Source: a virus. Taken from it: 48,952 nucleotides of DNA. Below are positions 1 through 48,952 of this stretch, piece by piece (positions within the stretch are counted from its first letter, which is position 1; each line of letters opens with the position of its first letter). The position numbers and the translations under genes are program-made. The notes under the pieces were generated by a model. That model searched no databases, was not told the origin of the DNA, and saw only the letters and a list, made by a program, of their open reading frames with translations. The stretch lies in the IMG/VR virus record IMGVR_UViG_3300006217_000086. The stretch is one strand, 5' to 3'.

Positions 1-77
1 CGCTCCGGCTGCTCCGGCAGCCCGGCCGCTTTGCTGAACCGGCGGTACTGCTCGTTCAGCCGCCGCAGGCGGACGGC
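1..77. repeat. 77-bp terminal overlap, identical to 48876..48952 (circular closure, assembler-style overlap)
   Basis: Direct comparison: cgctccggctgctccggcagcccggccgctttgctgaaccggcggtactgctcgttcagccgccgcaggcggacggc occurs at both ends. Confidence 0.95.
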
Positions 78-308
78 GGCCGCCTGGGCCTCCTCCGGCA
101 GGCCCGCGGCCGCAAAGGCCCCCTGCCGCCGCCGTTGGCGGCGGATGCTCCGCTCCAGGCTCCGCTGCATCTGGGACGCCTGGTAGTCGTCGTACTCCCG
201 GCCCTCAAATTCGATTTTCGGCCGGTTCTCCGGCTTCATGGCCTCCAGCTCCGCGTCGGTGCAGGTCCGCTCCGATACGCCCTCAATAAATGGCCAGAAG
301 CTGTGGCG
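1..308 (-). CDS. MuF-family (SPP1 gp7-like) minor capsid / polymorphic-toxin protein, segment downstream of the in-frame TAG. It continues across the circular junction into 48152..48952.
   Basis: The frame opens right after TAG (311..309): RHSFWPFIEGVSERTCTDAELEAMKPENRPKIEFEGREYDDYQASQMQRSLERSIRRQ.... Codon phase at 77 equals that at 48952. A possible restart ATG lies at 239. Confidence 0.7.
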
Positions 309-386
309 CTATCGGCAGTTCGCCCCTCCTATGCCAGTTACGGAACCATATCCGCACGTCTTTTCAAAATCGGGATAACTGTTCAA
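309..386 (-). CDS. MuF gene fragment 2: (TTG)NSYPDFEKTCGYGSVTGIGGANCR followed by in-frame TAG
   Basis: Contains the conserved YPDF...GYG...G.NCR block of the Mu F domain. SD-like GGGGGTGAT lies 7 nt upstream of TTG at 386. The stop TAG at 311..309 interrupts the NCRH motif. Confidence 0.5.
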   Translation of the reverse strand: MNSYPDFEKTCGYGSVTGIGGANCR

Positions 387-426
387 AATATCACCCCCTA
401 TAACAATCTTCGAAATTGCCAGCAAC

Positions 427-589
427 GATTTCGTAGGGGCGGTTATCAACCGCCCGTTCCCCCAGGCTTCCCGGCCGCAACGGCCAGGCCCTGTCCCCCC
501 AGATTGCCCCTTCCCCCGGAAGCGCCGCTCCTGTGTGGCTCTGCGGGCGGCTGATAGCCGCCCCTACGGGGTGCTGCGCGGGTTGATGA
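427..589 (-). repeat. 163-bp structured GC/G-tract element, copy 1 (inside the interrupted MuF gene)
   Basis: Homologous to 2244..2406. The first 32 nt are identical, and there is a conserved distal block ggctctgcgggcgg..gccgcccctacggggtgc. Terminal 24-nt inverted repeat: cgtaggggcggttatcaaccgccc / gggcggctgatagccgcccctacg. Confidence 0.85.
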
Positions 590-612
590 TTGCCATAAAT
601 TGCCTGTCCTGT

Positions 613-1434
613 TCATGGATGCCGCTCCGGTCCTGCGCCCCTGCCGCCGCGTTTCCACCGGTACACCTTCCCCTGCCATTTCGCATGGTTCTCCCACCCG
701 TTTGGCCCGTCAATATTCCGCGCCCCCAGGTGGGCGGTCACCTCCACCAGGTCCGTCTGGAGGAACTCCATGCTCTGCTCCCGGTACCGCTGGTTCAGCT
801 GGTTCACGCCGGTCATGACAGCCCTTCTCACGGCGACGTCCACACTGTCTACGTGCCCGCTCTCATAGCTGACTGTTTTCAATCCGCTGTCCGCCAGCTG
901 CCGCACGGCGCCGGCAATGGCCCGGTGATAGCCAAATGCCCCGGACTGTATTTTCAGCACCGCGGAATCCAGGGCCCACTGATACGCCTTTCCCGGCTCC
1001 AGCAGCACCCTTCCCCGGCCCTGGTGCACCAGGAAGCCCATGGATTGGGTGATGTTTTGCAGCTGGCCCCGGGTCTGCTGGTAAATGGCCCAGACCGTCT
1101 CGTGGTCCACAAGCCGCTCTGGGGCCGTGAGGCCCGCCAGGCCGGCGAGGCCGCCGTAATACTGCCGGTTCCGCCGGACCACGTCCTCCAGCAGAGCGGC
1201 CAGAGTCTCCTCACCCGCGCCGCTGGTTTTGGCAATGGCCTTTTGGATGTCTGCCAGAGGGAGGCCCAGACCCCGTAGGGCCCGGAGGTTCTGGACCGTC
1301 ACCTCGTTCAGGGCCCCCGCCGCCCGCAGCCGGGTACAGATGCCCTCCAGCAGTTCCTGCTCCAGGCCCCGGTACTGCTCCGCCAGCGCCTCCGGCAGGG
1401 CGTCCAGAACCGTGGGAGTGAAGGGATAGGTCAC
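613..1434 (-). CDS. MuF-family minor capsid (head morphogenesis) protein, N-terminal fragment
   Basis: GTG start with AAAGGAG SD. The N-terminus (LPEALAEQYRGLEQELLEGICTRL) and ...VEVTAHLGARN..HAKWQGKVY are typical of SPP1 gp7/Mu F proteins. It stops at 613 before the YPDF/NCRH block. Confidence 0.8.
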   Translation of the reverse strand: MTYPFTPTVLDALPEALAEQYRGLEQELLEGICTRLRAAGALNEVTVQNLRALRGLGLPLADIQKAIAKTSGAGEETLAALLEDVVRRNRQYYGGLAGLAGLTAPERLVDHETVWAIYQQTRGQLQNITQSMGFLVHQGRGRVLLEPGKAYQWALDSAVLKIQSGAFGYHRAIAGAVRQLADSGLKTVSYESGHVDSVDVAVRRAVMTGVNQLNQRYREQSMEFLQTDLVEVTAHLGARNIDGPNGWENHAKWQGKVYRWKRGGRGAGPERHP

Positions 1435-1446
1435 GGGGCTTCTCCT

Positions 1447-2196
1447 TTACCGCACGCCGCCATCCCCCAGGAACAAAAGCCGGAAGGTCTCCCGGCCCTT
1501 GGGGGTCACCAGGGTCTGGGTGCCGCTCCATTGGGTCTTCTCGTTGAAGCACTCCTTGACCTCAAACAAGCCGCCTGCCACATGGGGATGATAGGGAAGC
1601 AGCTTCCCCTTCTGGTCCCGATAGATGTACTTGTGCCGCAGCAGCTCCGAAACAAAGGCCTTTGGGCCAATCTCCAGCTGCTTGGCGGTCTCCCGGAAAT
1701 TGGTCAGCAGGTTCCGTTCCACCAGCTGGTCAAAGTAGTCCGCCTTTGGGCGCATCATCTGGTTGTCCACCGTCAGGGCGGAAATGCGGGCCTCCCGGTC
1801 CGCGATGGTCTTCTGGGCCAGCAGCAGGGCCTTTGCCATCAGCTCCTCCGGCGTCATGCGGTCCTGCCCCGCGATGTAGCCGCCACTGCGCCGGATGGAG
1901 GGCAGGACTTCATCAAAAATCCAGCTCTCGAACTCAGCGGCCCCCGGAAGGTCCGACCGGGCCGCAAGGCGATAGATGTCCCCCTCGGGGATGAAATTCA
2001 TTTCCTGTTCTCTGCCCAGTTTATCGGTGAGGTGGCGTTTCACCACCCCACGGCAATGCTGCTTGATGGCATTAGTAGTGTCCTTGTAGCCCAGCGCCGC
2101 CGCCACGTCCTTGCCGCAGAACAGCGTCACGCCGTTCTCCGTGATGGTCCGCACCTCTCCAAACTTTGGGCTCCCAAAGATTTGCAATTCATTCAT
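1447..2196 (-). CDS. Bro-N / KilA-C (ANT) antirepressor-like protein
   Basis: N-terminus MNELQIFGSPKFGEVRTITENGVTLFCGKDVAAALGY is a Bro-N pattern. The C-terminus matches the phage antirepressor KilAC pattern (ADYFDQLV...FRETAK). AAAGGAG SD. Confidence 0.8.
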   Translation of the reverse strand: MNELQIFGSPKFGEVRTITENGVTLFCGKDVAAALGYKDTTNAIKQHCRGVVKRHLTDKLGREQEMNFIPEGDIYRLAARSDLPGAAEFESWIFDEVLPSIRRSGGYIAGQDRMTPEELMAKALLLAQKTIADREARISALTVDNQMMRPKADYFDQLVERNLLTNFRETAKQLEIGPKAFVSELLRHKYIYRDQKGKLLPYHPHVAGGLFEVKECFNEKTQWSGTQTLVTPKGRETFRLLFLGDGGVR

Positions 2197-2243
2197 GGGG
2201 ATTGCTCCTTTTTATCAATGCAGGCAGTTCCTTCCCCGCCCGG

Positions 2244-2406
2244 GATTTCGTAGGGGCGGTTATCAACCGCCCGTTGGCAACAGGCCCGTCCGCAACAGAC
2301 CGGGCCCCGTCCCCCCAAGATCGCCCGTTCCCCCGGACGCACCGCGCCCTTGCGGCTCTGCGGGCGGCAGATTGCCGCCCCTACGGGGTGCCGCATGGGT
2401 TGAGGA
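2244..2406 (-). repeat. 163-bp structured GC/G-tract element, copy 2 (between a portal-coupled small ORF and the bro gene)
   Basis: Same length and same terminal hairpins as 427..589. The centre has diverged, but the G-tracts are retained. Confidence 0.85.
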
Positions 2407-2550
2407 CTGCGGCAGAATGGCTCTCCGGACCCGCAGCAGCTTCACCGTGCCGCCGGGCCCGGGAATCAGCTCCACTCGGTCCCCCCGGGAGAGCACCGCC
2501 TCCGCCGCCGCAATCTGCCCCGCATCCAGCCGTACCAGGTCTCTGCTCAT
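2263..2550 (-). CDS. Small ORF translationally coupled to the portal gene (ATGA overlap). The first ~47 aa are possibly SpoVT/AbrB-like, and the ORF then runs into repeat copy 2.
   Basis: MSRDLVRLDAGQIAAAEAVLSRGDRVELIPGPGGTVKLLRVRR... The reading frame enters the element at about 2406 and terminates inside or after it at 2263. Confidence 0.35.
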   Translation of the reverse strand: MSRDLVRLDAGQIAAAEAVLSRGDRVELIPGPGGTVKLLRVRRAILPQSSTHAAPRRGGNLPPAEPQGRGASGGTGDLGGTGPGLLRTGLLPTGG

Positions 2551-3995
2551 CACGCACCGCCTCCCTCTCTCATGCCCCGCGCCAAAAGCGCTCCGATTTC
2601 CGCCGGCGGCTCCTCCGCCAGGTCCGCCGCCCCCGGCAGCATCCGGCGGGCGGTTTTCTCGTCCTCGCCGTACCACTTCATCCGGAACTCCCAGTCGTTC
2701 ATCAGCCCGGCGGCCACCTGCTGCAGGTCCAGGGCCAGGTCCTGCCGGCGGGTGTCCGGGTCGTCCAGCACGCCGTCACCCCAGCGGTACTCCGTCTGAT
2801 ACACCCCCGCCGGGGCCAGGCCCTCCAAGGTGCACAGGGCGTCCATGGCGTACACCAGGCCGTCCAGGGCTGTCTCCAGGGCCCTTTGGATGGCCCGCTC
2901 CGTCACATACTGCCGGTGCCTGGCGGCCAGCACCTCCGTGGCGGTCTTCTCCACGCTCTGGGGGTCCGACAGCGTGCCGTAGGACAGCCCCACGTTGAAC
3001 TCCATCCGCTGGAGGATGTGCTGAAAGCCCCGGTACAGCGGCTCGTCCCGAAAAGCGGGGCTGAACTCCCGGAAGAAGTCCCCGCCGCCGGAGAAGGGGC
3101 CGAAGAGGAACAGCCGGTCATCCAGCGCCTCCGGGCCCTTGGCTGTGTCGTCGGCAAAGATTTTCCGCTCGCCGCTGCGGTACTCCCACAAAAGCTGCTC
3201 CCACTGCCGGTCCGCCTGGCGGAGCAGGTCCGCCGTGGGCCCCGCATAGACCGACACCCCCAGGGGGGACGCCGGCTCCAGGCCGTTGCCGCCCGGGGGC
3301 CGGAACCAGGCGAACAGCGGCCCCTCCAGGTGCGCAATCTCCGCCCGCCGGGGGAGGCCCCGCCAAGCCTCCACGGCATCCAGCGGCACCTCCGCCCCGA
3401 CGGCGCCCTCCGCGCTGCTGCGAAAGGCCCGGTGCTCCACCACATAGGTCCGGCCCCCCTCTTTTCGCGGCAGGAAGTCGTGGTATTCCAGCTTGAGGAA
3501 CCACTGGGCCCCCTGCCGCACCGGCCGGCTCTGGAACACGCCGCCCACGGCCCGCCCAGTCCCGTCAAAGCGGGTGGGCGTGAAGCCGGCCGTCACCGTC
3601 TCCACCCGGATGCGGCCGTCCTCCGCATAGGGCCGCAGGGCCGCGCCCCCCAGGCACAGGCCCAGCTCCAGCGTCCGCTCCAGGTCCGCCGCCGCCCTTT
3701 GCAGCTGGGCGTCCAGATAGGCCCCCCGGGCCCCGCCGGAGACGGCGGCGGAGAACTCCGTCAGGGCGTGGCGGCTCAGCTCCCGGCCGATGGCCGCCGG
3801 CAGGCCCAGGGGCCGCACCGGGCCCTTCGCCCAGGGCGGCTGGTTGGTGTACAGGTCCCACCACAGCCGGGCCCCCTCCTCCATGACCCGGGAGGCGGCG
3901 GGGCGGACGCCGAAGGTCTTTTCCAGGACGCCGGCGGGCAGCTGGGGCCGGGTCCGTGTTTTGAACAGGCCCCTGGCCCAGTCCAACAGGTTCAA
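2550..3995 (-). CDS. Portal protein (SPP1 gp6-like)
   Basis: Likely TTG start at 3995, 7 nt after AGGAGGAA and just past the terminase stop. About 481 aa, positioned between the terminase and MuF genes. The track ORF extends to 4178. Confidence 0.8.
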   Translation of the reverse strand: MNLLDWARGLFKTRTRPQLPAGVLEKTFGVRPAASRVMEEGARLWWDLYTNQPPWAKGPVRPLGLPAAIGRELSRHALTEFSAAVSGGARGAYLDAQLQRAAADLERTLELGLCLGGAALRPYAEDGRIRVETVTAGFTPTRFDGTGRAVGGVFQSRPVRQGAQWFLKLEYHDFLPRKEGGRTYVVEHRAFRSSAEGAVGAEVPLDAVEAWRGLPRRAEIAHLEGPLFAWFRPPGGNGLEPASPLGVSVYAGPTADLLRQADRQWEQLLWEYRSGERKIFADDTAKGPEALDDRLFLFGPFSGGGDFFREFSPAFRDEPLYRGFQHILQRMEFNVGLSYGTLSDPQSVEKTATEVLAARHRQYVTERAIQRALETALDGLVYAMDALCTLEGLAPAGVYQTEYRWGDGVLDDPDTRRQDLALDLQQVAAGLMNDWEFRMKWYGEDEKTARRMLPGAADLAEEPPAEIGALLARGMREGGGA

Positions 3996-4008
3996 GATGG
4001 CTTCCTCC

Positions 4009-5607
4009 TCACTGCCCGCGCCGCTTCCAGATGGTCTCTGTGGCGTAGCGCACGGCGTCGATGTGATGGTTGTTCCGGTCCGGATAGCCGCTGAGAACGG
4101 CCCCGTCCCGGGTTCGTTCATACTCGTACTCCGCAAACTCCCGGTACGTGTCCGGGCACCGCTCCGGGTCAATGACAATCTTCACCAGGGACTGCAGCCA
4201 CTTCATGGAGTAGTCCACGCTGCCCGGCCCCTTCTCCGCCCCCAGGCACCGGAGGCCGAAGGTCCGGTAATCGGCGATGCTCTTGGGCTCCGCGCTGTCG
4301 GCGGTGATGAGGTCCTCGCCGGTGAGGCCCCGCTTCCGCAGAAGCTCCGCCGTCTCCCGGTTGCCCGTTTTCAGGGCGGTCAGCTCGTCGAAGATGTACA
4401 GCGTCCGCCGGGCGGCGTCGTAGTGCACCCGGTTAAAGGCCCAGGGGTCCGGATAAAAGCCCCAGTCCACGCCGCAGAGGACCCGGTCAAAGGCCGCAAT
4501 CCGCTCCGCCGGAATGGGCTCCGGGGCCAGGTTCTCAAAGACCATGCCGCCGCTGCCGTTGGGGATGCCCAGGTACTCGTGCTCATAGGCGGCGGGGTTC
4601 CTCTGCCGCAGGTCCTCCGCCTCGTCCAGAAAGGCCCGCCCCAGCCACTCCGGCGGCACGCTGCGGTAGTCGGAGTGGGTGACCCGGCGGCTTTCCCTGG
4701 GCAGGGCACAGGCGCGGTTGGCCCAGTTGCTTTTTGTCTTGGGGGGATTGAAGCTTTTGAAGATATAGGCCGCGTCGCCGCCGCGGACGGCGGACTGCTG
4801 AATGCTGCGGCACTCCTCGTCGCCGGCAAACTGGTCCAGCTCCTCAAACCAGAGGATGCCGATGTAGCCAAAGGGCGGCTTAATGGATTTCAGCTTCAGG
4901 GGGTCATCGGCGCCGCGGAAATAGATTTTCTGCCCGGTGGAGCGGCAGGTGATTTCCAGGGGAGACTTCGTGTGGCTGAAGTCCCCGCCCAGCCCCAGGG
5001 CCTCAATGGCCCACCGCACCTGGGTGAACACGGAGTCCCGCAGGGTGTTGCTCACCTTGCGGCAGCAGAGGGCGTGCATCTCCGGGTGGGTCCGCAGCAG
5101 GGAGACCACCTCCAGGGAGACGAAGGAGGACTTGGCCGAGCCGCGGCCGCCCTTTTCCACATACTCCGTGTGCCGCCCGGCCAGGATGTCCAGATGGTCC
5201 GCCGCAAAGGCCGGGGCGATCAGCCGGGCGGGAAGCTCAAAGGCGGCATGGCCGCTGTCGGCCGGGGCGCTGTCCTTCGGTTCCCAGGCGCCCAGGTGCC
5301 GGCCCAGCAGCTCCAGGGCTTTTAGCTTGTTGGCGTACTTCAGCGCGCTGTCCGGGGCGTCGGAGGCGGCCATGTCCGTGATTTCCCGAAGCCGGTCAAT
5401 CACATAGTCCTGCGTGACCTCCGTGCGCTGCCGGCGGGCCTGCATGGCGGCCTGGACCGCTTGGGAAACACAGGTTTTCCCAAGCAGCGCCGGGCCGGTC
5501 CGGTCCGCTGTTTTCGCGCTGTATCCTGCTCTCCGGGCCGCGGCGGTGGCATTCAAATCCACCAGGTATTCTTGTACAAACCGCTCCTGCTTCGGTGTTA
5601 ATGCCAT
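4009..5607 (-). CDS. Terminase: small-subunit (Terminase_2-like) N-terminus fused in frame to a PBSX/XtmB-type large subunit
   Basis: N-terminus MALTPKQERFVQEYLVDLNATAAARRAGYSAKTA is a TerS pattern. From about aa 140, ...YVEKGGRGSAKSSF (Walker A) and the remainder match TerL. There is no stop between the two parts. Confidence 0.8.
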   Translation of the reverse strand: MALTPKQERFVQEYLVDLNATAAARRAGYSAKTADRTGPALLGKTCVSQAVQAAMQARRQRTEVTQDYVIDRLREITDMAASDAPDSALKYANKLKALELLGRHLGAWEPKDSAPADSGHAAFELPARLIAPAFAADHLDILAGRHTEYVEKGGRGSAKSSFVSLEVVSLLRTHPEMHALCCRKVSNTLRDSVFTQVRWAIEALGLGGDFSHTKSPLEITCRSTGQKIYFRGADDPLKLKSIKPPFGYIGILWFEELDQFAGDEECRSIQQSAVRGGDAAYIFKSFNPPKTKSNWANRACALPRESRRVTHSDYRSVPPEWLGRAFLDEAEDLRQRNPAAYEHEYLGIPNGSGGMVFENLAPEPIPAERIAAFDRVLCGVDWGFYPDPWAFNRVHYDAARRTLYIFDELTALKTGNRETAELLRKRGLTGEDLITADSAEPKSIADYRTFGLRCLGAEKGPGSVDYSMKWLQSLVKIVIDPERCPDTYREFAEYEYERTRDGAVLSGYPDRNNHHIDAVRYATETIWKRRGQ

Positions 5608-5637
5608 ACCACCACCTCTCAGTCAAAGTCAAATAGC

Positions 5638-5709
5638 GCGGGCGGCTGGGAATCGAACCCGCCGCGGGCGGTTTTGGAGACCGCCCCGCCGCCTTGGTAC
5701 ATGCGCCCG
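5638..5709 (-). tRNA. tRNA-like element (anticodon loop CU-CCA-AA would be Trp); possibly a pseudo-tRNA
   Basis: Minus-sense sequence: cgggcgc..gcggt-ctccaaa-accgc..gcggg-ttcgatt-cccag-ccgcccg. The anticodon arm, GGTTCGATTCC T-loop and 6/7 acceptor pairing are good. The D-stem is poor and the T-stem has 2 mismatches. Confidence 0.35.
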
Positions 5710-5796
5710 TATGCTTTGCGCCGCCCCCAGGGGAGAAACGCGGCCCTGCGGGAGGAGGCTCCCACAGGGCTATTATGACAGAGATTTTCCATGGCT

Positions 5797-5814
5797 GTCC
5801 CACAGTTGTGGGAC
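5797..5814. promoter_or_regulatory. Near-perfect 18-bp inverted repeat (8-bp arms, 2-nt centre) gtcccacagttgtgggac, immediately after the HTH gene stop and upstream of the tRNA-like element and terminase
   Basis: Read directly from the sequence. An A7T6 run flanks it. Confidence 0.5.
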
Positions 5815-5816
5815 GG

Positions 5817-6029
5817 TCAAAAAAATTTTTTCCGGCCCAGCAGATAGTCGGTGGAGACTTCAAAGAAGTCCGCAATTTTTTCCAACGAACGGATGGTGGG
5901 CTCCCGCTCCCCCCGCTCATACTGCCCGATGATGTTCTTGCTCAGCCCGCACAGCTCCCCCAGGGCCTTACGATTCATCCGCCGTTTCTCCCGCAGCTTC
6001 CGGAGCCGCTTCGGGAACTCAGATGTCAC
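5817..6029 (-). CDS. XRE-family HTH protein
   Basis: GTG start after AGGAGGAAGG. FPKRLRKLREKRRMNRKALGELCGLSKNIIGQYERGEREPTIRSLEKIADFFEVSTDYLLG is a canonical HTH_3 pattern. Confidence 0.8.
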   Translation of the reverse strand: MTSEFPKRLRKLREKRRMNRKALGELCGLSKNIIGQYERGEREPTIRSLEKIADFFEVSTDYLLGRKKFF

Positions 6030-6213
6030 GGCCTTCCTCCTTCGCCTCCGCATACGCCCGGCAGTCCCCCGGCAGCCAGAACCGCCGGCTGCGGCCGGTC
6101 TCCAGCAGGAAGTGGCAGGCGTACCACAGGTGGTCGCTTCCGCTCTGGGAGAGGGGCCGCCAATACCGGCACCCCCGGCACCGGCCTGGCCCATAGTCCC
6201 CCCGGCGCTTCAT
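6019..6213 (-). CDS. Small Cys-rich hypothetical protein
   Basis: ATGA-coupled to the upstream ORF. Contains RCRGCRYW...YACHF...GDCRAY. Confidence 0.5.
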   Translation of the reverse strand: MKRRGDYGPGRCRGCRYWRPLSQSGSDHLWYACHFLLETGRSRRFWLPGDCRAYAEAKEEGRDI

Positions 6214-6380
6214 GGCTCCCGAGGCGCTGGCGCCAGCGCCTCCAAGGCCCGCAAAGCCTCCGCCCCCAGACGGCAGGCCTCTCTGATAGCGTCAAATCGC
6301 TCCTCCGAGGTCTCATACATCCAAAGCACGTCCTGGATGGTCTTTGGGTCCAGAATCCTGGCCGCTTCCGCTCTTGTCAT
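6210..6380 (-). CDS. Small hypothetical protein (56 aa)
   Basis: Strong SD GGGAGGGGGTGAG followed by ATG at 6380. MTRAEAARILDPKTIQDVLWMYETSEERFDAIREACRLGAEALRALE... Confidence 0.5.
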   Translation of the reverse strand: MTRAEAARILDPKTIQDVLWMYETSEERFDAIREACRLGAEALRALEALAPAPREP

Positions 6381-6738
6381 GGCGTCTCACCCCCTCCCAC
6401 TTCTCCAGCCCGTCCAGCACGTCGCACAATCTCAGGGCGTTCTCCGGCGACGGGTCCTTCCGGCAGGCGGCCTTTGCCGCCTCGGTGTCCCGGGTCACCC
6501 GCCAGTGATGCTCCGTCAGCCGGTCCGCAAACACCCGCCGCTTTCCGGCTGCCTGCGCCTGACGCACAATCCGCCGTTTCTCCCCGGCGGCGGCCTCTCT
6601 GGAGAGGACCTTGCCGCAATAATCCCGGTACACCTGCCGCAGCGCCAGATAGGCAGACTGCTCTTCCGCCGGCAGCCCCTCCGGCAGGGGCTCCCCCCGC
6701 ATGGCCGCCCGCTCCCAGGGAAACGCCAGCTCAGCCAT
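6313..6738 (-). CDS. Hypothetical protein (141 aa)
   Basis: ORF in operon phase with its neighbours. Its 3' 68 nt overlap the next ORF, so the true end is uncertain. Confidence 0.5.
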   Translation of the reverse strand: MAELAFPWERAAMRGEPLPEGLPAEEQSAYLALRQVYRDYCGKVLSREAAAGEKRRIVRQAQAAGKRRVFADRLTEHHWRVTRDTEAAKAACRKDPSPENALRLCDVLDGLEKWEGVRRHDKSGSGQDSGPKDHPGRALDV

Positions 6739-7126
6739 GGGGCTCGCCTCCCAGATACCACGCCAGCAGGTCCACCGCCGCCTGCCAGCCGTGGCAGACC
6801 CGCCAAAGGCAGCCCTGGCCGCGCAGCCATTCCCCCCACCATTCCTGTTCCGGGCTGGTATGGCCCCGCTCGGTTTTCATCTCGATGTACAGCCCGTGGT
6901 ACCCTCGCCGAGGCACCGGCAGACACAAATCCGGCACGCCCGCCTTCACCCCCTGCTCCTTCAGGTGCCGGGCCTCTACGGCGTCCCGCCTGCCGCCGTT
7001 GGGGATGTGATAAAGCCCCGCCAGCTCCGGATACTCCCCCCGGTGAAGCCGGGACCAGGCGATCACATTGGCCTGGTGCTGCGCCTCGCTCTTGGGATTG
7101 GCCAGAATCCGAATGCTTGTTTTCAT
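6731..7126 (-). CDS. VRR-NUC domain nuclease
   Basis: SEAQHQANVIAW...YHIPNGGRRD...GVKAGVPDLCL...GLYIEMKTERG..SPEQEWW is the VRR-NUC pattern. ATGA overlap with the helicase stop. Confidence 0.8.
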   Translation of the reverse strand: MKTSIRILANPKSEAQHQANVIAWSRLHRGEYPELAGLYHIPNGGRRDAVEARHLKEQGVKAGVPDLCLPVPRRGYHGLYIEMKTERGHTSPEQEWWGEWLRGQGCLWRVCHGWQAAVDLLAWYLGGEPHG

Positions 7127-8637
7127 ACGCCCCTTCGCCTCCAATGGACCGATAACCGGTTGATAATCTGACTGGCTTGTCCCTTTGTCAGGCCTTGACA
7201 GTCGAAGCCCCGGCACTGCCGTCGAATCAGCCGCAGCTGTCCTTCCGTGGCCTCCGCCCGCCCCCAGCGCTTTACCCGGTTCAGGTCCCAAAGATACCGC
7301 TGGTCTTCCCCGTACTGACACAGGGCGGCGTAGGCCCGGTCCAATGCCTCCTGCATGGAAACACGCCCGTCTGGCAGCTCTACCGTGCCCAGGGCATCCG
7401 GGCAAGGGATGGTCAGGCGTCTCCCCGCCAGAAGCGAGCAGGTCAGGCTCCCGTCCGGCAACTTGAACCAGTTGACATCGTGCGTCTGATACTTCTGTCC
7501 TCTCGCCCACAAATCCACAAGCTCCACGTTTCGAATCCAGCTCTCCGGGCAGTCACTGGCCGCGGCGGCCCGGATGGGCAGCTCCAGCAAATCCCCATCC
7601 AATGCCTTTCTCCGCCCCTCCGGAATGCCGCTTACATCCAGCCCCAGCAGGCTGGGGGCCGTACACAAGGACGCGTTCCCGGTGATGCCCACGCAGTCGA
7701 TGAGGGTCAGCCGTTCCTTTCCCGGCCACAGCCGCAGGCCCCGCCCCACCATCTGGACGTACAGGCTCTCGGACTGGGTGGGCCGGGCCATGATGACTGT
7801 CTCCACCCGGGGGATATCCGTCCCCTCGGTGAACACCTGACAGTTGATGATGCAGGGAATCCTGCCCTCTGTAAACGCCCGAATGATGGCCGCCCGGTCC
7901 TTGGTCTGCCCGGTCACCACCGCCGCGCCGGGGATTTTCGCCGCAATCTCGTTGGCGTGGCGGACGGACACCGCAAAGATCAGCGTAGCCCCCTTTGCGT
8001 ACTCCCGGTACGCCTGAGCAATGGCGTCCGCCGTGCCGTCCATGGCCTCGTCCAGCTCCCCGGGGGCGTAGTCCCCACGCCGGGTATGGACGGCGGTCAG
8101 GTCATAGCCGATGTCTGCCCGCAGGCAGCGGATGTCACAGAGATAGCCGTTCTCAATTCCCCAGCGCAAATCCCGCTGGAAGATGATTTTGGAAAACACA
8201 TCGTCCAGCCGCACCTTGTCGCCGCGGTTGGGCGTGGCCGTGACGCCGATGAGCTTCTCCGGCCGGAAGTACTCCAGAATCCTCCGATAGCTTCGGGCGG
8301 CGGCATGGTGGGCCTCGTCCACCACAATCAGACAGAAGTCCTCCGGGCCAAAGCGGTCCAGACGCCGCGCCAGGCTCTGCACCGACGCGCTGACCACCTC
8401 CTCCCCATGACTCCGGCAGGGTCCCCGCTCCACGCCGAAGGAGCAGGCAAAGTACTTCCTGGGCTGCTCCGCCAGCTCCTCCCGGTGGGAGAGAATCAGC
8501 ATCCGCCCCCCATGCCGGGGAAAGCGGGAGAACGTCACCGTCTTGCCAAGGCCCGTGGCCATCTGGATGAGATAGCTTCCCGGCGGCTGGGCGTCCACCA
8601 AATCCACGCACTCCTGCTGGTATGGTCTCAATTCCAT
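7123..8637 (-). CDS. SF2 DEAD/DEAH-box helicase (ResIII-type)
   Basis: MELRPYQQECV..., MATGLGKT (Walker A), VVDEAHHAAA (motif II), VTATPNR. AAGGAGAA SD upstream of ATG at 8637. Confidence 0.85.
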   Translation of the reverse strand: MELRPYQQECVDLVDAQPPGSYLIQMATGLGKTVTFSRFPRHGGRMLILSHREELAEQPRKYFACSFGVERGPCRSHGEEVVSASVQSLARRLDRFGPEDFCLIVVDEAHHAAARSYRRILEYFRPEKLIGVTATPNRGDKVRLDDVFSKIIFQRDLRWGIENGYLCDIRCLRADIGYDLTAVHTRRGDYAPGELDEAMDGTADAIAQAYREYAKGATLIFAVSVRHANEIAAKIPGAAVVTGQTKDRAAIIRAFTEGRIPCIINCQVFTEGTDIPRVETVIMARPTQSESLYVQMVGRGLRLWPGKERLTLIDCVGITGNASLCTAPSLLGLDVSGIPEGRRKALDGDLLELPIRAAAASDCPESWIRNVELVDLWARGQKYQTHDVNWFKLPDGSLTCSLLAGRRLTIPCPDALGTVELPDGRVSMQEALDRAYAALCQYGEDQRYLWDLNRVKRWGRAEATEGQLRLIRRQCRGFDCQGLTKGQASQIINRLSVHWRRRGV

Positions 8638-8942
8638 GTCAGTTCTCCTTTCCGTGCGACCGTGCGGCTTCGATTCCCACGGTCGCACAGGCGTTGTACG
8701 CCTTAAAAACCGCGCCATTGCCGGCTTTTTGGCGGTTTGTGCAACTGTGCGACTTTTCCCCCGTTTTTTCACATGTGCGGGGAGATTTTTTCTTTTAGGC
8801 GGACGCAATTTTTTCACGCATAAACTTGCTTGTGCGGGGGAGGTCGCACAGTTGCACAAATCGCGCAAAGTGCCGCAAACCCTCGGAAACACAGAAAAGC
8901 TCCGTGTGCGGCCTTTTCAAAGCGGGTTGTACAAAGTCGCAC
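8638..8942. promoter_or_regulatory. Putative replication origin / iteron region
   Basis: Multiple TGTGCG(A/G) motifs. An 11-bp inverted repeat (8654..8664 / 8678..8688) and a perfect 17-bp inverted repeat ttgtgcaactgtgcgac (8737..8753 / 8843..8859). Repeated TTTTTTCAC and AT-rich runs. Lies between two helicase genes. Confidence 0.55.
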
Positions 8943-10940
8943 TCATAAAGGAAGTTCGCCGTACTCATCCGATTCTCCGTCATCTGGCGGCAGCCGCATC
9001 CAAACGCAGTGAACGGCCACGCCATCGATGCGCTTCGTTTTTGTGTACCCCTTGCTTGCAGTGATAATTAATTCCTTCGACTTCAAATGCCCGAGCAGCG
9101 CCTTGGACGATAGCCCGGCCTCCTCACACGCCTTGTTCCAGATGGTGCGGTTGATAATGGCCATGCCGCCGTCAATGACGCCATAGCGTTCTCCGCGCTC
9201 CGCGCTCTCCCGGAACTGGTTCACATGGGCCGCCACCCAGCCGCACATATACTCGTAGCCGCGTTCGGATGTGCTGACCTCGTTCTTTTCTTTTAGGAAC
9301 TCGCCCAGTTCAGAGGCAGCCAGAGCGCGGCCATCCTGAAAAATCCATTCTGTGGCAAGCTGGTCCGCGGTGATGATCAAGGCCGCTGCCATGGCCTGTT
9401 TCTCTGTGGTATCGCTTTGAATACAAGCTGTATAGTTTTCCTCGTAGAGAGCCCGCGCCCTGTCCATCTCGCCGTCCTTACACAGGCGGTCAATAAACCG
9501 TTTTCCAGCATGGCCATAATTGAGTTTCAGGACGCCCGCGGTGCGGTGGCCATCTTGGATGACGGCCTCCCCATAGCGGCACTCAATCTCCACCACGCGG
9601 TTGGCCGCGCCGGCGCCGTCCGTTTCCCCCACCAACGGTGTTTCCCCGGAGGTAATAAAGCAGTTGGCCCATTTGGGTGTATAGTCCAAGCCCAGCCCCC
9701 GGTTTCCCCGCAGCTTTCCGGACCCGGCCGCCAGCTCGTACACATTGAAATTGACTCTCCCATGCCGGTCCCGGGCCAGCTGCAGCTCGTCCAGAAAGAG
9801 AGGGAGCGAGTGCAGAAATCCGGCCATCAGCTCCACGCCCACGGATGTGCTCTTGAAGGTCTGAAGGTACGCGCCGCCTGCGGTGGGGTTCGCCCACACG
9901 GACGCCCCCAGCATCTGTGCCACGGTCTTGCCAGTGCCGCTGTCCATGCTCCACAGGTGGACGAAAAACGGCAGGCACCCAAGCGGCTCCACCAGCACCG
10001 AGGCGAAGGAGGCCGCCAGTACAATGCGGGCCGCCAGGCTGTAGGAGCGGGCATCCAGGGCCTCGGTAAGCCAATTGCCGAGGCTTCCGGCCTGGCCGAT
10101 GGCTTTATATATCGGGCGGAAGCTATCCGCGCTGTCGAAGGTCACGCCCCCCACATAGGGAGAAAACCCCTCCTCGTTCCAGCCCATGCGGCTGACCGCC
10201 TTTACCTCTGGGAGAAGCTCCCGGTTGCGGTCAATGGCGTCCCGCAGGAAGTCTACCAGCGCCTGGGCCCGCTCCCCGCTGGTGACCGAGATGCCGCAGT
10301 CCGCCAGGGCCACAATGTCCGTGGCCTTGGCAATCCGGCTCATGGGCACCACCAGCTCGCTCCAGGGGGCCCGACCCTCATAGCTGCGGCGATAAGCCAG
10401 CTTCACCTTGACCGTGTTGGTATCAATGCTCCGCAGCAGCTGGACCGGCATGATGGGGTGGGTGCAGGCGTAGACCGGCTGGCCGGAGCCGCCGCGGCGC
10501 CAGATGCCGCTTTCGTCCGCGGTCCATTCACCCACATTCAAGTCCAGCGCCTGGTCCAGAAAATCGGATACGCCGTCCTCCCGGCCCGCCAGCTTTGCCC
10601 GGCGGGCCTCCTCCCGATAAGCCCTCAGCCGCTGGGCAAAGCCGGAGACCCGCTGCTTTCTGGCCAGGTCCCGCAGGTCATACTCCGCCTGGGTCCGCTG
10701 ATAGCTGTCGGGGATCCCCTCCAGCCACTGGAACACCTTTCCGCTGCGGAAATCCTCCGCGTGAAACTCCGGAAGGAAAAATTCCGGCTCGTTTTCCGGG
10801 ACAGCATCCCCGGGCTTTGGCCGGTTTTCCGCGTACTGCCGCAGCTCCTCCAGGGTGATGCCGTCCCTCAGGTGCTTCTGGACCTCGTCCAGGCTCATAT
10901 GCTTCAGAACAACGCTGAGGGCGTCTTTTCCCTCCTCCAC
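8943..10940 (-). CDS. DUF927-type SF3 helicase / primase-helicase
   Basis: GTG start after AGGAGGTGA. ...SRMGWNEEGF..., P-loop SGTGKTVAQ, LFLDELQ. Confidence 0.65.
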   Translation of the reverse strand: MEEGKDALSVVLKHMSLDEVQKHLRDGITLEELRQYAENRPKPGDAVPENEPEFFLPEFHAEDFRSGKVFQWLEGIPDSYQRTQAEYDLRDLARKQRVSGFAQRLRAYREEARRAKLAGREDGVSDFLDQALDLNVGEWTADESGIWRRGGSGQPVYACTHPIMPVQLLRSIDTNTVKVKLAYRRSYEGRAPWSELVVPMSRIAKATDIVALADCGISVTSGERAQALVDFLRDAIDRNRELLPEVKAVSRMGWNEEGFSPYVGGVTFDSADSFRPIYKAIGQAGSLGNWLTEALDARSYSLAARIVLAASFASVLVEPLGCLPFFVHLWSMDSGTGKTVAQMLGASVWANPTAGGAYLQTFKSTSVGVELMAGFLHSLPLFLDELQLARDRHGRVNFNVYELAAGSGKLRGNRGLGLDYTPKWANCFITSGETPLVGETDGAGAANRVVEIECRYGEAVIQDGHRTAGVLKLNYGHAGKRFIDRLCKDGEMDRARALYEENYTACIQSDTTEKQAMAAALIITADQLATEWIFQDGRALAASELGEFLKEKNEVSTSERGYEYMCGWVAAHVNQFRESAERGERYGVIDGGMAIINRTIWNKACEEAGLSSKALLGHLKSKELIITASKGYTKTKRIDGVAVHCVWMRLPPDDGESDEYGELPL

Positions 10941-10983
10941 GATTCTCACCTCCTGTTCTCTTTCTCCCGGGAACGGATTCTCC

Positions 10984-11169
10984 TCACCCCACCTTCTCAC
11001 AGATGCCCGTCCCAAAGCTGGCGGAGCCGGAGACCCAGTAAAACTGCCCGGGATGCTCCGGGTCCTCCACCCGCTTCCAGGTTCCCTCCCGGCGGAAGGG
11101 CGGCACGCCGGGGCATTGGGGCGTGATCTCCAGTACGCCCTCGTAAATCTCCAGAACCGGTTCGTTCAT
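10984..11169 (-). CDS. Small hypothetical protein (61 aa)
   Basis: GGAAAGGAGAG SD followed by ATG. MNEPVLEIYEGVLEITPQCPGVPPFRREGTW... Confidence 0.5.
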   Translation of the reverse strand: MNEPVLEIYEGVLEITPQCPGVPPFRREGTWKRVEDPEHPGQFYWVSGSASFGTGICEKVG

Positions 11170-11188
11170 GCGCGTCTCTCCTTTCCCA

Positions 11189-11614
11189 TCAGAACGGCAG
11201 AACGCCGTCCTCGCCGTACAACTCCTCAAATTCCTTGTCATCCGGGAAAGCGCTGACCGGTCTGCCCGCAGGGTTTCCGCCGGCAGCGCCTTCCCGTTTG
11301 GAATCCCCGAAGTACACATTATCCGCCACAATTTCCGCGCTTTTGCGCCTGCCGCCCTCCCGGTCGGTCCAATCGCGAATCTGCAGGCGGCCCTCCACAA
11401 TGGCCATGCGGCCCTTGGCCAAATATTTGCTCACGAACTCGGCGGTATTGCGCCAGGCCACAATGTCCAGAAAATCCGTCTCCTTCTCGCCGCTCTGGGA
11501 TTTGAAATCCCGGTCACAGGCAATGGTGAAGGCGGTCACGGCATTGCCGTTCTGAGTCCGGCGCAGCTCCGGGTCACGGGTCAGACGGCCCATGACGGCG
11601 ATTTTATTCAGCAT
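11189..11614 (-). CDS. ssb: Single-stranded DNA-binding protein
   Basis: MLNKIAVMGRLTRDPELRRTQNGNAVTAFTIA... is an OB-fold pattern. Acidic tail ...EELYGEDGVLPF. Confidence 0.9.
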   Translation of the reverse strand: MLNKIAVMGRLTRDPELRRTQNGNAVTAFTIACDRDFKSQSGEKETDFLDIVAWRNTAEFVSKYLAKGRMAIVEGRLQIRDWTDREGGRRKSAEIVADNVYFGDSKREGAAGGNPAGRPVSAFPDDKEFEELYGEDGVLPF

Positions 11615-11835
11615 AAATCCTCCCATTTGTGGTAAGTCACGCTCTCCCGGGTCCACTCCGGGTAAAAGCCCTTGAGATAGTCCGTCAGGAATTGGTACAA
11701 ATCCGCCCTGGTGACGCCCTGACCCAGCTGCTCCAGGCCGCCCCCCCCGGCCGGCCGCACAGAACGCAGCGCCCGCCGTCCCGCCGGAAAACCTTCTGTT
11801 TCAAGGCCGGGGAAAGGGCTGTGGCTTTCGTCTCC

Positions 11836-12360
11836 TTATGCACGCGTCCACCTCTCTTTCATGGATTCCAGCTTGTCCGGCGTCAGGGTCTCAATCCCCT
11901 GAGCCTTGCAGTCAGTTACAATCAAATCAATGAGGCGGGCCATCTGGGCGGTGTCATAGGTACTGGACCCATAATACAGCAGCAGTGTCGTATAGCCGGG
12001 AGAGACGCCGGGCATCTGCTCCGTCAGCCAGCCCTTCCCGTGGCTGCTCCAGATCTCCCGCAGCTTTTCCGCCCCTTCCGCCGCCACGCTGACGGTCTCA
12101 CAGTTCCCGCCGATTTCCGGAATGTAGTGCCGGTACACGGCTTCCGGAGAGATGCCAAGGGCGGCGGAGAGCTTTCCCGCCAGAACCCAGAAATAGGCGT
12201 TGGCATCCAGGGAGCGCCGCTGCCGGCGCGGCTGGAGGGCAATCTCCAGCTCCTTTCCCCTCAGCCGGTCAAACCGGTCCCGGAAATCCTCCTCCAGCTC
12301 CAGGGTCAGCCGCTGCTTCCGGTTCAGCCCCAAAGCCAGATCCAGCAGACGGCCCGTCAT
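11836..12360 (-). CDS. NinB/Orf-like recombination protein
   Basis: RRSLDANAYFWVLAGKLSAALG motif. ATGA coupling to the upstream gene. Confidence 0.5.
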   Translation of the reverse strand: MTGRLLDLALGLNRKQRLTLELEEDFRDRFDRLRGKELEIALQPRRQRRSLDANAYFWVLAGKLSAALGISPEAVYRHYIPEIGGNCETVSVAAEGAEKLREIWSSHGKGWLTEQMPGVSPGYTTLLLYYGSSTYDTAQMARLIDLIVTDCKAQGIETLTPDKLESMKERWTRA

Positions 12361-12992
12361 GCCGGTTCGCCGGCATTGGCCCGTTTCATGCACTCGCCGC
12401 AGAGCGGACGGCCAAACTTCCGCTCGCTGTAGCGCGCCATGTCCCTGGAAGGCCAAAGGGTCCCATCCTTACGCCTCACCGGCTCAATCACCACTCCGCA
12501 GTCCGCACAGGCTGGCGGCACAGGCGGCGAAACGGGTGGAGGCGGCGCGTCATCCGGCGGCCGGCCGTATTTGGAGCGCCCGGCTGCCCAATACACATCC
12601 GCCCCAAAGCCCAGAGCCTTGCAGGCCACGCTGATAGCGTCGGTCAGAGCCATTTTGAAGCACTCATCCGAGGTGTAGAGTCCGCTCTTTTCCCGGGCCG
12701 CAAAGGCCGCGCCGCCGGTTCCGGGGACGGGTTCGGACCAGGTATCCTCCAGCCTGTAAAAGAGATCAATGTCCATAAAGGCGGCGATCTCTCCATTGGC
12801 GCCGGGTTCCAGGCGCTTGTCCCGGATCACATATTTCCACCCCATCCCGCAGGGTCCAAAGCGTTCGGTCAAGGCCTGGATGCGCCACATGGGGTTGATG
12901 TCGGTCATGCCCTTCAGGCGGCCGCCGCCAATCGCCTTTTGGGCCTCCGGCGGCACCGCCCGGACCGCGTTGTAAAGCTCCATGTTTTCCAT
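12357..12992 (-). CDS. Rad52/Sak-like single-strand annealing protein with a C-terminal zinc ribbon
   Basis: GRLKGMTDINPMWRIQALTERFGPCGMGWKY resembles the Rad52/22 core. C-terminus CADCG...CGEC. Confidence 0.5.
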   Translation of the reverse strand: MENMELYNAVRAVPPEAQKAIGGGRLKGMTDINPMWRIQALTERFGPCGMGWKYVIRDKRLEPGANGEIAAFMDIDLFYRLEDTWSEPVPGTGGAAFAAREKSGLYTSDECFKMALTDAISVACKALGFGADVYWAAGRSKYGRPPDDAPPPPVSPPVPPACADCGVVIEPVRRKDGTLWPSRDMARYSERKFGRPLCGECMKRANAGEPA

Positions 12993-13490
12993 TTACTTCA
13001 CCACCACATTCCGTTTTTTCACAATGGCCGCGCCGGGGATTTCTTTCCCCGCCTGAAGGTAATCCCTCAGGCGGATTTTCAGAAGAACCGGCGGCTTACA
13101 GCTCAGGCAGTCCGTGCAGCCGCTCTCCTCCGCCCAGCGGATGACGGCGGCGGTATCCGCAATCTCCACGGACTCGGACGCCCGGAAGGAGACGGCGCAG
13201 CGGGGTGTTTTCAGGGCCCGGCCGTCCAGGAAGTGCTCCAGCAGCTCCTTCAGTCTCTGGGCGCGGCCAGAGAGGGTGCAGCTCCGCTTTGTCAGCTTGT
13301 CCGCCTCCGCTTTTACCGCCTCCGCCTCCGCGGAGGCATTCTTGTACCACAGGGCCAGATTCTCTATCAGAGCCGTCCGCTCCATGTGCAGGGCCGCAAA
13401 GGCATCCGCGTCCAGCAGCTCCCCGGTCTCCGGGTCCACCAGCTCATAGAGCCGCCGGTCCACCTCATAAAGCTCCAGGACGGTGTTCAT
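12993..13490 (-). CDS. Siphovirus Gp157-family protein
   Basis: MNTVLELYEVDRRLYELVDPETGELLD... coiled-coil pattern. GGAGGAGG SD. Confidence 0.55.
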   Translation of the reverse strand: MNTVLELYEVDRRLYELVDPETGELLDADAFAALHMERTALIENLALWYKNASAEAEAVKAEADKLTKRSCTLSGRAQRLKELLEHFLDGRALKTPRCAVSFRASESVEIADTAAVIRWAEESGCTDCLSCKPPVLLKIRLRDYLQAGKEIPGAAIVKKRNVVVK

Positions 13491-13656
13491 CCGCCTCCTC
13501 CTTTCCATAGGGGTCAAATTCCGCCAGATAGGGGCTCTCGCAGTACGGGCAGCGGGACTCGCACAGGGTCTCCCAGAAGCCGTCCGGCTGGGGCTGGTGG
13601 TACCGGCGCAGCGGCCGCTCCGCCAGCACCGCCCCGCAGTCCTCACAGCGCACCAT
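13465..13656 (-). CDS. Small zinc-ribbon protein
   Basis: AGGAGGAG SD. MVRCEDCGAVL...CPYCESPY. Confidence 0.5.
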   Translation of the reverse strand: MVRCEDCGAVLAERPLRRYHQPQPDGFWETLCESRCPYCESPYLAEFDPYGKEEADEHRPGAL

Positions 13657-14060
13657 GGGGGGGCTCCTCCTTTCTTTGGCAGCGGTTTTCCGCTGGCGGC
13701 AGATGCCCCTGCCGCCAGCGGTACACCGTGCCTCTGCTGATGCCCAGCTCCCGGGCCAGCTGCCGGTCGGACTTTCCGGAGCCCAGGGCCCGCTCCGCCT
13801 CCTCCCGGCTGTGTGTGGGAGGCCGGCCGGCTCCCGGGCCCCGCCGGCCCCGCCGGGGCGGCGGCGTCTCGCCCAGCTGGGCCAGCAGCTCCCGGGCCCC
13901 GCCGGCCCCGCCGGGGCGGCGGCGTCTCGCCCAGCTGGGCCAGCAGCTCCCGGATGTCCTCCCGCCGGCACAGGCACAGGTCCGCCAGCACCGTGAGCAT
14001 CTGCTGCTTGTCCTTCCCCTGCCGGTATGCCCGGAGGATCTCCCCGGGGGTCATGTACAT
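13643..14060 (-). pseudogene. HTH DNA-binding protein gene, frameshifted by a 58-bp tandem duplication
   Basis: N-terminus MYMTPGEILRAYRQGKDKQQMLTVLADL...ELLAQLGETPPPRRGRRGPG. The C-terminal HTH ...SDRQLARELGISRGTVYRWRQ is in the +1 frame. Removing one 58-bp copy restores a single ORF. Confidence 0.7.
13836..13951. repeat. Perfect 2 x 58-bp tandem duplication (plus a 6-nt partial third copy at 13830..13835)
   Basis: The unit gggccccgccggccccgccggggcggcggcgtctcgcccagctgggccagcagctccc is repeated head to tail. 58 is not a multiple of 3. Confidence 0.9.
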
Positions 14061-14073
14061 GACTCCGCCTCCC

Positions 14074-15345
14074 TTAAATATCAACGTCTGGGTCATAGGC
14101 CTGCTCTTGCTCCGCCGCCACAAAATCATCCATGACAATGTCATTGATGTCATCAAACGCGCAGGGATATGTATCCATTAAGGAACTGGTTTCATAATAA
14201 TCGAAAACGGAGCATTGGCCGTTGCGCTTGAGCCGCTGGAGCTTCCGGATTTCGTCCGCCAGGCCCCGCCGCATGAACACGTCCCACGCTTTCGGGTGGG
14301 TACGCCGCAGCATGGCCAGATGGTTTTTGCGAAATATCAAATCCGTGCCGCAGGCCATGCAGCCATTTCTTTTTACCCTGGTCCCATCATACAATCTGAG
14401 TTCGTATAAAGGTGAATAGGGCACCTCAAACCGGCGGATGTACTCCCAGATGTCGTCATCCGTCCAGATGGAGATGGGATTGCAGTGCCAGAAGCTGTCC
14501 CCTTCCGGCAGGTGGTCCCGATGGGACTCAAAGAGGTACCCTCTGGAGCAAAAGTTGGTCTGCCGGGTCCGGCTCTCCGCCGCCATCAGGCCCTTGAAAA
14601 TCACATCCACTCCCAGCTCTGCCTGCTTCTTTTCGCTGGGCTCTTTTTTCAGGAATCCACAACAGGCCTGAGAGATTTTTACCTCCCGCAGAACGTCATA
14701 GTACTCTGCCAACTCCGGTTTTTGGCTCTTGCTCTTCGAGTAGTTCAGAAAGCAGTCGATGTTGACCCGGTGGGCCTTCAGTTTTGAGTAGGATTTGCCC
14801 AAAAGCGGCCAGCCATATTGGTCCACACACCAGAAGTAATTCTTTGGCGTTCCCGCCCTCCAAATCTTGTTGCGGCGGGCATAGGCTTCCCAAAGCTCAG
14901 GCGGGCACAGCTCGTCCAAAATGGTCGTCCGTTTGAGCTTCCCGTCCGGCTTCAGGATTTCATGAAGCCGGCCCTGCTCTGCAATCCGCCTCAAAACCTC
15001 GCACTGCCCCTCATATTTCAGCCCGTCCCGCTCCAGTGGGAGCGGGCGGACCTCGTGGAACCGCTTCTCGCCCCACTTTGCACCCAGCTCCCGGGCAAAA
15101 CGCAGGCTCTCCGGATATTCCACGCCAGTATTTCCAAAGATGATGTGCAGCCGCGCTTCTTCCCGCGGGAAATAGCGGCGGATAAGGTCCCAGAGGACGG
15201 TGCTGTCCTTTCCGCCGGAGAAGGCCAGCGCCGGCGTATGGCGGCAGACGGCAACCGCCTGTCCAATGGCCTCCACAGCCTTCTGAATTTTGTAATCCAG
15301 CGGCTTTTTTTGTTCTTCAGCCAGCGCCGGATAGCTCATGTACAT
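14074..15345 (-). CDS. PAPS reductase-family (ATP-PPase fold) protein with a Cys-rich C-terminal region
   Basis: ALAFSGGKDSTVLWDLI P-loop-like SGGKDS motif. CMACGTD cluster later in the protein. SD GGAGGCGGAG. Confidence 0.75.
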   Translation of the reverse strand: MYMSYPALAEEQKKPLDYKIQKAVEAIGQAVAVCRHTPALAFSGGKDSTVLWDLIRRYFPREEARLHIIFGNTGVEYPESLRFARELGAKWGEKRFHEVRPLPLERDGLKYEGQCEVLRRIAEQGRLHEILKPDGKLKRTTILDELCPPELWEAYARRNKIWRAGTPKNYFWCVDQYGWPLLGKSYSKLKAHRVNIDCFLNYSKSKSQKPELAEYYDVLREVKISQACCGFLKKEPSEKKQAELGVDVIFKGLMAAESRTRQTNFCSRGYLFESHRDHLPEGDSFWHCNPISIWTDDDIWEYIRRFEVPYSPLYELRLYDGTRVKRNGCMACGTDLIFRKNHLAMLRRTHPKAWDVFMRRGLADEIRKLQRLKRNGQCSVFDYYETSSLMDTYPCAFDDINDIVMDDFVAAEQEQAYDPDVDI

Positions 15346-15491
15346 GACTCCGCCTCCTCGCCCGCCGGCGGGAAGAACCACACCGCCAGCGCCTGCCGGC
15401 CGTTTTGGAGGGCCTGCGCCCGGTCCGGGGTGTAGAGGTCCACCGCAAGGCCGCGGACGCCGGTGTCCGCGGCGTGGTAGCTCTTAATCAT
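15336..15491 (-). CDS. Small hypothetical protein (51 aa)
   Basis: GGAGGGGG SD followed by ATG at 15491. Overlaps both neighbouring genes by a few nt. Confidence 0.35.
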   Translation of the reverse strand: MIKSYHAADTGVRGLAVDLYTPDRAQALQNGRQALAVWFFPPAGEEAESCT

Positions 15492-15996
15492 AGCCGTGCC
15501 CCCTCCTTCCAAGGTCACGATGTGTCTTTGCACAATGTTCAGATTTGGAAAGCCATTGGCAATTTTCTGGAGTATAATCTCCATCGTTGTCAATTCTGTC
15601 AAGCTGCATCCCGGCCTGATAGCCATGCTCATAGGACCATTTTGCAAAAGCAGGGAAATCATGGACCCACTCTTCACAGATGGAAACCCCCTTCCCGCCA
15701 TGTCCGGCGTATCCAGTGGCGTTGGGATTCAGGCACCTGGACTTCATGGAGTGCCAACTTCCAAAAAGCGGCGTCCGGCTCATCCCATGCGTCGTCATAC
15801 GCTTCGCGGTCATCGTTCTCACAAGGCATCCGCAACTCTTTGTTCGGCCAGTCAAAAAGCTCGAAGCACGAATAATCGCTTCTTTTCCACACTCACACTG
15901 GAAAAGCCAATACTTATCCTTGCTTTGGCTGTGGTCGAATCGGACCGCTGTGAGCATATTCTTTTTCATACCGGGGGAAACACCAGGCCGTGCCAC
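15484..15996 (-). CDS. HNH-type (HNH_3-like) endonuclease-family protein
   Basis: CECG...SCGC zinc motif, THGMSRTPLFGSWHSMKSRC, and LDRIDNDGDYTPENCQW, typical of phage HNH_3 proteins. Confidence 0.65.
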   Translation of the reverse strand: MARPGVSPGMKKNMLTAVRFDHSQSKDKYWLFQCECGKEAIIRASSFLTGRTKSCGCLVRTMTAKRMTTHGMSRTPLFGSWHSMKSRCLNPNATGYAGHGGKGVSICEEWVHDFPAFAKWSYEHGYQAGMQLDRIDNDGDYTPENCQWLSKSEHCAKTHRDLGRRGHGYD

Positions 15997-16737
15997 TTAT
16001 TCGACCTCCATCCAGTAAACCGATGCACTACGAACTCCTTGTGCCAGCGCCTCTGCATGGGTAGAGACGCAAAGGTCAATGTGATTCCCACGGATGGACG
16101 TTCCTACATCATCCGCCCGGTAACAATGGATTTCCCCATCGCCATAGTCAACCAGGACTGTGCTGCCAAGGGGAATCACCTCCGGGTCCACCGCAACGCT
16201 GACATATGGGAGCGCCGGAACACCGCGGGCCGTCATTCCGTCTGTTTTTCCGCAGCACACAAGACAGCAGTCATAGTGTGTGACCGTGCAGAGGCCCAGC
16301 TCCCGCGCCCAGGGGAAGCGCCGGGCCGCCTGGCTGTACTCCGGGGGAACCGCTTCCTCCGCGGCGCGGGGGTGGGGGGATAGGCGGTCTTGGGGGGACG
16401 GGCGATTGATCATCGCCCCTACGGGGGCCTCTGCGGCTGCCGAACCGGCCTGTCCGTCAAGGTTGCCGGCCTTTGCCCGGGGCCAGACCGCCGCCAGGGC
16501 CAGGACCTCCACGGCGATGGCCGCCGTCAGGGCCCCGATGGCCGCCGTCTTCCAGACCGTCCGGGCCCGCTCCGCCTCCGCCAGACGCCGCCGCGCCTCC
16601 CGGCGCTCCCGGAGCGCCCGGTCCAGGGCCTCCTGCCGCAGCTCCTGCCTCTTGGCCTCCAGGGCCGCCAGCGCCTCCGCCTGGGCGCTCTGGGCCGCCT
16701 CCAGACGCCGCAGGCGCTTGGATTGCTTGCCGCTCAT
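15997..16737 (-). CDS. 3D-domain (MltA/RlpA-like) protein with an N-terminal coiled coil and a TM segment
   Basis: C-terminus THYDCCLVCCGKTDGMTARGVP...VAVDPEVIPLGS...YRADDVGTSIRGNHIDLCVSTHAEA is the 3D-domain pattern. Confidence 0.75.
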   Translation of the reverse strand: MSGKQSKRLRRLEAAQSAQAEALAALEAKRQELRQEALDRALRERREARRRLAEAERARTVWKTAAIGALTAAIAVEVLALAAVWPRAKAGNLDGQAGSAAAEAPVGAMINRPSPQDRLSPHPRAAEEAVPPEYSQAARRFPWARELGLCTVTHYDCCLVCCGKTDGMTARGVPALPYVSVAVDPEVIPLGSTVLVDYGDGEIHCYRADDVGTSIRGNHIDLCVSTHAEALAQGVRSASVYWMEVE

Positions 16738-17504
16738 ACGCTCCCCCCTTCCTTCGGCACCCAATGGCCGGACTGCAGGTTTTCCGGCTTTTGCGCGGCG
16801 GATACGATTGCGCAGTCCGGCCACAGCGCTTTCTTGACGCGCATTCCGGCAAAGACGCAGAACCCATCGCCTGCCTTGATGCCGCGGCCTGCCTCGATGC
16901 CCCAGCCTGCCTCGATGCCCCAGCCTGCCTCGATGCCAAGGCCTGCCTCGATGCCAAGGCCTGCCTCGATGTCGCAGCCTGCCTTGATGCCCCAGCCTGC
17001 CTCGATGCCGCAGCCTGCCTCGATGCCATCGCCTGCCTCGATGCCAAGGCCTGCCTCGATGCCAAGGCCTGCCTCGATGCCGCAGCCTGCCTCGATGCCC
17101 CAGCCTGCCTCGATGCCATAGACTGCCTTGATGCCATCGCCTGCCTCGATGCCGCAGCCTGCCTTGATGCCCCAGCCTGCCTCGATGCCAAGGCCTGCCT
17201 CGATGCCGCGGCCTGCCCGAATATATCTGGCCCTGACACCTCCATCAAATCGGAGGCTCCCGGCAAACAGAATCGTCCGGTCCGGCGCGTCAAGTTCCTC
17301 GCCAAAAACCCGCTCCTCATTCGTCGGGCCCAGATGCTCCAGCAGCCAGCTGCCGAAATCCAGGCGGTCCTCCTCCGCGCAGCGGTCCAGCACCTCCTGA
17401 TAGCCGCCGCCGTCCGGAAACACCCGCTGAAATTCCCTCTGCCCTTCCCGGCAGGCGCCCAGCTCCCGCAAATACGGAAGCGTAATCTTAAAATCCCCTG
17501 TCAT
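16734..17504 (-). CDS. Hexapeptide-repeat protein, about 20 x (G-I-E/K-A-G-x), predicted beta-helix
   Basis: GIEAGLGIEAGWGIKAGCGIEAGD... encoded by an 18-bp tandem DNA repeat. Unique N-terminal domain MTGDFKITLPYLRELGACREGQ. Confidence 0.7.
   Translation of the reverse strand: MTGDFKITLPYLRELGACREGQREFQRVFPDGGGYQEVLDRCAEEDRLDFGSWLLEHLGPTNEERVFGEELDAPDRTILFAGSLRFDGGVRARYIRAGRGIEAGLGIEAGWGIKAGCGIEAGDGIKAVYGIEAGWGIEAGCGIEAGLGIEAGLGIEAGDGIEAGCGIEAGWGIKAGCDIEAGLGIEAGLGIEAGWGIEAGWGIEAGRGIKAGDGFCVFAGMRVKKALWPDCAIVSAAQKPENLQSGHWVPKEGGSV
16869..17210. repeat. 19 x 18-bp tandem repeat (gcctgcctcgatgccNNN) inside the CDS
   Basis: Counted directly. Only the last 3 nt of each unit vary systematically. 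Confidence 0.95.
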
Positions 17505-17618
17505 ACGTTTTCCTTGCCTTTCTCCCCTCCGCCTGCTACAATGGGGGCGGAAGGGCTTTTTTCTTTGTGCTTCCTCTGCCTCGTAAGCGTCGCCGCGCTT
17601 GCGGGGCGCTTTCTGTTT

Positions 17619-17738
17619 TCACAGGGCGATGATAACCGCCCCGGCCTGGAGTTCTTCCGCCAGCCGCTCTCCCGCCGCCTCCGCCGTCACGCGCCGCCGC
17701 GCTGCGGCGATGGGCGCAATCTGTGTCACTCGCTTCAT
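17619..17738 (-). CDS. Small hypothetical protein (39 aa)
   Basis: GGAGGAG SD followed by ATG. MKRVTQIAPIAAARRRVTAEAAGERLAEELQAGAVIIAL. Confidence 0.35.
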   Translation of the reverse strand: MKRVTQIAPIAAARRRVTAEAAGERLAEELQAGAVIIAL

Positions 17739-17753
17739 GCTGGCTCCTCCTCT

Positions 17754-17963
17754 CTACCGGTCCAGCCGGGCGGCAATCCAGTCGTCCAGCAGGGTTTTGT
17801 AAATGGTGACGCTGGGCTGACGGTCAATCATGATGTAGTCTCCGAAGGGATAAGCCCCGTTCTGGATGCCGTTGCGCACCTTCTCCGGGCTGACCTTCAT
17901 CCCCAGCGCCCGCAGTCGCTCCGACGTCTGCTGGGCGTTCAGTGTTGTGATGTGTTCTTCCAT
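17754..17963 (-). CDS. Small hypothetical protein, possibly DNA-binding
   Basis: 69-aa ORF in the early operon. No firm motif found. Confidence 0.4.
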   Translation of the reverse strand: MEEHITTLNAQQTSERLRALGMKVSPEKVRNGIQNGAYPFGDYIMIDRQPSVTIYKTLLDDWIAARLDR

Positions 17964-17981
17964 GGTGCTTCCTCCAGTTGG

Positions 17982-18203
17982 TTAATCTTCGATAGGAAAC
18001 GGGATTCCCATCACGTCTTCCATCCGCGCCGCCCGCGCAGCGGTCACCACAATGGCGGTATGCGGGTGGTGGTTTTCCCGCAGGTATTTCACCAGCGGGG
18101 CGGAAAGCCGCCGCAGCTCTTCCGCCCCTGCGGCCACCGCCGCTCTATCGGCAAGGCTGTCCGCCGCGGTCTCCTTCGCCTTTTTGCGCTTCTCTGCCGG
18201 CAT
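17982..18203 (-). CDS. Hypothetical early protein
   Basis: AAAAGGAGGTGA SD followed by ATG at 18203. Confidence 0.5.
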   Translation of the reverse strand: MPAEKRKKAKETAADSLADRAAVAAGAEELRRLSAPLVKYLRENHHPHTAIVVTAARAARMEDVMGIPFPIED

Positions 18204-18276
18204 GGGTTCACCTCCTTTTATGCGCTGGGTCGGATGTGTTTCCAAGCCGAGTTTACAGTTTGTTTACGTGCGTATA

Positions 18277-18305
18277 TTGACATTCCAATATTGTCCCATT
18301 AGAAT
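18277..18305 (+). promoter_or_regulatory. Sigma70-like promoter (TTGACA-17-TAGAAT) for the small plus-strand ORF
   Basis: Read directly from the sequence. Confidence 0.5.
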
Positions 18306-18363
18306 ATCAATAGCGTTGTTTGCTCACCCCTAATCGATACGGGTAAGAAATGGGGTGATTCAA

Positions 18364-18498
18364 TGGCGCGAAATTCTGTGAGGACGTCTTCCAAACTGGC
18401 GTCCAAGGCTTCAAAGGCGCTCAGAAGTTCCAAAACCAGCAGGACCACCAAGTCGCTGGCCGCTTCCGCGCTCTCCAACCGGCGGCCTAAATAATGCC
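18364..18498 (+). CDS. Small, very basic Ser/Lys-rich protein (44 aa)
   Basis: MARNSVRTSSKLASKASKALRSSKTSRTTKSLAASALSNRRPK. Has a promoter and a GGGGTGAT SD. Convergent with cro. Confidence 0.45.
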
Positions 18499-18504
18499 GG
18501 ACTC

Positions 18505-18537
18505 AAACCAGTCAGGTCCACACCCCTGGCTGGTTTT
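18505..18537. terminator. Bidirectional hairpin terminator between the convergent genes
   Basis: aaaccagtcagg / cctggctggttt stem, followed by a T run. Confidence 0.55.
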
Positions 18538-18768
18538 CTATGCGCCGGGCTTGCATTCGGCGAACAGGTCAGAGACATCAACCCCCAGCGCCGCAGAAAT
18601 GCGGGATAGATCACAGGGCTTGATAATCTTCCGGCCATTCAGCATGTCGTTGAACTGCTGCGCAGGATAGCCAGCCCAGCCAGCTACGGCATTCTGCTTC
18701 AACCCGCGTTCCTCAATAATGCGATTTACATTCTGGGGAACAACAAAGTTATAATCAGAGATGGACAT
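18538..18768 (-). CDS. Cro-like XRE HTH regulator
   Basis: NVNRIIEERGLKQNAVAGWAGYPAQQFNDMLNGRKIIKPCDLSRISAALGV. Divergent from the CI gene. Confidence 0.8.
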   Translation of the reverse strand: MSISDYNFVVPQNVNRIIEERGLKQNAVAGWAGYPAQQFNDMLNGRKIIKPCDLSRISAALGVDVSDLFAECKPGA

Positions 18769-18814
18769 TTATACAGCCTCCTTTCGAAGTTTGGGTTTCT
18801 CGACCTACAACGTC

Positions 18815-18843
18815 ATTATAGTCGAGTATCTCGGCTTTGTCAA
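18815..18843 (-). promoter_or_regulatory. Consensus promoter for cro (TTGACA-17-TATAAT)
   Basis: Minus strand reads cTTGACAaagccgagatactcgacTATAATg. The CTCGAC/GTCGAG and GTTTGA/TCAAAC inverted repeats nearby are candidate operators. Confidence 0.7.
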
Positions 18844-18884
18844 GTGGGCAAATAAAAAATGTTTGAAATTCTCAAACTTTTATG

Positions 18885-18913
18885 TTGACTGGCAAATACT
18901 TATGTGTTAATAT
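18885..18913 (+). promoter_or_regulatory. Promoter for the repressor gene (TTGACT-17-TAATAT)
   Basis: Read directly from the sequence, upstream of the AGGAGGTG SD. Confidence 0.6.
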
Positions 18914-18938
18914 TTCAATATAGGAAGGAGGTGCAAGT

Positions 18939-19739
18939 GTGGCTTTTCATGATAGGCTCAAAGAAGCAAGAACTAAGAAAAAGTTGACACAAGAAAAACT
19001 TGCACATGAAATCGGAGTAGCTAAGTCTACTTATACAGGATACGAAAAGGGTAACAGCGAACCGAATATGTTGGTTCTTTCCAAACTTATGGATGCCCTT
19101 GATGTAGACGCTAATTTTCTATTCCAGGATGAAAGCCGGATTAGATACGATACTCATGCAACACCTGCTGAAATGGAACACTTAGTAAAAAAATACCGCC
19201 TACTTTCCCTCAACTGGAAAGAAGCGGTAGACGATGTATTAGATATCGGATATCGGGAGTATGAAGAGCGGCAGGCCGCCCAGAAGGAACAATTGGAACA
19301 GGCCGCCGCCCTGCGGGAACAGCGGCGGCAGATGGAAGCAGGCGCGCTGCCAGAGCCGGAGAATGTGATCCGTTTCCGTGTGCCGGAATACACCGCCCCT
19401 ATGAGCGCCGGCCCCGGCGAGGAAGCTATGCAGGAGTTTCCGGAGGACATTGAGCTGGTGCGGGAGCCGCCCCGGGGGACCTCTTACATGACCCATATCA
19501 AAGGGGACAGCATGGAGCCCACCTTCCACGACGGCGACATGGTCTTTGTCCACGCCTGCCAGGAAATCCTTGTGGGCCGCATCGGCGTCTTTTTCATGGA
19601 TGGGAAACAGTGGGTCAAGGAGCTGGGCGACGGCACTCTGATCTCCCACAACCCGGCCTATGACCCCATCCCCATGCGGGACGACATCCGCTGCCAGGGC
19701 CTGGTGCTGGGTGTGTGTGACGAGAGCTATTTTGAGTGA
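18939..19739 (+). CDS. CI-like repressor (XRE HTH plus LexA/S24 peptidase domain)
   Basis: N-terminal HTH. C-terminus HIKGDSMEPTFHDGDMVFVH...KEL (Ser/Lys dyad context). Confidence 0.9.
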   Translation: MAFHDRLKEARTKKKLTQEKLAHEIGVAKSTYTGYEKGNSEPNMLVLSKLMDALDVDANFLFQDESRIRYDTHATPAEMEHLVKKYRLLSLNWKEAVDDVLDIGYREYEERQAAQKEQLEQAAALREQRRQMEAGALPEPENVIRFRVPEYTAPMSAGPGEEAMQEFPEDIELVREPPRGTSYMTHIKGDSMEPTFHDGDMVFVHACQEILVGRIGVFFMDGKQWVKELGDGTLISHNPAYDPIPMRDDIRCQGLVLGVCDESYFE

Positions 19740-19802
19740 GTAATCGATATATTTTATTTACAAAACAGAGTTTGAAAAAAGAGAAAGAGAAAGAGGTGCC
19801 AC

Positions 19803-20960
19803 ATGGATTTTACCGAACAAATCGCCCAATTTGTAAAACGCGTAGAATCATTGCGGAGCTCCATCCAAACCGAAGAGGCCACTAAGACCGCCATCATCAT
19901 GCCCTTTTTCGCCCTGCTGGGCTATGACGTGTTCAACCCCCAGGAGTTCGCGCCGGAATACGTGGCCGACGTGGGCATCAAGCGGGGGGAGAAGGTGGAC
20001 TACGCCATTTTGCAGGACGGCGAGCCGGTGATTATCATCGAGGCAAAATCCATCAGCCGAAATCTGGAAAAGCACGACTCCCAGCTGTTCCGCTATTTCT
20101 CCACCACGCCTGCCAAGTTTGCCATTTTGACCAACGGGGTCCGTTACCGCTTCTACACCGATTTGGAGTCCCAGAACAAAATGGATGCCATCCCCTTCCT
20201 GGACTTTGATTTGCTGAACATAAAGGAGAGCCAGGTGGAGGAACTGAAGCGGTTCCGGAAGGAGAGCTTCAGCGTCTCCAAGGTCTTCGACGCCGCGTCC
20301 CTTCTGAAATATCAGGGGCGCTTCAAGGAAATACTGGCGGAGCAGTTCCAGACGCCGTCCGATGAGTTTGTCCGGTTTTTCCTGCAGGATGTGTATTCCG
20401 GCATGAAAACCCAGTCGGTCCTGGAGCGGTTCCGCCCCATTTTGCAGCGGTCCATGCAGGAATTTCTCAGCGACACCATGAACAGCAAAATCAAGACGGC
20501 TCTTTTTGCCCGGGAGGATGCCGAACAGCCGCCGCCAGCGGAGCCCCAGGAGCCGGCAAAGGAGACGGCACTCGTGCCGACGCAGGCGGAGATGAACGCC
20601 TATTACCACCTGAAGAATCTCTTTAAGAGTTATGTGAATTTAGAGGAGATTACCTATAAAAAGACCAGCTCGTATCTGGCGGTGCTGTACAAGGGGAATG
20701 TGCGGAACTGGATTTGCCGCCTGCTGGTCAGCGGCCCGCAGCTGGCTGTCATTTTACCGGACCAAGAGAAAAAAGAAATCCGGCGCAGTCTGGCGAACTT
20801 CTATGAGATCGGGAATTACAGCCGTTATATGATTTCTGTTCTGGGCCGTTATACGGATCTTTTTCAGCCCGCGGACCCGGAACCACCCATCTATCAGACC
20901 ACCATCCGCCGCCGCTTCCCGAAGCGCCAAGACCCGCAGGCGCTGCTGGACTCAAAATAA
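19803..20960 (+). CDS. HsdR_N-type PD-(D/E)xK domain protein with a ~240-aa uncharacterised C-terminal region
   Basis: EEATKTAIIMPFFALLGYDVFNP...EKVDYAILQDGEPVIIIEAKS...FAILTNGVRYRFY is the pattern of the type I restriction enzyme R N-terminal (HSDR_N_2) domain. Confidence 0.7.
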   Translation: MDFTEQIAQFVKRVESLRSSIQTEEATKTAIIMPFFALLGYDVFNPQEFAPEYVADVGIKRGEKVDYAILQDGEPVIIIEAKSISRNLEKHDSQLFRYFSTTPAKFAILTNGVRYRFYTDLESQNKMDAIPFLDFDLLNIKESQVEELKRFRKESFSVSKVFDAASLLKYQGRFKEILAEQFQTPSDEFVRFFLQDVYSGMKTQSVLERFRPILQRSMQEFLSDTMNSKIKTALFAREDAEQPPPAEPQEPAKETALVPTQAEMNAYYHLKNLFKSYVNLEEITYKKTSSYLAVLYKGNVRNWICRLLVSGPQLAVILPDQEKKEIRRSLANFYEIGNYSRYMISVLGRYTDLFQPADPEPPIYQTTIRRRFPKRQDPQALLDSK

Positions 20961-21049
20961 AACCGCTGCCGGCGATGCAGCACCGACGGCAAAGGGGATG
21001 TGGTTTTGCAGCAGTATTTGTTGAAATCCACAAAAAGCGAATAAAGCAG

Positions 21050-21078
21050 TTGACAATCTTCAAGCAAGGGCATATTAC
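21050..21078 (+). promoter_or_regulatory. Promoter-like TTGACA-17-TATTAC upstream of a structured non-coding stretch
   Basis: Read directly from the sequence. Confidence 0.4.
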
Positions 21079-21386
21079 ATGAGGTACAACGAATGTGACG
21101 TTCTCCGTCACCCCCCCGTTGTGCCATTAAGCCCTTGGAACAGGTCCCCCAAAATACGGGGAGTGCCTATCCTAAGGGCTTTCGACTTTTGGGAGGGGCT
21201 ATATGTTAAAAACAGCAATTTTATAAGTAAAGCATAAAAGAAAACGCTTCATTTAAAGTGTAGGGCTCTATGAATAAAGAGCTGAAAAAATAAAACTGCC
21301 GCCCCGGCGGCAGAGAGGAGCGGCCAATCGTCTATATGGCCTATTCAAAAGCAGCGATTTTCTTGGAATAATACTTGAGTAAATGC

Positions 21387-21415
21387 TTGACATACTCCAT
21401 GGAGTATGTTATACT
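21387..21415 (+). promoter_or_regulatory. Promoter TTGACA-17-TATACT whose spacer is a perfect 18-bp palindrome, catactccatggagtatg
   Basis: Read directly from the sequence. The palindrome at 21391..21408 is a likely operator. Confidence 0.65.
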
Positions 21416-21462
21416 TATAATTGTCAGGAGGCAAGAGCTTGACAAACCAAGGAGGAAAGGAT

Positions 21463-21618
21463 ATGAACGCCATGACAGACAAGCAGATGCAGTTTATCGC
21501 CTGGCTGATTACCACGGCAACAGACAAATGCAAGGACATGGATGAGGTCCGAAAAATGAACGAGGAAATCCGGAAGCACTCCGCCGGAATCAAAGACGAG
21601 GACACCGACCAGCAATAA
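21463..21618 (+). CDS. Small hypothetical protein (51 aa)
   Basis: AAGGAGGAAAGG SD. MNAMTDKQMQFIAWLITTATDKCKDMDEVRKMNEEIRKH... Confidence 0.5.
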   Translation: MNAMTDKQMQFIAWLITTATDKCKDMDEVRKMNEEIRKHSAGIKDEDTDQQ

Positions 21619-21669
21619 ATGAAGAAGGGCGGCTCTTGCCGCCGCCCTTCCCGCATGAGGAGGAGTATT

Positions 21670-21858
21670 GTGGAAGAGGCCCGGAAAACTCATACCAGTT
21701 CTGCCGTAAAGCGAAGATACAATCAAAAGGCATACAAGTCCATTACGGTCCAGGTCAAGCCGGAGCTGGCAGAGCGGATTCAAACCTATAAGGAGTTGGA
21801 AGGAATCAGTATGTCGGAGCTGCTGTCCAAGGCGATGGATCTTCTGGAGCGGCAATAA
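21670..21858 (+). CDS. RHH/Arc-like small DNA-binding protein (putative)
   Basis: AGGAGGAG SD followed by GTG. ...KRRYNQKAYKSITVQVKPELAERIQTYKELEGISMSELLSKAMDLL. Pattern similar to the ORF at 26545..26739. Confidence 0.5.
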   Translation: MEEARKTHTSSAVKRRYNQKAYKSITVQVKPELAERIQTYKELEGISMSELLSKAMDLLERQ

Positions 21859-21904
21859 AACCGCCGCCCCCGGCGGCAGAGCACCAGGGGCGGCGGAAGC
21901 CCAG

Positions 21905-22438
21905 TTAAATTTCAGGTAATTTCAAAAACATTGGAATACACTCTGTATTCCAATCCTCTCTTGGGATCTCTCCCTGCTCATCTATTCGCCCAAAGCCGAA
22001 CTTTTCATAAAAGGGGACTGCTTTCCGGTCGGAGCAGAGGGTTCTGTATTCGATGCCGATTTCGGTTTCTCTCATTTCCTTCGCAATCGAAAATGCAAAT
22101 TTCATCAGATTCGAGCCGATGTGCTGTCCTTCAGCATCCTTGGAAACCGCAAGCTCAAAAATTTCCAGAGCCGGGAAACCGTATGTGACATGATCTTCCG
22201 TTCGAGTATAAGCAGATGCCCGCAGAGTGATATATCCGAGGAGTCTCTCTTCTGACCCATTTTCCCGGATGAACACATGCGTTACACCTTTCCCCCGACT
22301 CCGGTCACTGAGGGCAATCAGGCGGATATATTCTTCATAATGCCCATGATTTCCACAAGAATCGGGGTTGACCTGGAAGCTCCAGGCCAACCCGGCATAT
22401 TTTGGCGAATATCGTTCAATTCTGTCGGAAACGGTCAT
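21905..22438 (-). CDS. GNAT-family N-acetyltransferase (toxin-like)
   Basis: ALEIFELAVSKDAEGQHIGSNLMKFAFSIAKE...AVPFYEKFGFGRI is an acetyl-CoA binding motif A/B pattern. Confidence 0.75.
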   Translation of the reverse strand: MTVSDRIERYSPKYAGLAWSFQVNPDSCGNHGHYEEYIRLIALSDRSRGKGVTHVFIRENGSEERLLGYITLRASAYTRTEDHVTYGFPALEIFELAVSKDAEGQHIGSNLMKFAFSIAKEMRETEIGIEYRTLCSDRKAVPFYEKFGFGRIDEQGEIPREDWNTECIPMFLKLPEI

Positions 22439-22572
22439 TTCGATTCCTTCACATATTTGGCAATGTCCGCCTGGTACTGTTTGAGGGTTTCCAAACTGAT
22501 TGTCGGCTCTTCCTTCGGCTTCTTTGGGTCCACTTTGACCCGATACGCGTAGTTTCTGGCAACAGCAGACAT
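22435..22572 (-). CDS. Small protein (45 aa) overlapping the GNAT gene start; candidate antitoxin/partner
   Basis: AAAGGAG SD. 4-nt overlap with the GNAT ATG. MSAVARNYAYRVKVDPKKPKEEPTISLETLKQYQADIAKYVKESK. Confidence 0.45.
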   Translation of the reverse strand: MSAVARNYAYRVKVDPKKPKEEPTISLETLKQYQADIAKYVKESK

Positions 22573-22815
22573 CAAATCAGCTCCTTTCGTTCTCCCACAC
22601 AGTATGCCCGTTTTCCAGTTTTGTTGCACATCCATGTGCATTTTTCACAAAAATTAAGCAAGAGTAATCTACTTTGTATTATAAGGCGTTTCCTGCAAAA
22701 AAGATATATTGGTTTTTTAATAAAAAAAGAAGATGTCCGTTGTCTGATTTGTCAAATGCGATAAAACCGCCCTCAGCGCTGCCAGCGCCGGCGGCGGTCA
22801 AAGGGCAGAAATCTC

Positions 22816-23937
22816 ATGGAGAACTCTGCCCTTTCATTCTGTCATGATGGGAGGGGAAGCCCAGTGCACTGCCGGAAATGCCGGGCGGAGATCCCGGAGG
22901 AAAGCAAGTTCTGCAATCACTGCGGAGCGCGGCAGGCCCCGGAAACGCGGAAGGCCCTGAAGCGGGCCAACGGCACCGGCACGGTCTATAAGCTCCAGGG
23001 CCGCCGGAAACGGCCTTGGGCGGCGGCCAAAAACCGGGTTGTCATCGGATACTACGAGACCAAAACCGCCGCCCTGGAAGCTCTGAACCGTCTCACAGGC
23101 CGCTCCATTGAAGAGCGCTACAACATGACGTTCGCAGACGTGTTTGAGGCGTGGAAGGCGGAGCATTACCGGGAAATCACCGCCGCCGGGCAGGCGTCCT
23201 ACAACCGGGCCTTTGCGGTCTTCACCCCGCTCCACAAAAAGAAGTTCCGGGACCTGCGGACGGCGGATTTCCAACGTGTGCTGGACCCGTACATGGCGCA
23301 GTCTCACTCCACCCTCTCCAAGCACAAGCAGCTGATCACGCAGATGTCGCAGTGGGCCATCCGGGAGGAGCTTCTTGCGACAAATTTCGCCGCCTTTGTA
23401 AAGCTGCCGGAGAACGTCCAGCGGGAAAAGGAGATTTTCTCGGACGCGGATATCCGGAAGCTGGAGGCGGACGGCAGCGAGGCAGCCAAGATTGTCCTAA
23501 TGCTGATTTACACCGGGATGCGCATTGGGGAGCTCTTCTCCCTGCCGCTGGCAGACTGCCACGGAAGCTATGTGGTGGGCGGCGAAAAGACCGCCGCCGG
23601 CCGGAACCGGGCGATCCCCATCCGGCCGGAGGGGCGCGGGTACTTTCAATATTTTGCGCAGCAGGCAGACGGGCCTCTGCTGCTGTCCGGCTATGCCGGC
23701 CAAAAGGTGCCCGGCAATTTCCGGCGGCGGGATTATTATGCGCTGCTGGAGCGGCTGGGGATTGAGAAAAAGCCGCCCCACGCCACGCGGCACACCTACG
23801 CCAGCCGCGCCCGGAAGGCCGGGATGCCGCCGGAGATTCTCCAGAAAATTCTCGGCCACGCGGATTATACTACGACGGCGAATATTTATGTGCACACCGA
23901 TATCGAAGAACTGCTCCGGGCCGTAGAGGGCCCTTAA
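22816..23937 (+). CDS. int: Tyrosine integrase with an N-terminal zinc ribbon
   Basis: CRKCRAEIPEESKFCNHCG at the N-terminus. C-terminus ...ATRHTYASRARKAGMPPEILQKILGHADYTTTANIYVHT (R..H-x-x-R..Y catalytic pattern). An alternative GTG start lies at 22864. Confidence 0.9.
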   Translation: MENSALSFCHDGRGSPVHCRKCRAEIPEESKFCNHCGARQAPETRKALKRANGTGTVYKLQGRRKRPWAAAKNRVVIGYYETKTAALEALNRLTGRSIEERYNMTFADVFEAWKAEHYREITAAGQASYNRAFAVFTPLHKKKFRDLRTADFQRVLDPYMAQSHSTLSKHKQLITQMSQWAIREELLATNFAAFVKLPENVQREKEIFSDADIRKLEADGSEAAKIVLMLIYTGMRIGELFSLPLADCHGSYVVGGEKTAAGRNRAIPIRPEGRGYFQYFAQQADGPLLLSGYAGQKVPGNFRRRDYYALLERLGIEKKPPHATRHTYASRARKAGMPPEILQKILGHADYTTTANIYVHTDIEELLRAVEGP

Positions 23938-24086
23938 ATTTGATTGTAATTTGTTAGTAACCGAAAGGACTTAATGGCGTTTTATCCTGATTCAAATTCG
24001 CGGAAACCACTGAAAATACAGAAATAGATGGTTTCCGCCTGTTTGGGATTTCCTTTGATTCTGCTTAGCATGCAGCGGGTCCGTGC

Positions 24087-24109
24087 TTCAAATCCCCGCC
24101 CGGTCACCA
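24087..24109 (+). other. tRNA 3'-end-like fragment (T-loop, T-stem 3' strand, acceptor 3' strand and CCA): ttcaaatccccgcccggtcacca
   Basis: Read directly from the sequence. No matching 5' acceptor strand upstream, so this is not a full tRNA gene. Confidence 0.5.
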
Positions 24110-24112
24110 GCG

Positions 24113-24137
24113 AAAACCATTGAACTGCAATGGTTTT
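24113..24137 (+). terminator. Hairpin aaaaccattg-aactg-caatggtttt directly after the tRNA-like 3' end
   Basis: 10-bp perfect stem ending in a T run. Confidence 0.6.
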
Positions 24138-24190
24138 AGGGCTTTCTGTTTTTATATGAAAATTCAGTTTGTTAGTAACTAGTCAGTAAC

Positions 24191-24224
24191 AGCAGGCGGG
24201 AGGGCATTGGCCCTCCCGCCTGCT
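24191..24224 (-). terminator. Perfect 14-bp stem hairpin after the last late/accessory gene
   Basis: agcaggcgggaggg-cattgg-ccctcccgcctgct. Confidence 0.55.
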
Positions 24225-24227
24225 CTC

Positions 24228-24680
24228 TCAGCTCTGCGCCGCAATGTACCGCCAATACCTAGCCAGCTTCTCCGGCTGGGCGTCCCGGTCCTCCAGAAAG
24301 GCCTTGGCCATGTACGCATAGAAATCCATGCTGCTGCAGTTGGCCTTCTCCGCCGCCTTGACATAATCCGAATACATCATGTTCATGGCCACCCAGAATG
24401 CCAGCGGCTCGCAGGAAATCCCTCTCTGGGTCCGGGCCTCCTCTGTCTTCTCCATGGTCCAGTGAGGCCCTTTCGTCCCGTCGGCGTTCTCCATGCTGCT
24501 TACCCATTCCACGGCGGCCTCCCGGGTCAGGGGCCGGACATCCTCCGTCTTTGCCTCCGGCAGCGCCTTCCAGTGCTTTTGAAGATACAACAGCTCCGCC
24601 ATCAGCCCCACAGACTCCCGCGTCATGGGACCGTCTGCAAGCGCCTGCATCTCCCTGCAAATTGTCTCCTGTGTAAACAT
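24228..24680 (-). CDS. Hypothetical protein (150 aa)
   Basis: ORF with coupled neighbours. Contains ENADGTKGPHWTMEKTEE...FWVAMNMMYSDY. Family not recognised with certainty. Confidence 0.55.
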   Translation of the reverse strand: MFTQETICREMQALADGPMTRESVGLMAELLYLQKHWKALPEAKTEDVRPLTREAAVEWVSSMENADGTKGPHWTMEKTEEARTQRGISCEPLAFWVAMNMMYSDYVKAAEKANCSSMDFYAYMAKAFLEDRDAQPEKLARYWRYIAAQS

Positions 24681-24682
24681 GC

Positions 24683-25030
24683 TTACACCTCCGTGATGTA
24701 CGCAAGCAGCCGCCCCAGATCCTCCCGGAAAAACGTCAGGTCTCCCAGAATCGGGACCGTCACCTGGAAACCCTTTTCTGGAATCTGTTCCTCGGCAATG
24801 GCGGCAATGCCCTCCAGGTCCACATTCCCATCCGCGTCCACTGCTCCAATCGCTGCCAGTGCCGGATTTCCCACCAACTTCTCCAGCCCGTGCTTCACGG
24901 CGTAGACCGCTCCTGCCACAGCGGCAATCTTTTTCAGCTGGCCGTTGGGGATGTTGACGGGGATTTTTGGGGCAAGTTCAGCATCAATAAACTTCACTGC
25001 TCCCCGTTCGATCTGCTCAATGGTTGCCAT
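24683..25030 (-). CDS. Hypothetical protein (115 aa)
   Basis: ORF with a 2-nt gap to the next gene. Confidence 0.55.
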   Translation of the reverse strand: MATIEQIERGAVKFIDAELAPKIPVNIPNGQLKKIAAVAGAVYAVKHGLEKLVGNPALAAIGAVDADGNVDLEGIAAIAEEQIPEKGFQVTVPILGDLTFFREDLGRLLAYITEV

Positions 25031-25085
25031 GTAAAATCCTCCTTAATGAGACAGCCGGGGAGGCAGGTCCTCCCCGGCTGCACGG

Positions 25086-25730
25086 TCAATTGCTGCGGCA
25101 GTCGCAGGTGCAGGCAGGCAGCGGGTTGTAGATCCTCTGGGGTGTCATGGCGGTGCCCACAGTCACGTCGGCGACCTCCTTGGGATAGAAGGTCTGATTG
25201 ACGTAGTTGACAATGGCGTTGTCGCCACAGCGGCGCTCTTTGGCCTCCGCCTGAATGGCGGTCTCCAGGCGCTGGCAGCAGCAGTCCAGCCGTTCCTGCG
25301 CAATTTGGAAGCTGTCTTTGGTGGCCTGATTCTGGACGGCCTGCTTGGAAAGCTCACCCTCAACCTCCCGGAAGCGCTCATTGATATACTTATACAGCTC
25401 CAACGACTTCTGGTCGCCGTAGGTATTGGCGTCCCGGAGGGCAATCTGGGAATCCTTTGCGGCGATCTCCTGAACCAGCCGCATTTCCCGCTGGGTAACA
25501 GGATCGCAGTCACTGCCGCAGGGCGCGGCGCAGGAACGGCCCCGCAGCAGTTCTGCAGTAAGCATCGCGGTCAGCGCATCGTTCTGCGCCGTACCGCGGC
25601 CGCCAAAGAGGCCGGAAACGGCGCCAAGACCGCCCAGAGAGTTCAGCACACCCAGGGACAGACCGGCAATGCCAGTGCCAAGGCCCGCACCCGCCACGCC
25701 TTTGCTGGCGTATTCCTTGTTCATTTCCAT
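25086..25730 (-). CDS. Hypothetical protein: glycine-zipper N-terminus, coiled coil, Cys-rich C-terminus
   Basis: GVAGAGLGTGIAGLSLGVLNSLGGLGAVSGLFGG...; CAAPCGSDCD; CCCQ; ...PACTCDCRSN. Confidence 0.55.
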   Translation of the reverse strand: MEMNKEYASKGVAGAGLGTGIAGLSLGVLNSLGGLGAVSGLFGGRGTAQNDALTAMLTAELLRGRSCAAPCGSDCDPVTQREMRLVQEIAAKDSQIALRDANTYGDQKSLELYKYINERFREVEGELSKQAVQNQATKDSFQIAQERLDCCCQRLETAIQAEAKERRCGDNAIVNYVNQTFYPKEVADVTVGTAMTPQRIYNPLPACTCDCRSN

Positions 25731-25853
25731 AATGGTTCCTCCTGTCTTAATTTCTTAAATTGTAGCACAGATTCCCGTGGCAAACCTATCAATTTCCCAT
25801 CAAAAAACTATCACAGGGCAAGGGAAAACCGCCCCGGTTAGGGGGCGGCTCTC

Positions 25854-26072
25854 TTACGGTTCACTATATACACAAGGAACATGTTGCCCTTCTGGCGCAT
25901 CTCCCCAAGTATCGTAAATCCGAAAGTTGCGTGGGTTGTGTTCTGCGTCCTGCTTGCGGCAACGGCTGATATAGCTCTTTGCCGTTTTGATAGTGCTTGC
26001 AAATCCCCAGATGTGGGAATATCCGCCGCACACCTTGCGGTCACTTTCGTACTCCATAAAATAGCGCTTCAT
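25854..26072 (-). CDS. Small hypothetical protein (72 aa)
   Basis: AAGAGGAATAAG followed by ATG at 26072. MKRYFMEYESDRKVCGGYSHIWGF... Confidence 0.45.
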   Translation of the reverse strand: MKRYFMEYESDRKVCGGYSHIWGFASTIKTAKSYISRCRKQDAEHNPRNFRIYDTWGDAPEGQHVPCVYSEP

Positions 26073-26279
26073 CTTATTCCTCTTTCTGCCCTCGTAACCT
26101 CCGGGGCGGGCCGCAGGCGGAATTGCTGTGTCATTTCTTCCGCAAGCTTCTGACAATAGCAAACAGGGACAGGCTGATGCTGACAGCCAGCAGCGTGTAA
26201 ATCAAAGCATCCATACTTGACACATGGCAAGCGATTTGTTATTTTATTGGTGGGGGAGGTTTCCCTCCCCCACCCCTCA

Positions 26280-26396
26280 TCAGGCCAGCTTCTCAATCAA
26301 GAGAATCAGAGCAATGATGAGGTTGAGAATTGCGGCGGTAAGGTTGATGTAGCTGGTCAGGCAGTCAACCTTTCCGCTCTTTTTTCGCTTGCCCAT
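26280..26396 (-). CDS. 38-aa peptide with a Lys-rich N-terminus and a hydrophobic C-terminal helix
   Basis: Near-perfect SD GGAAAGGAGGTGA followed by ATG. MGKRKKSGKVDCLTSYINLTAAILNLIIALILLIEKLA. Below the ORF-track length cutoff. Confidence 0.5.
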   Translation of the reverse strand: MGKRKKSGKVDCLTSYINLTAAILNLIIALILLIEKLA

Positions 26397-26435
26397 GGTG
26401 TTCACCTCCTTTCCATGCTCTTATTATAATACGGT

Positions 26436-26966
26436 TTACCCGTATATACAAGATGGGATTCTGCACAAAGTTAAACCGTATTTTTGTAAAAAGTGATACT
26501 GTTTAACGGTTCTTGTCTGTGCTATACTGGTGTAGGGTGATACGATGGTTTCAGAAACACAAAAAAAGGCAAGAAATAAATGGGATGCCGCCAATATGAC
26601 GGTTCTTGGCTGCAAAGTTCGCAAAGACAAGGCAGAACAGTTCAAAGCGGCCTGCAAAGCTGCCGGGACGACGCCCAACGCGGTTTTTACGGCGGCCATC
26701 CAGCAATTTATGGAAGAACAGAACCGGGCCGGGGAGTAAACTCCCCGGCCCTCTGCCTCTTCACGGCAAATTCTCAGAATTTTCTCCTTGACCCTGCGGA
26801 TGCGGCGGTCCACCGTGGGCACGGATATCCGCAGCATCTCCGCAATCCGGACCCGGGATTCACCCCGGGTGCAGAAGACGAACACCGCCTCCTCCTCCCG
26901 GGTGAAGCCGCAGGCCCGGCGCAGATACTGGAGTTCCTGGGCGGTAAAGCCCCGACGCAGGTTCAT
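26436..26966 (-). CDS. Sigma-70 region-4 / LuxR-like HTH protein. Only the N-terminal ~75 aa is recognisable, and the rest of the ORF is antisense to 26545..26739.
   Basis: MNLRRGFTAQELQYLRRACGFTREEEAVFVFCTRGESRVRIAEMLRISVPTVDRRIRRVKEKIL. Confidence 0.6.
   Translation of the reverse strand: MNLRRGFTAQELQYLRRACGFTREEEAVFVFCTRGESRVRIAEMLRISVPTVDRRIRRVKEKILRICREEAEGRGVYSPARFCSSINCWMAAVKTALGVVPAALQAALNCSALSLRTLQPRTVILAASHLFLAFFCVSETIVSPYTSIAQTRTVKQYHFLQKYGLTLCRIPSCIYG
26545..26739 (+). CDS. RHH/Arc-like small DNA-binding protein (putative)
   Basis: Extended -10 (TGcTATACT) upstream. KKARNKWDAANMTVLGCKVRKDKAEQFKAACKAAGTTPNAVFTAAIQQFMEE. Confidence 0.6.
   Translation: MVSETQKKARNKWDAANMTVLGCKVRKDKAEQFKAACKAAGTTPNAVFTAAIQQFMEEQNRAGE
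26726..26751. terminator. 11-bp stem hairpin gggccggggag-taaa-ctccccggccc spanning the RHH stop codon
   Basis: Read directly from the sequence. No strong T run on either side. Confidence 0.4.
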
Positions 26967-26992
26967 CCGCTGTCACTTCCTTTTTGGCGGGC

Positions 26993-27394
26993 TCAGCCCT
27001 TCCAGCGGCTCTTCACCGGCCGGACGTCCACGTGGGTGAAGCTGCTGTAAATCCCGATGCCGCCCTTGCCCGGCAGCAACGTCTCGGCGTAGGCGGCCAC
27101 CTTGGCCGGCGTGACGCCGGGGACGGAGATGTCCGCCGCCGTGCCGTACTTGTGCTGGCTGTACGCCGCCCCGCCCACCTTCTTGTTGTGGGCCTCGGTG
27201 CGGTAGCCGCTGTTGACGGTCACCGCCCTGCCAAAGTGGTCTCGGATGCTCTGGAGCACCGTCACCAGCTCCGGGGCGATGAACACCGTGTCCGTGCCGT
27301 CGCAGCAGGCGAACTCCCGCACCTTGAAGTTCCGGGACAGGGCCACATTGCCATCCTTGGCGCGGCTGTAGACCTTCACATTCGCTCCGTTCAT
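26993..27394 (-). CDS. Endolysin, peptidase M15A (M15_3) family
   Basis: GGAGGTGGAG SD. SRNFKVREFACCDG...VNSGYRTEAHNKKVGGAAYSQHKYGTAADI. Confidence 0.85.
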   Translation of the reverse strand: MNGANVKVYSRAKDGNVALSRNFKVREFACCDGTDTVFIAPELVTVLQSIRDHFGRAVTVNSGYRTEAHNKKVGGAAYSQHKYGTAADISVPGVTPAKVAAYAETLLPGKGGIGIYSSFTHVDVRPVKSRWKG

Positions 27395-27594
27395 GACTCC
27401 ACCTCCGGCAGGCCCGCCACGCTGGTCAGCAGGGACAGCGCCCCGGCCAGAAGAGACGCGGAGCCCGCCATCACCCAGTTCACGTCCCCCAGCGCGGCGG
27501 CGGTGCCGATGGTTGCCGCGGCGGTCTGTGCCGCCGTCTTCACGGCCCGGACAGCGGCGGCCCGGAGCCAGCGGCTCCAATACGCGTTTTTCAT
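27391..27594 (-). CDS. Holin (LL-H-like)
   Basis: MKNAYWSRWLRAAAVRAVKTAAQTAAATIG...SLLAGALSLLTSVAG. ATGA overlap with the endolysin gene. Confidence 0.6.
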   Translation of the reverse strand: MKNAYWSRWLRAAAVRAVKTAAQTAAATIGTAAALGDVNWVMAGSASLLAGALSLLTSVAGLPEVES

Positions 27595-27629
27595 TGTGCT
27601 TGTCCTCCTTTGTGTTGTTTTCCGCCCCA

Positions 27630-27878
27630 TCAGGCGGGCTTATGGAAGTTCTCCAGGTCGTCAATGCGGTGGTTGACAACCTTGATTTTCTCCTCCTGGA
27701 GCTCCGAGCGCTCCTCCAGGCGGTAGGTGCGCTCAATGAGGCTGTTGTGGGCCTGGACCTTCTTCTCCAGCTGTTCCAGGCGGTACTGGGTCAGCTTGCT
27801 GCTGACCAGGATGCCCAGCACCGACCCCATACCGGACCCCGCCAGGCCGATGAGGGCCACAATGACCGCGTCATTCAT
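27630..27878 (-). CDS. XhlA-like membrane / coiled-coil lysis-associated protein
   Basis: N-terminal TM segment (VIVALIGLAGSGMGSVLGILV) followed by a coiled coil. Confidence 0.4.
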   Translation of the reverse strand: MNDAVIVALIGLAGSGMGSVLGILVSSKLTQYRLEQLEKKVQAHNSLIERTYRLEERSELQEEKIKVVNHRIDDLENFHKPA

Positions 27879-27984
27879 CTTGCATTCCTCCTTGCTTCAC
27901 TCTGAATTTTAGACCGGTTTCCCCCCCGCTGGCAGGGGAAGCCGTTCCCCAATGTCCCGCGTCTTTGCACGAAATAAAGTCGGA

Positions 27985-28410
27985 TTACAGCCATTTGTAA
28001 CGGGGCCGCCGGCCGCCGCGGAGCCAGAAATCCAGCCAGTCGAAGGCCACAATCACCGGCCCGGCCAGCAGGCACCAGAGGGCGGCGTACTGCGGGCAAA
28101 TCTGTCCCCAGAGATTGCCGGGCAGGGCGGAGTAATCCCAAATTGCCAGCCCCAGCCAGCGGTTGAGGACCAGCCCCGCCGCCAGCTCCGCAGCCGTAAC
28201 CGTCAGCCCGCCCAGCACGGCCTGGAGCCACAGCGGCATGGCCCAGGGAATCCGCTCATTGGCCAGGTCCAGCGGGATACACAGCAGCGCCGCCAGCAGC
28301 AGCATGGTCCAGTGGGTACAGCCCCGCCAAAGGACCTCCAGAATGCCGTACAGGACGCCGCCGAACATCCAGCGGACGATGTGCCCGCGCAGCTTACACA
28401 CCGGCCTCAC
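27985..28410 (-). CDS. Polytopic membrane protein (DUF1113 / CmpB-like)
   Basis: MFGGVLYGILEVLWRGCTHWTM... and four hydrophobic segments. Confidence 0.5.
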   Translation of the reverse strand: MRPVCKLRGHIVRWMFGGVLYGILEVLWRGCTHWTMLLLAALLCIPLDLANERIPWAMPLWLQAVLGGLTVTAAELAAGLVLNRWLGLAIWDYSALPGNLWGQICPQYAALWCLLAGPVIVAFDWLDFWLRGGRRPRYKWL

Positions 28411-29039
28411 CGCCCCCCCGCCGCCTCCAGGACCGCCGCCATGTTGGCCGCCAGGTCCTCCGGCAGCGCCGCGCCGTATGCAATGGCAGTCAGCGCCTCC
28501 GGTGTCTCACAGCGGCGGACCCAGGCGGCCAGGTGGTTGTAATAAGTGGTCTGATACAGCTTGTGGGCCGTGGCCGCTTGGGCCATAATCTGGATATCCG
28601 CCGCCGGGAAAATGGCGCAGAGCTGGCCGTCCAGGTGGTAGGGATACCCTTCGGCCCCCTGCTCCACCGCCGCCGTGGCCGCGGAGAGGTTAATCTGGTC
28701 CTCGGCGGTCAGGGCGATATGGCCGGCGCCCATGGACAGCGCCACGTCACAGCCCGCCGTGACGGCAGCGCCGCAGGCGTCGGACAGCTCCCGGAGCTTG
28801 GCGGCCCGCCGCTCCTCCAGGGTCATGAGCTCCGGATAGTCCTCCAGGCAGTGCTCCCGCCGCCACCGGGCCCGCAGGGCCTCGGAGCAGTCCGGCAGGC
28901 CGCTGAGCTCGCAGTCCTCCGCGAAGGGCCCGTAAACGGCCCCGTTCTCCGTGATGACCCGGTCGGCGGTGTAAGAAACCGCGTTTTCAATGACCAGCGC
29001 CGGGACCGCGGTCCCGGTTTTGTAAAGATACAGCGTCAT
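28407..29039 (-). CDS. DUF4376-like tail fibre-associated protein
   Basis: GGGGGAG SD followed by ATG at 29039. ...LTAEDQINLSAATAAVEQG...IQIMAQAATAHKLY. Confidence 0.45.
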   Translation of the reverse strand: MTLYLYKTGTAVPALVIENAVSYTADRVITENGAVYGPFAEDCELSGLPDCSEALRARWRREHCLEDYPELMTLEERRAAKLRELSDACGAAVTAGCDVALSMGAGHIALTAEDQINLSAATAAVEQGAEGYPYHLDGQLCAIFPAADIQIMAQAATAHKLYQTTYYNHLAAWVRRCETPEALTAIAYGAALPEDLAANMAAVLEAAGGR

Positions 29040-29053
29040 AGTTTCTCCCCCTC

Positions 29054-29947
29054 TCACAGCAGCGTTCCGTCTCGCTTCACAATCAGTCCGCCGCTTTTCG
29101 CGTTCGTGCTGCCACCCAGCAGCTCCGGCGTTCTGCCCGCCAGCAGGACGATTCCGCCGTGGTACGCGTATGCTCCGGTCCCGCTGCCGGAAAAACCGTC
29201 TTCGTTATCACTGTACACGGTCACAATGGAACTGCCAGATGTTAACATGGCGGTTTTGCAGTTCCTGATTCCACAGTTCGTTATATTCACAAGCGAGCAT
29301 AGCTCTGCCCGTACACCAAATTCTCCCTCGCTGTCCGCCGATCTTGTGCCCAAGATCGTGCAGAACTGCATGGAAACATACTGGCTGATTTGGATGGAAA
29401 CGATTACATTATTTATTTCCGGGTGCCCGCTGAACTCCAGATTTTTCAGCGTGACCCGATTGGAACAGCCATTGACCGAAATGCCCTTTTGAAATGTACA
29501 GCCGCCGGCGCCCTCAATCCAGATGCTGCCGCCGCCATAAAAGCCACGGATATTCAAATACTCGTTCAGCGTTCCGGAAACCTTGACAGTCAGATTTTCA
29601 TTCAGCAGCCGGGGCAGGGCGTTGATAAAGCCGGGCAGCTCGCTGGCCGCCAGCTCCACCGTCCGGCTGGGAATTACCGTCTGTCCCAATTTCCCCTGCA
29701 GTATTGCCTCGATCTCCTCCTGGTTTAGACCGCCGCCGGTCTCCAGCTCCTGGCCGTCGTAAATCAGCTTCATCTGCGCACCCTCCCTTCCTTTTCCGCT
29801 GCCCTGGGCATCCGTAATCACATACAGCCCCTTCGTTTGCTCTGCCTCCGGCAGGGCGTCGTATTCCGCCTGGGTCATGCCGCTGACAAGCCTGGGCTTC
29901 AGTCGGTCGAAGAAGCGGGCCAGACCCGCGCTGTCCAGAAACCCCAC
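29054..29947 (-). CDS. Tail fibre/spike protein with a predicted right-handed beta-helix
   Basis: N-terminus FLDSAGLARFFDRLK. Repeated ...N/C-G-I... rungs (VNGCSNRVTLKNLEF, ITNCGIRNCKT). Confidence 0.55.
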   Translation of the reverse strand: MGFLDSAGLARFFDRLKPRLVSGMTQAEYDALPEAEQTKGLYVITDAQGSGKGREGAQMKLIYDGQELETGGGLNQEEIEAILQGKLGQTVIPSRTVELAASELPGFINALPRLLNENLTVKVSGTLNEYLNIRGFYGGGSIWIEGAGGCTFQKGISVNGCSNRVTLKNLEFSGHPEINNVIVSIQISQYVSMQFCTILGTRSADSEGEFGVRAELCSLVNITNCGIRNCKTAMLTSGSSIVTVYSDNEDGFSGSGTGAYAYHGGIVLLAGRTPELLGGSTNAKSGGLIVKRDGTLL

Positions 29948-29949
29948 GC

Positions 29950-30471
29950 TCAGCCCTCCCCGGTGATGGCGTCAATCTCCGCGTTGGAGATGGCCGCAAT
30001 CTCCAGGACCTGGCCCAGGGCGTCCCAGGCCGTGCCGGTCCAGGCGTAGTTCATGCCCGTGTCCTCCACGTTCCACACGTCGCCCACCTCGTTCCCCGTC
30101 TCCGGCAGGGCCCCGAAGCCGGCCTTGCTGCCCTTGTACTTGTACACGGCGCTGAGGTCGCTTTTCAGCGCCAGGTCCGGCTTGTTCAGCACATTGCTCC
30201 AGTCCACGGCATCCGCCGTGCCGCCGCCGGCGGCGCTGAGGACGCCGCCGGCGATGTTCAGCCCGGCTCCCACCTTCACGCCTCCCAGGGCCTCTGCCGT
30301 GGCCGCCGGGAGGGTGTAGTTCTCCAGCCCCTCCAGCTTGGTCTTCTCCGCGGCGGTGTAGTCGTTGGTGCTGAGGCCCTTCCCCGGCTCCTTGTCCACC
30401 TTGCCGGAAAGCAGCGCCTTCACCTTCCCCCACAGGTACAGCAGGCCGTTCTGGTCCAAAAACTTGCTCAT
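29950..30471 (-). CDS. Tail fibre protein
   Basis: MSKFLDQNGLLYLWGKVKALLSGKVDKEPGKGLSTNDYTAAEKTKLEGL is a common phage fibre N-terminal repeat. Confidence 0.6.
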   Translation of the reverse strand: MSKFLDQNGLLYLWGKVKALLSGKVDKEPGKGLSTNDYTAAEKTKLEGLENYTLPAATAEALGGVKVGAGLNIAGGVLSAAGGGTADAVDWSNVLNKPDLALKSDLSAVYKYKGSKAGFGALPETGNEVGDVWNVEDTGMNYAWTGTAWDALGQVLEIAAISNAEIDAITGEG

Positions 30472-31094
30472 TTCAACAGCTCCTCCAATTCCAGATTTGT
30501 AATGGCCTCCGCGGGCGGCGGGATGCGCCGCAGCTCCTCCTCCAGGCCGTCAATGGCGGACACCGGGTGCTGCGTCTCCGCGTCCCGGTGGGTCAACAGG
30601 CGGTGGTCCGCGGTCCCGCCCTCTCCGCCGCCGCCCGGAATGGGCACGGCGCTCAGCAGGGTGTTCCCGGCGTAGAGGCCCAGGTCCCCCGCCGCCGTGT
30701 AGTCCAGGGCGTCCGCCTTGCGGCCCAGGGCCTGCTCCCACAGGTCCGGGGTGGGGGGCCGGGCGGCCTCCCCGGGGGCCGCACCCTCCAGAATGGTCCC
30801 CAGGTCCGCCCAGAGGGTGGGCAGCACCAGAGTCTCCCCCCGCCGGCCGCACACCCCGCACTCCAGCCGGGGGCCGTGGCGCTCCAGCACCTCCCAGGGG
30901 ACGGCGCAGGTGTTGCGTTCGTCCAGCCGTACCGAGCGGGAGACTGGCCCCGCCCGGAACACCGCCGTCCGCTCTAGGCCCGCCCAGTCCTCCGAGAAGG
31001 TGAAGCGGACCGCCGCCGCGTTCACGCCGCCGCTGGTCAGCAGCTCCCGCCGGCACACCGTCAGATTCGCTTTGTCCGCGTGCAGTTCTGTCAT
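30468..31094 (-). CDS. Tail/baseplate-associated hypothetical protein
   Basis: Synteny within the fibre cluster. Confidence 0.45.
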   Translation of the reverse strand: MTELHADKANLTVCRRELLTSGGVNAAAVRFTFSEDWAGLERTAVFRAGPVSRSVRLDERNTCAVPWEVLERHGPRLECGVCGRRGETLVLPTLWADLGTILEGAAPGEAARPPTPDLWEQALGRKADALDYTAAGDLGLYAGNTLLSAVPIPGGGGEGGTADHRLLTHRDAETQHPVSAIDGLEEELRRIPPPAEAITNLELEELLK

Positions 31095-31196
31095 TCAGCT
31101 CACTCCTTTCTCTGGAAGGCGTGTCGGGGCGGGGAGTTGCATGGGGGGTGCATGTCAGGGGAGCATTCAGGGGGAAACAAAGGTCCCTTTTATCGC

Positions 31197-31727
31197 TTAA
31201 ACGCGGTCCGCCTCCCCCAGAATTTCCTCCGCTTCCGCCCTTGTCAGATGCCCTTTTTCCACGGCCACCCACAGCAGAGCGGCCGGCCAGAGCCCCCGGT
31301 CATAGTTCCGCTTCACCCGGGCAAACCCGGGGCTGGCAGAGCCGGCAGCCTGTCCGGAGCGGGCGGAGAGGGCAGAGACCGCCTCCGGTTCCGCCAGCAG
31401 GACCTGCGCCTCCAGCGCGGCCGCAATGCGCTCCTCCGCTCCGGCCTCCTGGGCGGCAGGCGGGCTGTCCTCAAACGCCTCAATGGCCGCCAGGACTTCC
31501 GCGTCGTTCATTACTTCCGTAAGCACGGCGCCAGCCTTCTGATACCGCTCCACCGTGGAGGAGAACTCCAGGGCGCAGCCGCCGTTAATGGGACCGGCCG
31601 TGATGATCATCTTCACCCCCGGCAGCTTGACCCAGGGATACCGGTCCGCCCACTCCGCAGCGGTGAACTGGGCCCCGCTGGGGGTGATGATGGAATCAGT
31701 TCCGTTCCAGATTTGATATCTTGCCAT
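31197..31727 (-). CDS. Hypothetical structural-module protein
   Basis: ORF supported by synteny. Confidence 0.45.
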   Translation of the reverse strand: MARYQIWNGTDSIITPSGAQFTAAEWADRYPWVKLPGVKMIITAGPINGGCALEFSSTVERYQKAGAVLTEVMNDAEVLAAIEAFEDSPPAAQEAGAEERIAAALEAQVLLAEPEAVSALSARSGQAAGSASPGFARVKRNYDRGLWPAALLWVAVEKGHLTRAEAEEILGEADRV

Positions 31728-31773
31728 GGTTCAGTCTCCTTTTTGTACCCGCCAAAGTCAGGCAGGCTGAATT

Positions 31774-32526
31774 TCAAACGACAGGCCCAGCAGTCAGTGC
31801 AGAAGGGGTCACTGCCGCGAGAAAGGCCCCGTTCAGCAAATCGTACAGACCCGCAGTTCCGTCGGGGTTTGTACAAGGAACAAAGTCGTGTGTTAATACA
31901 CCGCTCTCATAGAACTTGCAGGAGTAAAGCTTGGCCTTGATTCCATTTACATTGGAAGCAGAGGAGCCCAGCAGCTTTACGGATGCCGTTGGATAGTACC
32001 CGCCAGGGCTTCCAGCCTTCAGCGTTGCATCCACCCCAAATTTTTTATTTGGGTAGTCAAACGACGCCGTCATCCTTCTCGCGCTGGAATCACTGGTTAT
32101 GGAGGTCGCCGCAACGGTTCCTGTTATCGTGGACATGCTGCCTTTTATCCCGGAAGAGGCCACATAAATGTTTAGCTTTCTTGTGTGACTGGTAGTGCCG
32201 CTTTTCCCCGTAGACTGTGAATAGAACAAATAGGATGTTCCGCTGGATGGCTTTATCAGGGTCTCAATATCCATCACCATTTTCAGCTTGGAGGAGGGCA
32301 CAACCCCAGAATCCAGATAACTGGTTCCATCCGACTGCACATATTCCACCTCGGTATACCCTGCCGGAAGGCGGGACGGCGGGAGGGCCGAATATGTCAA
32401 CCTTGCAATTCCATGGACGCCCACATAGATTTTCGTCGCCTTTCTGGCGGTTCCGCCGGCCCCGATATACGCCGCCTTGACGCCTCTGGCCGTTCCGCTG
32501 ACTCCAACAAACATGCCGTTCCCCAT
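31774..32526 (-). CDS. Hypothetical tail-fibre-module protein
   Basis: ORF supported by synteny. Local GC is visibly lower than in flanking genes. Confidence 0.45.
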   Translation of the reverse strand: MGNGMFVGVSGTARGVKAAYIGAGGTARKATKIYVGVHGIARLTYSALPPSRLPAGYTEVEYVQSDGTSYLDSGVVPSSKLKMVMDIETLIKPSSGTSYLFYSQSTGKSGTTSHTRKLNIYVASSGIKGSMSTITGTVAATSITSDSSARRMTASFDYPNKKFGVDATLKAGSPGGYYPTASVKLLGSSASNVNGIKAKLYSCKFYESGVLTHDFVPCTNPDGTAGLYDLLNGAFLAAVTPSALTAGPVV

Positions 32527-32535
32527 GCTGCCGCC

Positions 32536-33000
32536 TCACTCATAGACCACATACAGCGCCCCCGTTTCCAGTGGGGATGTGCCCGCCGTCAGGTCTGTGG
32601 TGCTGTACAGAATTTTTCCAAAGCCGCTGTCGTTGGTCAACTGGGAGGTGCTTGTGGGGACCACTGTAGACTCTGGAAGCGCCCCCACCATCTCTGCGGT
32701 GTAATCTCCCTCCTGGGGGGAAACCGCGCCCTCCCGCCCGTTGAAGGAGGTGACGCCGCCGGCGGCGCCTCCCGCAGGCGGGTCCTTCCAGGCGGTATCG
32801 TAATCCGCCTCTGAACGTTTGGCGAGAATCTGCCCGGCCCCGCCGCCGGGCGGGACGCCGCTGCCGTCTTTGCCTGCTTCACCCGGGAGTCCTTGGGGGC
32901 CCTGCGCCCCCGGTTCGCCCGGAAGGCCCCGGGGACCCTGGGGACCTCTGGGCCCCGAATAAAATCCGGCAACCTTTTTCCCATCCACATAAATTGCCAT
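32536..33000 (-). CDS. Collagen-like repeat tail fibre protein
   Basis: GPRGPQGPRGLPGEPGAQGPQGLPGEAGKDGSG (G-X-Y x 11). Confidence 0.65.
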   Translation of the reverse strand: MAIYVDGKKVAGFYSGPRGPQGPRGLPGEPGAQGPQGLPGEAGKDGSGVPPGGGAGQILAKRSEADYDTAWKDPPAGGAAGGVTSFNGREGAVSPQEGDYTAEMVGALPESTVVPTSTSQLTNDSGFGKILYSTTDLTAGTSPLETGALYVVYE

Positions 33001-33010
33001 TGCTCACCTC

Positions 33011-35380
33011 TCAGATATATTGATAGACATCCACAAAATCGCCATAGCGTCCAGTTCCTCCGCCAAACAAGGCATAGTCCCCAACGGACGCGGCGTTCAG
33101 ATGTCTTCTTGGGGTGCCAAGCCCTCGCAGCGGCATATGCACCAGGTAGGGGTCATAATAATCCGCAACATTTCGAGTTTCGCCATCTTCCACAAAGCTG
33201 CCGCCGGCAAAAACAGCAATCCCGGAAATCGTGGTTCCTGCTGGAAAGTATTTTCCGGCACTCAGAACCGGGGGAAGGGTTCTGGTGAGAAACAGGTCAT
33301 AGGCCTCCACAATCGTCATATTACCATCACTGCTTTCTCCGCCGGCAAAAACCACATAGTTCCCTGCCCGGGCTGCGGCCAGACCTTTTCGCGCTGCACT
33401 CAGCCGCGCCGGAACGGAGCGCGTCAAAGTGGAGCTGTACGCAACGACCAAATCGGACTTTCCGCTGGCGGTTTCTCCGCCGGCAAAGATTGCATAGCTG
33501 TCATTGGACGCGGCGGCCAGCGCGCTCACTGCCGCCCCCAGCGCGGCTGGCGTTGTTTTGGTTAAAGCCTCATCATAGGTATCCGCGTCGCTCAGATAGC
33601 GGATATTGGAACCATGCCCCGCAGCACCGCCAGCAAAAACAGCATAGCGCCCCGCTGCCGCACCAGCCAGGCCGTATTTTGCTGTGTTCAGATTTTCCGC
33701 CATAGATTTTGTCAGTGACGCATCATAACAGTCTGCCAGATTTGCATCCGTGTAAGTAGTCCCTTTACTACTCGTATAAACGCATTGACCACCTGCAAAA
33801 ATAGAATAATTTCCGGCACGCGCAGCGGCTAAGTTGCCTCTTCCATTGCCGTTTGTTCCCATTGGTGATAACAGATAGGGCGCTTTCAATTTGGTAAGAT
33901 TTTTGTCATAGGCGTACGCCTCACCGGCTGAATAGAAATGTCCATCTTCTATTCCCCCGCCGAACAGAGCATGATTCACAGCAGACACGGCGGCCGGTTT
34001 TGAAACAGCCTCGTCAAACGCCTCCGCCTCACCGAAATAAACAATGTGCACCTCCGCCGTCAGCTTCGCGCTGTAATGAGAGGTCACCGTCACATGCACC
34101 GTATTGTACTGGGCCACGCCCCGGACGGCGGTGACGGCCCAGGTGCCCTCCGACGGCAGCTCCAGAACCACCGTCCCGGTGGTGGACAGCGCGGACACCT
34201 CCGTGTCCCCGTTTTTGGCGGTGACCACCGCGCCCACATCTACCGTCACCGTCAGGGTGGCCAGGAAGGAGCTTTCCATGGCCCCGGTGACGCCAAAGAG
34301 CCGGACTCCCTTCCGGATGTTTCCGGAGACCAGCCCCGGGTCCCCCTTGATGGTCTGGGTGCCGGCCAGATACTGGCCGTTGGCGATGGTCTTGTCCGCC
34401 GTCCCGGGCAGAATGGTCTGGGCGGCCAGAGACGGAATCTGCCCCTCCATCTTTCCGGCGGCTCCATAGGCGGTCTTGGGCGCCAGAAGGTCTCCGGGCC
34501 TGGCGGTGGCGTCCACGGTGTCGGAGCCCGTGGAAATCTGCCGGATGTTCTCCGCCATCTGGGCGAAGCCCGCGTCCTGTGCGGTGTCCACTCCCTTGTC
34601 AGTGATGGCGGACGCGAGCAACGATTTCCCATCACTGACAGAGGATTTTAGGTCTTCCAGTGCCTCCTGCACCGTCCCGTCCCCGTAAAGGATGTCATCC
34701 GCAGTGAGAGGGGCTTCCTCCTCCGCGGTCATCTCCACCGTGTGGGGCCCGCCGCCCAGCGCCTCCGCAAAGGCCAGGGAGGCCCCACCCTCCGCGGTAA
34801 CCACGTTCTCCGGCACAAGGCCGCCGCCTCCGCCGGAGAGGGTGCCGTTATCCTTCCACGCCAGGTCCACGCCGTCAAACACATAGATGGGATACGGAGG
34901 CTTTGTGCCTATGCCATAGGCGTCTCCCGGCTGGGGGTTTGGCTGTGCCGTCTCCAAATCCGCCAGCGTGTCATAGTAGCCCAGAATCTTCAGGCCAGTG
35001 CCAGGGTCTCCCTTGGCGCCCCGGGGACCGGCGGGGCCCTCCGGCCCCTGTGCCCCGACTTCTCCCCGGGGAAGGCCAAAGGTCAGGTGAAAAACACCGT
35101 TCCGCACGGTCTTCGCAACCGAGGCGCTCTGCCCCGCAGGGAGGGTTTTCCCCTCCACCGTCAGGTCTGTCACCGCCTTTACCGCGCTGGAGGCTTTGCC
35201 TGCCGCCGCCTGGGCCGCGTCCACATAGTCCTGAAACTCCTGCACAATCCCCTGCTTGCCGAACTCCTTGAACTGCGCTCCGGTCATCTTCATGGCCGTG
35301 CCCTGCTGCTCCACAATCATCAGAGAATCGTCGTTCAGCTGGGGAACCTGCGGCAGCGCCCCAATGTGCTTATCTGCCAT
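33011..35380 (-). CDS. Large tail fibre / receptor-binding protein: short collagen-like segment plus a C-terminal Kelch-like beta-propeller
   Basis: GEVGAQGPEGPAGPRGAKGDPGTG. Six repeats of the type ...AA(A/S)..(N/D)YxxFAGG... Confidence 0.65.
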   Translation of the reverse strand: MADKHIGALPQVPQLNDDSLMIVEQQGTAMKMTGAQFKEFGKQGIVQEFQDYVDAAQAAAGKASSAVKAVTDLTVEGKTLPAGQSASVAKTVRNGVFHLTFGLPRGEVGAQGPEGPAGPRGAKGDPGTGLKILGYYDTLADLETAQPNPQPGDAYGIGTKPPYPIYVFDGVDLAWKDNGTLSGGGGGLVPENVVTAEGGASLAFAEALGGGPHTVEMTAEEEAPLTADDILYGDGTVQEALEDLKSSVSDGKSLLASAITDKGVDTAQDAGFAQMAENIRQISTGSDTVDATARPGDLLAPKTAYGAAGKMEGQIPSLAAQTILPGTADKTIANGQYLAGTQTIKGDPGLVSGNIRKGVRLFGVTGAMESSFLATLTVTVDVGAVVTAKNGDTEVSALSTTGTVVLELPSEGTWAVTAVRGVAQYNTVHVTVTSHYSAKLTAEVHIVYFGEAEAFDEAVSKPAAVSAVNHALFGGGIEDGHFYSAGEAYAYDKNLTKLKAPYLLSPMGTNGNGRGNLAAARAGNYSIFAGGQCVYTSSKGTTYTDANLADCYDASLTKSMAENLNTAKYGLAGAAAGRYAVFAGGAAGHGSNIRYLSDADTYDEALTKTTPAALGAAVSALAAASNDSYAIFAGGETASGKSDLVVAYSSTLTRSVPARLSAARKGLAAARAGNYVVFAGGESSDGNMTIVEAYDLFLTRTLPPVLSAGKYFPAGTTISGIAVFAGGSFVEDGETRNVADYYDPYLVHMPLRGLGTPRRHLNAASVGDYALFGGGTGRYGDFVDVYQYI

Positions 35381-35383
35381 CGC

Positions 35384-35956
35384 TTAACCTCCTTCCAGTG
35401 CCTGGACCCGGCTGTCCAGCTCCGTGACCTTGTTTGAAATGTCCGAAAGGGTGTTTTCCATGGTTCCCATTCGGGCTTTGATGCTGTTCAGCTCAATCTG
35501 CATTTCGCCCAGCGCCTTGGTGAGGAACGCCCGCAGGCTGTCCACGCCGCTGTCCAGCTCCCGCTGTGCGGTGCTGCGGTAGGGATACTCCTCCTCCAGC
35601 TCCTCCTCCCCGGGGGCGGAGAGGTCCGGAAAGCCGTCCCCATGGTCTTCCACGCTGGAGATCACGGAGTACAGCCCGCTGGCCTCCACGCCGTCCCCCA
35701 GCTCCGCGGAGGGGTCAATGCCAGCGCCGGCGGCGGAGAATGCCTGATACCGGAACCCCCGCACCGCGGCAAGAAGGGCCGCGGCCATCTCGTGGGTGGC
35801 GTAGGGATTGACGGCATAGAGGTCCAGCCCGGTGTATTCCCCGGCGGAAACCACCGTGTCCCGGTCCACCTGGAAGGTGACGCTGGTGATGCCTGTCCGC
35901 TTTCCGTTGTTCCGGCAGTCCGTCAGCGCCAGGCCCACATAGAATTTCTCAGACAA
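35384..35956 (-). CDS. Tail-tip-associated protein with a C-terminal coiled coil (start uncertain: TTG at 35956 or upstream)
   Basis: Overlaps the stop of the preceding gene. ...MQIELNSIKARMGTMENTLSDISNKVTELDSRVQALE. Confidence 0.45.
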   Translation of the reverse strand: MSEKFYVGLALTDCRNNGKRTGITSVTFQVDRDTVVSAGEYTGLDLYAVNPYATHEMAAALLAAVRGFRYQAFSAAGAGIDPSAELGDGVEASGLYSVISSVEDHGDGFPDLSAPGEEELEEEYPYRSTAQRELDSGVDSLRAFLTKALGEMQIELNSIKARMGTMENTLSDISNKVTELDSRVQALEGG

Positions 35957-36626
35957 GGACCCGCACCTCCCCAAACACAACGGCCTCCCCGTGCTCCGTC
36001 ACCAAATGGTTCGTCTCCGCCGGAAAGGACAGCAGCGGCACCAGCCGGAGCTTTCCGGCGTCGCTGATGCACCAGTTGCCTCCATGGGCGGCGGCGATGT
36101 CCCGCAGCGCGTCCCGCCGGAAATACTCCCCCTCCGGATATGCGTTCATGACATAGGGCCGGTAGACATTCCGCTCGTCCAGCTCCACGTCCATGGAAGC
36201 CGCGATATCCCGGACCGCCTCCTCCATGGTGCAGGGGAAGGCAAACCCGGGGCGGGGCGTCCAGGTGATGTCCGCCTTCAGCATGGCGTCATAGGCCTCA
36301 ATCTCCCATTGCCCGTCCTCCACGGTGCGGCGGTTGGTATAAAACACGCCCTTTGGCAGCCACTCGGAGACCTGCGCCCCATTCCGCAGGCGCACAAAGC
36401 GCCGGATGACCGCGCCCCGGGGGATCTCCGCGGCATACAGCATCAGCGTCAGCGTGGCGGACATGGCGTTTCCGATGCCAAAGTTCTCAAAGAGGCTGCC
36501 GCTGACACGGTGCTGAATTTCCGCCTCCGCCCCATACCATACGCCGCCGACGGAAAAGGCGTATTCCGCCCGGGTGTTCCGGTCCCGCGCCAGGGTCTTC
36601 CAAAGTGCGCTGGTCTGCTGTGCCAT
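35949..36626 (-). CDS. Tal-like (prophage tail endopeptidase-type N-terminal domain) protein
   Basis: GGAGGTG SD followed by ATG at 36626. Positioned after the Dit-like gene. Confidence 0.5.
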   Translation of the reverse strand: MAQQTSALWKTLARDRNTRAEYAFSVGGVWYGAEAEIQHRVSGSLFENFGIGNAMSATLTLMLYAAEIPRGAVIRRFVRLRNGAQVSEWLPKGVFYTNRRTVEDGQWEIEAYDAMLKADITWTPRPGFAFPCTMEEAVRDIAASMDVELDERNVYRPYVMNAYPEGEYFRRDALRDIAAAHGGNWCISDAGKLRLVPLLSFPAETNHLVTEHGEAVVFGEVRVLV

Positions 36627-36627
36627 G

Positions 36628-36990
36628 CTACACCTCCGTGATGGTAAAGGCGTCGGAGCCCCAGGCGCCGCCGTCATCCCGCCGGGTTGTGGTCAGGCGG
36701 GCGGAAAAGGAGGAGCAGTAGAACTCCTTGGTCATGGGCCCGTGGAGATCCAGATAAGTGGCGCGGAAGGTCGCCTGGCTCAAATCCTCGTCCAGCCGGG
36801 CCAGCTGCGCCCGGGTCATGCCCATCAGCTCATAGGTAATCTTTCGCTTCTCGGCAATCTTGTCCCGGCGCAGGCGCCCGTCCTTGGTCCGGGTGGCTTT
36901 GCTGCTGTCCAAATCGTTCCGACTCCAGCCATAGCCGGTGTTTTTGACGTATTGGGAATAGTCGTGGCCGTTGATTACCAAAAGCTCCAT
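36628..36990 (-). CDS. Distal tail (Dit-like) small protein
   Basis: MELLVINGHDYSQYVKNTGYGWSRNDLDS.... Lies directly after the tape measure gene. Ends in TAG. Confidence 0.5.
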   Translation of the reverse strand: MELLVINGHDYSQYVKNTGYGWSRNDLDSSKATRTKDGRLRRDKIAEKRKITYELMGMTRAQLARLDEDLSQATFRATYLDLHGPMTKEFYCSSFSARLTTTRRDDGGAWGSDAFTITEV

Positions 36991-37002
36991 TTTCTCACCT
37001 CG

Positions 37003-40000
37003 TCATGTCAGCAGCACCGGCTTCCCGTTGGAGCGGGTCATGGCGTTGATGTGGCGCACGGTGTTTTTGGCAATCATCTTTCCATCCAGCACGCTTTCGA
37101 CTGTGACATGGATTTCTCCGCCCATACCGCCGGCCGCCTGGATGCCCTCCATAACCATCTGCTTTATCAGCGCCGCCGGAGCCTCCAGATTCATTCCGCT
37201 GCGCTGGTCGCCCAGGATGGCGGCAAACTGCTGGTTGGGCGGGATGACCGCGCCGTTGGCCAGACGGGGAAGCCTGACTGGAGAAACCGTCTGGATGTGG
37301 AAGCCAAAGGACCGCCCGCCCACGCCCGGCACCCAGTCCGGAACATCAAAGCGAATTTTGTTCAGCTGACTAATCAGCCAGTTCACAGCCTTAATCACGC
37401 TGTTCACCATGCCCTCTGCCGCGCCAATCATGCCGTTGACGGCATTTTTCACGGTGCCGACGGTCGCTTCAAAGGCACTCCCCAGAGGGCTTGTCACATG
37501 GTCCTCAAACCAACTGGAAGCAGATGCCCAGGAATTTTGAATGTCTGCCCAGGTTTCGCTGGCGCCGGTCCTAATGCTCTCCCAAAGGTTTGAAAACAGC
37601 TCGGTAATGGGAGACAAATTCCCATTCAGTCCATTGTGCAGTCCGGACATCAGGAAACCGCCAAACTCCTCAAACACTTTCGAGGGAGAGTGAATCCCAA
37701 AAAGGTCCTTGAACCAATCACCGATTTGGCTGAAAATCCCTTTCGTTTCCTCCTCGCTCACGCCCTCTTCCATCCCCTGCTCCAGGCCCTCGCCAATGTT
37801 CCGGCCGTATCCCGGCATATCGGCGGAAACGCCCTCGATGGTCTGCCGCACGCTGGACATGCGGCTTTCCAGCGTCACGCCAACATTGGCCTCCGGCTCG
37901 GAAAGGCCGGTGAGAGAACCGGCGTACGTGTCGATGGCCCCGCTCAGCTGGTCATAGGCGGTTATCGCATCGCTGCGAGCCTCGTTCGCCGCTTCCAGCG
38001 CCTCGGTCTGTTTCTCCTGCTGTTCCGTTAAAGCCACATGCTTTTCAATGTCCCACCAGGGCGTACTGGCCAGCTGTTCCTCGGTGTCTTTCAGTGCTTG
38101 TTCCGCGGCATTGATATTTTTGACCGCCTGCTCCGCGTCGGAAACCGCCTGATACCGGTCTTTGTATGCCTGCACCAAAAGCTCCTGCAGGGCGGCGGCC
38201 TCCGCCTCCTTTTGGAGAGACGCAATCAGCCGGTCCGTCGCTTCCTTGGTTTCCACAATGCGGCCCGTTGTTTCGTCAATGGTCAAGTGCAGTCCCTCAA
38301 GGCCCATGCTGTTCAGAAGCGTAACCTTCGTGGCCATAAGCTCCAGTTCATCCGCGGAGGCTTTGGCATTTTCATTGATTGCAAAGATTTCTTCCACCAG
38401 AGACTGCGCTGCGCCGATATCGGAAAAGGAGTGATTCAGATTTCGGATATTCTCCTCCAAGGTCTGCATTGCCGCAGAGGACCGGCCGGAGGAATCCTCG
38501 CATTCCTCCAAAATATTTGACATCACCCGGAAATCCTCCGACGCCTCATAGGCGGCCTTCCCGCCGCCAAGGAGCACGGCTGTCAAGGTCCCCACTACCG
38601 CGGCGATCCCCGCGACGACTCCCGCCACTAGGGCCGGGGCCCCCAGAATCACCGCGCCGACGCCTGCAAGCGCAACCCCCAGCAGCATCAGCGCCTCATT
38701 GGCCAGGCTGAATCCGTTCTGCAACATGGAGAAGAAGTTGGTAAACGCCAGTGCCGCGCCGCCCACAATCCCTCCAATCCCCACCAACGTGGAACCCGGC
38801 CCAAACACTGCGTTTATGGCTCCGGGGAGGTCGGCCATCTGGTACTTCAGCAGCACAGAGATGTCCTTGATCTTTTTGAAAAACGAGACGAATGCCGTGG
38901 CGACGGCGGCGATGTTCGGCACAACCTCCGCCGCGAATTTCACACCCAGCACCCCGGCAAGCACTGAAACCGCCGCCAAAAGTCCCGGGCTCCCCTCTCG
39001 GATGACCCCTTCCAGAAAATCGAAGCCGGCCGCGACCGCCGCTTGGACCGCCGCCCAAACCGAGGCGAGGATGCCGCCCCAGTCGACGCCGCTCAGAAAC
39101 GCCGCAATCTGCGCTCCAATTTCCCCCCACTGGATGCGGGCAATGGTGGCTTTCATCTCATCGAAGAATCCCATAATGAGATTGCTGGCTGCCTGGGCCA
39201 GAGCGGGCATGTCCAGCCCGGTGAAAAATCCGGCAAAGGTCTCCAGGCTTATTTCGAACTGGGCCCAAAGCAGCCGCCCGAAGTCGTACCAGTCCACCTC
39301 ATAGACCAGGCCGTTGACAAGGTCCGCCAACCCCCTGCCCAGACTTCCCCAGCCGAAGGTGTACAGAAACTCCGTCAGGAACTGGAGTCCCAGGTTCAGC
39401 CCCGCACCCAGGCTGCGGCCCCAGAGCTGCCAGTCAACGGCGCTTACCAGGGCGTTGAACGCCCCAGCCAGGTCCCGGCCAAGCTGCTCCACCCGCTCCA
39501 GTACGCCGTCGAATTGGAACGCGTCATAGAGGGTCTGGTTGAAGCCGTTGAAACTGGAGGCGAACTCCAAAAACGCCTCTTTCAGCCGCGGGATTCCCGC
39601 CAGCATCTCGTCCAGGGTGTCCCGGAAAATCTCTCCCAGGGTCCGGAAGGCTTCCCCCACCTCCAAAATCGCCCCGCCGTCCGTGTCCAGCTCCGGCACA
39701 GCGGCGTCGATGCCGCCGGCGCCGATGCCGCCCGCCGCGCCGTCCACGCTGCCGGCAGCCTGGTCCGCCAGGATGTTCAGCTCGTCGAAGCCGGCCAGCA
39801 CGCCCTTCATATCCTTAGCGGCCTTTTTGGAGGCATCCCCGGCGCCGGCGGTGGCGTCCGCCAGCTTGTCCGTGGCGTCTGCCGCGGCCTGGCCGCTGGA
39901 GGCGATGTCCTCGTTGGCAGAGACCTGGCCCATGTTTCCAATGTTTGGCTTCCCGAACAGCAGCGCCGTCACCTGGGCAAACACCTTTGCCAGCTTCAAA

Positions 40001-40785
40001 AGCGCGGAGATGATGGCGTTGACGCCGGGAAGAACCGCCTGGACAATGGGCATCAGGGCATTGCCCACCTGCACCTTCAGCTGCTGGAACTGAAAGGCCA
40101 GCATGGCCACCTGGCCAGAGTAGGTGCTGACCAGCTTCGCCGCGTCGCCGGTTTGGAACCGGGTTTCCTGGAGGATGCCGTTGACCTCGGCCTCAATTTT
40201 CTGCGCCTGGGTCAGACGGTTGGCTGTGGTCCCGATGCTTTTGGCGTAGTCGTCCCACATCTTCGCCACATTCTTCGTCACACCGGCGTTGTCCACCAGG
40301 ATGCTGTTCTCGTTTTTCAGGCCTTCCGTTGCGGTTTGAATCGCCTCGCCAAGCGAATAGCTGGACTGCCGCCCAAAGGCCGCACTGTCCTTCAGTGCAA
40401 GCATGAGCTGTCGGATTTGAGTATCGTCATATCCCCGCGCCGCCAGATTCTTATAGGCGGTTACAGCGTTTTCCAGCGGCACCAGACCGTCGGAGATGTA
40501 TTCTTCAATAAAGGATTTGGCCTTGCCAAAACTCCGTCCCTGGCCTTCCACGATGCTCTGAAGGCCCAGCCACGCATTGCTCAAATTCGACGCTGCCCGG
40601 ACGCTCTCCCGGCCGAAATTGACAATCGCCGCGGCGCCGAAGGCCAGGCCCACCGCCCCTGCCAGCTTCATCAGCGTGCTCTGCAGGGCCTTGGCCGAAT
40701 TGCTCATGGAGCGGATGCCCCGGTCAAAGGGGCTGTGGTTCAGCAGAGCCTTAATTCGAATGGAGCCGTCATAGCCGCCCATCAT
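37003..40785 (-). CDS. Tape measure protein (1260 aa)
   Basis: Size, Ala/Gly-rich helical and TM segments, and position after the chaperone genes. Confidence 0.9.
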   Translation of the reverse strand: MMGGYDGSIRIKALLNHSPFDRGIRSMSNSAKALQSTLMKLAGAVGLAFGAAAIVNFGRESVRAASNLSNAWLGLQSIVEGQGRSFGKAKSFIEEYISDGLVPLENAVTAYKNLAARGYDDTQIRQLMLALKDSAAFGRQSSYSLGEAIQTATEGLKNENSILVDNAGVTKNVAKMWDDYAKSIGTTANRLTQAQKIEAEVNGILQETRFQTGDAAKLVSTYSGQVAMLAFQFQQLKVQVGNALMPIVQAVLPGVNAIISALLKLAKVFAQVTALLFGKPNIGNMGQVSANEDIASSGQAAADATDKLADATAGAGDASKKAAKDMKGVLAGFDELNILADQAAGSVDGAAGGIGAGGIDAAVPELDTDGGAILEVGEAFRTLGEIFRDTLDEMLAGIPRLKEAFLEFASSFNGFNQTLYDAFQFDGVLERVEQLGRDLAGAFNALVSAVDWQLWGRSLGAGLNLGLQFLTEFLYTFGWGSLGRGLADLVNGLVYEVDWYDFGRLLWAQFEISLETFAGFFTGLDMPALAQAASNLIMGFFDEMKATIARIQWGEIGAQIAAFLSGVDWGGILASVWAAVQAAVAAGFDFLEGVIREGSPGLLAAVSVLAGVLGVKFAAEVVPNIAAVATAFVSFFKKIKDISVLLKYQMADLPGAINAVFGPGSTLVGIGGIVGGAALAFTNFFSMLQNGFSLANEALMLLGVALAGVGAVILGAPALVAGVVAGIAAVVGTLTAVLLGGGKAAYEASEDFRVMSNILEECEDSSGRSSAAMQTLEENIRNLNHSFSDIGAAQSLVEEIFAINENAKASADELELMATKVTLLNSMGLEGLHLTIDETTGRIVETKEATDRLIASLQKEAEAAALQELLVQAYKDRYQAVSDAEQAVKNINAAEQALKDTEEQLASTPWWDIEKHVALTEQQEKQTEALEAANEARSDAITAYDQLSGAIDTYAGSLTGLSEPEANVGVTLESRMSSVRQTIEGVSADMPGYGRNIGEGLEQGMEEGVSEEETKGIFSQIGDWFKDLFGIHSPSKVFEEFGGFLMSGLHNGLNGNLSPITELFSNLWESIRTGASETWADIQNSWASASSWFEDHVTSPLGSAFEATVGTVKNAVNGMIGAAEGMVNSVIKAVNWLISQLNKIRFDVPDWVPGVGGRSFGFHIQTVSPVRLPRLANGAVIPPNQQFAAILGDQRSGMNLEAPAALIKQMVMEGIQAAGGMGGEIHVTVESVLDGKMIAKNTVRHINAMTRSNGKPVLLT

Positions 40786-41035
40786 GAGATCCCTCCTTTC
40801 ACTGCGATTTGCAGATAAAAAGTTCCCGCCGTCTCAACCTCATAAAGACAGCAGGAACTTTGATTTTATTCGATTGTCACCCCCCCGGCTCCGGGGCCTT
40901 AAAGAGGCTCAGCTGTCCTGAAATCTGAGTGGAGAAGGCCTTCACCCAGAGGCGGGCTATAATCAGATTTAGCCTCGCCTCCGGGTGAGGGTGTATAAGG
41001 CAATCGGGTATAGCTTTCCACGGCCCCCGGTTGTC

Positions 41036-41215
41036 TTATCTTTTTATATCGTCCTCCAACTTTTCAATCCCACGTCTTACGGCTTCTGCCCTGCTGACCG
41101 TTTCCTGCTCAGTATATTCCTCAAGTATTTTTTCACTTTTGGAATCGAGGCGGATATGGATAGATTGCCCTTTGGGGTTGTCTGTTGGACGGCCTGTCCG
41201 TGGAGACACATTCAT
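41036..41215 (-). CDS. RHH (CopG/Arc-like) regulator or antitoxin-like protein
   Basis: PRTGRPTDNPKGQSIHIRLDSKSEKILEEYTEQETVSRAEAVRRGIEKL. AT-rich context. The start may be the GTG two codons downstream. Confidence 0.65.
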   Translation of the reverse strand: MNVSPRTGRPTDNPKGQSIHIRLDSKSEKILEEYTEQETVSRAEAVRRGIEKLEDDIKR

Positions 41216-41222
41216 CACCTCA

Positions 41223-41265
41223 CTTTTGTGGCCCAATAATATATTATACTTGCGGGCCACAAAAG
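41223..41265. promoter_or_regulatory. Perfect 12-bp inverted repeat cttttgtggccc / gggccacaaaag around an AT-rich (tatact) core, in the divergent intergenic region
   Basis: Read directly from the sequence. Likely operator or divergent promoter. Confidence 0.6.
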
Positions 41266-41339
41266 CCAAGGCCTTTTTGAAGAAAAATATGGACAGACTG
41301 TGAAGAATATGGTACATTGTCGAAAAGGAGGGGGATTCT

Positions 41340-42320
41340 ATGAATGGAGCAGTAATTGGCACTTTAATCCTCATATTCATGTTACTCATTAAGTGCATCA
41401 TCAATCTGTGCATAAAAGCACGATGCAGCCCAGATATGACGGTAGCAGAATACCTTATTGAAAAAACCTATTTGAATCCAAATAAGGAATTTTCTCCTCC
41501 GTCTTCCAAACGGAAGCAGATGAAACTTGCAAGATTTCTAATTAAAAAAGTAAATGTCAACATGTTTATGGCGAATTCATGCACAAATCTCACCATGTTT
41601 ATTGATTGTTATGACAAAGCAGCTGAGAGTGTTTCAAAAGTGCAAAAGTGCAAAAAAGCAATTACTAAGGAGCCTATTCGCACATATTACTCCAAGTATC
41701 GCGATTTAGGCGATGAATTTCAATGGCGTCTTTGTGATGCAATCAAAAAAGCAAAAGAAACCACAATTTTTGAAATTCAGGAGAAATACCAAAACAGCCG
41801 TGAATTTCAAGAAAAATCCTTTTCCCAGTTTGAAGATTCAATTAACGCCGCTAGGCGTAGATTTTCTATATATACCGCGCAATTTGCAGACGATTCCATT
41901 CAAGAAGTTAGAAACATGTTAGAAAGGTCCTCCCATTTACGATTCCCTTCGGACCTGAGCCTCTCCTCAGTAGACCATATGGAAGGCCACGATTTTGAAT
42001 ACTGGTGCGCAAAGCTGCTGAAAAGAAACGGCTTTGAACAAGTGGCTGTCACGAAAGGAAGCGGCGATCAGGGGGTTGACGTACTGGCTCTTAAAGATGG
42101 GGTGCAGTATGCTATTCAATGCAAATGCTATTCCTCTGACGTTGGGAATACATCTATTCAAGAGGTCCATGCCGGGAAAGCCTTTTATCACTGCCAAGTA
42201 GCGGTGGTTATGACCAACCGTTACTTTACAGCGGGTGCCAAGACCCTGGCTCAGGCCACCGGCGTTCTTCTCTGGGACCGTGCAAAACTCCAAGAACTGA
42301 TTGTCTCCGCCGCCCCATGA
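41340..42320 (+). CDS. Membrane-anchored Mrr-cat (PD-(D/E)xK) restriction-endonuclease-domain protein
   Basis: N-terminal TM segment GAVIGTLILIFMLLIKCIINLCI. C-terminus GHDFEYWCAKLLKRNGFEQVAVTKGSGDQGVDVLALKDGVQYAIQCKCYSSDVGNTSIQEV...VVMTNRYFTAGAKTLA is the Mrr_cat pattern. Confidence 0.75.
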   Translation: MNGAVIGTLILIFMLLIKCIINLCIKARCSPDMTVAEYLIEKTYLNPNKEFSPPSSKRKQMKLARFLIKKVNVNMFMANSCTNLTMFIDCYDKAAESVSKVQKCKKAITKEPIRTYYSKYRDLGDEFQWRLCDAIKKAKETTIFEIQEKYQNSREFQEKSFSQFEDSINAARRRFSIYTAQFADDSIQEVRNMLERSSHLRFPSDLSLSSVDHMEGHDFEYWCAKLLKRNGFEQVAVTKGSGDQGVDVLALKDGVQYAIQCKCYSSDVGNTSIQEVHAGKAFYHCQVAVVMTNRYFTAGAKTLAQATGVLLWDRAKLQELIVSAAP

Positions 42321-42335
42321 CCGGGGCGGCTTTTT
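42309..42335 (+). terminator. Rho-independent terminator (gccgcccc-atgacc-ggggcggc followed by TTTTT)
   Basis: Read directly from the sequence. Overlaps the stop codon of the Mrr-cat gene. Confidence 0.7.
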
Positions 42336-42397
42336 ATGCGCCTGTCAAACGTTCCGCTGTCTCTATGAAGTTGTCAAGGTGCAGATGGGCTGCCGAC

Positions 42398-42955
42398 CTA
42401 GGGCTCCGGCTCTTTTACCCGTCTCAAAATGTCCGCGATGGCCGCGGTTTCCTCCGCGGTGTACTGCCCCGGCAGGGCAAAGCGCCGCTTCATCCGGAGG
42501 AACTCCGCCCGCTTCCTCTGGTCCACTTCCGCGGCCTCCGTGGTCCGGATGTCCATCACGCCGGAAAAAGCCGTGCCGCCCAGGTCCCCCAGCATGGAGA
42601 CAAAGGAGAACCAGTGGAGCCTTTCCCGGCTGATGTCCAGCCCGAAGACCCTGCGGAAGGCGGACACCAGCCGTCCCGCGTCATATTCGAAGGAATAGAC
42701 CTCCGGGCCGCCGTCCTCCTCCGCCGCCGTCTCCGGCGCTCCGCAGGACATGAACCAGCCCAGGCCCCGGACGGCGGTCTCCAGGTCCGGCATCCCGTTG
42801 CCGTACAGCAGGGACAGGGCGGTCCAGGTCTTTTCGCTGTCGCTCAGCTCCGCGTCCGAGAGGCACAGCTGAATCTGCACCCCAATCCGGTAGTCCGTGC
42901 GGATGAGCCAGCCCTTGTAATCCTCTGGCAGGCGGTCCAGCAGGGCGTTATACAT
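42398..42955 (-). CDS. Phage Gp15-family tail assembly protein
   Basis: MYNALLDRLPEDYKGWLIRTDYRIGVQIQLCLSDAELSDSEK. Confidence 0.65.
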   Translation of the reverse strand: MYNALLDRLPEDYKGWLIRTDYRIGVQIQLCLSDAELSDSEKTWTALSLLYGNGMPDLETAVRGLGWFMSCGAPETAAEEDGGPEVYSFEYDAGRLVSAFRRVFGLDISRERLHWFSFVSMLGDLGGTAFSGVMDIRTTEAAEVDQRKRAEFLRMKRRFALPGQYTAEETAAIADILRRVKEPEP

Positions 42956-43382
42956 TGCCGGTCCGGGCGGCGCTGTATTTGCGCATCCGGTCCGCCCGTT
43001 CCTTGCCCGCCTGCTCAAAATAGGGCATCAGCTGGGTGAAGAAGTCGTCAAACAGCTCCACCCCCGGCAGAATGTCCCCGAAGACCTTCCGGCAGGTGCC
43101 CTCGCCGAAAAGACCGTCCACCTCCGCCGCGATGGCCTGGTGAATCTCCCGGTCCAGCTCCGCCAGGCGGCGGCTCCGCTCCAGGCTGCCCGCCGGATGG
43201 GCGGCCTGGATCTCCGCCTCCCGGGGCTCCGCCTCCTCCGCCAGGGCCTGCACCCGGTCCAGCAGGGCGAAGAAACGGCTGGGGAACTGGTGGTCGCCAA
43301 AGTTCAGGACGATAGAATCGCCGCTGTCGTTGACCTCAATCTTCTTGGCCCCGTTCTGTACGCGAATCCCCGCCATGGTCAC
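42948..43382 (-). CDS. Tail assembly chaperone-like protein
   Basis: Position between the major tail and Gp15 genes. Acidic helical C-terminus. Confidence 0.5.
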   Translation of the reverse strand: MTMAGIRVQNGAKKIEVNDSGDSIVLNFGDHQFPSRFFALLDRVQALAEEAEPREAEIQAAHPAGSLERSRRLAELDREIHQAIAAEVDGLFGEGTCRKVFGDILPGVELFDDFFTQLMPYFEQAGKERADRMRKYSAARTGNV

Positions 43383-43882
43383 ACCTCCCGCGCGGCGGCC
43401 GCGGCGCCCTCTGTGAAGGTCCGGGTGTCCGGGTTGAAGGTGCCGGGGATGCCGTCTCCCCGCCAGTTGATGGTGTATCCGATGGACAGGGGGTCCGAGG
43501 CCGCGCCGCCGTAGCTGTCCAGCTGGATGGAGACCGGCTGCTTGACGGCCGGGTAGCTGCCGCCGGCGGCCTCCTCAAAGACATCCAGCATCACCACGTC
43601 CGTATAGGCCCCGCTCATCACCGGAAGGGTTTTCCGCATCTCGTTGATGTACGCAAAGGCCGGGTCCCCCTTGACCGCCTGGGACGTGACCGGGGCGTTG
43701 GGCTGGTAGCCGGTGATCTCCGTGGTGGCGGTGTCCTGGTGGATGTACTGCTCCGTGCTGGTCTGGGGGTTGTAGGACACGGAGAGCTCCGTCACACCCT
43801 CGCCCACCAGGGCATAGCTGGCGGCGGTCTCGCTGGGCGTGGTGTTGATGAACAGCAAAAATGCGCTTCGTTTCTCTGCCAT
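43379..43882 (-). CDS. Major tail protein
   Basis: MAEKRSAFLLFINTTPSETAASYALVGEGVTELSVSYNPQT... plus position. Confidence 0.7.
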   Translation of the reverse strand: MAEKRSAFLLFINTTPSETAASYALVGEGVTELSVSYNPQTSTEQYIHQDTATTEITGYQPNAPVTSQAVKGDPAFAYINEMRKTLPVMSGAYTDVVMLDVFEEAAGGSYPAVKQPVSIQLDSYGGAASDPLSIGYTINWRGDGIPGTFNPDTRTFTEGAAAAAREV

Positions 43883-43904
43883 AGTTCTTCCTTTCCGTCC
43901 GGTC

Positions 43905-44369
43905 TCAGGGCTTCCCCTGATAGGTCAGCTTCATAAAAATCTGATGGTCCTCGTCGCCGTTTTCAAATAGGGCGTACAGCGCGGAGCGGGTGGTGGGCTC
44001 CAGCGCCCGCACGGTCAGCCCCGGGCCGATGTCCGGCGTCTGCCCGGCGGCCCAGTCTCCCAGGCGGTTCAAAAGCTCGTCCGCCTTCAGCCGCCGGTCC
44101 ACACTGCTGCCGGGCTTCACGCGGTAAATCACCTTGAATGGATACTCCGCCGTATAGCCGCCCAGGATGTTCCGCTCCACGATATAGGTCCCCTGGACGA
44201 TGGAGAGGGCCATGCAGGTCCGGTCGTCCTCCAGAAACTCATACCGGATGGGGCCCGCCTCCTCCGGCAGGTCCGGGAAGGTGTTCAGCCACTTGAGCAC
44301 ATTCCGGGAAATCCGGTCCTCCTCTGCCTGAGCCACCAGCTGGGACGGCCGCTCCTTATCCGAACTCAT
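43905..44369 (-). CDS. Tail completion / minor capsid-type protein
   Basis: Synteny. Likely start at ATG 44369. Confidence 0.5.
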   Translation of the reverse strand: MSSDKERPSQLVAQAEEDRISRNVLKWLNTFPDLPEEAGPIRYEFLEDDRTCMALSIVQGTYIVERNILGGYTAEYPFKVIYRVKPGSSVDRRLKADELLNRLGDWAAGQTPDIGPGLTVRALEPTTRSALYALFENGDEDHQIFMKLTYQGKP

Positions 44370-44772
44370 GGCGCACCGCCCTTCCTGCCACACGGATCCA
44401 CTTCTCCTTGTTCTGGGCCTTGGACGCCTCAAACCAGTGGTCCTGGGCCTTGCTGTGAACCCTTTTGCTGTAATGCAGTCTGATTCCGGTTACCGCTTTC
44501 GTGGCGCCCAGCGGCGCAAAGGCGCTGCCGGTGCGGGGGTCCACCATCAATTTGCCGTGGTACAGGTACCGGGCGTAGGGCCCGGGATAGAGGATGGTGT
44601 CACCCAGAACCTGGGTCCGGTTTGCCAGAGATTTGGTCCGTGCCGGCACAAAGGGCTCCGTGTCCTTGGCCGCCTGAACCACAACCGCGTGCCTTGCCTC
44701 CGCAGAGGCCCGGGCCATCCGCCGGCCCAGCCGGTTCAGGCCCAGAATTTCCACTCCAAAGCGCAGCCCCAT
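44356..44772 (-). CDS. Head-tail joining (Minor_capsid_1 / HK97 gp10-like) protein
   Basis: Synteny. ...DTEPFVPARTKSLANRT...YARYLYHG. Confidence 0.5.
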   Translation of the reverse strand: MGLRFGVEILGLNRLGRRMARASAEARHAVVVQAAKDTEPFVPARTKSLANRTQVLGDTILYPGPYARYLYHGKLMVDPRTGSAFAPLGATKAVTGIRLHYSKRVHSKAQDHWFEASKAQNKEKWIRVAGRAVRHEFG

Positions 44773-45233
44773 TATCTCCCCCCAATCTCCCAGTGCCTCA
44801 GCCCGCCGAAATCAAACTCCGTCACCTGGACGATGCGGAACACATCCCCGAACTCCCGCCCCAGCTCCTCGGCGGAGGCGTCCGGGTCCACGGCCTCCCC
44901 CCTGATGAAAAAGGCCTCCTGGCTGTCCGTGAGGGTCCAGAGCCCGGCGCGGTCCGCCGCTTTCCGGAACGCCGCATAGGGCGCGTACTGCCGTTTCCCG
45001 CCGGTGATGCCGTCCGACGCCGCCGCGTCAAAGGGGATGTGCAGCGCGGCGCGGTCCGCGCTCTTGCGCCCGCTTTCGCCGTCTGACACACCTGTGGACA
45101 CCTCCAGCAGCACGCCCTTCAGAAGGGTGATGTGATGGGTGACGCGATCCTCCAGGGTGTCCGGGTCCGTCTCAATCCGGGGGATGTACAGCGTCACGGT
45201 ATGGGGGAGCATCATCATACCCTTCCACCGCAC
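44772..45233 (-). CDS. Head-tail adaptor / head closure protein (start among several Met codons)
   Basis: Synteny. Confidence 0.5.
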   Translation of the reverse strand: MRWKGMMMLPHTVTLYIPRIETDPDTLEDRVTHHITLLKGVLLEVSTGVSDGESGRKSADRAALHIPFDAAASDGITGGKRQYAPYAAFRKAADRAGLWTLTDSQEAFFIRGEAVDPDASAEELGREFGDVFRIVQVTEFDFGGLRHWEIGGR

Positions 45234-45637
45234 CGGTACCCCTGCACGCCGAACAGCCCCGCAAAGGCCGGCGCGTCCCGCAGGTACTGCGTCACCGCCT
45301 CCCGCTTCCGCTGGCGCAGGCTCTCCAGCTGGGCGGCGGAGAGGCCGGTGCTCTGGTACGTCCGGCTCCAGCTGCCCACGGTCTCGCTGGACAGCGCCGG
45401 CTCCGCCGAAAAGGCCCCAGCCAGCAACCGCTCCTCGTCCTGAAAGGCCTCCGCCGCGGCGCAGACCGCCCGCCGGACCGCCTCTTGGTCTTCGGGGCTT
45501 TGCGCCTGCCCGCTCCGCCCCCGGGTCATGGCCCGGACGTAGGCGGAGGCCCGGGCCGCCAGCCGGGGGAAGTCCCGGGAGGAGATGGCCTCTCCCAAGT
45601 ACTCGTTGGCGTAAAAGTCATACTCCACACAGGCCAC
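45215..45637 (-). CDS. Head-tail connector (gp6-like) protein
   Basis: Position directly after the major capsid gene. ...YANEYLGEAIS..DFPRLAARASAYV. Confidence 0.55.
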   Translation of the reverse strand: MACVEYDFYANEYLGEAISSRDFPRLAARASAYVRAMTRGRSGQAQSPEDQEAVRRAVCAAAEAFQDEERLLAGAFSAEPALSSETVGSWSRTYQSTGLSAAQLESLRQRKREAVTQYLRDAPAFAGLFGVQGYRCGGRV

Positions 45638-45655
45638 GGGCCCCGCCTCCTCTCC

Positions 45656-46777
45656 TTATCGGCCGGCCTTCGCCCGGGCGGCCGGTGTCTCCAGGCCGCC
45701 GGCGGCGGTCCTGTCCGCCACCTTCAGCACCGCCACCTCGTCCATCCGCTCAAAGGAGGGCAGGACAATCTCCGAGGCAAAGAGGTTGACGTTCACCGGG
45801 TGCTCCTCCAGAACCCGGGTGATGGCCACGCCGGTGCTGACGATGCTCACCTCCGCCGTGGGGGAGGCCATCAGGTCCGCCTCCTCGGGGGTGGTGCCGT
45901 ACCAGGTGCTGCCTAGGGCCCCGTCGGGAATCAGCGCCACGTAGCCGTCGGGCACAAAGGCCCGGGCCCGGCCGCTCTCGTCCCGGTACATCTTGTCATA
46001 CACCGCAATCCGGAGGCGGGAGGTGCCGCTGACCACATTCTTCACCTCGTCGTCGGTGAGGTAGCCCAGGGACAGGCCGCTGGCGGTGAGATAGCGGCGC
46101 TTTACCGCCTCCGTGGCCGCCAGCAGGTTGAAGGTGGCGGTGTTCATAATGGCGGCGGTCAGCTCCGTGCCGGTGCGGCTGCGGACGGCGTCCTTGGCGG
46201 CCTTGAAGTCCTGGAAGGGGTCCGCCCCGGCGGCATCGCTCCACTGGCGGCTGCCGCTGAGCGCGGTGTAGCCGTTCGCCTTCCAGCTGCCGTCCCGGTC
46301 ATAGCGGTAGGTGTAGTCCACGCCGTTGGCCCGGATGGCGATGCCCGCCTCGCCGTTCTCCGGGAACAGCAGCTGCATAATCATCCGCTCCGGCACCACG
46401 CTGGCGCCGTCCAGCAGGGCGTTGGCGTCGTCAAACACCCGCTCAATCATGGCCTGGGCGTAGGGGTCGTTGGAATCCTGCACCCGCAGCAGCTCCTGGC
46501 GGTCCTTCTCCTTCAGCTTGAAGCCCTCCCGGAAGAAGGGCATCTCCGTCTCCAGCTTCTCAAAGCCGATGCGGCCGCGGAAGGTGGCCCTGGCGTCAAA
46601 GGCCGAGGGGGCCAGAGACACCGGCAGGCCCTTGGAGCCCTTCAGCCAGCTGAGGTCCAGGCCCGCCTTCTTCCGGGGCGGAAACAGGCCCGCCCCCAGA
46701 TAGGGCACCTGGGCGGAGGCCGCCTCCGTCCACTGGGCGGCAATGGCCGCCGGGGTGAAAAATGCTCGCAGATCCAT
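45656..46777 (-). CDS. Major capsid protein (capsid E-like family)
   Basis: 373 aa. ...LDLSWLKGSKGLPVSLAPSAFDARATFRGRIGF... Confidence 0.8.
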   Translation of the reverse strand: MDLRAFFTPAAIAAQWTEAASAQVPYLGAGLFPPRKKAGLDLSWLKGSKGLPVSLAPSAFDARATFRGRIGFEKLETEMPFFREGFKLKEKDRQELLRVQDSNDPYAQAMIERVFDDANALLDGASVVPERMIMQLLFPENGEAGIAIRANGVDYTYRYDRDGSWKANGYTALSGSRQWSDAAGADPFQDFKAAKDAVRSRTGTELTAAIMNTATFNLLAATEAVKRRYLTASGLSLGYLTDDEVKNVVSGTSRLRIAVYDKMYRDESGRARAFVPDGYVALIPDGALGSTWYGTTPEEADLMASPTAEVSIVSTGVAITRVLEEHPVNVNLFASEIVLPSFERMDEVAVLKVADRTAAGGLETPAARAKAGR

Positions 46778-46789
46778 CTTCGTTCCTCC

Positions 46790-47137
46790 TTACACCGCGT
46801 CGGCGGCATTTACGCCGGTGTTCTCCCGGAAGGTGACGCCGGGCAGAATGCCCTTCATGGTTTCGGCCGTGGCGGTTGCCCCGGCGTGCTCTCTGCACTG
46901 GGCCCAGTCCACGATGCCGCTGACCACCAGGGCGCCGTTGGGGTTGTCCGCGGGGTTCACGTCGTACAGCAGGATGCCGGCCGCGCCGGTTCCGTCGGGG
47001 GCGGCGGCACCCGCCGCCGTGACGGGCATCCCGGCCGGGACCGTCTCCGTTCCGGTCAGGCGGGCGGGGATGGCCTGGAAGTCGTCCGAGGCCAGAATCT
47101 CCACGCCGGCCACCGCCGGGGTCTTTTCAAATCTCAT
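46790..47137 (-). CDS. Putative head decoration protein
   Basis: Small ORF between the scaffold and capsid genes. Confidence 0.45.
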   Translation of the reverse strand: MRFEKTPAVAGVEILASDDFQAIPARLTGTETVPAGMPVTAAGAAAPDGTGAAGILLYDVNPADNPNGALVVSGIVDWAQCREHAGATATAETMKGILPGVTFRENTGVNAADAV

Positions 47138-47149
47138 CGGGATTCTCCT

Positions 47150-47767
47150 TTACAGATAGTGTTTCAGCACATCGCCGGAGGCCTTTCGCCCCGCGGCCCG
47201 GGCGGCGCCCATCTCCCGTGCCTGGGCCACGTTGGCGGGCACCGGCTCCGGAGGCGCGCCGCCGCCGCCCAGCGGCCCCAGCAGGCGGGGGGCGGGCCGC
47301 TCCGGCGCAAAGGCGTCCGGGTCCGCCTCCCGCTGGGCCTGGAGAAAGCCCTCCAGGCCCTCCAGGGCGCCGTCCTTCAAGGGCAGCTTCTGCTCCTTCA
47401 GGGCAGCGGTGAAGGCCCGCTCTGCGCTCTTGGAGCTGAATTTCAGCCCCCGCTCTCCAATGGCCCGGGTGACGGCCTCCGCGTAGTCCCGCTCCGCCAG
47501 CCGGGCGGTGAGGGCGGCGGTGTCCTGGTCATACTTGGCCTGGAGGTCGGTGAGCCGCTGCTGAACGGCGGCAAGGTCGCCATTGGACTTTTTCAGGCTC
47601 TCCAGCTCTCCCTGGACGGCGGTCAGGGCCTCCCGGGCCTCCGCCAGGTCTGTCTTGGCCTGGGTTCCTCGGGCCTTCTCCCGGCCGATGTCCGCCATGT
47701 TCTCGTCCAGAATCCGGTCGACGGCGGCCTCCTCCAGCCCCAGGGTTTTCAGAAACTCGCGTGTCAT
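47150..47767 (-). CDS. Scaffolding protein (GP20-like)
   Basis: MTREFLKTLGLEEAAVDRILDENMADIGREK... and a long coiled coil. Confidence 0.7.
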   Translation of the reverse strand: MTREFLKTLGLEEAAVDRILDENMADIGREKARGTQAKTDLAEAREALTAVQGELESLKKSNGDLAAVQQRLTDLQAKYDQDTAALTARLAERDYAEAVTRAIGERGLKFSSKSAERAFTAALKEQKLPLKDGALEGLEGFLQAQREADPDAFAPERPAPRLLGPLGGGGAPPEPVPANVAQAREMGAARAAGRKASGDVLKHYL

Positions 47768-47952
47768 GGGTGCTCCTCTCCAGCTTCGCTTTTTTCGCGT
47801 GGGTCGCCTCCACTGCTGTCCCGTAGTTTTGCGACGTCGGGCCGGTCAAAAATAAAACGGAGCCAGCCGCCGGATTCCCGGCGGTCAGCTCCATTTCGCT
47901 CTTCCCGGCAGACGGTTCCTGCCAGGGTACGCTGTTCGATTGTCAGAGGTTT

Positions 47953-48150
47953 TCAGTCTTCGAAAAACGGCACCACGTCCGGCAGCTCCACGCCCTGCTC
48001 CAGGGCCTCCTGGAGGAAGCCCATGAACGCCTCGTAGGTCATGGCATCGTAGTTCAGCTCGTCGTAGCTATCTGGGCCAACTCCATGGTTCTCATCCATA
48101 TATTGATGCGCCAGCTGCCTCAGCTCCTCGGTAATCTTCCCCTTCCACAT
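47953..48150 (-). CDS. Small acidic protein directly downstream of the MuF C-terminal module; candidate immunity protein
   Basis: Starts 1 nt after the MuF stop. MWKGKITEELRQLAHQYMDENHGVGPDSYDELNYDAMTYEAFMGFLQEALEQGVELPDVVPFFED. Confidence 0.5.
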   Translation of the reverse strand: MWKGKITEELRQLAHQYMDENHGVGPDSYDELNYDAMTYEAFMGFLQEALEQGVELPDVVPFFED

Positions 48151-48151
48151 A

Positions 48152-48952
48152 TCACACCAGTCCTTTTAATGCTATTATAGCATCCTTTTCAAAGTTTGGG
48201 AATAGAATATGGAAAAGATTCAAAACATCTTTATTATTTTGGAATTGAATTCTCCCAAACTGCGCCCATGCTTCCAGCTCCAAGAAGCCTTTCGTTCTCC
48301 AATAATTCCTCGGGTGACCATAGCCATAGTCTATTTTTCCCACTGAAAATCCATTTAGAATATCGGCAATCCCACGATATTCTTCTTTGAACACCGTTCT
48401 TCCTGTCAAAGAGTTTGTTTCAAACAGATTGGGGAATTTCGACACAAGGTACTGTTTCACATCGCCTCCGCTTGCTGCATTCAGCGCCAGGTAGTCGTTC
48501 ATCAAACTTTCCGAAAATCTCTGACTGACCCGCCCGCCCACATCCATTCTGTGAAACAGCTCATGCACCAATGTGGAGGCATCCGCATTCGCTCCAATGT
48601 GGATGATATTCAGCCCGGGCCCTGGGTGGAAATACGAGCGGGCCCCGCTTTCCACAATATAATCCGCATTCCGGTACACCTTCCGCAGCGCCGCCCGCAT
48701 TTCCGGCGTGGTGCGGGCCATGCCGTCATGGAAGGACTTCCGAAGCCCTTTGGGCAGCCCGCCAAAGCCGGTCACCTTCCGCAGCTTGGCCGCGCTCTTG
48801 GCCGCTCTCCTGGCCCGGTCGCCAAGATCACTTTCTGCCGCCGCCAGAGGTCCGCCGCCCTCCAGCACCCGCAGCCGCTCCGGCTGCTCCGGCAGCCCGG
48901 CCGCTTTGCTGAACCGGCGGTACTGCTCGTTCAGCCGCCGCAGGCGGACGGC
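48152..48952 (-). CDS. MuF-family protein, C-terminal HExxH metallopeptidase-like module (continuation of 1..308 across the junction)
   Basis: ...ASTLVHELFHRMD... (HExxH) with a downstream ELEAWAQF. The 3' ~300 nt are conspicuously AT-rich relative to the rest of the gene. Confidence 0.7.
   Translation of the reverse strand, partial: AVRLRRLNEQYRRFSKAAGLPEQPERLRVLEGGGPLAAAESDLGDRARRAAKSAAKLRKVTGFGGLPKGLRKSFHDGMARTTPEMRAALRKVYRNADYIVESGARSYFHPGPGLNIIHIGANADASTLVHELFHRMDVGGRVSQRFSESLMNDYLALNAASGGDVKQYLVSKFPNLFETNSLTGRTVFKEEYRGIADILNGFSVGKIDYGYGHPRNYWRTKGFLELEAWAQFGRIQFQNNKDVLNLFHILFPNFEKDAIIALKGLV
48876..48952. repeat. Second copy of the 77-bp terminal overlap
   Basis: Identical to 1..77. Confidence 0.95.

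Follow-up and report, generated by a model that had tools for sequence, protein, structure and literature searches.

Bypassing in gene 60 of phage T4 was for a long time regarded as an isolated case. Recent work has placed it within a mobile HNH cassette limited to one topoisomerase gene, and such MobA elements comprise a CTE, the HNH gene, an NTE with HomR (an element-borne homologous replacement) and a stop-initiated insert protecting against the endonuclease; the endonuclease can later be lost or replaced, the split and the insert persisting in some lineages (Manning & Atkins, bioRxiv 10.1101/2022.08.31.505936, our source on T4 gene 39/mobA/gene 60). In genes-in-pieces made by free-standing homing endonucleases, such as nrdA of Aeromonas phage Aeh1, which is split by mobE, a mobile insertion provides an upstream stop together with a downstream ribosome-binding site and start codon, and a functional protein is presumed to form from the two halves. 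The original work on the T4 MobA cassette is reportedly that of Bonocora et al. in 2011. REP, REPIN and BIME elements, known from E. coli and Pseudomonas, are mobilised by REP-associated tyrosine transposases (RAYTs). MuF-fused polymorphic toxins of temperate phages are said to have been described by Jamet et al. in 2017.

Here we analysed a 48,952-nt stretch of viral DNA (IMG/VR record IMGVR_UViG_3300006217_000086; hereafter the window), which carries a MuF-like (Phage_min_cap2) head gene in pieces. We consider positions 384-640 to be an inter-cistron gap, the gene having probably been cut up by a homing-endonuclease-type cassette whose slot now holds a REPIN-like element, with passage of a downstream TAG as the conditional part of this explanation. 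The features are as follows.

613..1434, minus strand: piece 1 of the MuF-like gene, 260 conserved codons to W (657-655)
654-616, minus strand: non-homologous tail of piece 1, KRGGRGAGPERHP, 13 codons, then TGA 615-613
427..595, minus strand: element copy 1, GC-rich and REPIN-like (5' REP, 87-nt spacer, 3' REP)
390..398, minus strand: Shine-Dalgarno sequence GGGGGTGAT for the restart codon TTG (386-384)
312..386, minus strand: piece 2, (M)NSYPDFEKTCGYGSVTGIGGANCR, 25 codons, conserved-block replacement copy borne by the cassette
306..311, minus strand: 6-nt mini-insert TAG CGC within the invariant NCR-HSF motif
1..305, minus strand: piece 3, HSFWPFIEGVSER..., the rest of the MuF core and a C-terminal HExxH domain
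2244..2412, minus strand: element copy 2, 83% identical to copy 1, joined to the 3' end of a small ORF
16400..16422, minus strand: solo REP hairpin, GTAG GGGCGATGATCAATCGCCC, in frame inside ORF 16824..15997
15484..15996, minus strand: free-standing HNH endonuclease gene (phrog_374, as the gap HNH genes of relatives)

The break in the gene was confirmed, with a TGA stop at 615-613 and resumption in another frame at TTG 386. ORF 1434..613 on the minus strand, which ends in ...HAKWQGKVYRWKRGGRGAGPERHP*, matches the Pfam profile PF06152 (Phage_min_cap2) over positions 2-245 (6.7e-47), and the sequence from 383 downward, in a frame different from that of piece 1, matches positions 255-364 (7.7e-29 for pieces 2 and 3 together). 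Pieces 1 and 2+3 thus cover PF06152 over its whole length, and each of the two also matches phrog_581 'minor head protein'. An earlier sequence-only reading had described the N-terminal ORF with its end and the phase change of the next block from 386, and it had placed the two blocks only about 7-15 residues apart in uninterrupted homologues; all three points were borne out. The distance between the W and Y codons is 30-33 nt in 17 uninterrupted relatives and 42 nt in four more distant ones, compared with 277 nt in the window, a net insertion of about 247 nt versus intact homologues. The insertion boundaries, which that reading had proposed to define by alignment, could be set by comparison with relatives: DNA homology of piece 1 to all of them is lost at 652-655, and homology to other cassettes is back at 399/400 or 377-385.

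The assembly of the window closes into a circle through a terminal overlap of 77 nt, which makes its earlier description as an otherwise intact phage reasonable, and piece 3 stays open for 342 codons, running over the circular junction to 48152. Since the sequence is 100% identical among independent assemblies, an assembly artefact is excluded. The only cluster variant of the split gene, P0121, differs merely in GTG start notation. The 6-nt insert TAG CGC at 311-306 is a second lesion that had been overlooked in the sequence-only reading. Our literature search on split MuF genes found nothing relevant.

We surveyed the gap in 40 IMG/VR relatives, where the unsplit W-Y gap is 30-42 nt. In split relatives it measures 360, 609, 705, 775, 785, 837, 917, 1018, 1071 or 1686 nt, and the same codon gap is filled by unrelated DNA in more than 10 related phages. 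HNH endonuclease genes lie there, in either orientation, in nine alleles (L130, L153, L154, L283, L297, L286, L289, L292 and L413). The gap of L123 holds a small ORF and an anti-repressor (ANT) gene 78% identical to the ANT gene of the window, and those of L120, L141 and L124 hold toxin domains joined to piece 1. No HNH gene is present in the gap of the window itself; the sole local hint is TGQAIYGN at 612-589, a possible relic that resembles the HNH N-terminal motif DRTGQRYGKL. Going by the relatives, the window gap may formerly have held an HNH gene, and the window would then be an endonuclease-loss derivative. The free-standing HNH gene at 15484..15996 may or may not be connected with the MuF locus. 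Five split allele types carry neither an HNH gene nor the mini-insert, so the split could predate the HNH cassette or be independent of it.

The sequence-only reading had offered, as an alternative to an intron, that the gene is truly split into two cistrons, the second preceded by a Shine-Dalgarno-like sequence and TTG. This alternative is strongly supported by the Shine-Dalgarno-spacer-start arrangement found in 10 other split alleles. In split relatives the N part is always closed by a stop codon, and translation signals consisting of a Shine-Dalgarno sequence and ATG or TTG stand at (x)xYPDF. The 3' junction follows the pattern A-GG(G/T)GGTGAT-N3-5-ATG/TTG in all 11 alleles when the window is included, and L127 and L154 have a ...GGTGATATTTTGAACAGT context identical to that of the window, including TTG. 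The position of the split is fixed, the tail and the start are element-encoded, and the tails are K/R-rich.

Piece 2 differs from its flanks. Its GC3 is 0.48, compared with 0.83 in piece 1 and 0.90 in piece 3 (P=1.6e-5), and its DNA is 79-89% identical to that of L127, L154 and L141, while the flanking gene parts are 65-77% identical. This composition, the excess of identity and an identity step at the TAG are those of a homologous replacement of the HomR type and point to a foreign origin of piece 2. The step is seen between L283 and L297, which are 99-100% identical from about -1000 nt to the TAG and 92-96% identical on either side, and it coincides exactly with the mini-insert. The step indicates transfer of the cassette as a unit.

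The locus invites comparison with T4 gene 39/mobA/gene 60. First, in both cases an HNH gene splits a conserved phage gene at a fixed position. Second, an element-encoded tail lies upstream, and an element-encoded start and a replacement of homologous codons lie downstream, piece 2 being analogous to the MobA 'HomR'. Third, a stop-led insert directly follows the replacement, inside a highly conserved motif. However, the target here is a Phage_min_cap2/MuF-like head protein and not a topoisomerase, and the phages are siphovirus-like gut Clostridia phages with an SPP1-type head module, whereas the T4-like phages are myoviruses of Proteobacteria. The insert has 4, 6 or 10 nt here and 50 nt in T4, with no recognisable take-off stem-loop or internal Shine-Dalgarno sequence in our alleles, and in place of a 50-nt bypass the ribosome would here have to hop over 6 nt, read through the stop or shift by +1. 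The HNH gene is moreover found in either orientation among the relatives, and the slot of the window holds a REPIN. Unlike Aeh1 nrdA/mobE, the gene here is cut a third time, by the TAG mini-insert 25 codons further on, and the slot takes HNH genes, ANT genes, toxin domains or a REPIN.

Based on these observations, we suggest that the cassette would consist of five parts: a short tail and stop codon appended after VYRW; a cargo slot, occupied in many relatives by an HNH endonuclease gene; a Shine-Dalgarno sequence with a start codon, both belonging to the cassette; a copy that replaces the ~24 codons after the split (YPDF...GGANCR); and, at the 3' edge, a 4-10-nt insert led by an in-frame TAG inside the invariant NCRHSF. 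As read from the sequence, piece 1 would be translated as far as TGA 615-613, and the comparison with relatives suggests that ribosomes would restart at TTG 386 behind the Shine-Dalgarno sequence at 398-390. The REPIN passenger would be transcribed as a stable hairpin and stay in the RNA, and translation would pass CGA-TAG-CGC (314-306) into piece 3. The likely route would be that peptidyl-tRNA(Arg) leaves CGA and re-pairs on CGC, a 6-nt hop that would restore NCRHSF exactly; stop-codon read-through is the alternative route, and in relatives with 4- or 10-nt alleles the ribosome would have to shift by +1 at the TAG. If T4 MobA/gene 60 is a guide, the mini-insert may be kept because it breaks the target site of the endonuclease.

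Through the mini-insert, two Arg codons come to flank an in-frame stop (CGA TAG CGC CAC). Using a search pattern that required TAG, we found mini-inserts of 4, 6 or 10 nt in 16 distinct alleles (14 of the NCR-TAG form and two with 10 nt), all of which start with an in-frame TAG. L154 carries a TAGG insert, and L130 and L153 carry the 10-nt form. They were present in 14 of 28 split loci and in none of 17 unsplit ones; among relatives found by the N part alone, 5 of 19 split loci carried one. The mini-insert is confined to split genes, and every allele with HNH in the gap carries it. In 11 of the 12 six-nt alleles an Arg CGN codon stands on both sides of the TAG, with synonymous variation only. 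A covariation of take-off and landing codons (CGA/CGC with CGH, CGG with NGG) held for 10 alleles and was broken by L413, which pairs CGG with CGT around the TAG, and it was therefore rejected. The 10-nt alleles have GCU at take-off and no matching landing codon, so the hop leaves them uncovered. No take-off stem-loop specific to insert-bearing alleles was seen, the only stem, GGCGG/CUGCC, being inherent to the coding sequence. We also considered TAG as a reassigned sense codon and rejected it: hardly any minus-strand ORFs fuse when TAG is read as sense, the window encodes a single tRNA, a normal tRNA-Trp(CCA), and in some relatives TAA and TGA immediately follow the TAG.

Downstream of the mini-insert, the 13 alleles examined all keep piece 3 open as far as its natural end, over 106-342 codons. 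These TAG-bearing alleles differ by 25-40% in protein and show no further stop or frameshift; between L130 and L153 dN/dS is about 0.15 with dS of 1.8, and L283 and L297 differ by 17 synonymous codons and 1 non-synonymous codon. Such constraint, the restart signal conserved in 11 split alleles, the retention of both Arg codons around the TAG and the complete circular phage found identical in at least eight samples all argue against a plain pseudogene, that is, a MuF-like gene that is dead or reduced to its N part, with unrelated lesions, a dispensable product and nothing made past 613 (or 309). We regard this possibility as unlikely but as one to be taken seriously: the two lesions in one gene look independent, there is no start codon directly 3' of TAG 311-309, and SPP1 gp7-type proteins are not known to be strictly essential. 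Mobile cassettes also pass between phages, so that intact downstream pieces could be young. Repeated recent invasion of intact genes, and not continued translation, could accordingly be the reason why piece 3 is intact and has a low dN/dS, and the identity step between L283 and L297 implies that such cassette transfer does happen.

Returning to the cassette explanation, the intact, constrained piece 3 and the retained Arg codons support recoding at the TAG indirectly; bypass of the insert by the ribosome, and HNH cutting of insert-free targets that the insert would block, are candidate activities. It is possible, though we would stop short of calling it probable, that the TAG+1, TAG+3 and TAG+7 inserts form a second natural family of recoding linked to a homing endonuclease after T4 gene 60, with a 6-nt Arg hop here and a +1 shift in the 4- and 10-nt forms, kept so as to blunt the cassette's own HNH enzyme.

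The sequence-only reading had also noted a mobile structured element inside the gene. The structure was confirmed: the core of copy 1 has 140 nt (571..432), with 25-nt inverted arms that are 92% complementary (432-456 versus 544-568), an arm pattern that had no match in 100 shuffles, and the interval folds better than shuffles (z=-3.0). As for mobility, the element does lie in the gap, but we conclude that it is a late passenger in a gap opened earlier by a different mobile element. Its ends are of the REP type. On the minus strand the 5' REP is GTAG followed by a palindrome at 567..545, the 3' REP is 433..455 read on the plus strand, and the inverted pair forms one long hairpin; five hairpins with GTAG and an imperfect GC-rich palindrome occur in the window. 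The 87-nt spacer is longer than in genomic doublets. When we searched IMG/VR, GTDB genomes, JGI metagenomes and INPHARED with an exact 24-mer and two degenerate central patterns, the whole element was found nowhere else; its centre is thus seen only here, and the complete element is known as two copies, both in this phage.

Copy 2 is fused with a small ORF that starts at 2550 and overlaps the stop of the portal gene, and it directly precedes the Shine-Dalgarno sequence and ATG of the Bro-N/ANT gene (2196..1447). In L123 just 14 nt separate the homologous small ORF from the ANT gene, and the element is absent there. The two copies share no clear target-site duplication; copy 1 is nested in the direct repeats GGCAATTT, TGGCAAT and TGAACAG, while copy 2 has a different one at other distances. 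Excision at the TGAACAG repeats would remove 230 nt and leave the frame broken, and was rejected. The copies differ by frame-breaking indels and their differences are not A-specific, so a diversity-generating retroelement and a protein-coding element were rejected as well.

The hairpins belong to a widespread family. The pattern CGTAGGGGCGG-N7-CCGCCCG matched 108 IMG/VR stretches and, among GTDB genomes, at least 120 stretches, gut Clostridia making up most of them, with single REPs numbering up to 10 per contig. The inner stem covaries, pairing being kept at 133 of 140 and 131 of 140 sites in the genomic instances. The solo REP 23-mer at 16400..16422 is identical to a hairpin flanking a RAYT-like ORF in the related genome L168. 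This ORF, 6555-7070 on the minus strand, has its best match in NF047646 REP_Tyr_transpos (E=8e-17, below the curated cut-off; Pfam Y1_Tnp weak) and is bordered by the near-identical hairpins GGGCGATTGATCATCGCCCCTAC and GGGCGATTGATAATCGCCCCTAC; a cognate RAYT-like gene between REPs was thus found in L168 and not in this phage. The GTAG head, the imperfect GC-rich palindrome, the inverted pair as a long hairpin, the compensatory stem changes and the RAYT-like gene flanked by the same hairpins are all shared with known REPs and REPINs. Unlike the REPINs of E. coli and Pseudomonas, however, these have Clostridia hosts (Oscillospiraceae and relatives) and a long spacer, and the copies lie in phage operons, one fused to an ORF end. 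A literature search on the hairpin sequence found nothing relevant. We suggest that the element was probably acquired from the REP/RAYT system of a Clostridia host.

The two copies could instead be a selected cis-acting RNA, for instance one that serves mRNA processing, mRNA stability or translational coupling ahead of the MuF C part and ANT, and some features fit this idea: both copies point the same way, each follows immediately on a stop or ORF end, with a Shine-Dalgarno sequence and start 40-50 nt further on, their 3' 32 nt are 100% identical while the remainder is about 80% identical, and the local 5' hairpin shows a compensatory change (CTATCAG versus CAATCTG). We nevertheless find this distinctly improbable, as two copies are too few for covariation, the other split alleles neither have nor need the element, the arms belong to the genome-wide REP family with a solo arm inside an ORF, and the coding strand shows no promoter- or terminator-like signal. 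Rfam searches, which covered the window at the gathering threshold and at E<=10 as well as REP-rich contigs and the gaps of the relatives, assigned the element and hairpins to no known RNA family.

The preferred suggestion of the sequence-only reading was a small group I intron of about 235 nt, which would leave the mRNA and join ...GPERH to NSYPDF..., and this we now consider highly improbable. Its arithmetic is correct, in that 618..384 has 235 nt and the removed length is 1 mod 3, and a segment of that kind can be chosen so that U precedes the 5' site and its last nucleotide is G; the interval, as noted, folds better than shuffles; and a conserved part of a conserved gene is a typical phage intron site. 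As in phage group I introns, the intervening sequence lies in a conserved block, and homing endonucleases are found at the same site in relatives. However, searches of 381 nt with lax filters found no Rfam intron or ribozyme core, at the gathering threshold or at E<=10, and the fold is dominated by the 25-bp inverted repeat of two REP hairpins, with no P3-P9 core. The second copy lies outside any split gene, upstream of the anti-repressor gene, and the relatives show cistron boundaries, their cargo being ORFs with a stop and a Shine-Dalgarno sequence plus ATG. Their gaps match no intron family. After removal of a 1 mod 3 segment the linker would have 15 aa, compared with 10 in homologues. Finally, the in-frame TAG at 311-309 lies 75 nt downstream and survives splicing, so that removing any intron at 384-640 gives no single ORF.

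It is barely credible that ribosomes take off at CCA-TGA 618-613, bypass the whole ~230-270-nt gap and land near 386-372: the stop directly after the last sense codon, the direct repeat TGAACAG at 615 and 385 and a long-hairpin base that would draw the two sites together speak for it, but removing the 230 nt between the repeats leaves the frame unrestored, landing on CCC would replace the invariant Y, the conserved Shine-Dalgarno sequence and start codon already account for expression, and the 360-1686-nt gaps with ORFs in relatives cannot be bypassed.

If the cassette explanation is correct, the MuF-like locus shows the same cassette logic as T4 in an unrelated gene, phage type and host phylum, with graded short stop-led inserts (4, 6 and 10 nt) in many natural variants. 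Were these inserts decoded through, they would offer a simple testable system for the minimal sequence needed for hopping or +1 shifting at a stop, and homing elements would repeatedly protect themselves by recoding; homing cassettes in general would then use bypassing or frameshifting for 'immunity with no protein cost', the present example being the head genes of gut Clostridia phages. Even without recoding, a head gene that looks 'broken' in a gut phage which is apparently active can be a conserved arrangement of pieces, and its gap acts as a hotspot for cargo, for example anti-repressor genes and toxin domains. RAYT-type REPs, best known from Proteobacteria, are moreover abundant in gut Clostridia and enter phage genomes.

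Some further observations concern the ends of the pieces and their annotation. Like MuF-toxins, homologues of this protein carry C-terminal Ntox50, ADPrib_exo_Tox, CdiA_C or PBECR domains, and piece 3 ends in its HExxH domain; in contrast to MuF-toxins, several split relatives fuse the toxin domain after VYRW of piece 1 and not after the complete MuF core. The solo in-frame REP inside a gene recalls Rickettsia palindromic elements. Gene callers mis-annotate such genes-in-pieces arrangements, and the ORF they give in piece 3 has 320 aa and starts at ATG 239.

The MuF-like head gene on the minus strand is interrupted in the window. When we searched Pfam, the ORF at 1434..613 (piece 1) matched positions 2-245 of PF06152 (Phage_min_cap2, MuF-like 'minor capsid protein 2'), and the translation from 383 downward matched positions 255-364 in a frame that differs from that of piece 1; both gene halves carry the PHROGs label 'minor head protein'. 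The VYRW and YPDF motifs are separated by exactly 10 residues in the closest full-length homologues (71% identity), whereas the W and Y codons are 277 nt apart in the window. Thus, the split gene proposed in the sequence-only reading is confirmed. That reading did not include the in-frame TAG at 311-309, at which the second coding block (piece 2) closes. The homologues contain AAC TGC CGN CAC (NCRH) here and the window contains AAC TGC CGA TAG CGC CAC, an insertion of 6 nt into an invariant motif. The locus is a genes-in-pieces arrangement with the following parts.

1434..613, minus strand: piece 1 ORF, C-terminal end ...HAKWQGKVYRWKRGGRGAGPERHP*
386..312, minus strand: piece 2
305..1 and 48875..48152, minus strand: piece 3, crossing the circular junction

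We compared the stretch between the W and Y codons, hereafter the gap, in 40 IMG/VR relatives of piece 1 with 55-71% identity (loci with L numbers). The W-Y spacing was 30-33 nt in 17 loci, and 360, 609, 705, 775, 785, 837, 917, 1018, 1071 or 1686 nt in the other loci. The gap contains HNH endonuclease genes of phrog_374 in L130, L153 and L154, and homologues of these genes by tblastn in L283/L297, L286, L289, L292 and L413, which were found later. The cargo of L123 is a small ORF and an ANT gene, the DNA of which is 78% identical to the ANT gene of the window. In-frame with piece 1, L120/L141 carry a toxin domain with a weak CdiA_C match and L124 carries ADPrib_exo_Tox followed by CdiA_C, while L127, L134 and L137 hold ORFs without assigned identity. 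Beyond VYRW, piece 1 always continues for only a few K/R-rich codons, and piece 2 nearly always starts with A-GG(G/T)GGTGAT, 3-5 nt, ATG or TTG, at least 2 codons and TAY-CCN-GAY. The exact ...GGTGATATTTTGAACAGTTATCC context with TTG is common to the window, L127 and L154, and L141 restarts with ATG AAC AGT (MNSYPDF). DNA homology with the window is lost at 652-655 for every relative and is regained at 399/400, including the SD, or at 377-385. Since the relatives share the stop, the SD, the restart and the homology boundaries, the two cistrons that had been offered as an alternative turn out to be right. Translation of piece 1, as read from the sequence, would end at 613, and comparison with the relatives indicates a start of piece 2 at TTG 386. 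On this comparison, the gap predates the element it now holds. The cistron boundaries are conserved, and the site between them is a hotspot for cargo.

Several minor features accompany these loci. In L153, the cargo HNH gene is closely preceded by an int-alpA RNA motif (RF02996, 54 bits, E=2e-8) at L153:1035-1100, and visibly similar sequence precedes HNH after the piece 1 stop in L130, L286 and L289; a role as leader to the endonuclease gene is possible. GP20-b RNA motifs (RF03003) were found downstream of the MuF locus at L141:7571-7630, L154:2630-2693 and L124:7779-7838, presumably adjoining a scaffold gene, going by the family name; none reached threshold in the window. The L123 small ORF is homologous to the first ORF below, and the L123 gap is without the element. 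The HNH gene below directly follows a lysin-like ORF and belongs to the same family as the gap HNH genes of the relatives (35-38% identical).

2263-2550, minus strand: small ORF, its start overlapping the portal gene stop (TGATG)
15484-15996, minus strand: free-standing HNH endonuclease gene, phrog_374, E=4e-57

The element now in the gap is a unit of ~170 nt at ~595..427 that occurs again at ~2412..2244 in the same orientation with 83% identity. Copy 2, which the sequence-only reading did not include, is placed between the small ORF after the portal gene and the Bro-N/ANT anti-repressor gene. The arms of copy 1 and a fifth hairpin of the window are as follows.

567..545, minus strand: REP hairpin, 5' arm of copy 1, GTAG-GGGCGGCTATCAGCCGCCC
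433..455, plus strand: REP hairpin, 3' arm of copy 1, GTAG-GGGCGGTTATCAACCGCCC
16422..16400, minus strand: solo REP hairpin (fifth in the window), in frame within ORF 16824..15997

Pairing of the 5' hairpin is kept between the copies by compensatory change (CTATCAG and CAATCTG). The pattern CGTAGGGGCGG-N7-CCGCCCG was found in 108 IMG/VR stretches, with a maximum of 10 per contig, and in at least 120 GTDB genome stretches; among the matches listed, these are overwhelmingly from gut/rumen Clostridia (Oscillospiraceae, Acutalibacteraceae, Ruminococcus, Faecousia, Pseudoflavonifractor). At the two free inner positions of the stem, the bases are complementary in 133/140 and 131/140 hairpin instances, and an inverted partner lies within 250 nt in 42 of the 140. 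An ORF in L168, a locus of an Oscillospiraceae MAG, contains the HUH-type motif PNHVHLLL, spotted by eye; its sole NCBIfam match is 'REP-associated tyrosine transposase' (E=8e-17, under the curated cut-off) and its Pfam Y1_Tnp match is weak. This RAYT-like ORF is bordered on either side by GGGCGATTGATCATCGCCCCTAC and GGGCGATTGATAATCGCCCCTAC, the former identical to the solo hairpin of the window. Based on the GTAG hairpins, their wide occurrence, the paired stems and the flanking of the RAYT-like ORF, we regard the arms as REPs of a RAYT-type system and the element as a REPIN/BIME-like doublet. As a selfish repeat it is of an ordinary kind; its location is what is unusual. The 87-nt centre had no further copy in viral contigs, phage records, GTDB genomes or JGI metagenomes, and therefore the complete element is known only as the two window copies. 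Direct repeats border copy 1, but the same scheme fails for copy 2.

A similar REP is also located inside the RAYT-like ORF itself (around L168:6754). The solo REP at 16400-16422 lies in the linker of a ~275-aa ORF (...APVGAMINRPSP...), whose C-terminal half resembles, by eye, a 3D-domain cell-wall hydrolase. Such an in-frame position brings to mind the palindromic elements that lie in frame within Rickettsia genes. The 3' end of the small ORF at 2263-2550, called as a 95-aa protein with a weak phrog_29211 match at residues 13-44, crosses copy 2 and reaches TGA in the 3' REP loop.

Piece 2 differs from its surroundings in composition. Its 25 codons have a GC3 of 0.48 (P=1.6e-5 at the flank rate) in a phage of 65% G+C, while GC3 is 0.83 in piece 1, 0.90 in piece 3, and 0.86 in the same codons of an intact high-GC homologue. 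Piece 2 with the SD (400..309) shows 79-89% identity to L127, L154 and L141, while the adjoining gene parts show just 65-77%. By these measures, piece 2 is probably foreign DNA carried in by a cassette. When we compared L283 with L297 (IMG/VR 3300045988_007487 and _021482), the identity was 99-100% over ~1000 nt upstream to the TAG, a stretch that takes in the last part of piece 1 along with HNH and piece 2, but only 92-96% farther upstream and directly downstream of the TAG. The 3' identity step falls exactly at the TAG mini-insert, and the pattern is best taken as the footprint of a recent cassette transfer between two phages.

Mini-inserts occur at the same motif in many alleles, and an in-frame TAG comes first in every one.

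TAG-led mini-inserts at the NCRHSF motif
6-nt insert: CGA/CGC/CGG TAG CGN (or TGG) CAY; 12 distinct alleles, window among them
4-nt insert: CGG TAGG CAC; L154
10-nt insert: GCT TAGTAATGAA AAT TGC; L130
10-nt insert: GCT TAGAAAAGAT AAC TGC; L153

The mini-insert is present in 0/17 unsplit and 14/28 split loci, a split set gathered partly by a TAG-pattern search, and in 5/19 split loci among relatives found by the N part alone; 5 further insert-bearing loci end too early upstream to show the split state. Every allele with HNH in the gap contains it. It is found without gap HNH in the window, L137, L141 and L303, the last with an HNH gene just upstream of the MuF gene. From this distribution, we take the stop-led mini-insert to belong to the cassette as a conserved component. 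We suggest that the MuF-like gene was invaded by an HNH cassette of low GC, which left a tail (654-616), a stop, an SD with TTG, piece 2 and TAG-CGC, and that the HNH gene was then lost from the gap of the window. Subsequent entry of the GC-rich REPIN into the gap, with a second copy before ANT, is supported by composition and family membership. Past the TGA, the piece 1 frame (612-589, minus strand) reads TGQAIYGN and resembles DRTGQRYGKL, a motif conserved at the N-terminus of the HNH proteins in the cargo (DRTGQRYGKLTV, DKTGKKYGLLTV), a weak hint of a last relic of the deleted HNH gene, or chance.

No stop interrupts piece 3 before its natural end (...AGLPEQRERMKVLY, or farther where C-terminal domains follow) in any of the 13 alleles examined, over 106-342 codons. 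L130 and L153, which both contain a 10-nt insert, are evenly ~70% identical, HNH gene included, and their pieces 3 have a dN of 0.27 and a dS of 1.8. L283 and L297 differ in piece 3 by 1 non-synonymous and 17 synonymous codons, and the Arg codons on either side of the TAG vary only synonymously in 11/12 six-nt alleles. Translation may pass the TAG into piece 3, a tentative proposal that we put at somewhat below an even chance. A hop from CGA to CGC would restore NCRHSF exactly, and a +1 shift at a sense-UAG would fit the 4- and 10-nt alleles, giving NCR-R-HSF, GGA-SNE-NCRH and GGA-RKD-NCRH. The principal alternative is that no product of piece 3 is formed, and that its intact appearance reflects repeated invasion of fresh genes by cassettes. 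Since cassette transfer is real, as the L283/L297 step indicates, the evidence for selection on piece 3 is suggestive, not decisive. The ~240-aa C-terminal domain of piece 3 contains HELFH (HExxH), which gives the piece the look of an effector or toxin fused to MuF; in L120, L141 and L124, toxin domains (ADP-ribosyltransferase, CdiA_C-like) instead come straight after VYRW, within the gap.

The layout corresponds to that of the MobA element, which splits the T4 topoisomerase into genes 39 and 60. The 50-nt insert of that element protects the genome that carries it against MobA cleavage, and ribosomes bypass it; in some lineages the endonuclease was lost or exchanged while the split remained (bioRxiv 10.1101/2022.08.31.505936). 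A tail with a stop, an HNH gene, an element-encoded start, an element-borne homologous replacement and a stop-led insert in a conserved motif are shared, and the MuF-like family is MobA-like in its layout. However, the MuF-like family differs in target gene, phage type, host phylum, insert length (4-10 nt versus 50 nt) and variety of cargo, and would need another kind of recoding. A full-text literature search returned no account of split MuF genes or TAG-led mini-inserts. The main interest is the cassette scar around the REPIN-like element, above all the recurrent TAG-led mini-insert (311-306), a new system in which a recoding hypothesis of the gene-60 kind can be put to a direct test.

The intron suspected in the sequence-only reading is rejected. 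Rfam gave no intron, ribozyme or other family at the gathering threshold in the window, and nothing at E<=10 on 2.3 kb or, with the laxest filters, on 381 nt; the gap contents of the relatives matched no intron family. The predicted fold of the interval is mainly a 25-bp stem from the two inverted arms, copy 2 sits outside any conserved coding block, and the TAG 75 nt downstream is beyond the reach of any splice. Reassignment of TAG to sense is unsupported, as TAG read-through joins almost no minus-strand ORFs and the sole tRNA is tRNA-Trp(CCA).

The MuF locus is 100% identical across independent assemblies (NCBI, ENA, Logan), among which short contigs cover both the element and the TAG; the sequence is genuine. 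Positions 1-77 and 48876-48952 are identical, and this 77-nt terminal overlap indicates that the assembly is circular and the genome, of ~48.9 kb, complete. The phage appears alive. Two further features were observed.

5638-5709, minus strand: tRNA-Trp(CCA), the sole tRNA gene of the window and no suppressor, just past the upstream end of the terminase large-subunit ORF (stop-to-stop 4009..5622)
16734-17504, minus strand: ~256-aa ORF with a long run of GIEAG/GIKAG-type pentapeptide repeats (tandem 15-nt periodicity), which also give rise to long ORFs in further frames and on the opposite strand

Follow-up and report, generated by a model that had tools for sequence, protein, structure and literature searches.

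The window analysed here is the whole 48,952-nt stretch of IMG/VR virus record IMGVR_UViG_3300006217_000086, a complete temperate phage genome. Two similar elements, E1 and E2, lie among its head genes and a lone hairpin unit of the same family, E3, lies elsewhere, as follows.

309..386, minus strand: start of the C-terminal half of the minor capsid gene, with its own RBS and a TTG start, reading MNSYPDF...GGANCR up to an in-frame TAG at 311-309
427..593, minus strand: E1, probable head-to-head REP dimer plus common flank, separating the two halves of the split MuF-type minor capsid gene
432..456, plus strand: E1 REP unit, identical to 2249-2273
457..543, minus strand: E1 spacer, 87 nt, with a G4 motif at 489-517
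544..568, minus strand: E1 REP unit GTAGGGGCGGCTATCAGCCGCCC, the commonest variant in the genome sample
613..1434, minus strand: N-terminal half of the minor capsid gene (Phage_min_cap2/MuF-like), ending just past a ...WQGKVYRW motif
1447..2196, minus strand: Bro-N/ANT antirepressor-like gene (bro), between E1 and E2
2244..2410, minus strand: E2, probable head-to-head REP dimer plus ~25 nt of common flank, between the post-portal small ORF and the bro/antirepressor gene
2249..2273, plus strand: E2 REP unit C-GTAG-GGGCGGTT-ATC-AACCGCCC-G, its 23-mer identical to units flanking a RAYT-like gene in chromosomal locus L147 (MAG CALYRG01)
2263..2550, minus strand: small ORF after the portal gene, 95 aa (50 aa in the related-phage homologue)
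2274..2360, minus strand: E2 spacer, 87 nt, G-rich, with a central hairpin bearing a UUG loop and a G4 motif at 2305-2334
2361..2385, minus strand: E2 REP unit GTAGGGGCGGCAATCTGCCGCCC, identical to units flanking a RAYT-like gene in chromosomal locus L175
16400..16423, minus strand: E3, lone REP unit GTAGGGGCGATGATCAATCGCCC, followed by a C-rich tract

The first-pass annotation placed both copies between cistrons, 41-47 nt before a start codon, which is about right: E2 ends 47 nt from the bro ATG (2196) and E1 40 nt from the TTG at 386. It also had the portal-coupled small ORF entering the element, and the frame 2550-2263 does read through E2; since the homologue in a related phage is only 50 aa long, the last ~50 codons here come from E2. 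Beyond E1, the conserved frame of the minor capsid protein goes on past the TAG over 308-1 and, beyond the circular junction, as far as 48152. Two side observations belong here. The MuF-type minor capsid gene is interrupted at a site for toxin cassettes, and a conserved CGA-TAG-CGN, in frame, looks like a recoding (hop) site. An intron in MuF was ruled out, as relatives have whole genes at the split site, with restart from an own RBS and ATG.

The existence of two copies in the same orientation was borne out. E1 and E2 are direct copies on the minus strand, each ~165-170 nt long, which BLASTN aligns at 83.5% identity over 170 columns with 4 gap openings (E about 1e-39) and for which the nhmmer self-matches have E values of 5e-55 and 2e-54. 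The 32-nt identical end is real (427-458 equals 2244-2275), and the similarity spans slightly more than first noted, continuing ~25 nt past the right-hand hairpin on the plus strand, so that the common flank amounts to ~25 nt outside one REP and 5 nt outside the other. Because the arrangement is 100% identical across independent NCBI, JGI, ENA and Logan assemblies, it is not an assembly artefact. The differences between the copies are unevenly spread: 2 in 50 positions of the arms (one compensatory pair) versus 28 in 119 elsewhere (Fisher p = 0.0017), with 23 in the 89 aligned columns of the spacer, which is about 87-88 nt long and G-rich on the minus strand. Conservation is far stronger in the arms than in the spacer.

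The arms are also where the identity of the elements can be read. Each copy consists of two inverted units with GTAG facing outward, a unit being an unpaired GTAG, a 10-bp stem (when one preceding G-C pair is counted) and a triloop. With up to 2 mismatches allowed, the window has 5 matches to the pattern CGTAGGGGCGG-N7-CCGCCC, where shuffles lead one to expect 0.04; four of these are the ends of E1 and E2, and the fifth is the lone unit at 16400-16423 on the minus strand. GTAG followed by GGGCG..CGCCC can be read in all five, with 8 perfect pairs and a 3-nt loop in four and with 7 perfect pairs and a 5-nt loop in E3. Relative to transcription, E3 has the opposite orientation to E1 and E2, and it falls within a coding region, the gene of a 3D-domain protein (15997-16824), at the linker. 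An "empty site" for E3 in homologues of this protein was considered and dropped, since the linker is too variable to judge. As to the 24-nt terminal inverted repeat claimed earlier, it is present and measures 25 nt, with the two arms 87 nt apart and 92% complementary in E1, 84% in E2. In the 5' hairpin, the "loop difference" first described, UAUCA versus AAUCU, is really a compensatory change of a U-A pair to A-U around a constant AUC triloop. The two right-arm variants found in E1 and E2 are the two commonest in the genome sample, with the E2 unit at 2361..2385 (GTAGGGGCGGCAATCTGCCGCCC) ranking second. CGAAAUC comes after the hairpins of both copies, where an intrinsic terminator would have its U-run, and a terminator scan of positions 1-6000 found no terminator-like site in either E1 or E2.

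Sequence variation in the wider family shows that the stem is maintained by compensatory change across its members. The comparison is non-circular in that N7 was left free: 168 IMG/VR matches to CGTAGGGGCGG-N7-CCGCCCG comprise 54 distinct loops, in which N7 positions 1 and 7 are paired in 93% and positions 2 and 6 in 87%, and the N7 pairs use all four Watson-Crick types. Positions 3 and 5 are paired in 28%, which is the chance level.

Hairpins of this kind are abundant on bacterial chromosomes. A genome scan found at least 120 loci, almost all in MAGs of Oscillospiraceae, Ruminococcaceae or Clostridia or in Pseudoflavonifractor isolates, and among the loci listed several contigs per genome carry the hairpin. 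The 23-mers of E1 and E2 themselves recur in many genomes of Oscillospiraceae, Ruminococcaceae and other Clostridia. The loci sampled (820 kb) contain 409 GTAG hairpins in both orientations, which occur singly and in head-to-head, tail-to-tail and tandem groups, and the head-to-head gaps include values of 81-101 nt. High copy number and dispersal thus hold for the sampled Clostridia loci, while the phage itself has only 5 units. One 111-nt REPIN unit is near-identical on three contigs, so REPIN populations with conserved spacers do exist in these genomes. GTAG-type REP hairpins appear as well in about a hundred IMG/VR contigs.

The sampled loci also include five RAYT-like ORFs. A RAYT (REP-associated tyrosine transposase, also TnpA-REP, of the Y1/HUH type) is a domesticated transposase, and REPs (repetitive extragenic palindromes) are the selfish repeats that it disperses over the chromosomes of gut and rumen Clostridia. 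Three of the four that were scanned reach the Pfam Y1_Tnp cut-off of 23 (25.5, 25.0 and 23.0 bits) and the fourth has no Pfam match. REP_Tyr_transpos is the best NCBIfam match for both ORFs scanned (E 6e-20 and 2e-18), at scores of 67-72 bits that fall under the equivalog cut-off of 80, so that these RAYT matches are not full members of that family. In L147, L175 and L178 the RAYT-like ORF is flanked by GTAG units of the phage family, an arrangement known as a REPtron; the L147 gene has 9 tandem and 2 inverted units around it, including the exact phage 23-mer, and the L175 gene is flanked by the exact second 23-mer of E2. C- and G-runs come after REP units in the L147 arrays, as they do near the phage units. 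Two ideas tried at this point were rejected: C-run tails as a trait of the REP family (no enrichment across 404 units) and the spacer as a decayed REP array (shuffled spacers align locally to the L147 array just as well). The phage itself has no RAYT-like ORF in the window (best HMM match E = 5.6), and Y1_Tnp is absent from the precomputed Pfam lists of its called genes. The earlier remark that the genome has no transposase fits a non-autonomous element mobilised in trans.

We consider, with a probability of about 0.75, that E1 and E2 are head-to-head GTAG-type REP dimers, REPIN/BIME-like and non-autonomous, that belong to a RAYT-associated chromosomal family of Oscillospirales. The repeat is of a familiar kind, though its location is unusual, and it is not a new RNA class. 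The proposal of a miniature mobile element was right in kind, the kind being a known one: a REP family that is abundant in Oscillospirales and flanks RAYT-like genes.

The whole unit of ~165 nt, spacer included, is another matter. Homologues of the 163-nt unit, for which BLASTN or nhmmer searches had been proposed, were not found beyond this phage: not in GenBank phages (blastn "distant" mode), not in IMG/VR with a 24-base spacer pattern, not in metagenome contigs with the same pattern (a scan that missed JGI contig L260, which carries both copies) and not in 242 fetched loci (nhmmer, blastn). The missed L260 makes these negatives weak. The spacer pattern was verified to match both E1 and E2 in the window. 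A 27-nt end pattern, run on IMG/VR and metagenome contigs, found only a lone REP downstream of a chromosomal bacterial gene, and a search by protein words, using the stop-free frames of E1 and E2 joined together, drew at least 8000 candidates, none of them scoring. Nor was insertion/excision polymorphism seen, all recovered assemblies being 100% identical; exact-protein look-ups with bro, MuF-N, TerL and the GNAT gene for presence/absence polymorphism gave only 100% identical phages and no junction between prophage and host.

The lack of a third full-length copy in GenBank phages, IMG/VR, metagenome contigs and the fetched loci gives some room to a possible but less probable account, a local duplication scar. 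An intergenic segment bearing one REP doublet would have been duplicated or recombined within the phage lineage as the bro and small-ORF cassettes were shuffled, and would then have diverged, with no transposition of the doublet. That the common sequence overshoots one REP by ~25 nt and the other by 5 nt is in line with this, as is the placement of the copies as direct repeats around bro and MuF-N, both at cassette junctions. However, plain neutral decay is not expected to leave the arms almost untouched at 16.5% divergence, nor to make their sole change a compensatory swap between the two commonest variants of the family, and the genome has a third REP at another place, oppositely oriented. 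Even a duplication scar grants the REP origin and disputes only where the second copy came from. Most likely, E1 and E2 are two members of one REPIN lineage and not a fresh duplication.

We regard it as quite unlikely that E1 and E2 are a dedicated structured RNA, that is, a switch-like cis-regulatory or processing RNA of the late operon that controls bro and MuF-C. The sense, intercistronic position of both copies 40-47 nt upstream of a start codon would suit such a role; the predicted folds are more stable than those of shuffles (z about -2.8), and the pairing of the central hairpin survives one change of G-C to U-A as well as wobble changes. But covariation from two sequences has no statistical weight, and the hairpins are chromosomal repeats found in both orientations, one of the phage's own units (E3) being antisense and inside a gene. 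Rfam gives no family match even at E up to 5. There are 0 matches in the window at gathering thresholds and only noise-level ones in 380-2460 (E 0.85-4), of which an NsiR9 match at 525-634 overlaps E1 (E 2.1, 16.4 bits versus a gathering score of 90) and none overlaps E2. Moreover, related phages with the same operon lack the element entirely. Fourteen related-phage loci, at 59-70% MuF-N identity, have no GTAG hairpin, and most of them have portal next to MuF-N; the hairpin is therefore not a conserved regulatory part of the operon. Its absence from these phages is consistent, on sequence comparison, with gain, without proving transposition. The long-range closure that had been read as a switch is indeed adopted in the predicted minimum-energy RNA and DNA folds of both copies, but the choice between it and the local hairpins comes automatically with any inverted REP dimer. 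The sole arm difference drops the long-range pairing from 23/25 to 21/25 and keeps the local hairpin, which argues against a switch.

A G-quadruplex on the coding strand that regulates translation or stalls replication or transcription is very improbable. The G-tracts and the G4 potential pointed out earlier are present, with one canonical motif (G3+N1-7 x4, with G5-G6 runs) per copy on the minus strand, at 489-517 and 2305-2334, and these are 2 of the 6 such motifs in the window. Yet the window is depleted in them (6 versus 11.7 expected from shuffles), the tracts are part of strong predicted Watson-Crick folds (-90 to -99 kcal/mol), and the runs may be a trait of the family, as in the L147 REPtron arrays, though not one enriched across the wider family. 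The small size and the 25-nt terminal inverted repeats recall a classical TIR-type MITE, moved by a DDE transposase that binds terminal repeats of 24 nt, which we hardly credit: neither E1 (AACGATTT/GGGTGCTG) nor E2 (GGGATTT/GGGTGCCG) has a target-site duplication, and each supposed TIR is a GTAG hairpin that is also found singly, in tandem and tail-to-tail, which is the behaviour of a REP and not of a TIR. A DGR template/variable repeat was dismissed, as the differences between E1 and E2 are not adenine-specific.

If E1 and E2 are REP doublets, as we prefer, they would have entered phage DNA inside a RAYT-bearing host. Two routes seem roughly equally likely: a RAYT could have cut and joined single strands at the GTAG hairpins while phage DNA was replicating, or the phage could have recombined with DNA, of the host or of another phage, in which doublets were already present. 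Once there, they are in our view essentially passengers, lodged where the head operon exchanges cassettes, at portal/MuF and at the MuF split site. The small ORF upstream would have lost its stop codon to E2 and gained ~50 residues from it. When transcribed, the arms could form either twin hairpins or a GC-rich closing stem of 21-23 bp, and by analogy with REP and Correia elements this stem might act as a barrier to 3' exonucleases, as an RNase III-type processing site between cistrons, or both. As 170-bp direct repeats, E1 and E2 could also promote recombination across bro and MuF-N. It is conceivable, though we think it improbable, that REPIN-type doublets ride temperate phages and that the phage has co-opted them as intercistronic RNA punctuation and as recombination joints at junctions where cargo is swapped, the cargo cassettes being bro and, for the split MuF gene, its toxin/immunity modules.

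Most descriptions of REPs and REPINs come from Proteobacteria and a small number of other phyla, and it has been argued that they are inherited vertically together with a single-copy RAYT. For REP biology, the results mean that an abundant GTAG-REP family with REPtrons is present in gut and rumen Clostridia, and that REP units, a full head-to-head dimer among them, are present in a temperate phage whose complete genome has no RAYT. If REPIN-type doublets do ride temperate phages, the improbable reading given above, the supposedly vertical REPIN-RAYT system would have a horizontal vehicle. The exact REP variants point to a phage host related to a MAG with the matching REPtron, so that such variants could be a practical host marker for uncultured phages. 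There is also a warning for annotation, in that REP repeats extend or split ORFs, as with the 95-aa "small protein" and peptides of the VGA.INRP and GRQIAAPT type.

In the GTAG superfamily (Di Nocera et al. 2013, PMC3733652), REP stems measure 5-13 bp and REP loops 2-20 nt, head-to-head dimers have spacers of 20-100 bp, and intragenic units occur; for REPINs, the comparison system is Pseudomonas fluorescens SBW25 (Bertels and Rainey 2011, PMC3116915). The substrate of TnpA-REP is REP in single-stranded form, and GTAG is required (PMC8266576). Group 1 RAYTs are found in Clostridia (PMC5581495). E1 and E2 share with GTAG REP dimers and REPINs the unpaired GTAG beside a GC-rich stem-loop, the inverted units with GTAG outward, the heterodimer arms and a spacer inside the published 20-100 bp range. 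The units of the phage family, like GTAG REP units, also occur singly, in tandem and within genes, and identical ones flank RAYT-like genes. The Bacillota/Clostridia, the host phylum here, are not among the phyla listed in the 2013 survey of GTAG repeats (PMC3733652). Unlike GTAG REPINs, E1 and E2 are in a temperate phage genome and not in a chromosome, as two dimers with one singleton only and with no RAYT in their replicon, and their spacer is G-rich, bears its own hairpin and has no source population found for it.

The BIMEs (bacterial interspersed mosaic elements) of E. coli, which are y/z REP pairs with linker motifs, resemble E1 and E2 in having two non-identical inverted REPs with an internal linker, intercistronic in operons; in E1 and E2, however, the stem has no bulge and another sequence, and the linker is far longer than the BIME S/L motifs. 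REPs and BIMEs stabilise upstream mRNA and bind host proteins. Similar in size and in having terminal inverted repeats are the ~100-160-bp Correia elements (CREE) of Neisseria and the ERIC/IRU of Yersinia. Repeats of the Correia/ERIC type are co-transcribed with genes as a long hairpin that can be cut by RNase III or RNase E, which alters the stability of neighbouring cistrons (cited in PMC3733652), and the RNA-level effect suggested above is modelled on this processing. Correia elements differ from E1 and E2 in making TA target duplications, in having no GTAG hairpin ends and in not being RAYT-associated. PATEs derived from IS200/IS605 are, like E1 and E2, non-autonomous, with hairpin ends and no target-site duplication, and a Y1 HUH transposase recognises these ends in single-stranded form. 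A PATE, however, has two different hairpins at its ends, the left and the right subterminal one of an IS, whereas the ends of E1 and E2 are two inverted copies of one GTAG-tagged REP, and the proteins associated with the E1/E2 family score best as REP-associated transposase and not as the IS200 transposase of PATEs.

The two direct repeats E1 and E2, which the first-pass annotation had read as a candidate structured RNA or miniature mobile element, are explained as head-to-head dimers of repetitive extragenic palindromes (REPs) belonging to the host's family associated with REP-associated tyrosine transposases (RAYTs); it is their location that is uncommon. Both copies are real: their alignment spans 170 columns with 83.5% identity (E about 1e-39), and they share 32 identical bases at one end; the similarity is slightly longer than first described, at 427-593 and 2244-2410. 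A 25-nt inverted repeat ends each copy, with arm complementarity of 92% in E1 and 84% in E2, and every arm is a hairpin in its own right, laid out as C-GTAG-GGGCGG(N2)-NNN-(N2)CCGCCC-G, in which GTAG is left unpaired and is followed by a GC-rich stem of 10 bp with a loop of 3 nt. When at most 2 mismatches are allowed, the window has 5 sites of the motif CGTAGGGGCGG-N7-CCGCCC against 0.04 expected, the fifth being a lone unit, E3. The 165-nt element is a REP heterodimer with GTAG facing outward and a spacer of 87 nt, inside the range of 20-100 bp published for head-to-head GTAG REP dimers (PMC3733652), and thus resembles a BIME or a REPIN (a replicating REP doublet). The G-tracts reported earlier are present, with one canonical G4 motif in each copy, and the distances to the downstream start codons and the reading of the small ORF into E2 likewise match the earlier description.

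The window holds the whole genome of a temperate phage, circularly permuted. Its first 77 bases (1-77) recur at 48876-48952, an overlap of the two ends that makes the genome 48,875 bp long and either circular or terminally redundant, and a contig of about 48.9 kb with 100% identity is found in the NCBI MAG GCA_900327815.1 and in JGI, ENA, and Logan assemblies. Its genes include a tyrosine integrase and an S24-type repressor. On the minus strand the order is TerL, portal, small ORF, E2, Bro-N/ANT gene, MuF-N, E1, and MuF-C, where MuF-N and MuF-C are the halves of a split minor capsid gene:

5607-4009, minus strand: TerL
3995-2550, minus strand: portal
2550-2263, minus strand: small ORF of 95 aa, after the portal gene and before E2
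2196-1447, minus strand: Bro-N/ANT gene, after E2
1434-613, minus strand: MuF-N, Phage_min_cap2/MuF-type, after the Bro-N/ANT gene
654-386, minus strand: region of the MuF split, with E1 in the recurrent break
TTG 386 to 48152, minus strand, across the circular junction: MuF-C, after E1
16400-16423: E3, a lone REP with a C-rich tract, inside the minus-strand ORF 15997-16824 and translated as ...APVGAMINRPSPQDRLSPHP...

The hairpin belongs to a large family. When IMG/VR was scanned for the motif with N7 left free, 168 sites were recovered on 108 stretches, with 54 different N7 sequences. Watson-Crick pairing joins N7 positions 1-7 in 93% of these variants and positions 2-6 in 87%, with all four pair types occurring, and positions 3-5 pair at chance (28%); this pattern shows that the stem is under selection, independently of how the sites were gathered. 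A scan of one genome per species gave at least 120 loci, and the matches listed come almost entirely from MAGs of Oscillospiraceae, Ruminococcaceae, Clostridia, Faecousia, Oscillibacter, Avoscillospira, and Lawsonibacter or from Pseudoflavonifractor isolates, one genome often contributing several contigs. The 820 kb of listed loci hold at least 409 units with GTAG and a perfect stem, arranged as singletons, tandem arrays, and inverted dimers of both polarities; the GTAG-outward dimers have gaps of 2 to 378 nt, about ten of them at 81-101 nt. Moreover, a 111-nt head-to-head homodimer, conserved in its 60-nt spacer and in flanks of 5-6 nt, is nearly identical on three contigs from Clostridia MAGs (L155, 2608-2718; L148, 1319-1429; L241, 3599-3709), and this is a genuine REPIN-like population in Bacillota. 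Firmicutes/Bacillota are not among the phyla listed in a 2013 survey of GTAG repeats (PMC3733652), and our literature search found no paper on REPs in Oscillospiraceae.

The link to RAYTs comes from five ORFs in the sampled bacterial loci that carry the Y1-transposase motifs HUH and Tyr. Three of the four scanned with Pfam reach the PF01797 cut-off, the fourth giving no match, and for both ORFs scanned with NCBIfam the best match, far ahead of any other, is NF047646, "REP-associated tyrosine transposase" (E 6e-20 and 2e-18), at 72 and 67 bits, below the equivalog cut-off of 80. In bacterial locus L147, the RAYT-like gene has nine tandem units on one side and two inverted units on the other, including GTAGGGGCGGTTATCAACCGCCC, the exact hairpin found at 433-455 and 2250-2272, and a GCGAT..ATCGC variant resembling E3; in L175 it is flanked by GTAGGGGCGGCAATCTGCCGCCC, the exact second hairpin of E2. 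This is the arrangement of the GTAG REPtrons, RAYT genes flanked by the same REP (PMC3733652), and it is compatible with TnpA-REP recognizing single-stranded REP hairpins by their stem and GTAG (PMC8266576). Group 1 RAYTs are on record from Clostridia (PMC5581495). REP hairpins also lie inside RAYT-like ORFs (L165, 6737-6942; L175, 3711-3733; L178, 495-679; and L185), translated as VGADIIRP or GRQIAAPT, with tandem PSGTPAPTRE repeats in L185, and it appears that these transposase genes either were invaded by their own substrate or were built around it.

The arms of E1 and E2 are RAYT-family REPs gained in this phage lineage. Fourteen related-phage loci, with MuF-N identity of 59-70%, contain zero GTAG hairpins, and most of these loci have portal next to MuF-N; hence the block of small ORF, E2, and bro is an insertion relative to those phages. 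A small-ORF homologue in L113, elsewhere in the head module, is only 50 aa long and ends soon after a shared ...VRVRR motif, which implies that E2 displaced the stop codon and that the final ~50 codons come from E2. The 95-aa protein accordingly consists of a conserved domain of ~45 aa and ~50 Gly/Pro/Arg-rich residues from the REP dimer (2263-2410). E3, in the opposite orientation to E1 and E2, occupies a variable linker of a 3D-domain (cell-wall hydrolase-like) protein whose homologues have unrelated linkers, with no clean insertion signature; intragenic REPs are already known (PMC3733652).

E1 itself sits in a recurrent break. This phage and 13 of the 14 related loci (L109-L122) have the MuF-type gene broken after ...WQGKVYRW, L120 alone having it intact, and the second piece invariably begins anew with an RBS of its own and M-x-x-YPDF. 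In relatives the halves are separated by 0.4-1.7 kb of lower-GC cargo that includes an ADP-ribosyltransferase toxin domain (ADPrib_exo_Tox), small putative immunity ORFs, and CdiA_C toxin domains, which some loci have fused to the MuF N-terminal half; this phage has little besides E1 there. MuF-C has a further peculiarity, an in-frame TAG interrupting its invariant GGANCRH motif (TGC CGA TAG CGC CAC, 317-303, minus strand) where relatives read TGC CGN/AGG CAC. The insertion, six bases long, turns up in at least six diverged phage lineages (also L116 and L262-L269), as CGA-TAG-CGU/CGC/CGA or CGC-TAG-CGC and never with CGG; the frame 3′ of the TAG is conserved with many synonymous differences, and removing exactly six bases restores the consensus. 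The site looks like one for a programmed +6 hop of peptidyl-tRNA-Arg, which would call for matched Arg codons flanking the UAG such as those seen here; readthrough is the alternative, and either event would set a low level of full-length protein.

No RAYT-like ORF was found in the window, and the precomputed Pfam lists of the phage's called genes contain no transposase family, so any mobilization would have to be in trans. The doublets would have been acquired in a RAYT-positive host, either by RAYT action on single-stranded phage DNA or by recombination with DNA already carrying doublets. A live alternative for the second copy is recombinational duplication of a REP-containing segment: the sequence common to both copies extends ~25 nt past the REPs at one end, and a full-length copy outside the phage was not found in searches that are demonstrably incomplete, the metagenome-contig pattern scan having missed L260 (JGI 3300006149 Ga0080712_1000142), where the pattern is present twice, such that "no match" there does not mean absence.

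The first-pass annotation had also seen a switch-like architecture in the element, with an alternative closure by long-range pairing. The copies differ at 2 of 50 arm positions against 28 of 119 elsewhere (Fisher p = 0.0017), and the two arm changes compensate each other within a single base pair, T-A in E1 but A-T in E2; these are the two commonest family variants in the genome sample (91 and 61 units). This base-pair swap leaves the local hairpin perfect and lowers arm-to-arm complementarity from 23/25 to 21/25; the constraint thus acts on the individual REP hairpin and not on the long-range closure. It could stem from recognition by a RAYT, from gene conversion drawing on the REP pool, or from the two elements having arisen independently from two REPIN copies. 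Predicted RNA and DNA folds do prefer the long closing stem (z about -2.8), which is inherent in every inverted dimer, and a central spacer hairpin keeps its pairing in both copies despite one double change and wobble changes, anecdotal with two sequences. Further points speak against a dedicated structured RNA, namely no Rfam family match for the element, no terminator-like site in either copy, and a third unit that is reversed and intragenic.

As REP doublets, E1 and E2 would be passengers in the phage. Once transcribed, they may set either twin hairpins or a GC-rich duplex of 21-23 bp between cistrons, and the downstream cistrons would use their own Shine-Dalgarno sites for translation, AAAGGAG-N8-ATG for bro and GGGGGTGA-N5-TTG for MuF-C. 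By analogy with REP/BIME, Correia, and ERIC elements, we would expect the upstream message to be shielded from 3′ exonucleases, cut by RNase III, or both.

What the first reader, a model, noticed from the sequence alone, without database searches (positions are those of the whole stretch)
40786..42397. AT-rich island inserted between the tail chaperones and the tape measure gene: RHH regulator plus membrane-anchored Mrr-cat nuclease (candidate defence / superinfection-exclusion module)
Composition drops sharply relative to the GC-rich flanking tail genes. The island carries its own regulatory signals:
- A perfect 12-bp inverted repeat operator (41223..41265) in a divergent promoter region.
- A canonical terminator (42309..42335).
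- Two long hairpins on the tape-measure side (about 40885..40905 and 40940..40990).

It encodes a CopG/Arc-like RHH protein on the minus strand. On the opposite strand to the whole late operon, it encodes a 326-aa protein made of an N-terminal TM helix, a ~190-aa unrecognised helical region and a C-terminal Mrr-cat PD-(D/E)xK nuclease domain (GDQGVDV...IQCK).

A nuclease tethered to the membrane and expressed from its own repressor-controlled promoter inside a prophage tail operon is a classic moron layout. It could attack incoming DNA or act as an abortive-infection or TA-like effector.
Basis: partly seen in the sequence, partly recalled or inferred. Interest (0 to 1): 0.7.

Follow-up and report, generated by a model that had tools for sequence, protein, structure and literature searches.

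The report
Phage moron encoding membrane-anchored Mrr nuclease
A temperate gut phage carries, wedged between its tail-chaperone and tape-measure genes, a foreign AT-rich cassette encoding a nuclease tethered to the cell membrane; it most likely protects the lysogen by cutting incoming phage DNA, as the recently described SNIPE defence does, but with unrelated protein parts.

Summary
GC falls from about 0.61-0.65 to 0.37-0.46 across window 40800..42397. A related phage (L018) has only 12 nt between the same two genes, so this is an insertion.

The + strand gene (41340..42320) encodes one N-terminal TM helix, a basic helical bundle with no known relative, and an intact Mrr_cat PD-(D/E)xK nuclease domain. 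The protein belongs to a narrow, uncharacterised family of gut Clostridia phages. At least 33 of 48 distinct loci lie in one of two accessory positions:
- antisense between the tape measure and Gp15 genes (14 loci);
- next to an integrase or recombinase, where inspected between the repressor and that gene (19 loci).

A few members carry HNH in place of Mrr_cat.

The architecture matches SNIPE (TM, adaptor, nuclease), but DUF4041 and GIY-YIG are absent, so it is an analogue, not a member.

The RHH is not a dedicated partner. Its close homologues head Bro-N antirepressor operons (P22 immI-like), and the window has lost that antirepressor.

The window is a circularly closed phage genome, not a demonstrated prophage.

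The slot is bracketed by conserved inverted elements, one of them a late-strand terminator hairpin.

Function is inferred and untested. I rate it a new variant of a known kind.

The parts
42398..42955 (-). Flank: Gp15-family tail assembly protein, last late gene before the insertion
   Evidence: Pfam Phage_Gp15 E=1.3e-23. Called as 185 aa in identical contigs.
42345..42383 (-). Element A: conserved bracket sequence just downstream of the Gp15 stop. Late strand reads TGCACCTTGACAACTTCATAGAGACAGCGGAA... It is the inverted copy of arm 1 plus loop of element B.
   Evidence: 87-95% identical in L110, L051 and L019 although their cargo differs. Found as an inverted pair with B in at least 12 phage backbones.
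42309..42335 (+). Intrinsic terminator of the nuclease gene. It overlaps the stop codon. There is no T-run on the minus strand, so it acts in one direction only.
   Evidence: 8 G-C pair stem, 6-nt loop, then TTTTT; sequence read.
41340..42320 (+). 326-aa membrane-anchored nuclease gene, antisense to the late operon. RBS AAAGGAGGGGG lies 6 nt upstream.
   Evidence: The identical protein occurs on 19 contigs; the 8 shown are all in the same context.
41346..41423 (+). N-terminal transmembrane helix (aa 3-28). Predicted topology is N-out, C-in, so the nuclease is cytoplasmic.
   Evidence: Kyte-Doolittle maximum 2.63 at aa 3-21 and no other hydrophobic segment. The downstream flank has 8 K/R against 4 D/E. 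Model helix 3-28. 169 of 201 family proteins have at least one N-terminal TM segment. Topology is inferred from the positive-inside rule.
41493..41951 (+). Family-specific basic helical domain (aa 52-204, pI 9.5). Proposed adaptor, DNA-binding or autoinhibition module.
   Evidence: No Pfam hit even at E<=10. No convincing PDB fold match. Only 160 representatives among 1.84 billion proteins. Fused to Mrr_cat in 96 of 126, HNH in 5 and FtsK_gamma in 18. Charge counts.
41973..42302 (+). Mrr_cat PD-(D/E)xK nuclease domain (aa 212-321). Putative catalytic residues are E220 (41997), D247 (42078), Q260 (42117) and K262 (42123).
   Evidence: Pfam Mrr_cat 1.1e-29. These residues are invariant in 114 sequences. 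Foldseek matches 1y88, AspBHI, MspJI and Cdn1/Can2 nuclease domains.
41290..41318 (+). Promoter-like site for the nuclease gene (TGGACA, 17 nt, TACATT, with TG extension)
   Evidence: Consensus scan. This is a prediction only; the region gave 4 sites against 2.2 expected.
41223..41265 (.). Palindromic operator candidate: perfect 12-bp arms CTTTTGTGGCCC / GGGCCACAAAAG around an AT-rich centre that holds TATAAT on the minus strand. It lies 8-14 nt upstream of the RHH start.
   Evidence: 3 of 2000 shuffles give such a repeat. Other RHH loci in this slot have different palindromes at the same relative position. It occurs nowhere else in the window.
41036..41215 (-). Small RHH-type repressor gene, co-oriented with the late operon. 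The likely start is GTG 41209 (57 aa).
   Evidence: PHROG 876 at 1.6e-14. DUF6290 is below its cutoff. Homologues are mostly 57 aa and two carry PF01402. Homologous to RHHs in the same slot of L232 and L210 (E 2e-10 and 3e-8).
40862..41035 (-). Structured non-coding spacer with hairpins at 40940-40991 and 40883-40896. 40875-40941 is about 80% identical to the 3' end of a Phage_pRha gene in L110, so it is probably a remnant of a lost antirepressor operon.
   Evidence: Fold z = -5.3. blastn and alignment. Rha annotation. No protein-level remnant was detected.
40812..40861 (-). Element B: 16-bp hairpin plus U-run on the late-strand RNA, terminator-like, directly upstream of the tape-measure RBS. 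Arm 1 plus loop is complementary to element A.
   Evidence: Predicted -25.7 kcal/mol on the late strand against -16.0 on the opposite strand. The A:B1 duplex is predicted at -36.4 kcal/mol.
37003..40785 (-). Flank: tape measure protein (1260 aa), first late gene after the insertion
   Evidence: ORF. The N-terminus is homologous to the gene that follows Gp15 in L018-L022. No Pfam hit; the assignment rests on size, position and those relatives.

Best explanation
What is there:
- Window 40800..42397 is a moron cassette sitting in a recombination-prone slot of a temperate siphophage, between the Gp15 tail chaperone gene and the tape measure gene.
- Its main cargo is a nuclease transcribed from its own promoter, antisense to the late operon, and ended by its own terminator.
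- It can therefore be made while the late genes are silent, that is, in a lysogen.

Proposed mechanism (inferred):
- The protein is held in the cytoplasmic membrane by one N-terminal helix, with a basic helical domain and an active Mrr-type PD-(D/E)xK nuclease on the cytoplasmic face.
- Tethering keeps the nuclease away from the chromosome.
- The helical domain recognises DNA and/or the entry complex of a superinfecting phage, and the nuclease cuts DNA as it crosses the membrane.
- This is the logic shown experimentally for SNIPE, built here from unrelated adaptor and nuclease domains.

The RHH gene:
- It is a small autoregulated repressor left over from an Arc/Mnt-like antirepressor (immI-type) operon that normally occupies this slot.
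- Its palindromic operator lies in the divergent promoter region and may also damp the nuclease promoter.
- It is not a conserved partner of the nuclease.

Insulation: the hairpin plus U-run upstream of the tape measure gene (element B) stops transcripts that start inside the cassette from running into the tail genes.

Shown: the insertion, the domain architecture, conservation of catalytic residues, the genomic positions of homologues, nuclease-domain swapping, and RHH-antirepressor linkage in relatives.

Inferred: expression in lysogens, membrane topology, nuclease activity, the target, and protection.

The confidence of 0.5 is for a lysogen-expressed, membrane-tethered nuclease that defends against incoming phage DNA. 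The specific SNIPE-like step, cleavage during injection, I put at about 0.3.
For: Insertion:
- The empty site in L018 has 12 nt between the Gp15 stop and the tape measure ATG.
- The same junction holds other cargo in relatives: Rha, AntA, Lar-like, DUF4352 and lipoprotein genes.

Architecture:
- Mrr_cat E=1e-29.
- Confident model with a TM helix, helical bundle and nuclease fold.
- E220, D247, Q260 and K262 are invariant in 114 sequences.
- 84% of family proteins have N-terminal TM segments.

Context of 48 distinct full-length homologue loci (examples):
- 14 lie antisense between the tape measure and Gp15 genes.
- 19 have an integrase or recombinase within 3.5 kb. In the loci inspected this gene lies on the same strand, with an HTH repressor upstream.
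- The closest relatives (45-52% identity) are all at the tape-measure/Gp15 junction and have no RHH.

Effector swapping: the middle domain is fused to HNH instead of Mrr_cat in TM-bearing proteins P0172, P0180, P0195 and P0210.

Precedents:
- SNIPE is an N-out single-pass TM, an adaptor that binds DNA and the tape measure protein, and a nuclease. It cleaves phage DNA during injection, and removing the TM makes it toxic (PMC13190303).
- The HK97 gp15 moron lies at the same chaperone/tape-measure junction and encodes an inner-membrane superinfection-exclusion protein (PMC3594210).

Middle domain: it is basic (pI 9.5), like the DNA-binding face described for SNIPE's adaptor.

RHH:
- Close homologues precede Bro-N antirepressors.
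- Other phage homologues precede antirepressors inside structural modules.
- Each RHH in this slot has its own palindrome at the same relative position.
Against: - There is no expression, localisation, nuclease or phage-challenge data for any member of the family.
- The promoter is only a consensus match, in a region where such matches are not enriched.
- No defence-system model covers the whole protein. PADLOC hits are limited to the nuclease half, and PDC-S02 is itself an untested candidate.
- 12 of 48 homologue loci showed none of the marker neighbours. P0112 sits among housekeeping genes and has a zinc-ribbon N-terminus.
- The window protein has one TM helix where most relatives have two.
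- The TM helix contains a lysine.
- A terminator-like hairpin on the late strand just before the tape measure gene is awkward for a lytic cycle unless it is read through.
- Co-regulation of the nuclease by the RHH is only suggested by proximity. The palindrome ends 25 nt before the predicted -35 box.
Confidence: 0.5

Rival explanations
1. Abortive-infection or toxic effector. The membrane-held nuclease is released or activated by infection, or by membrane perturbation, and then degrades host and phage DNA alike. The cell dies, rather than the entering DNA being cut selectively.
For: - Same context evidence as the best explanation.
- Mrr-like domains serve as effectors in Lamassu, Zorya and CARF-type systems matched by PADLOC.
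- Foldseek matches the Can2/Cdn1 effector nuclease domains.
- TM-less SNIPE is toxic, which shows that such nucleases can attack the chromosome.
Against: - No sensor or second component is conserved next to the gene.
- The only experimentally studied protein with this architecture acts directly and without cell death.
- Nothing in the sequence suggests a release mechanism.
Confidence: 0.17
2. Membrane-located type IV (modification-dependent) restriction enzyme. It discriminates by DNA modification, as Mrr does, and the helical domain acts as the modification reader.
For: - Mrr_cat is the catalytic domain of Mrr and of the MspJI/AspBHI-type modification-dependent enzymes.
- JGI names some homologues 'restriction system protein'.
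- Some members add a DNA-binding FtsK_gamma winged helix.
Against: - No known reader domain (Mrr_N, SRA or similar) is detected.
- The TM anchor, conserved in 84% of members, is not explained by this model.
- HNH-swapped variants suggest a generic effector rather than a specialised restriction fold.
Confidence: 0.12
3. A lytic-cycle phage function, such as host DNA degradation, DNA processing or help with lysis, rather than a lysogen-expressed defence.
For: - The gene lies inside the structural gene cluster.
- 187 relatives were confirmed in viral contigs.
Against: - It is antisense to the late operon and has its own terminator.
- It is absent from a closely related phage and replaceable by unrelated cargo.
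- More distant homologues sit between the repressor and the integrase, co-oriented with them.
Confidence: 0.07
4. An RHH antitoxin and nuclease toxin pair that stabilises the phage genome by addiction.
For: - The RHH shows weak similarity to RelB-type antitoxins (NCBIfam E=0.012, far below cutoff).
- A nuclease could act as a toxin.
- HicAB pairs occur in the same slot in relatives.
Against: - The genes are divergent, not co-transcribed.
- The RHH is absent from every other nuclease locus examined.
- Close homologues of the RHH head Bro-N antirepressor operons.
- Nuclease homologues occur alone in 873-1366 bp gaps.
Confidence: 0.03

Closest known systems
SNIPE (PD-lambda-1) of E. coli: membrane-bound nuclease that cleaves phage DNA during injection (Saxton et al., Nature 2026, PMC13190303)
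   Same: - Single-protein layout: N-terminal TM anchor (N-out, cytoplasmic C-terminus), a central adaptor domain with a basic surface, and a C-terminal nuclease.
- The N-terminal region is variable among homologues, with one, two or no TM segments, while the nuclease is the best-conserved part.
   Different: - The nuclease is Mrr_cat PD-(D/E)xK (or HNH in a few relatives), not GIY-YIG.
- The central domain is not DUF4041 by sequence and has no recognised fold relative.
- The family is phage-borne and confined mainly to gut Clostridia.
- Nothing has been tested experimentally.
HK97 gp15 moron (Cumby et al. 2012; reviewed in PMC3594210)
   Same: - An inserted element with deviant GC content and its own promoter and terminator.
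- Located between the tail assembly chaperone and tape measure genes.
- Encodes an inner-membrane protein that excludes superinfecting phages.
   Different: - gp15 is a small membrane protein with no enzymatic domain, thought to block channel formation.
- Here the cargo is a 326-aa nuclease on the opposite strand.
- There is no sequence relationship (the Pfam family 'Phage_Gp15' of the window's flanking gene is unrelated to HK97 gp15).
Mrr / type IV restriction endonucleases (Pfam Mrr_cat, PF04471)
   Same: The catalytic domain matches well above the gathering score, and the D...QxK core is conserved.
   Different: - There is no Mrr N-terminal winged-helix reader.
- A TM anchor and a novel helical domain take its place.
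- The gene is phage-encoded.
P22 immI region (Arc and Mnt RHH repressors controlling the antirepressor Ant, embedded in the late region); comparison from my own knowledge
   Same: - A small RHH repressor with a palindromic operator at its own promoter, embedded within the late region.
- In relatives it is followed by Bro-N/Rha/AntA antirepressor genes.
   Different: - In the window the antirepressor has been lost, and only about 67 nt resembling a Rha 3' end remain.
- No sequence comparison with Arc or Mnt was run.
PADLOC candidate PDC-S02 and the Mrr-like part of Zorya ZorD
   Same: HMM matches to the C-terminal half: ZorD 8.7e-23 and PDC-S02 1.3e-12.
   Different: - The matches cover only aa 167-323.
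- No ZorABC genes or helicase are present.
- PDC-S02 is an untested candidate. In the papers that hold the term (titles and abstracts only) it appears as a census label.

Membership tests
Mrr_cat PD-(D/E)xK nucleases (PF04471) | Domain match above Pfam's gathering score | tested here: met
   103.3 bits against a cutoff of 21, E=1.1e-29, aa 212-321, covering profile positions 2-115 of 115.
Mrr_cat PD-(D/E)xK nucleases (PF04471) | Catalytic acidic residues and the (E/Q)xK lysine are retained | tested here: met
   E220, D247, Q260 and K262 are invariant in 114 family sequences. The fold matches Mrr-like nucleases. Assignment of the residues to the motif rests on my own knowledge of the D-QxK variant in Mrr.
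Mrr_cat PD-(D/E)xK nucleases (PF04471) | DNA cleavage activity | not testable with these tools
   Needs biochemistry.
SNIPE / PD-lambda-1 | N-terminal membrane anchor with cytoplasmic C-terminal domains | tested here: met
   One strong hydrophobic helix at aa 3-28 and a positively charged downstream flank. This is a prediction only.
SNIPE / PD-lambda-1 | Central DUF4041 domain | tested here: not met
   No DUF4041 hit for the whole protein, nor for four isolated middle domains at E<=10.
SNIPE / PD-lambda-1 | GIY-YIG nuclease domain | tested here: not met
   The nuclease domain is Mrr_cat. Variants carry HNH, and no GIY-YIG appears among 126 proteins scanned.
SNIPE / PD-lambda-1 | Cleaves phage DNA during injection and associates with the tape measure protein | not testable with these tools
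   Needs labelled-DNA injection assays and proximity labelling, as in PMC13190303.
Moron (Hendrix/Juhala sense, as summarised in PMC3594210) | Extra DNA relative to related phages at a conserved gene junction | tested here: met
   L018 has 12 nt where the window has 1612 nt.
Moron (Hendrix/Juhala sense, as summarised in PMC3594210) | GC content differs from the neighbouring genes | tested here: met
   0.37-0.52 against 0.61-0.65.
Moron (Hendrix/Juhala sense, as summarised in PMC3594210) | Own promoter and terminator | tested here: inconclusive
   The terminator is clear. The promoter is only a 9-of-12 consensus match with a TG extension, in a region where such matches are not enriched.
Moron (Hendrix/Juhala sense, as summarised in PMC3594210) | Expressed from the repressed prophage | not testable with these tools
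   No transcript data are available.
Type II toxin-antitoxin pair (RHH antitoxin plus toxin) | Co-transcribed adjacent genes with conserved pairing | tested here: not met
   The genes are divergent. The RHH is absent from all other nuclease loci, and RHH relatives pair with Bro-N operons.
Type IV restriction enzyme Mrr | N-terminal modification-reading DNA-binding domain | tested here: not met
   Pfam finds only nuclease-domain families, and the middle domain has no Pfam match.
RHH (CopG/Arc/MetJ) repressors | Match to an RHH family model | tested here: inconclusive
   - The window protein matches PHROG 876 'transcriptional repressor' at 1.6e-14.
- DUF6290 scores 22.3 bits, below its cutoff of 27.
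- Weak aCcr1 and RelB hits; no PDB sequence hit.
- Homologues P0323 and P0347 carry PF01402.
- Phage homologues are annotated CopG/RHH by their depositors.
immI-like RHH-antirepressor module | The RHH gene is followed on the same strand by an antirepressor gene | tested here: not met
   - In the window only a 250-nt spacer follows, holding a DNA remnant that resembles a Rha 3' end.
- The feature is met in relatives.

The most novel reading that the evidence does not exclude
Two linked novelties are not excluded.

(1) The TM-helical-nuclease family (Mrr_cat or HNH effectors) is an independent, phage-borne invention of SNIPE-type 'entry-site' immunity in Gram-positive gut bacteria. Its new helical domain recognises the injection apparatus of rival siphophages.

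(2) The slot it occupies is a dedicated cassette site.
- The conserved elements A and B form a long-range RNA switch. Late transcripts that contain A pair it with arm 1 of the B terminator and read through into the tape measure gene.
- Transcripts that start inside the cassette in a lysogen lack A and terminate at B.
- The same inverted repeats also mediate cassette inversion and exchange.
Probability: 0.15. Interest if true: 0.8.

Novelty: new variant of a known kind. Interest (0 to 1): 0.6.

Why it matters
If the mechanism holds, discriminating self from non-self by location is not a peculiarity of one E. coli protein. A nuclease tethered at the membrane, where foreign DNA enters, would be a general design that has been assembled more than once from different parts: GIY-YIG with DUF4041 in SNIPE, and Mrr_cat or HNH with a new helical domain here.

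It would also show temperate phages of abundant gut Clostridia carrying this design as swappable cargo to exclude rivals.

The family gives a second, unrelated adaptor domain in which to ask what such nucleases recognise at the injection site. The tape-measure/chaperone slot, with its conserved bracket, offers a defined place to mine for further phage-borne exclusion genes: lipoproteins, zinc-ribbon and TM proteins, HicAB, and antirepressors.

Tried and rejected
- Rfam search of 40500-42600 at E<=1 gave only two sub-threshold miRNA-model matches, which I take as chance. No known RNA family explains the hairpins.
- The operator half-site was searched in the whole window with up to 2 mismatches. 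There are no further sites beyond chance (7 found, 7.8 expected).
- The RHH was searched against all fetched nuclease loci by tblastn at E<=1. It was found only in the identical contigs.
- DUF4041 or other Pfam similarity for the middle domain at E<=10: nothing meaningful.
- Foldseek of the full model against PDB: the middle domain gave only 14-3-3-like helical matches with rmsd of about 17 A. I rejected these as non-specific.
- PDB sequence search with the RHH: no hit.
- Protein-level remnants of Rha, Lar or AntA in the window: none. Only DNA-level similarity over 40809-40941 was found.
- GenBank phage collection: only the Mrr_cat domain matches. I first counted Roseburia phage Jekyll's enzyme as a family relative, then corrected this, because it lacks the middle domain.
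- Rapid phase variation of the cassette: the inverted form is a single cargo lineage about 2% diverged, so the data fit one historical inversion rather than frequent switching.
- PDC-S02 literature: going by titles and abstracts, it appears only as a census label. I did not read the papers.
Full report
**1. The observation**

The composition drop is real and sharp (profile):
- Nuclease N-terminal and middle part: GC 0.365.
- Divergent intergenic region: 0.411.
- RHH gene: 0.456.
- Nuclease Mrr part: 0.516.
- Rest of the window: 0.611 on the left and 0.653 on the right.

The + strand ORF 41340..42320 (326 aa) and a small minus-strand ORF ending at 41036 are present. The sequence features check out as follows:
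- The 12-bp perfect inverted repeat lies at 41223-41234 and 41254-41265. Only 3 of 2000 shuffles of the island give such a repeat.
- The terminator at 42309-42330, followed by a T-run, is canonical.
- The hairpins at 40940-40991 and 40883-40896 exist. The 255-nt spacer folds far better than shuffles on the minus strand (z = -5.3).

**2. It is an insertion in a hot spot**

A related viral contig, L018, has a Gp15 protein 74% identical to the window's. It has 12 nt between the Gp15 stop and the tape measure ATG, where the window has 1612 nt.

Other relatives carry different cargo at the same junction:
- a Rha-family gene (L021);
- a zinc-ribbon, TM and DUF4352 protein on the opposite strand (L019);
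- AntA, Lar-like and Rha genes together with an FtsK_gamma-Mrr_cat nuclease (L110);
- lipoproteins and small TM proteins.

This is the junction of the archetypal moron, HK97 gene 15. [quoted passage not shown]

**3. The window as a whole**

The first and last 77 bases are identical, so this is a circularly closed assembly of about 48.9 kb. An identical protein lies on a 48,916-bp NCBI contig.

The genome encodes the following genes at 18.5-24 kb:
- a Cro-like HTH;
- a CI-like HTH_3 plus Peptidase_S24 repressor;
- an HSDR_N-domain protein;
- a GNAT acetyltransferase;
- a zinc-ribbon tyrosine integrase.

A Bro-N/KilAC antirepressor lies at 1447-2196. This is a temperate phage, but integration is not shown. 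Hosts of relatives are Oscillospiraceae and allies: Flavonifractor, Pseudoflavonifractor and Dysosmobacter.

**4. The nuclease**

Domain architecture:
- Pfam Mrr_cat matches aa 212-321 at E=1.1e-29.
- The AlphaFold2 model, built from a 114-sequence alignment, has mean pLDDT 91.8. It shows helix 3-28, a helical region 35-199, and an alpha/beta domain.
- The only hydrophobic segment is aa 3-21 (KD 2.63). The flank after it is positively charged, which predicts an N-out, C-in topology.
- Relatives with two TM segments have a basic N-terminus and an acidic loop, which places the nuclease in the cytoplasm as well.
- E220, D247, Q260 and K262 are invariant in 114 sequences.

Structure and family searches:
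- Foldseek against PDB matches only the C-terminal domain: 1y88, AspBHI, MspJI and Cdn1/Can2. The helical domain has no convincing relative.
- BFVD returns gut-virome proteins named only 'restriction endonuclease'.
- The helical domain has no Pfam match even at E<=10. It is basic, with pI 9.5.
- A profile of the helical domain finds only 160 cluster representatives among 1.84 billion proteins.
- Of 126 such proteins scanned, 96 carry Mrr_cat, 18 add FtsK_gamma, and 5 carry HNH instead.
- At least four of the HNH proteins keep the TM segments and the helical domain (P0172, P0180, P0195, P0210).
- 169 of 201 family proteins have at least one N-terminal TM segment.

**5. Where the family lives**

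There are 1517 homologues in the large protein collection and 187 confirmed in IMG/VR.

Among 48 distinct loci that include the helical domain:
- 14 lie between the tape measure gene and the Gp15 gene, antisense to both.
- 19 have a tyrosine or serine recombinase within 3.5 kb. In the loci inspected it lies downstream on the same strand, with an HTH repressor upstream.
- 3 have only an HTH or ImmA-type gene nearby.
- 12 have none of these markers.

The closest relatives (45-52% identity; L026-L044 and L106) are all at the tape-measure/Gp15 junction. There the nuclease fills the gap alone (873-1366 bp) and no RHH is present. Both positions are classical sites of lysogen-expressed accessory genes.

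**6. The RHH**

It matches PHROG 876 'transcriptional repressor' at 1.6e-14. Pfam and NCBIfam RHH-type models score below threshold. Homologues are mostly 57 aa, so the likely start is GTG 41209, and two of them carry PF01402.

It is not a partner of the nuclease:
- tblastn at E<=1 finds it only in the identical contigs.
- Homologues 81-91% identical are followed on the same strand by small ORFs and a Bro-N antirepressor. They are preceded by variable divergent cargo, again often just upstream of a tape measure gene.
- More distant homologues in phiCD211 and in Streptococcus phage MismyG also precede antirepressors inside structural modules.
- Homologous RHHs in this slot (L232, L210; E 2e-10 and 3e-8) show the same layout.
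- L232 and L110 (whose RHH-like ORF is unrelated in sequence) each carry their own palindrome at the same relative position.

In the window the antirepressor is gone. Bases 40875-40941 are about 80% identical to the 3' end of the Rha gene of L110, although no protein-level remnant is detectable.

The RHH is therefore best read as the Arc/Mnt-like repressor of a decayed immI-type module. Its operator may also influence the divergent nuclease promoter, but this is inference from proximity only.

**7. The bracket, elements A and B**

Two conserved elements flank the cargo in the window, L110, L051 and L019, and in at least 12 backbones in IMG/VR. The cargo between them ranges from 1.0 to 5.3 kb.
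- Element A lies just after Gp15 (window 42345-42383).
- Element B lies just before the tape measure gene (window 40812-40861).

Their relationship:
- A is the inverted copy of B's first arm plus loop, about 20-30 nt.
- B's two arms form the terminator-like hairpin.
- The hairpin is more stable on the late-strand RNA than on the opposite strand in 12 of 13 versions (window: -25.7 against -16.0 kcal/mol).
- The predicted A:B1 duplexes (-31 to -44 kcal/mol) are stronger than the hairpins (-16 to -29).
- Non-Watson-Crick positions of A:B1 are G.U on the late strand 24 times, against 11 times for the opposite strand.
- L019 and L051 carry GAGATAGCGG / CCGCTATCTC where the window and L110 carry GAGACAGCGG / CCGCTGTCTC, which is a compensatory change.

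One lineage has the same flanks but an inverted 1-kb lipoprotein cassette. The inverted form is a single cargo lineage about 2% diverged, so the data fit one historical inversion.

B most simply insulates the tail genes from transcription that starts inside the cassette. Whether A acts as a long-range antiterminator or processing stem for late transcripts, or whether A and B are mainly recombination sites, is open.

**8. Mechanism and comparison**

The best-supported reading is a lysogen-expressed, membrane-tethered nuclease that excludes superinfecting phages.

The direct precedent is SNIPE. It is an N-out single-pass TM protein with a DNA-binding and tape-measure-binding DUF4041 domain and a GIY-YIG nuclease. 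It cleaves lambda DNA during injection, becomes toxic when the TM is removed, and has a variable N-terminal region among homologues (PMC13190303).

The window protein shares that architecture but fails two defining membership features, DUF4041 and GIY-YIG. It therefore may work like SNIPE without being a SNIPE. PADLOC matches only the nuclease half.

Rivals, in order of likelihood, are abortive-infection effector, membrane-located type IV restriction enzyme, lytic-cycle function and toxin-antitoxin pair. They are weighed in the Rival explanations section. The toxin-antitoxin and lytic readings are disfavoured by gene orientation, non-conserved pairing and dispensability.

**9. Verdict**

The moron and the membrane nuclease hold; the RHH-nuclease module and the prophage status do not.
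- Novelty: a new variant of a known kind, namely an uncharacterised, phage-borne analogue of entry-site nuclease defence.
- All functional statements are inferences that need the experiments listed.

Noticed in passing
window 42345-42383 and 40812-40861; L110, L051, L019, L188-L271: Conserved inverted elements A and B bracket the Gp15-to-tape-measure cassette slot in at least 12 phage backbones with different cargo. B is a late-strand terminator-like hairpin, and A is complementary to its first arm plus loop. There is one compensatory change and an excess of late-strand G.U positions. It could be a long-range RNA antiterminator or processing stem, or a pair of recombination sites.
   Followed up: partly
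L188-type versus L198/L259-type loci (IMG/VR): The same outer flanks hold a 1,039-bp lipoprotein cassette in opposite orientations (10 contigs forward, 9 inverted), with junctions exactly at the A/B1 repeats. The inverted cargo is one lineage about 2% diverged, so this is at least one historical inversion and not shown to be phase variation.
   Followed up: yes
window 19803-20960 (+): A 385-aa protein with an HSDR_N (type I restriction R-subunit N-terminal, PD-(D/E)xK-like) domain lies just downstream of the CI-like repressor gene, on the same strand, upstream of the integrase. Other phages carry the TM-Mrr nuclease in this slot. It is a second candidate accessory or defence gene in this phage.
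   Followed up: partly
window 1-77 and 48876-48952: There is a 77-bp identical terminal overlap. The window is a circularly closed assembly of a complete phage genome of about 48.9 kb, with no host flanks.
   Followed up: yes
window 21905-22438 (-): A GNAT acetyltransferase gene in a low-GC patch (0.47) lies between the HSDR_N gene and the integrase. It is another likely accessory gene.
   Followed up: no
window 1447-2196 (-): A Bro-N plus KilAC antirepressor is encoded far from the RHH. The RHH operator half-site does not recur near it, so the RHH probably does not control it.
   Followed up: partly
L110 5362-6381 and 5257-5331; L275 2700-3371: Other Mrr_cat nucleases without the TM-helical module also sit divergent from an RHH in the same kind of cassette. 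L110 has an FtsK_gamma N-terminal domain and L275 is a 223-aa form. L110 has a triple palindromic operator between the RHH and the nuclease. Mrr_cat effectors recur as the antisense cargo of these immI-like modules.
   Followed up: partly
L276-L278 6101-6713: A HicA/HicB toxin-antitoxin pair sits just upstream of the tape measure gene, in the same slot, in phages that carry an 81%-identical RHH.
   Followed up: no
window 41340-42320: GC is heterogeneous within the nuclease gene: 0.365 for the TM and helical part against 0.516 for the Mrr_cat part. The Mrr_cat DNA is 65-75% identical to many otherwise unrelated genes. This suggests domain-level mosaicism.
   Followed up: no
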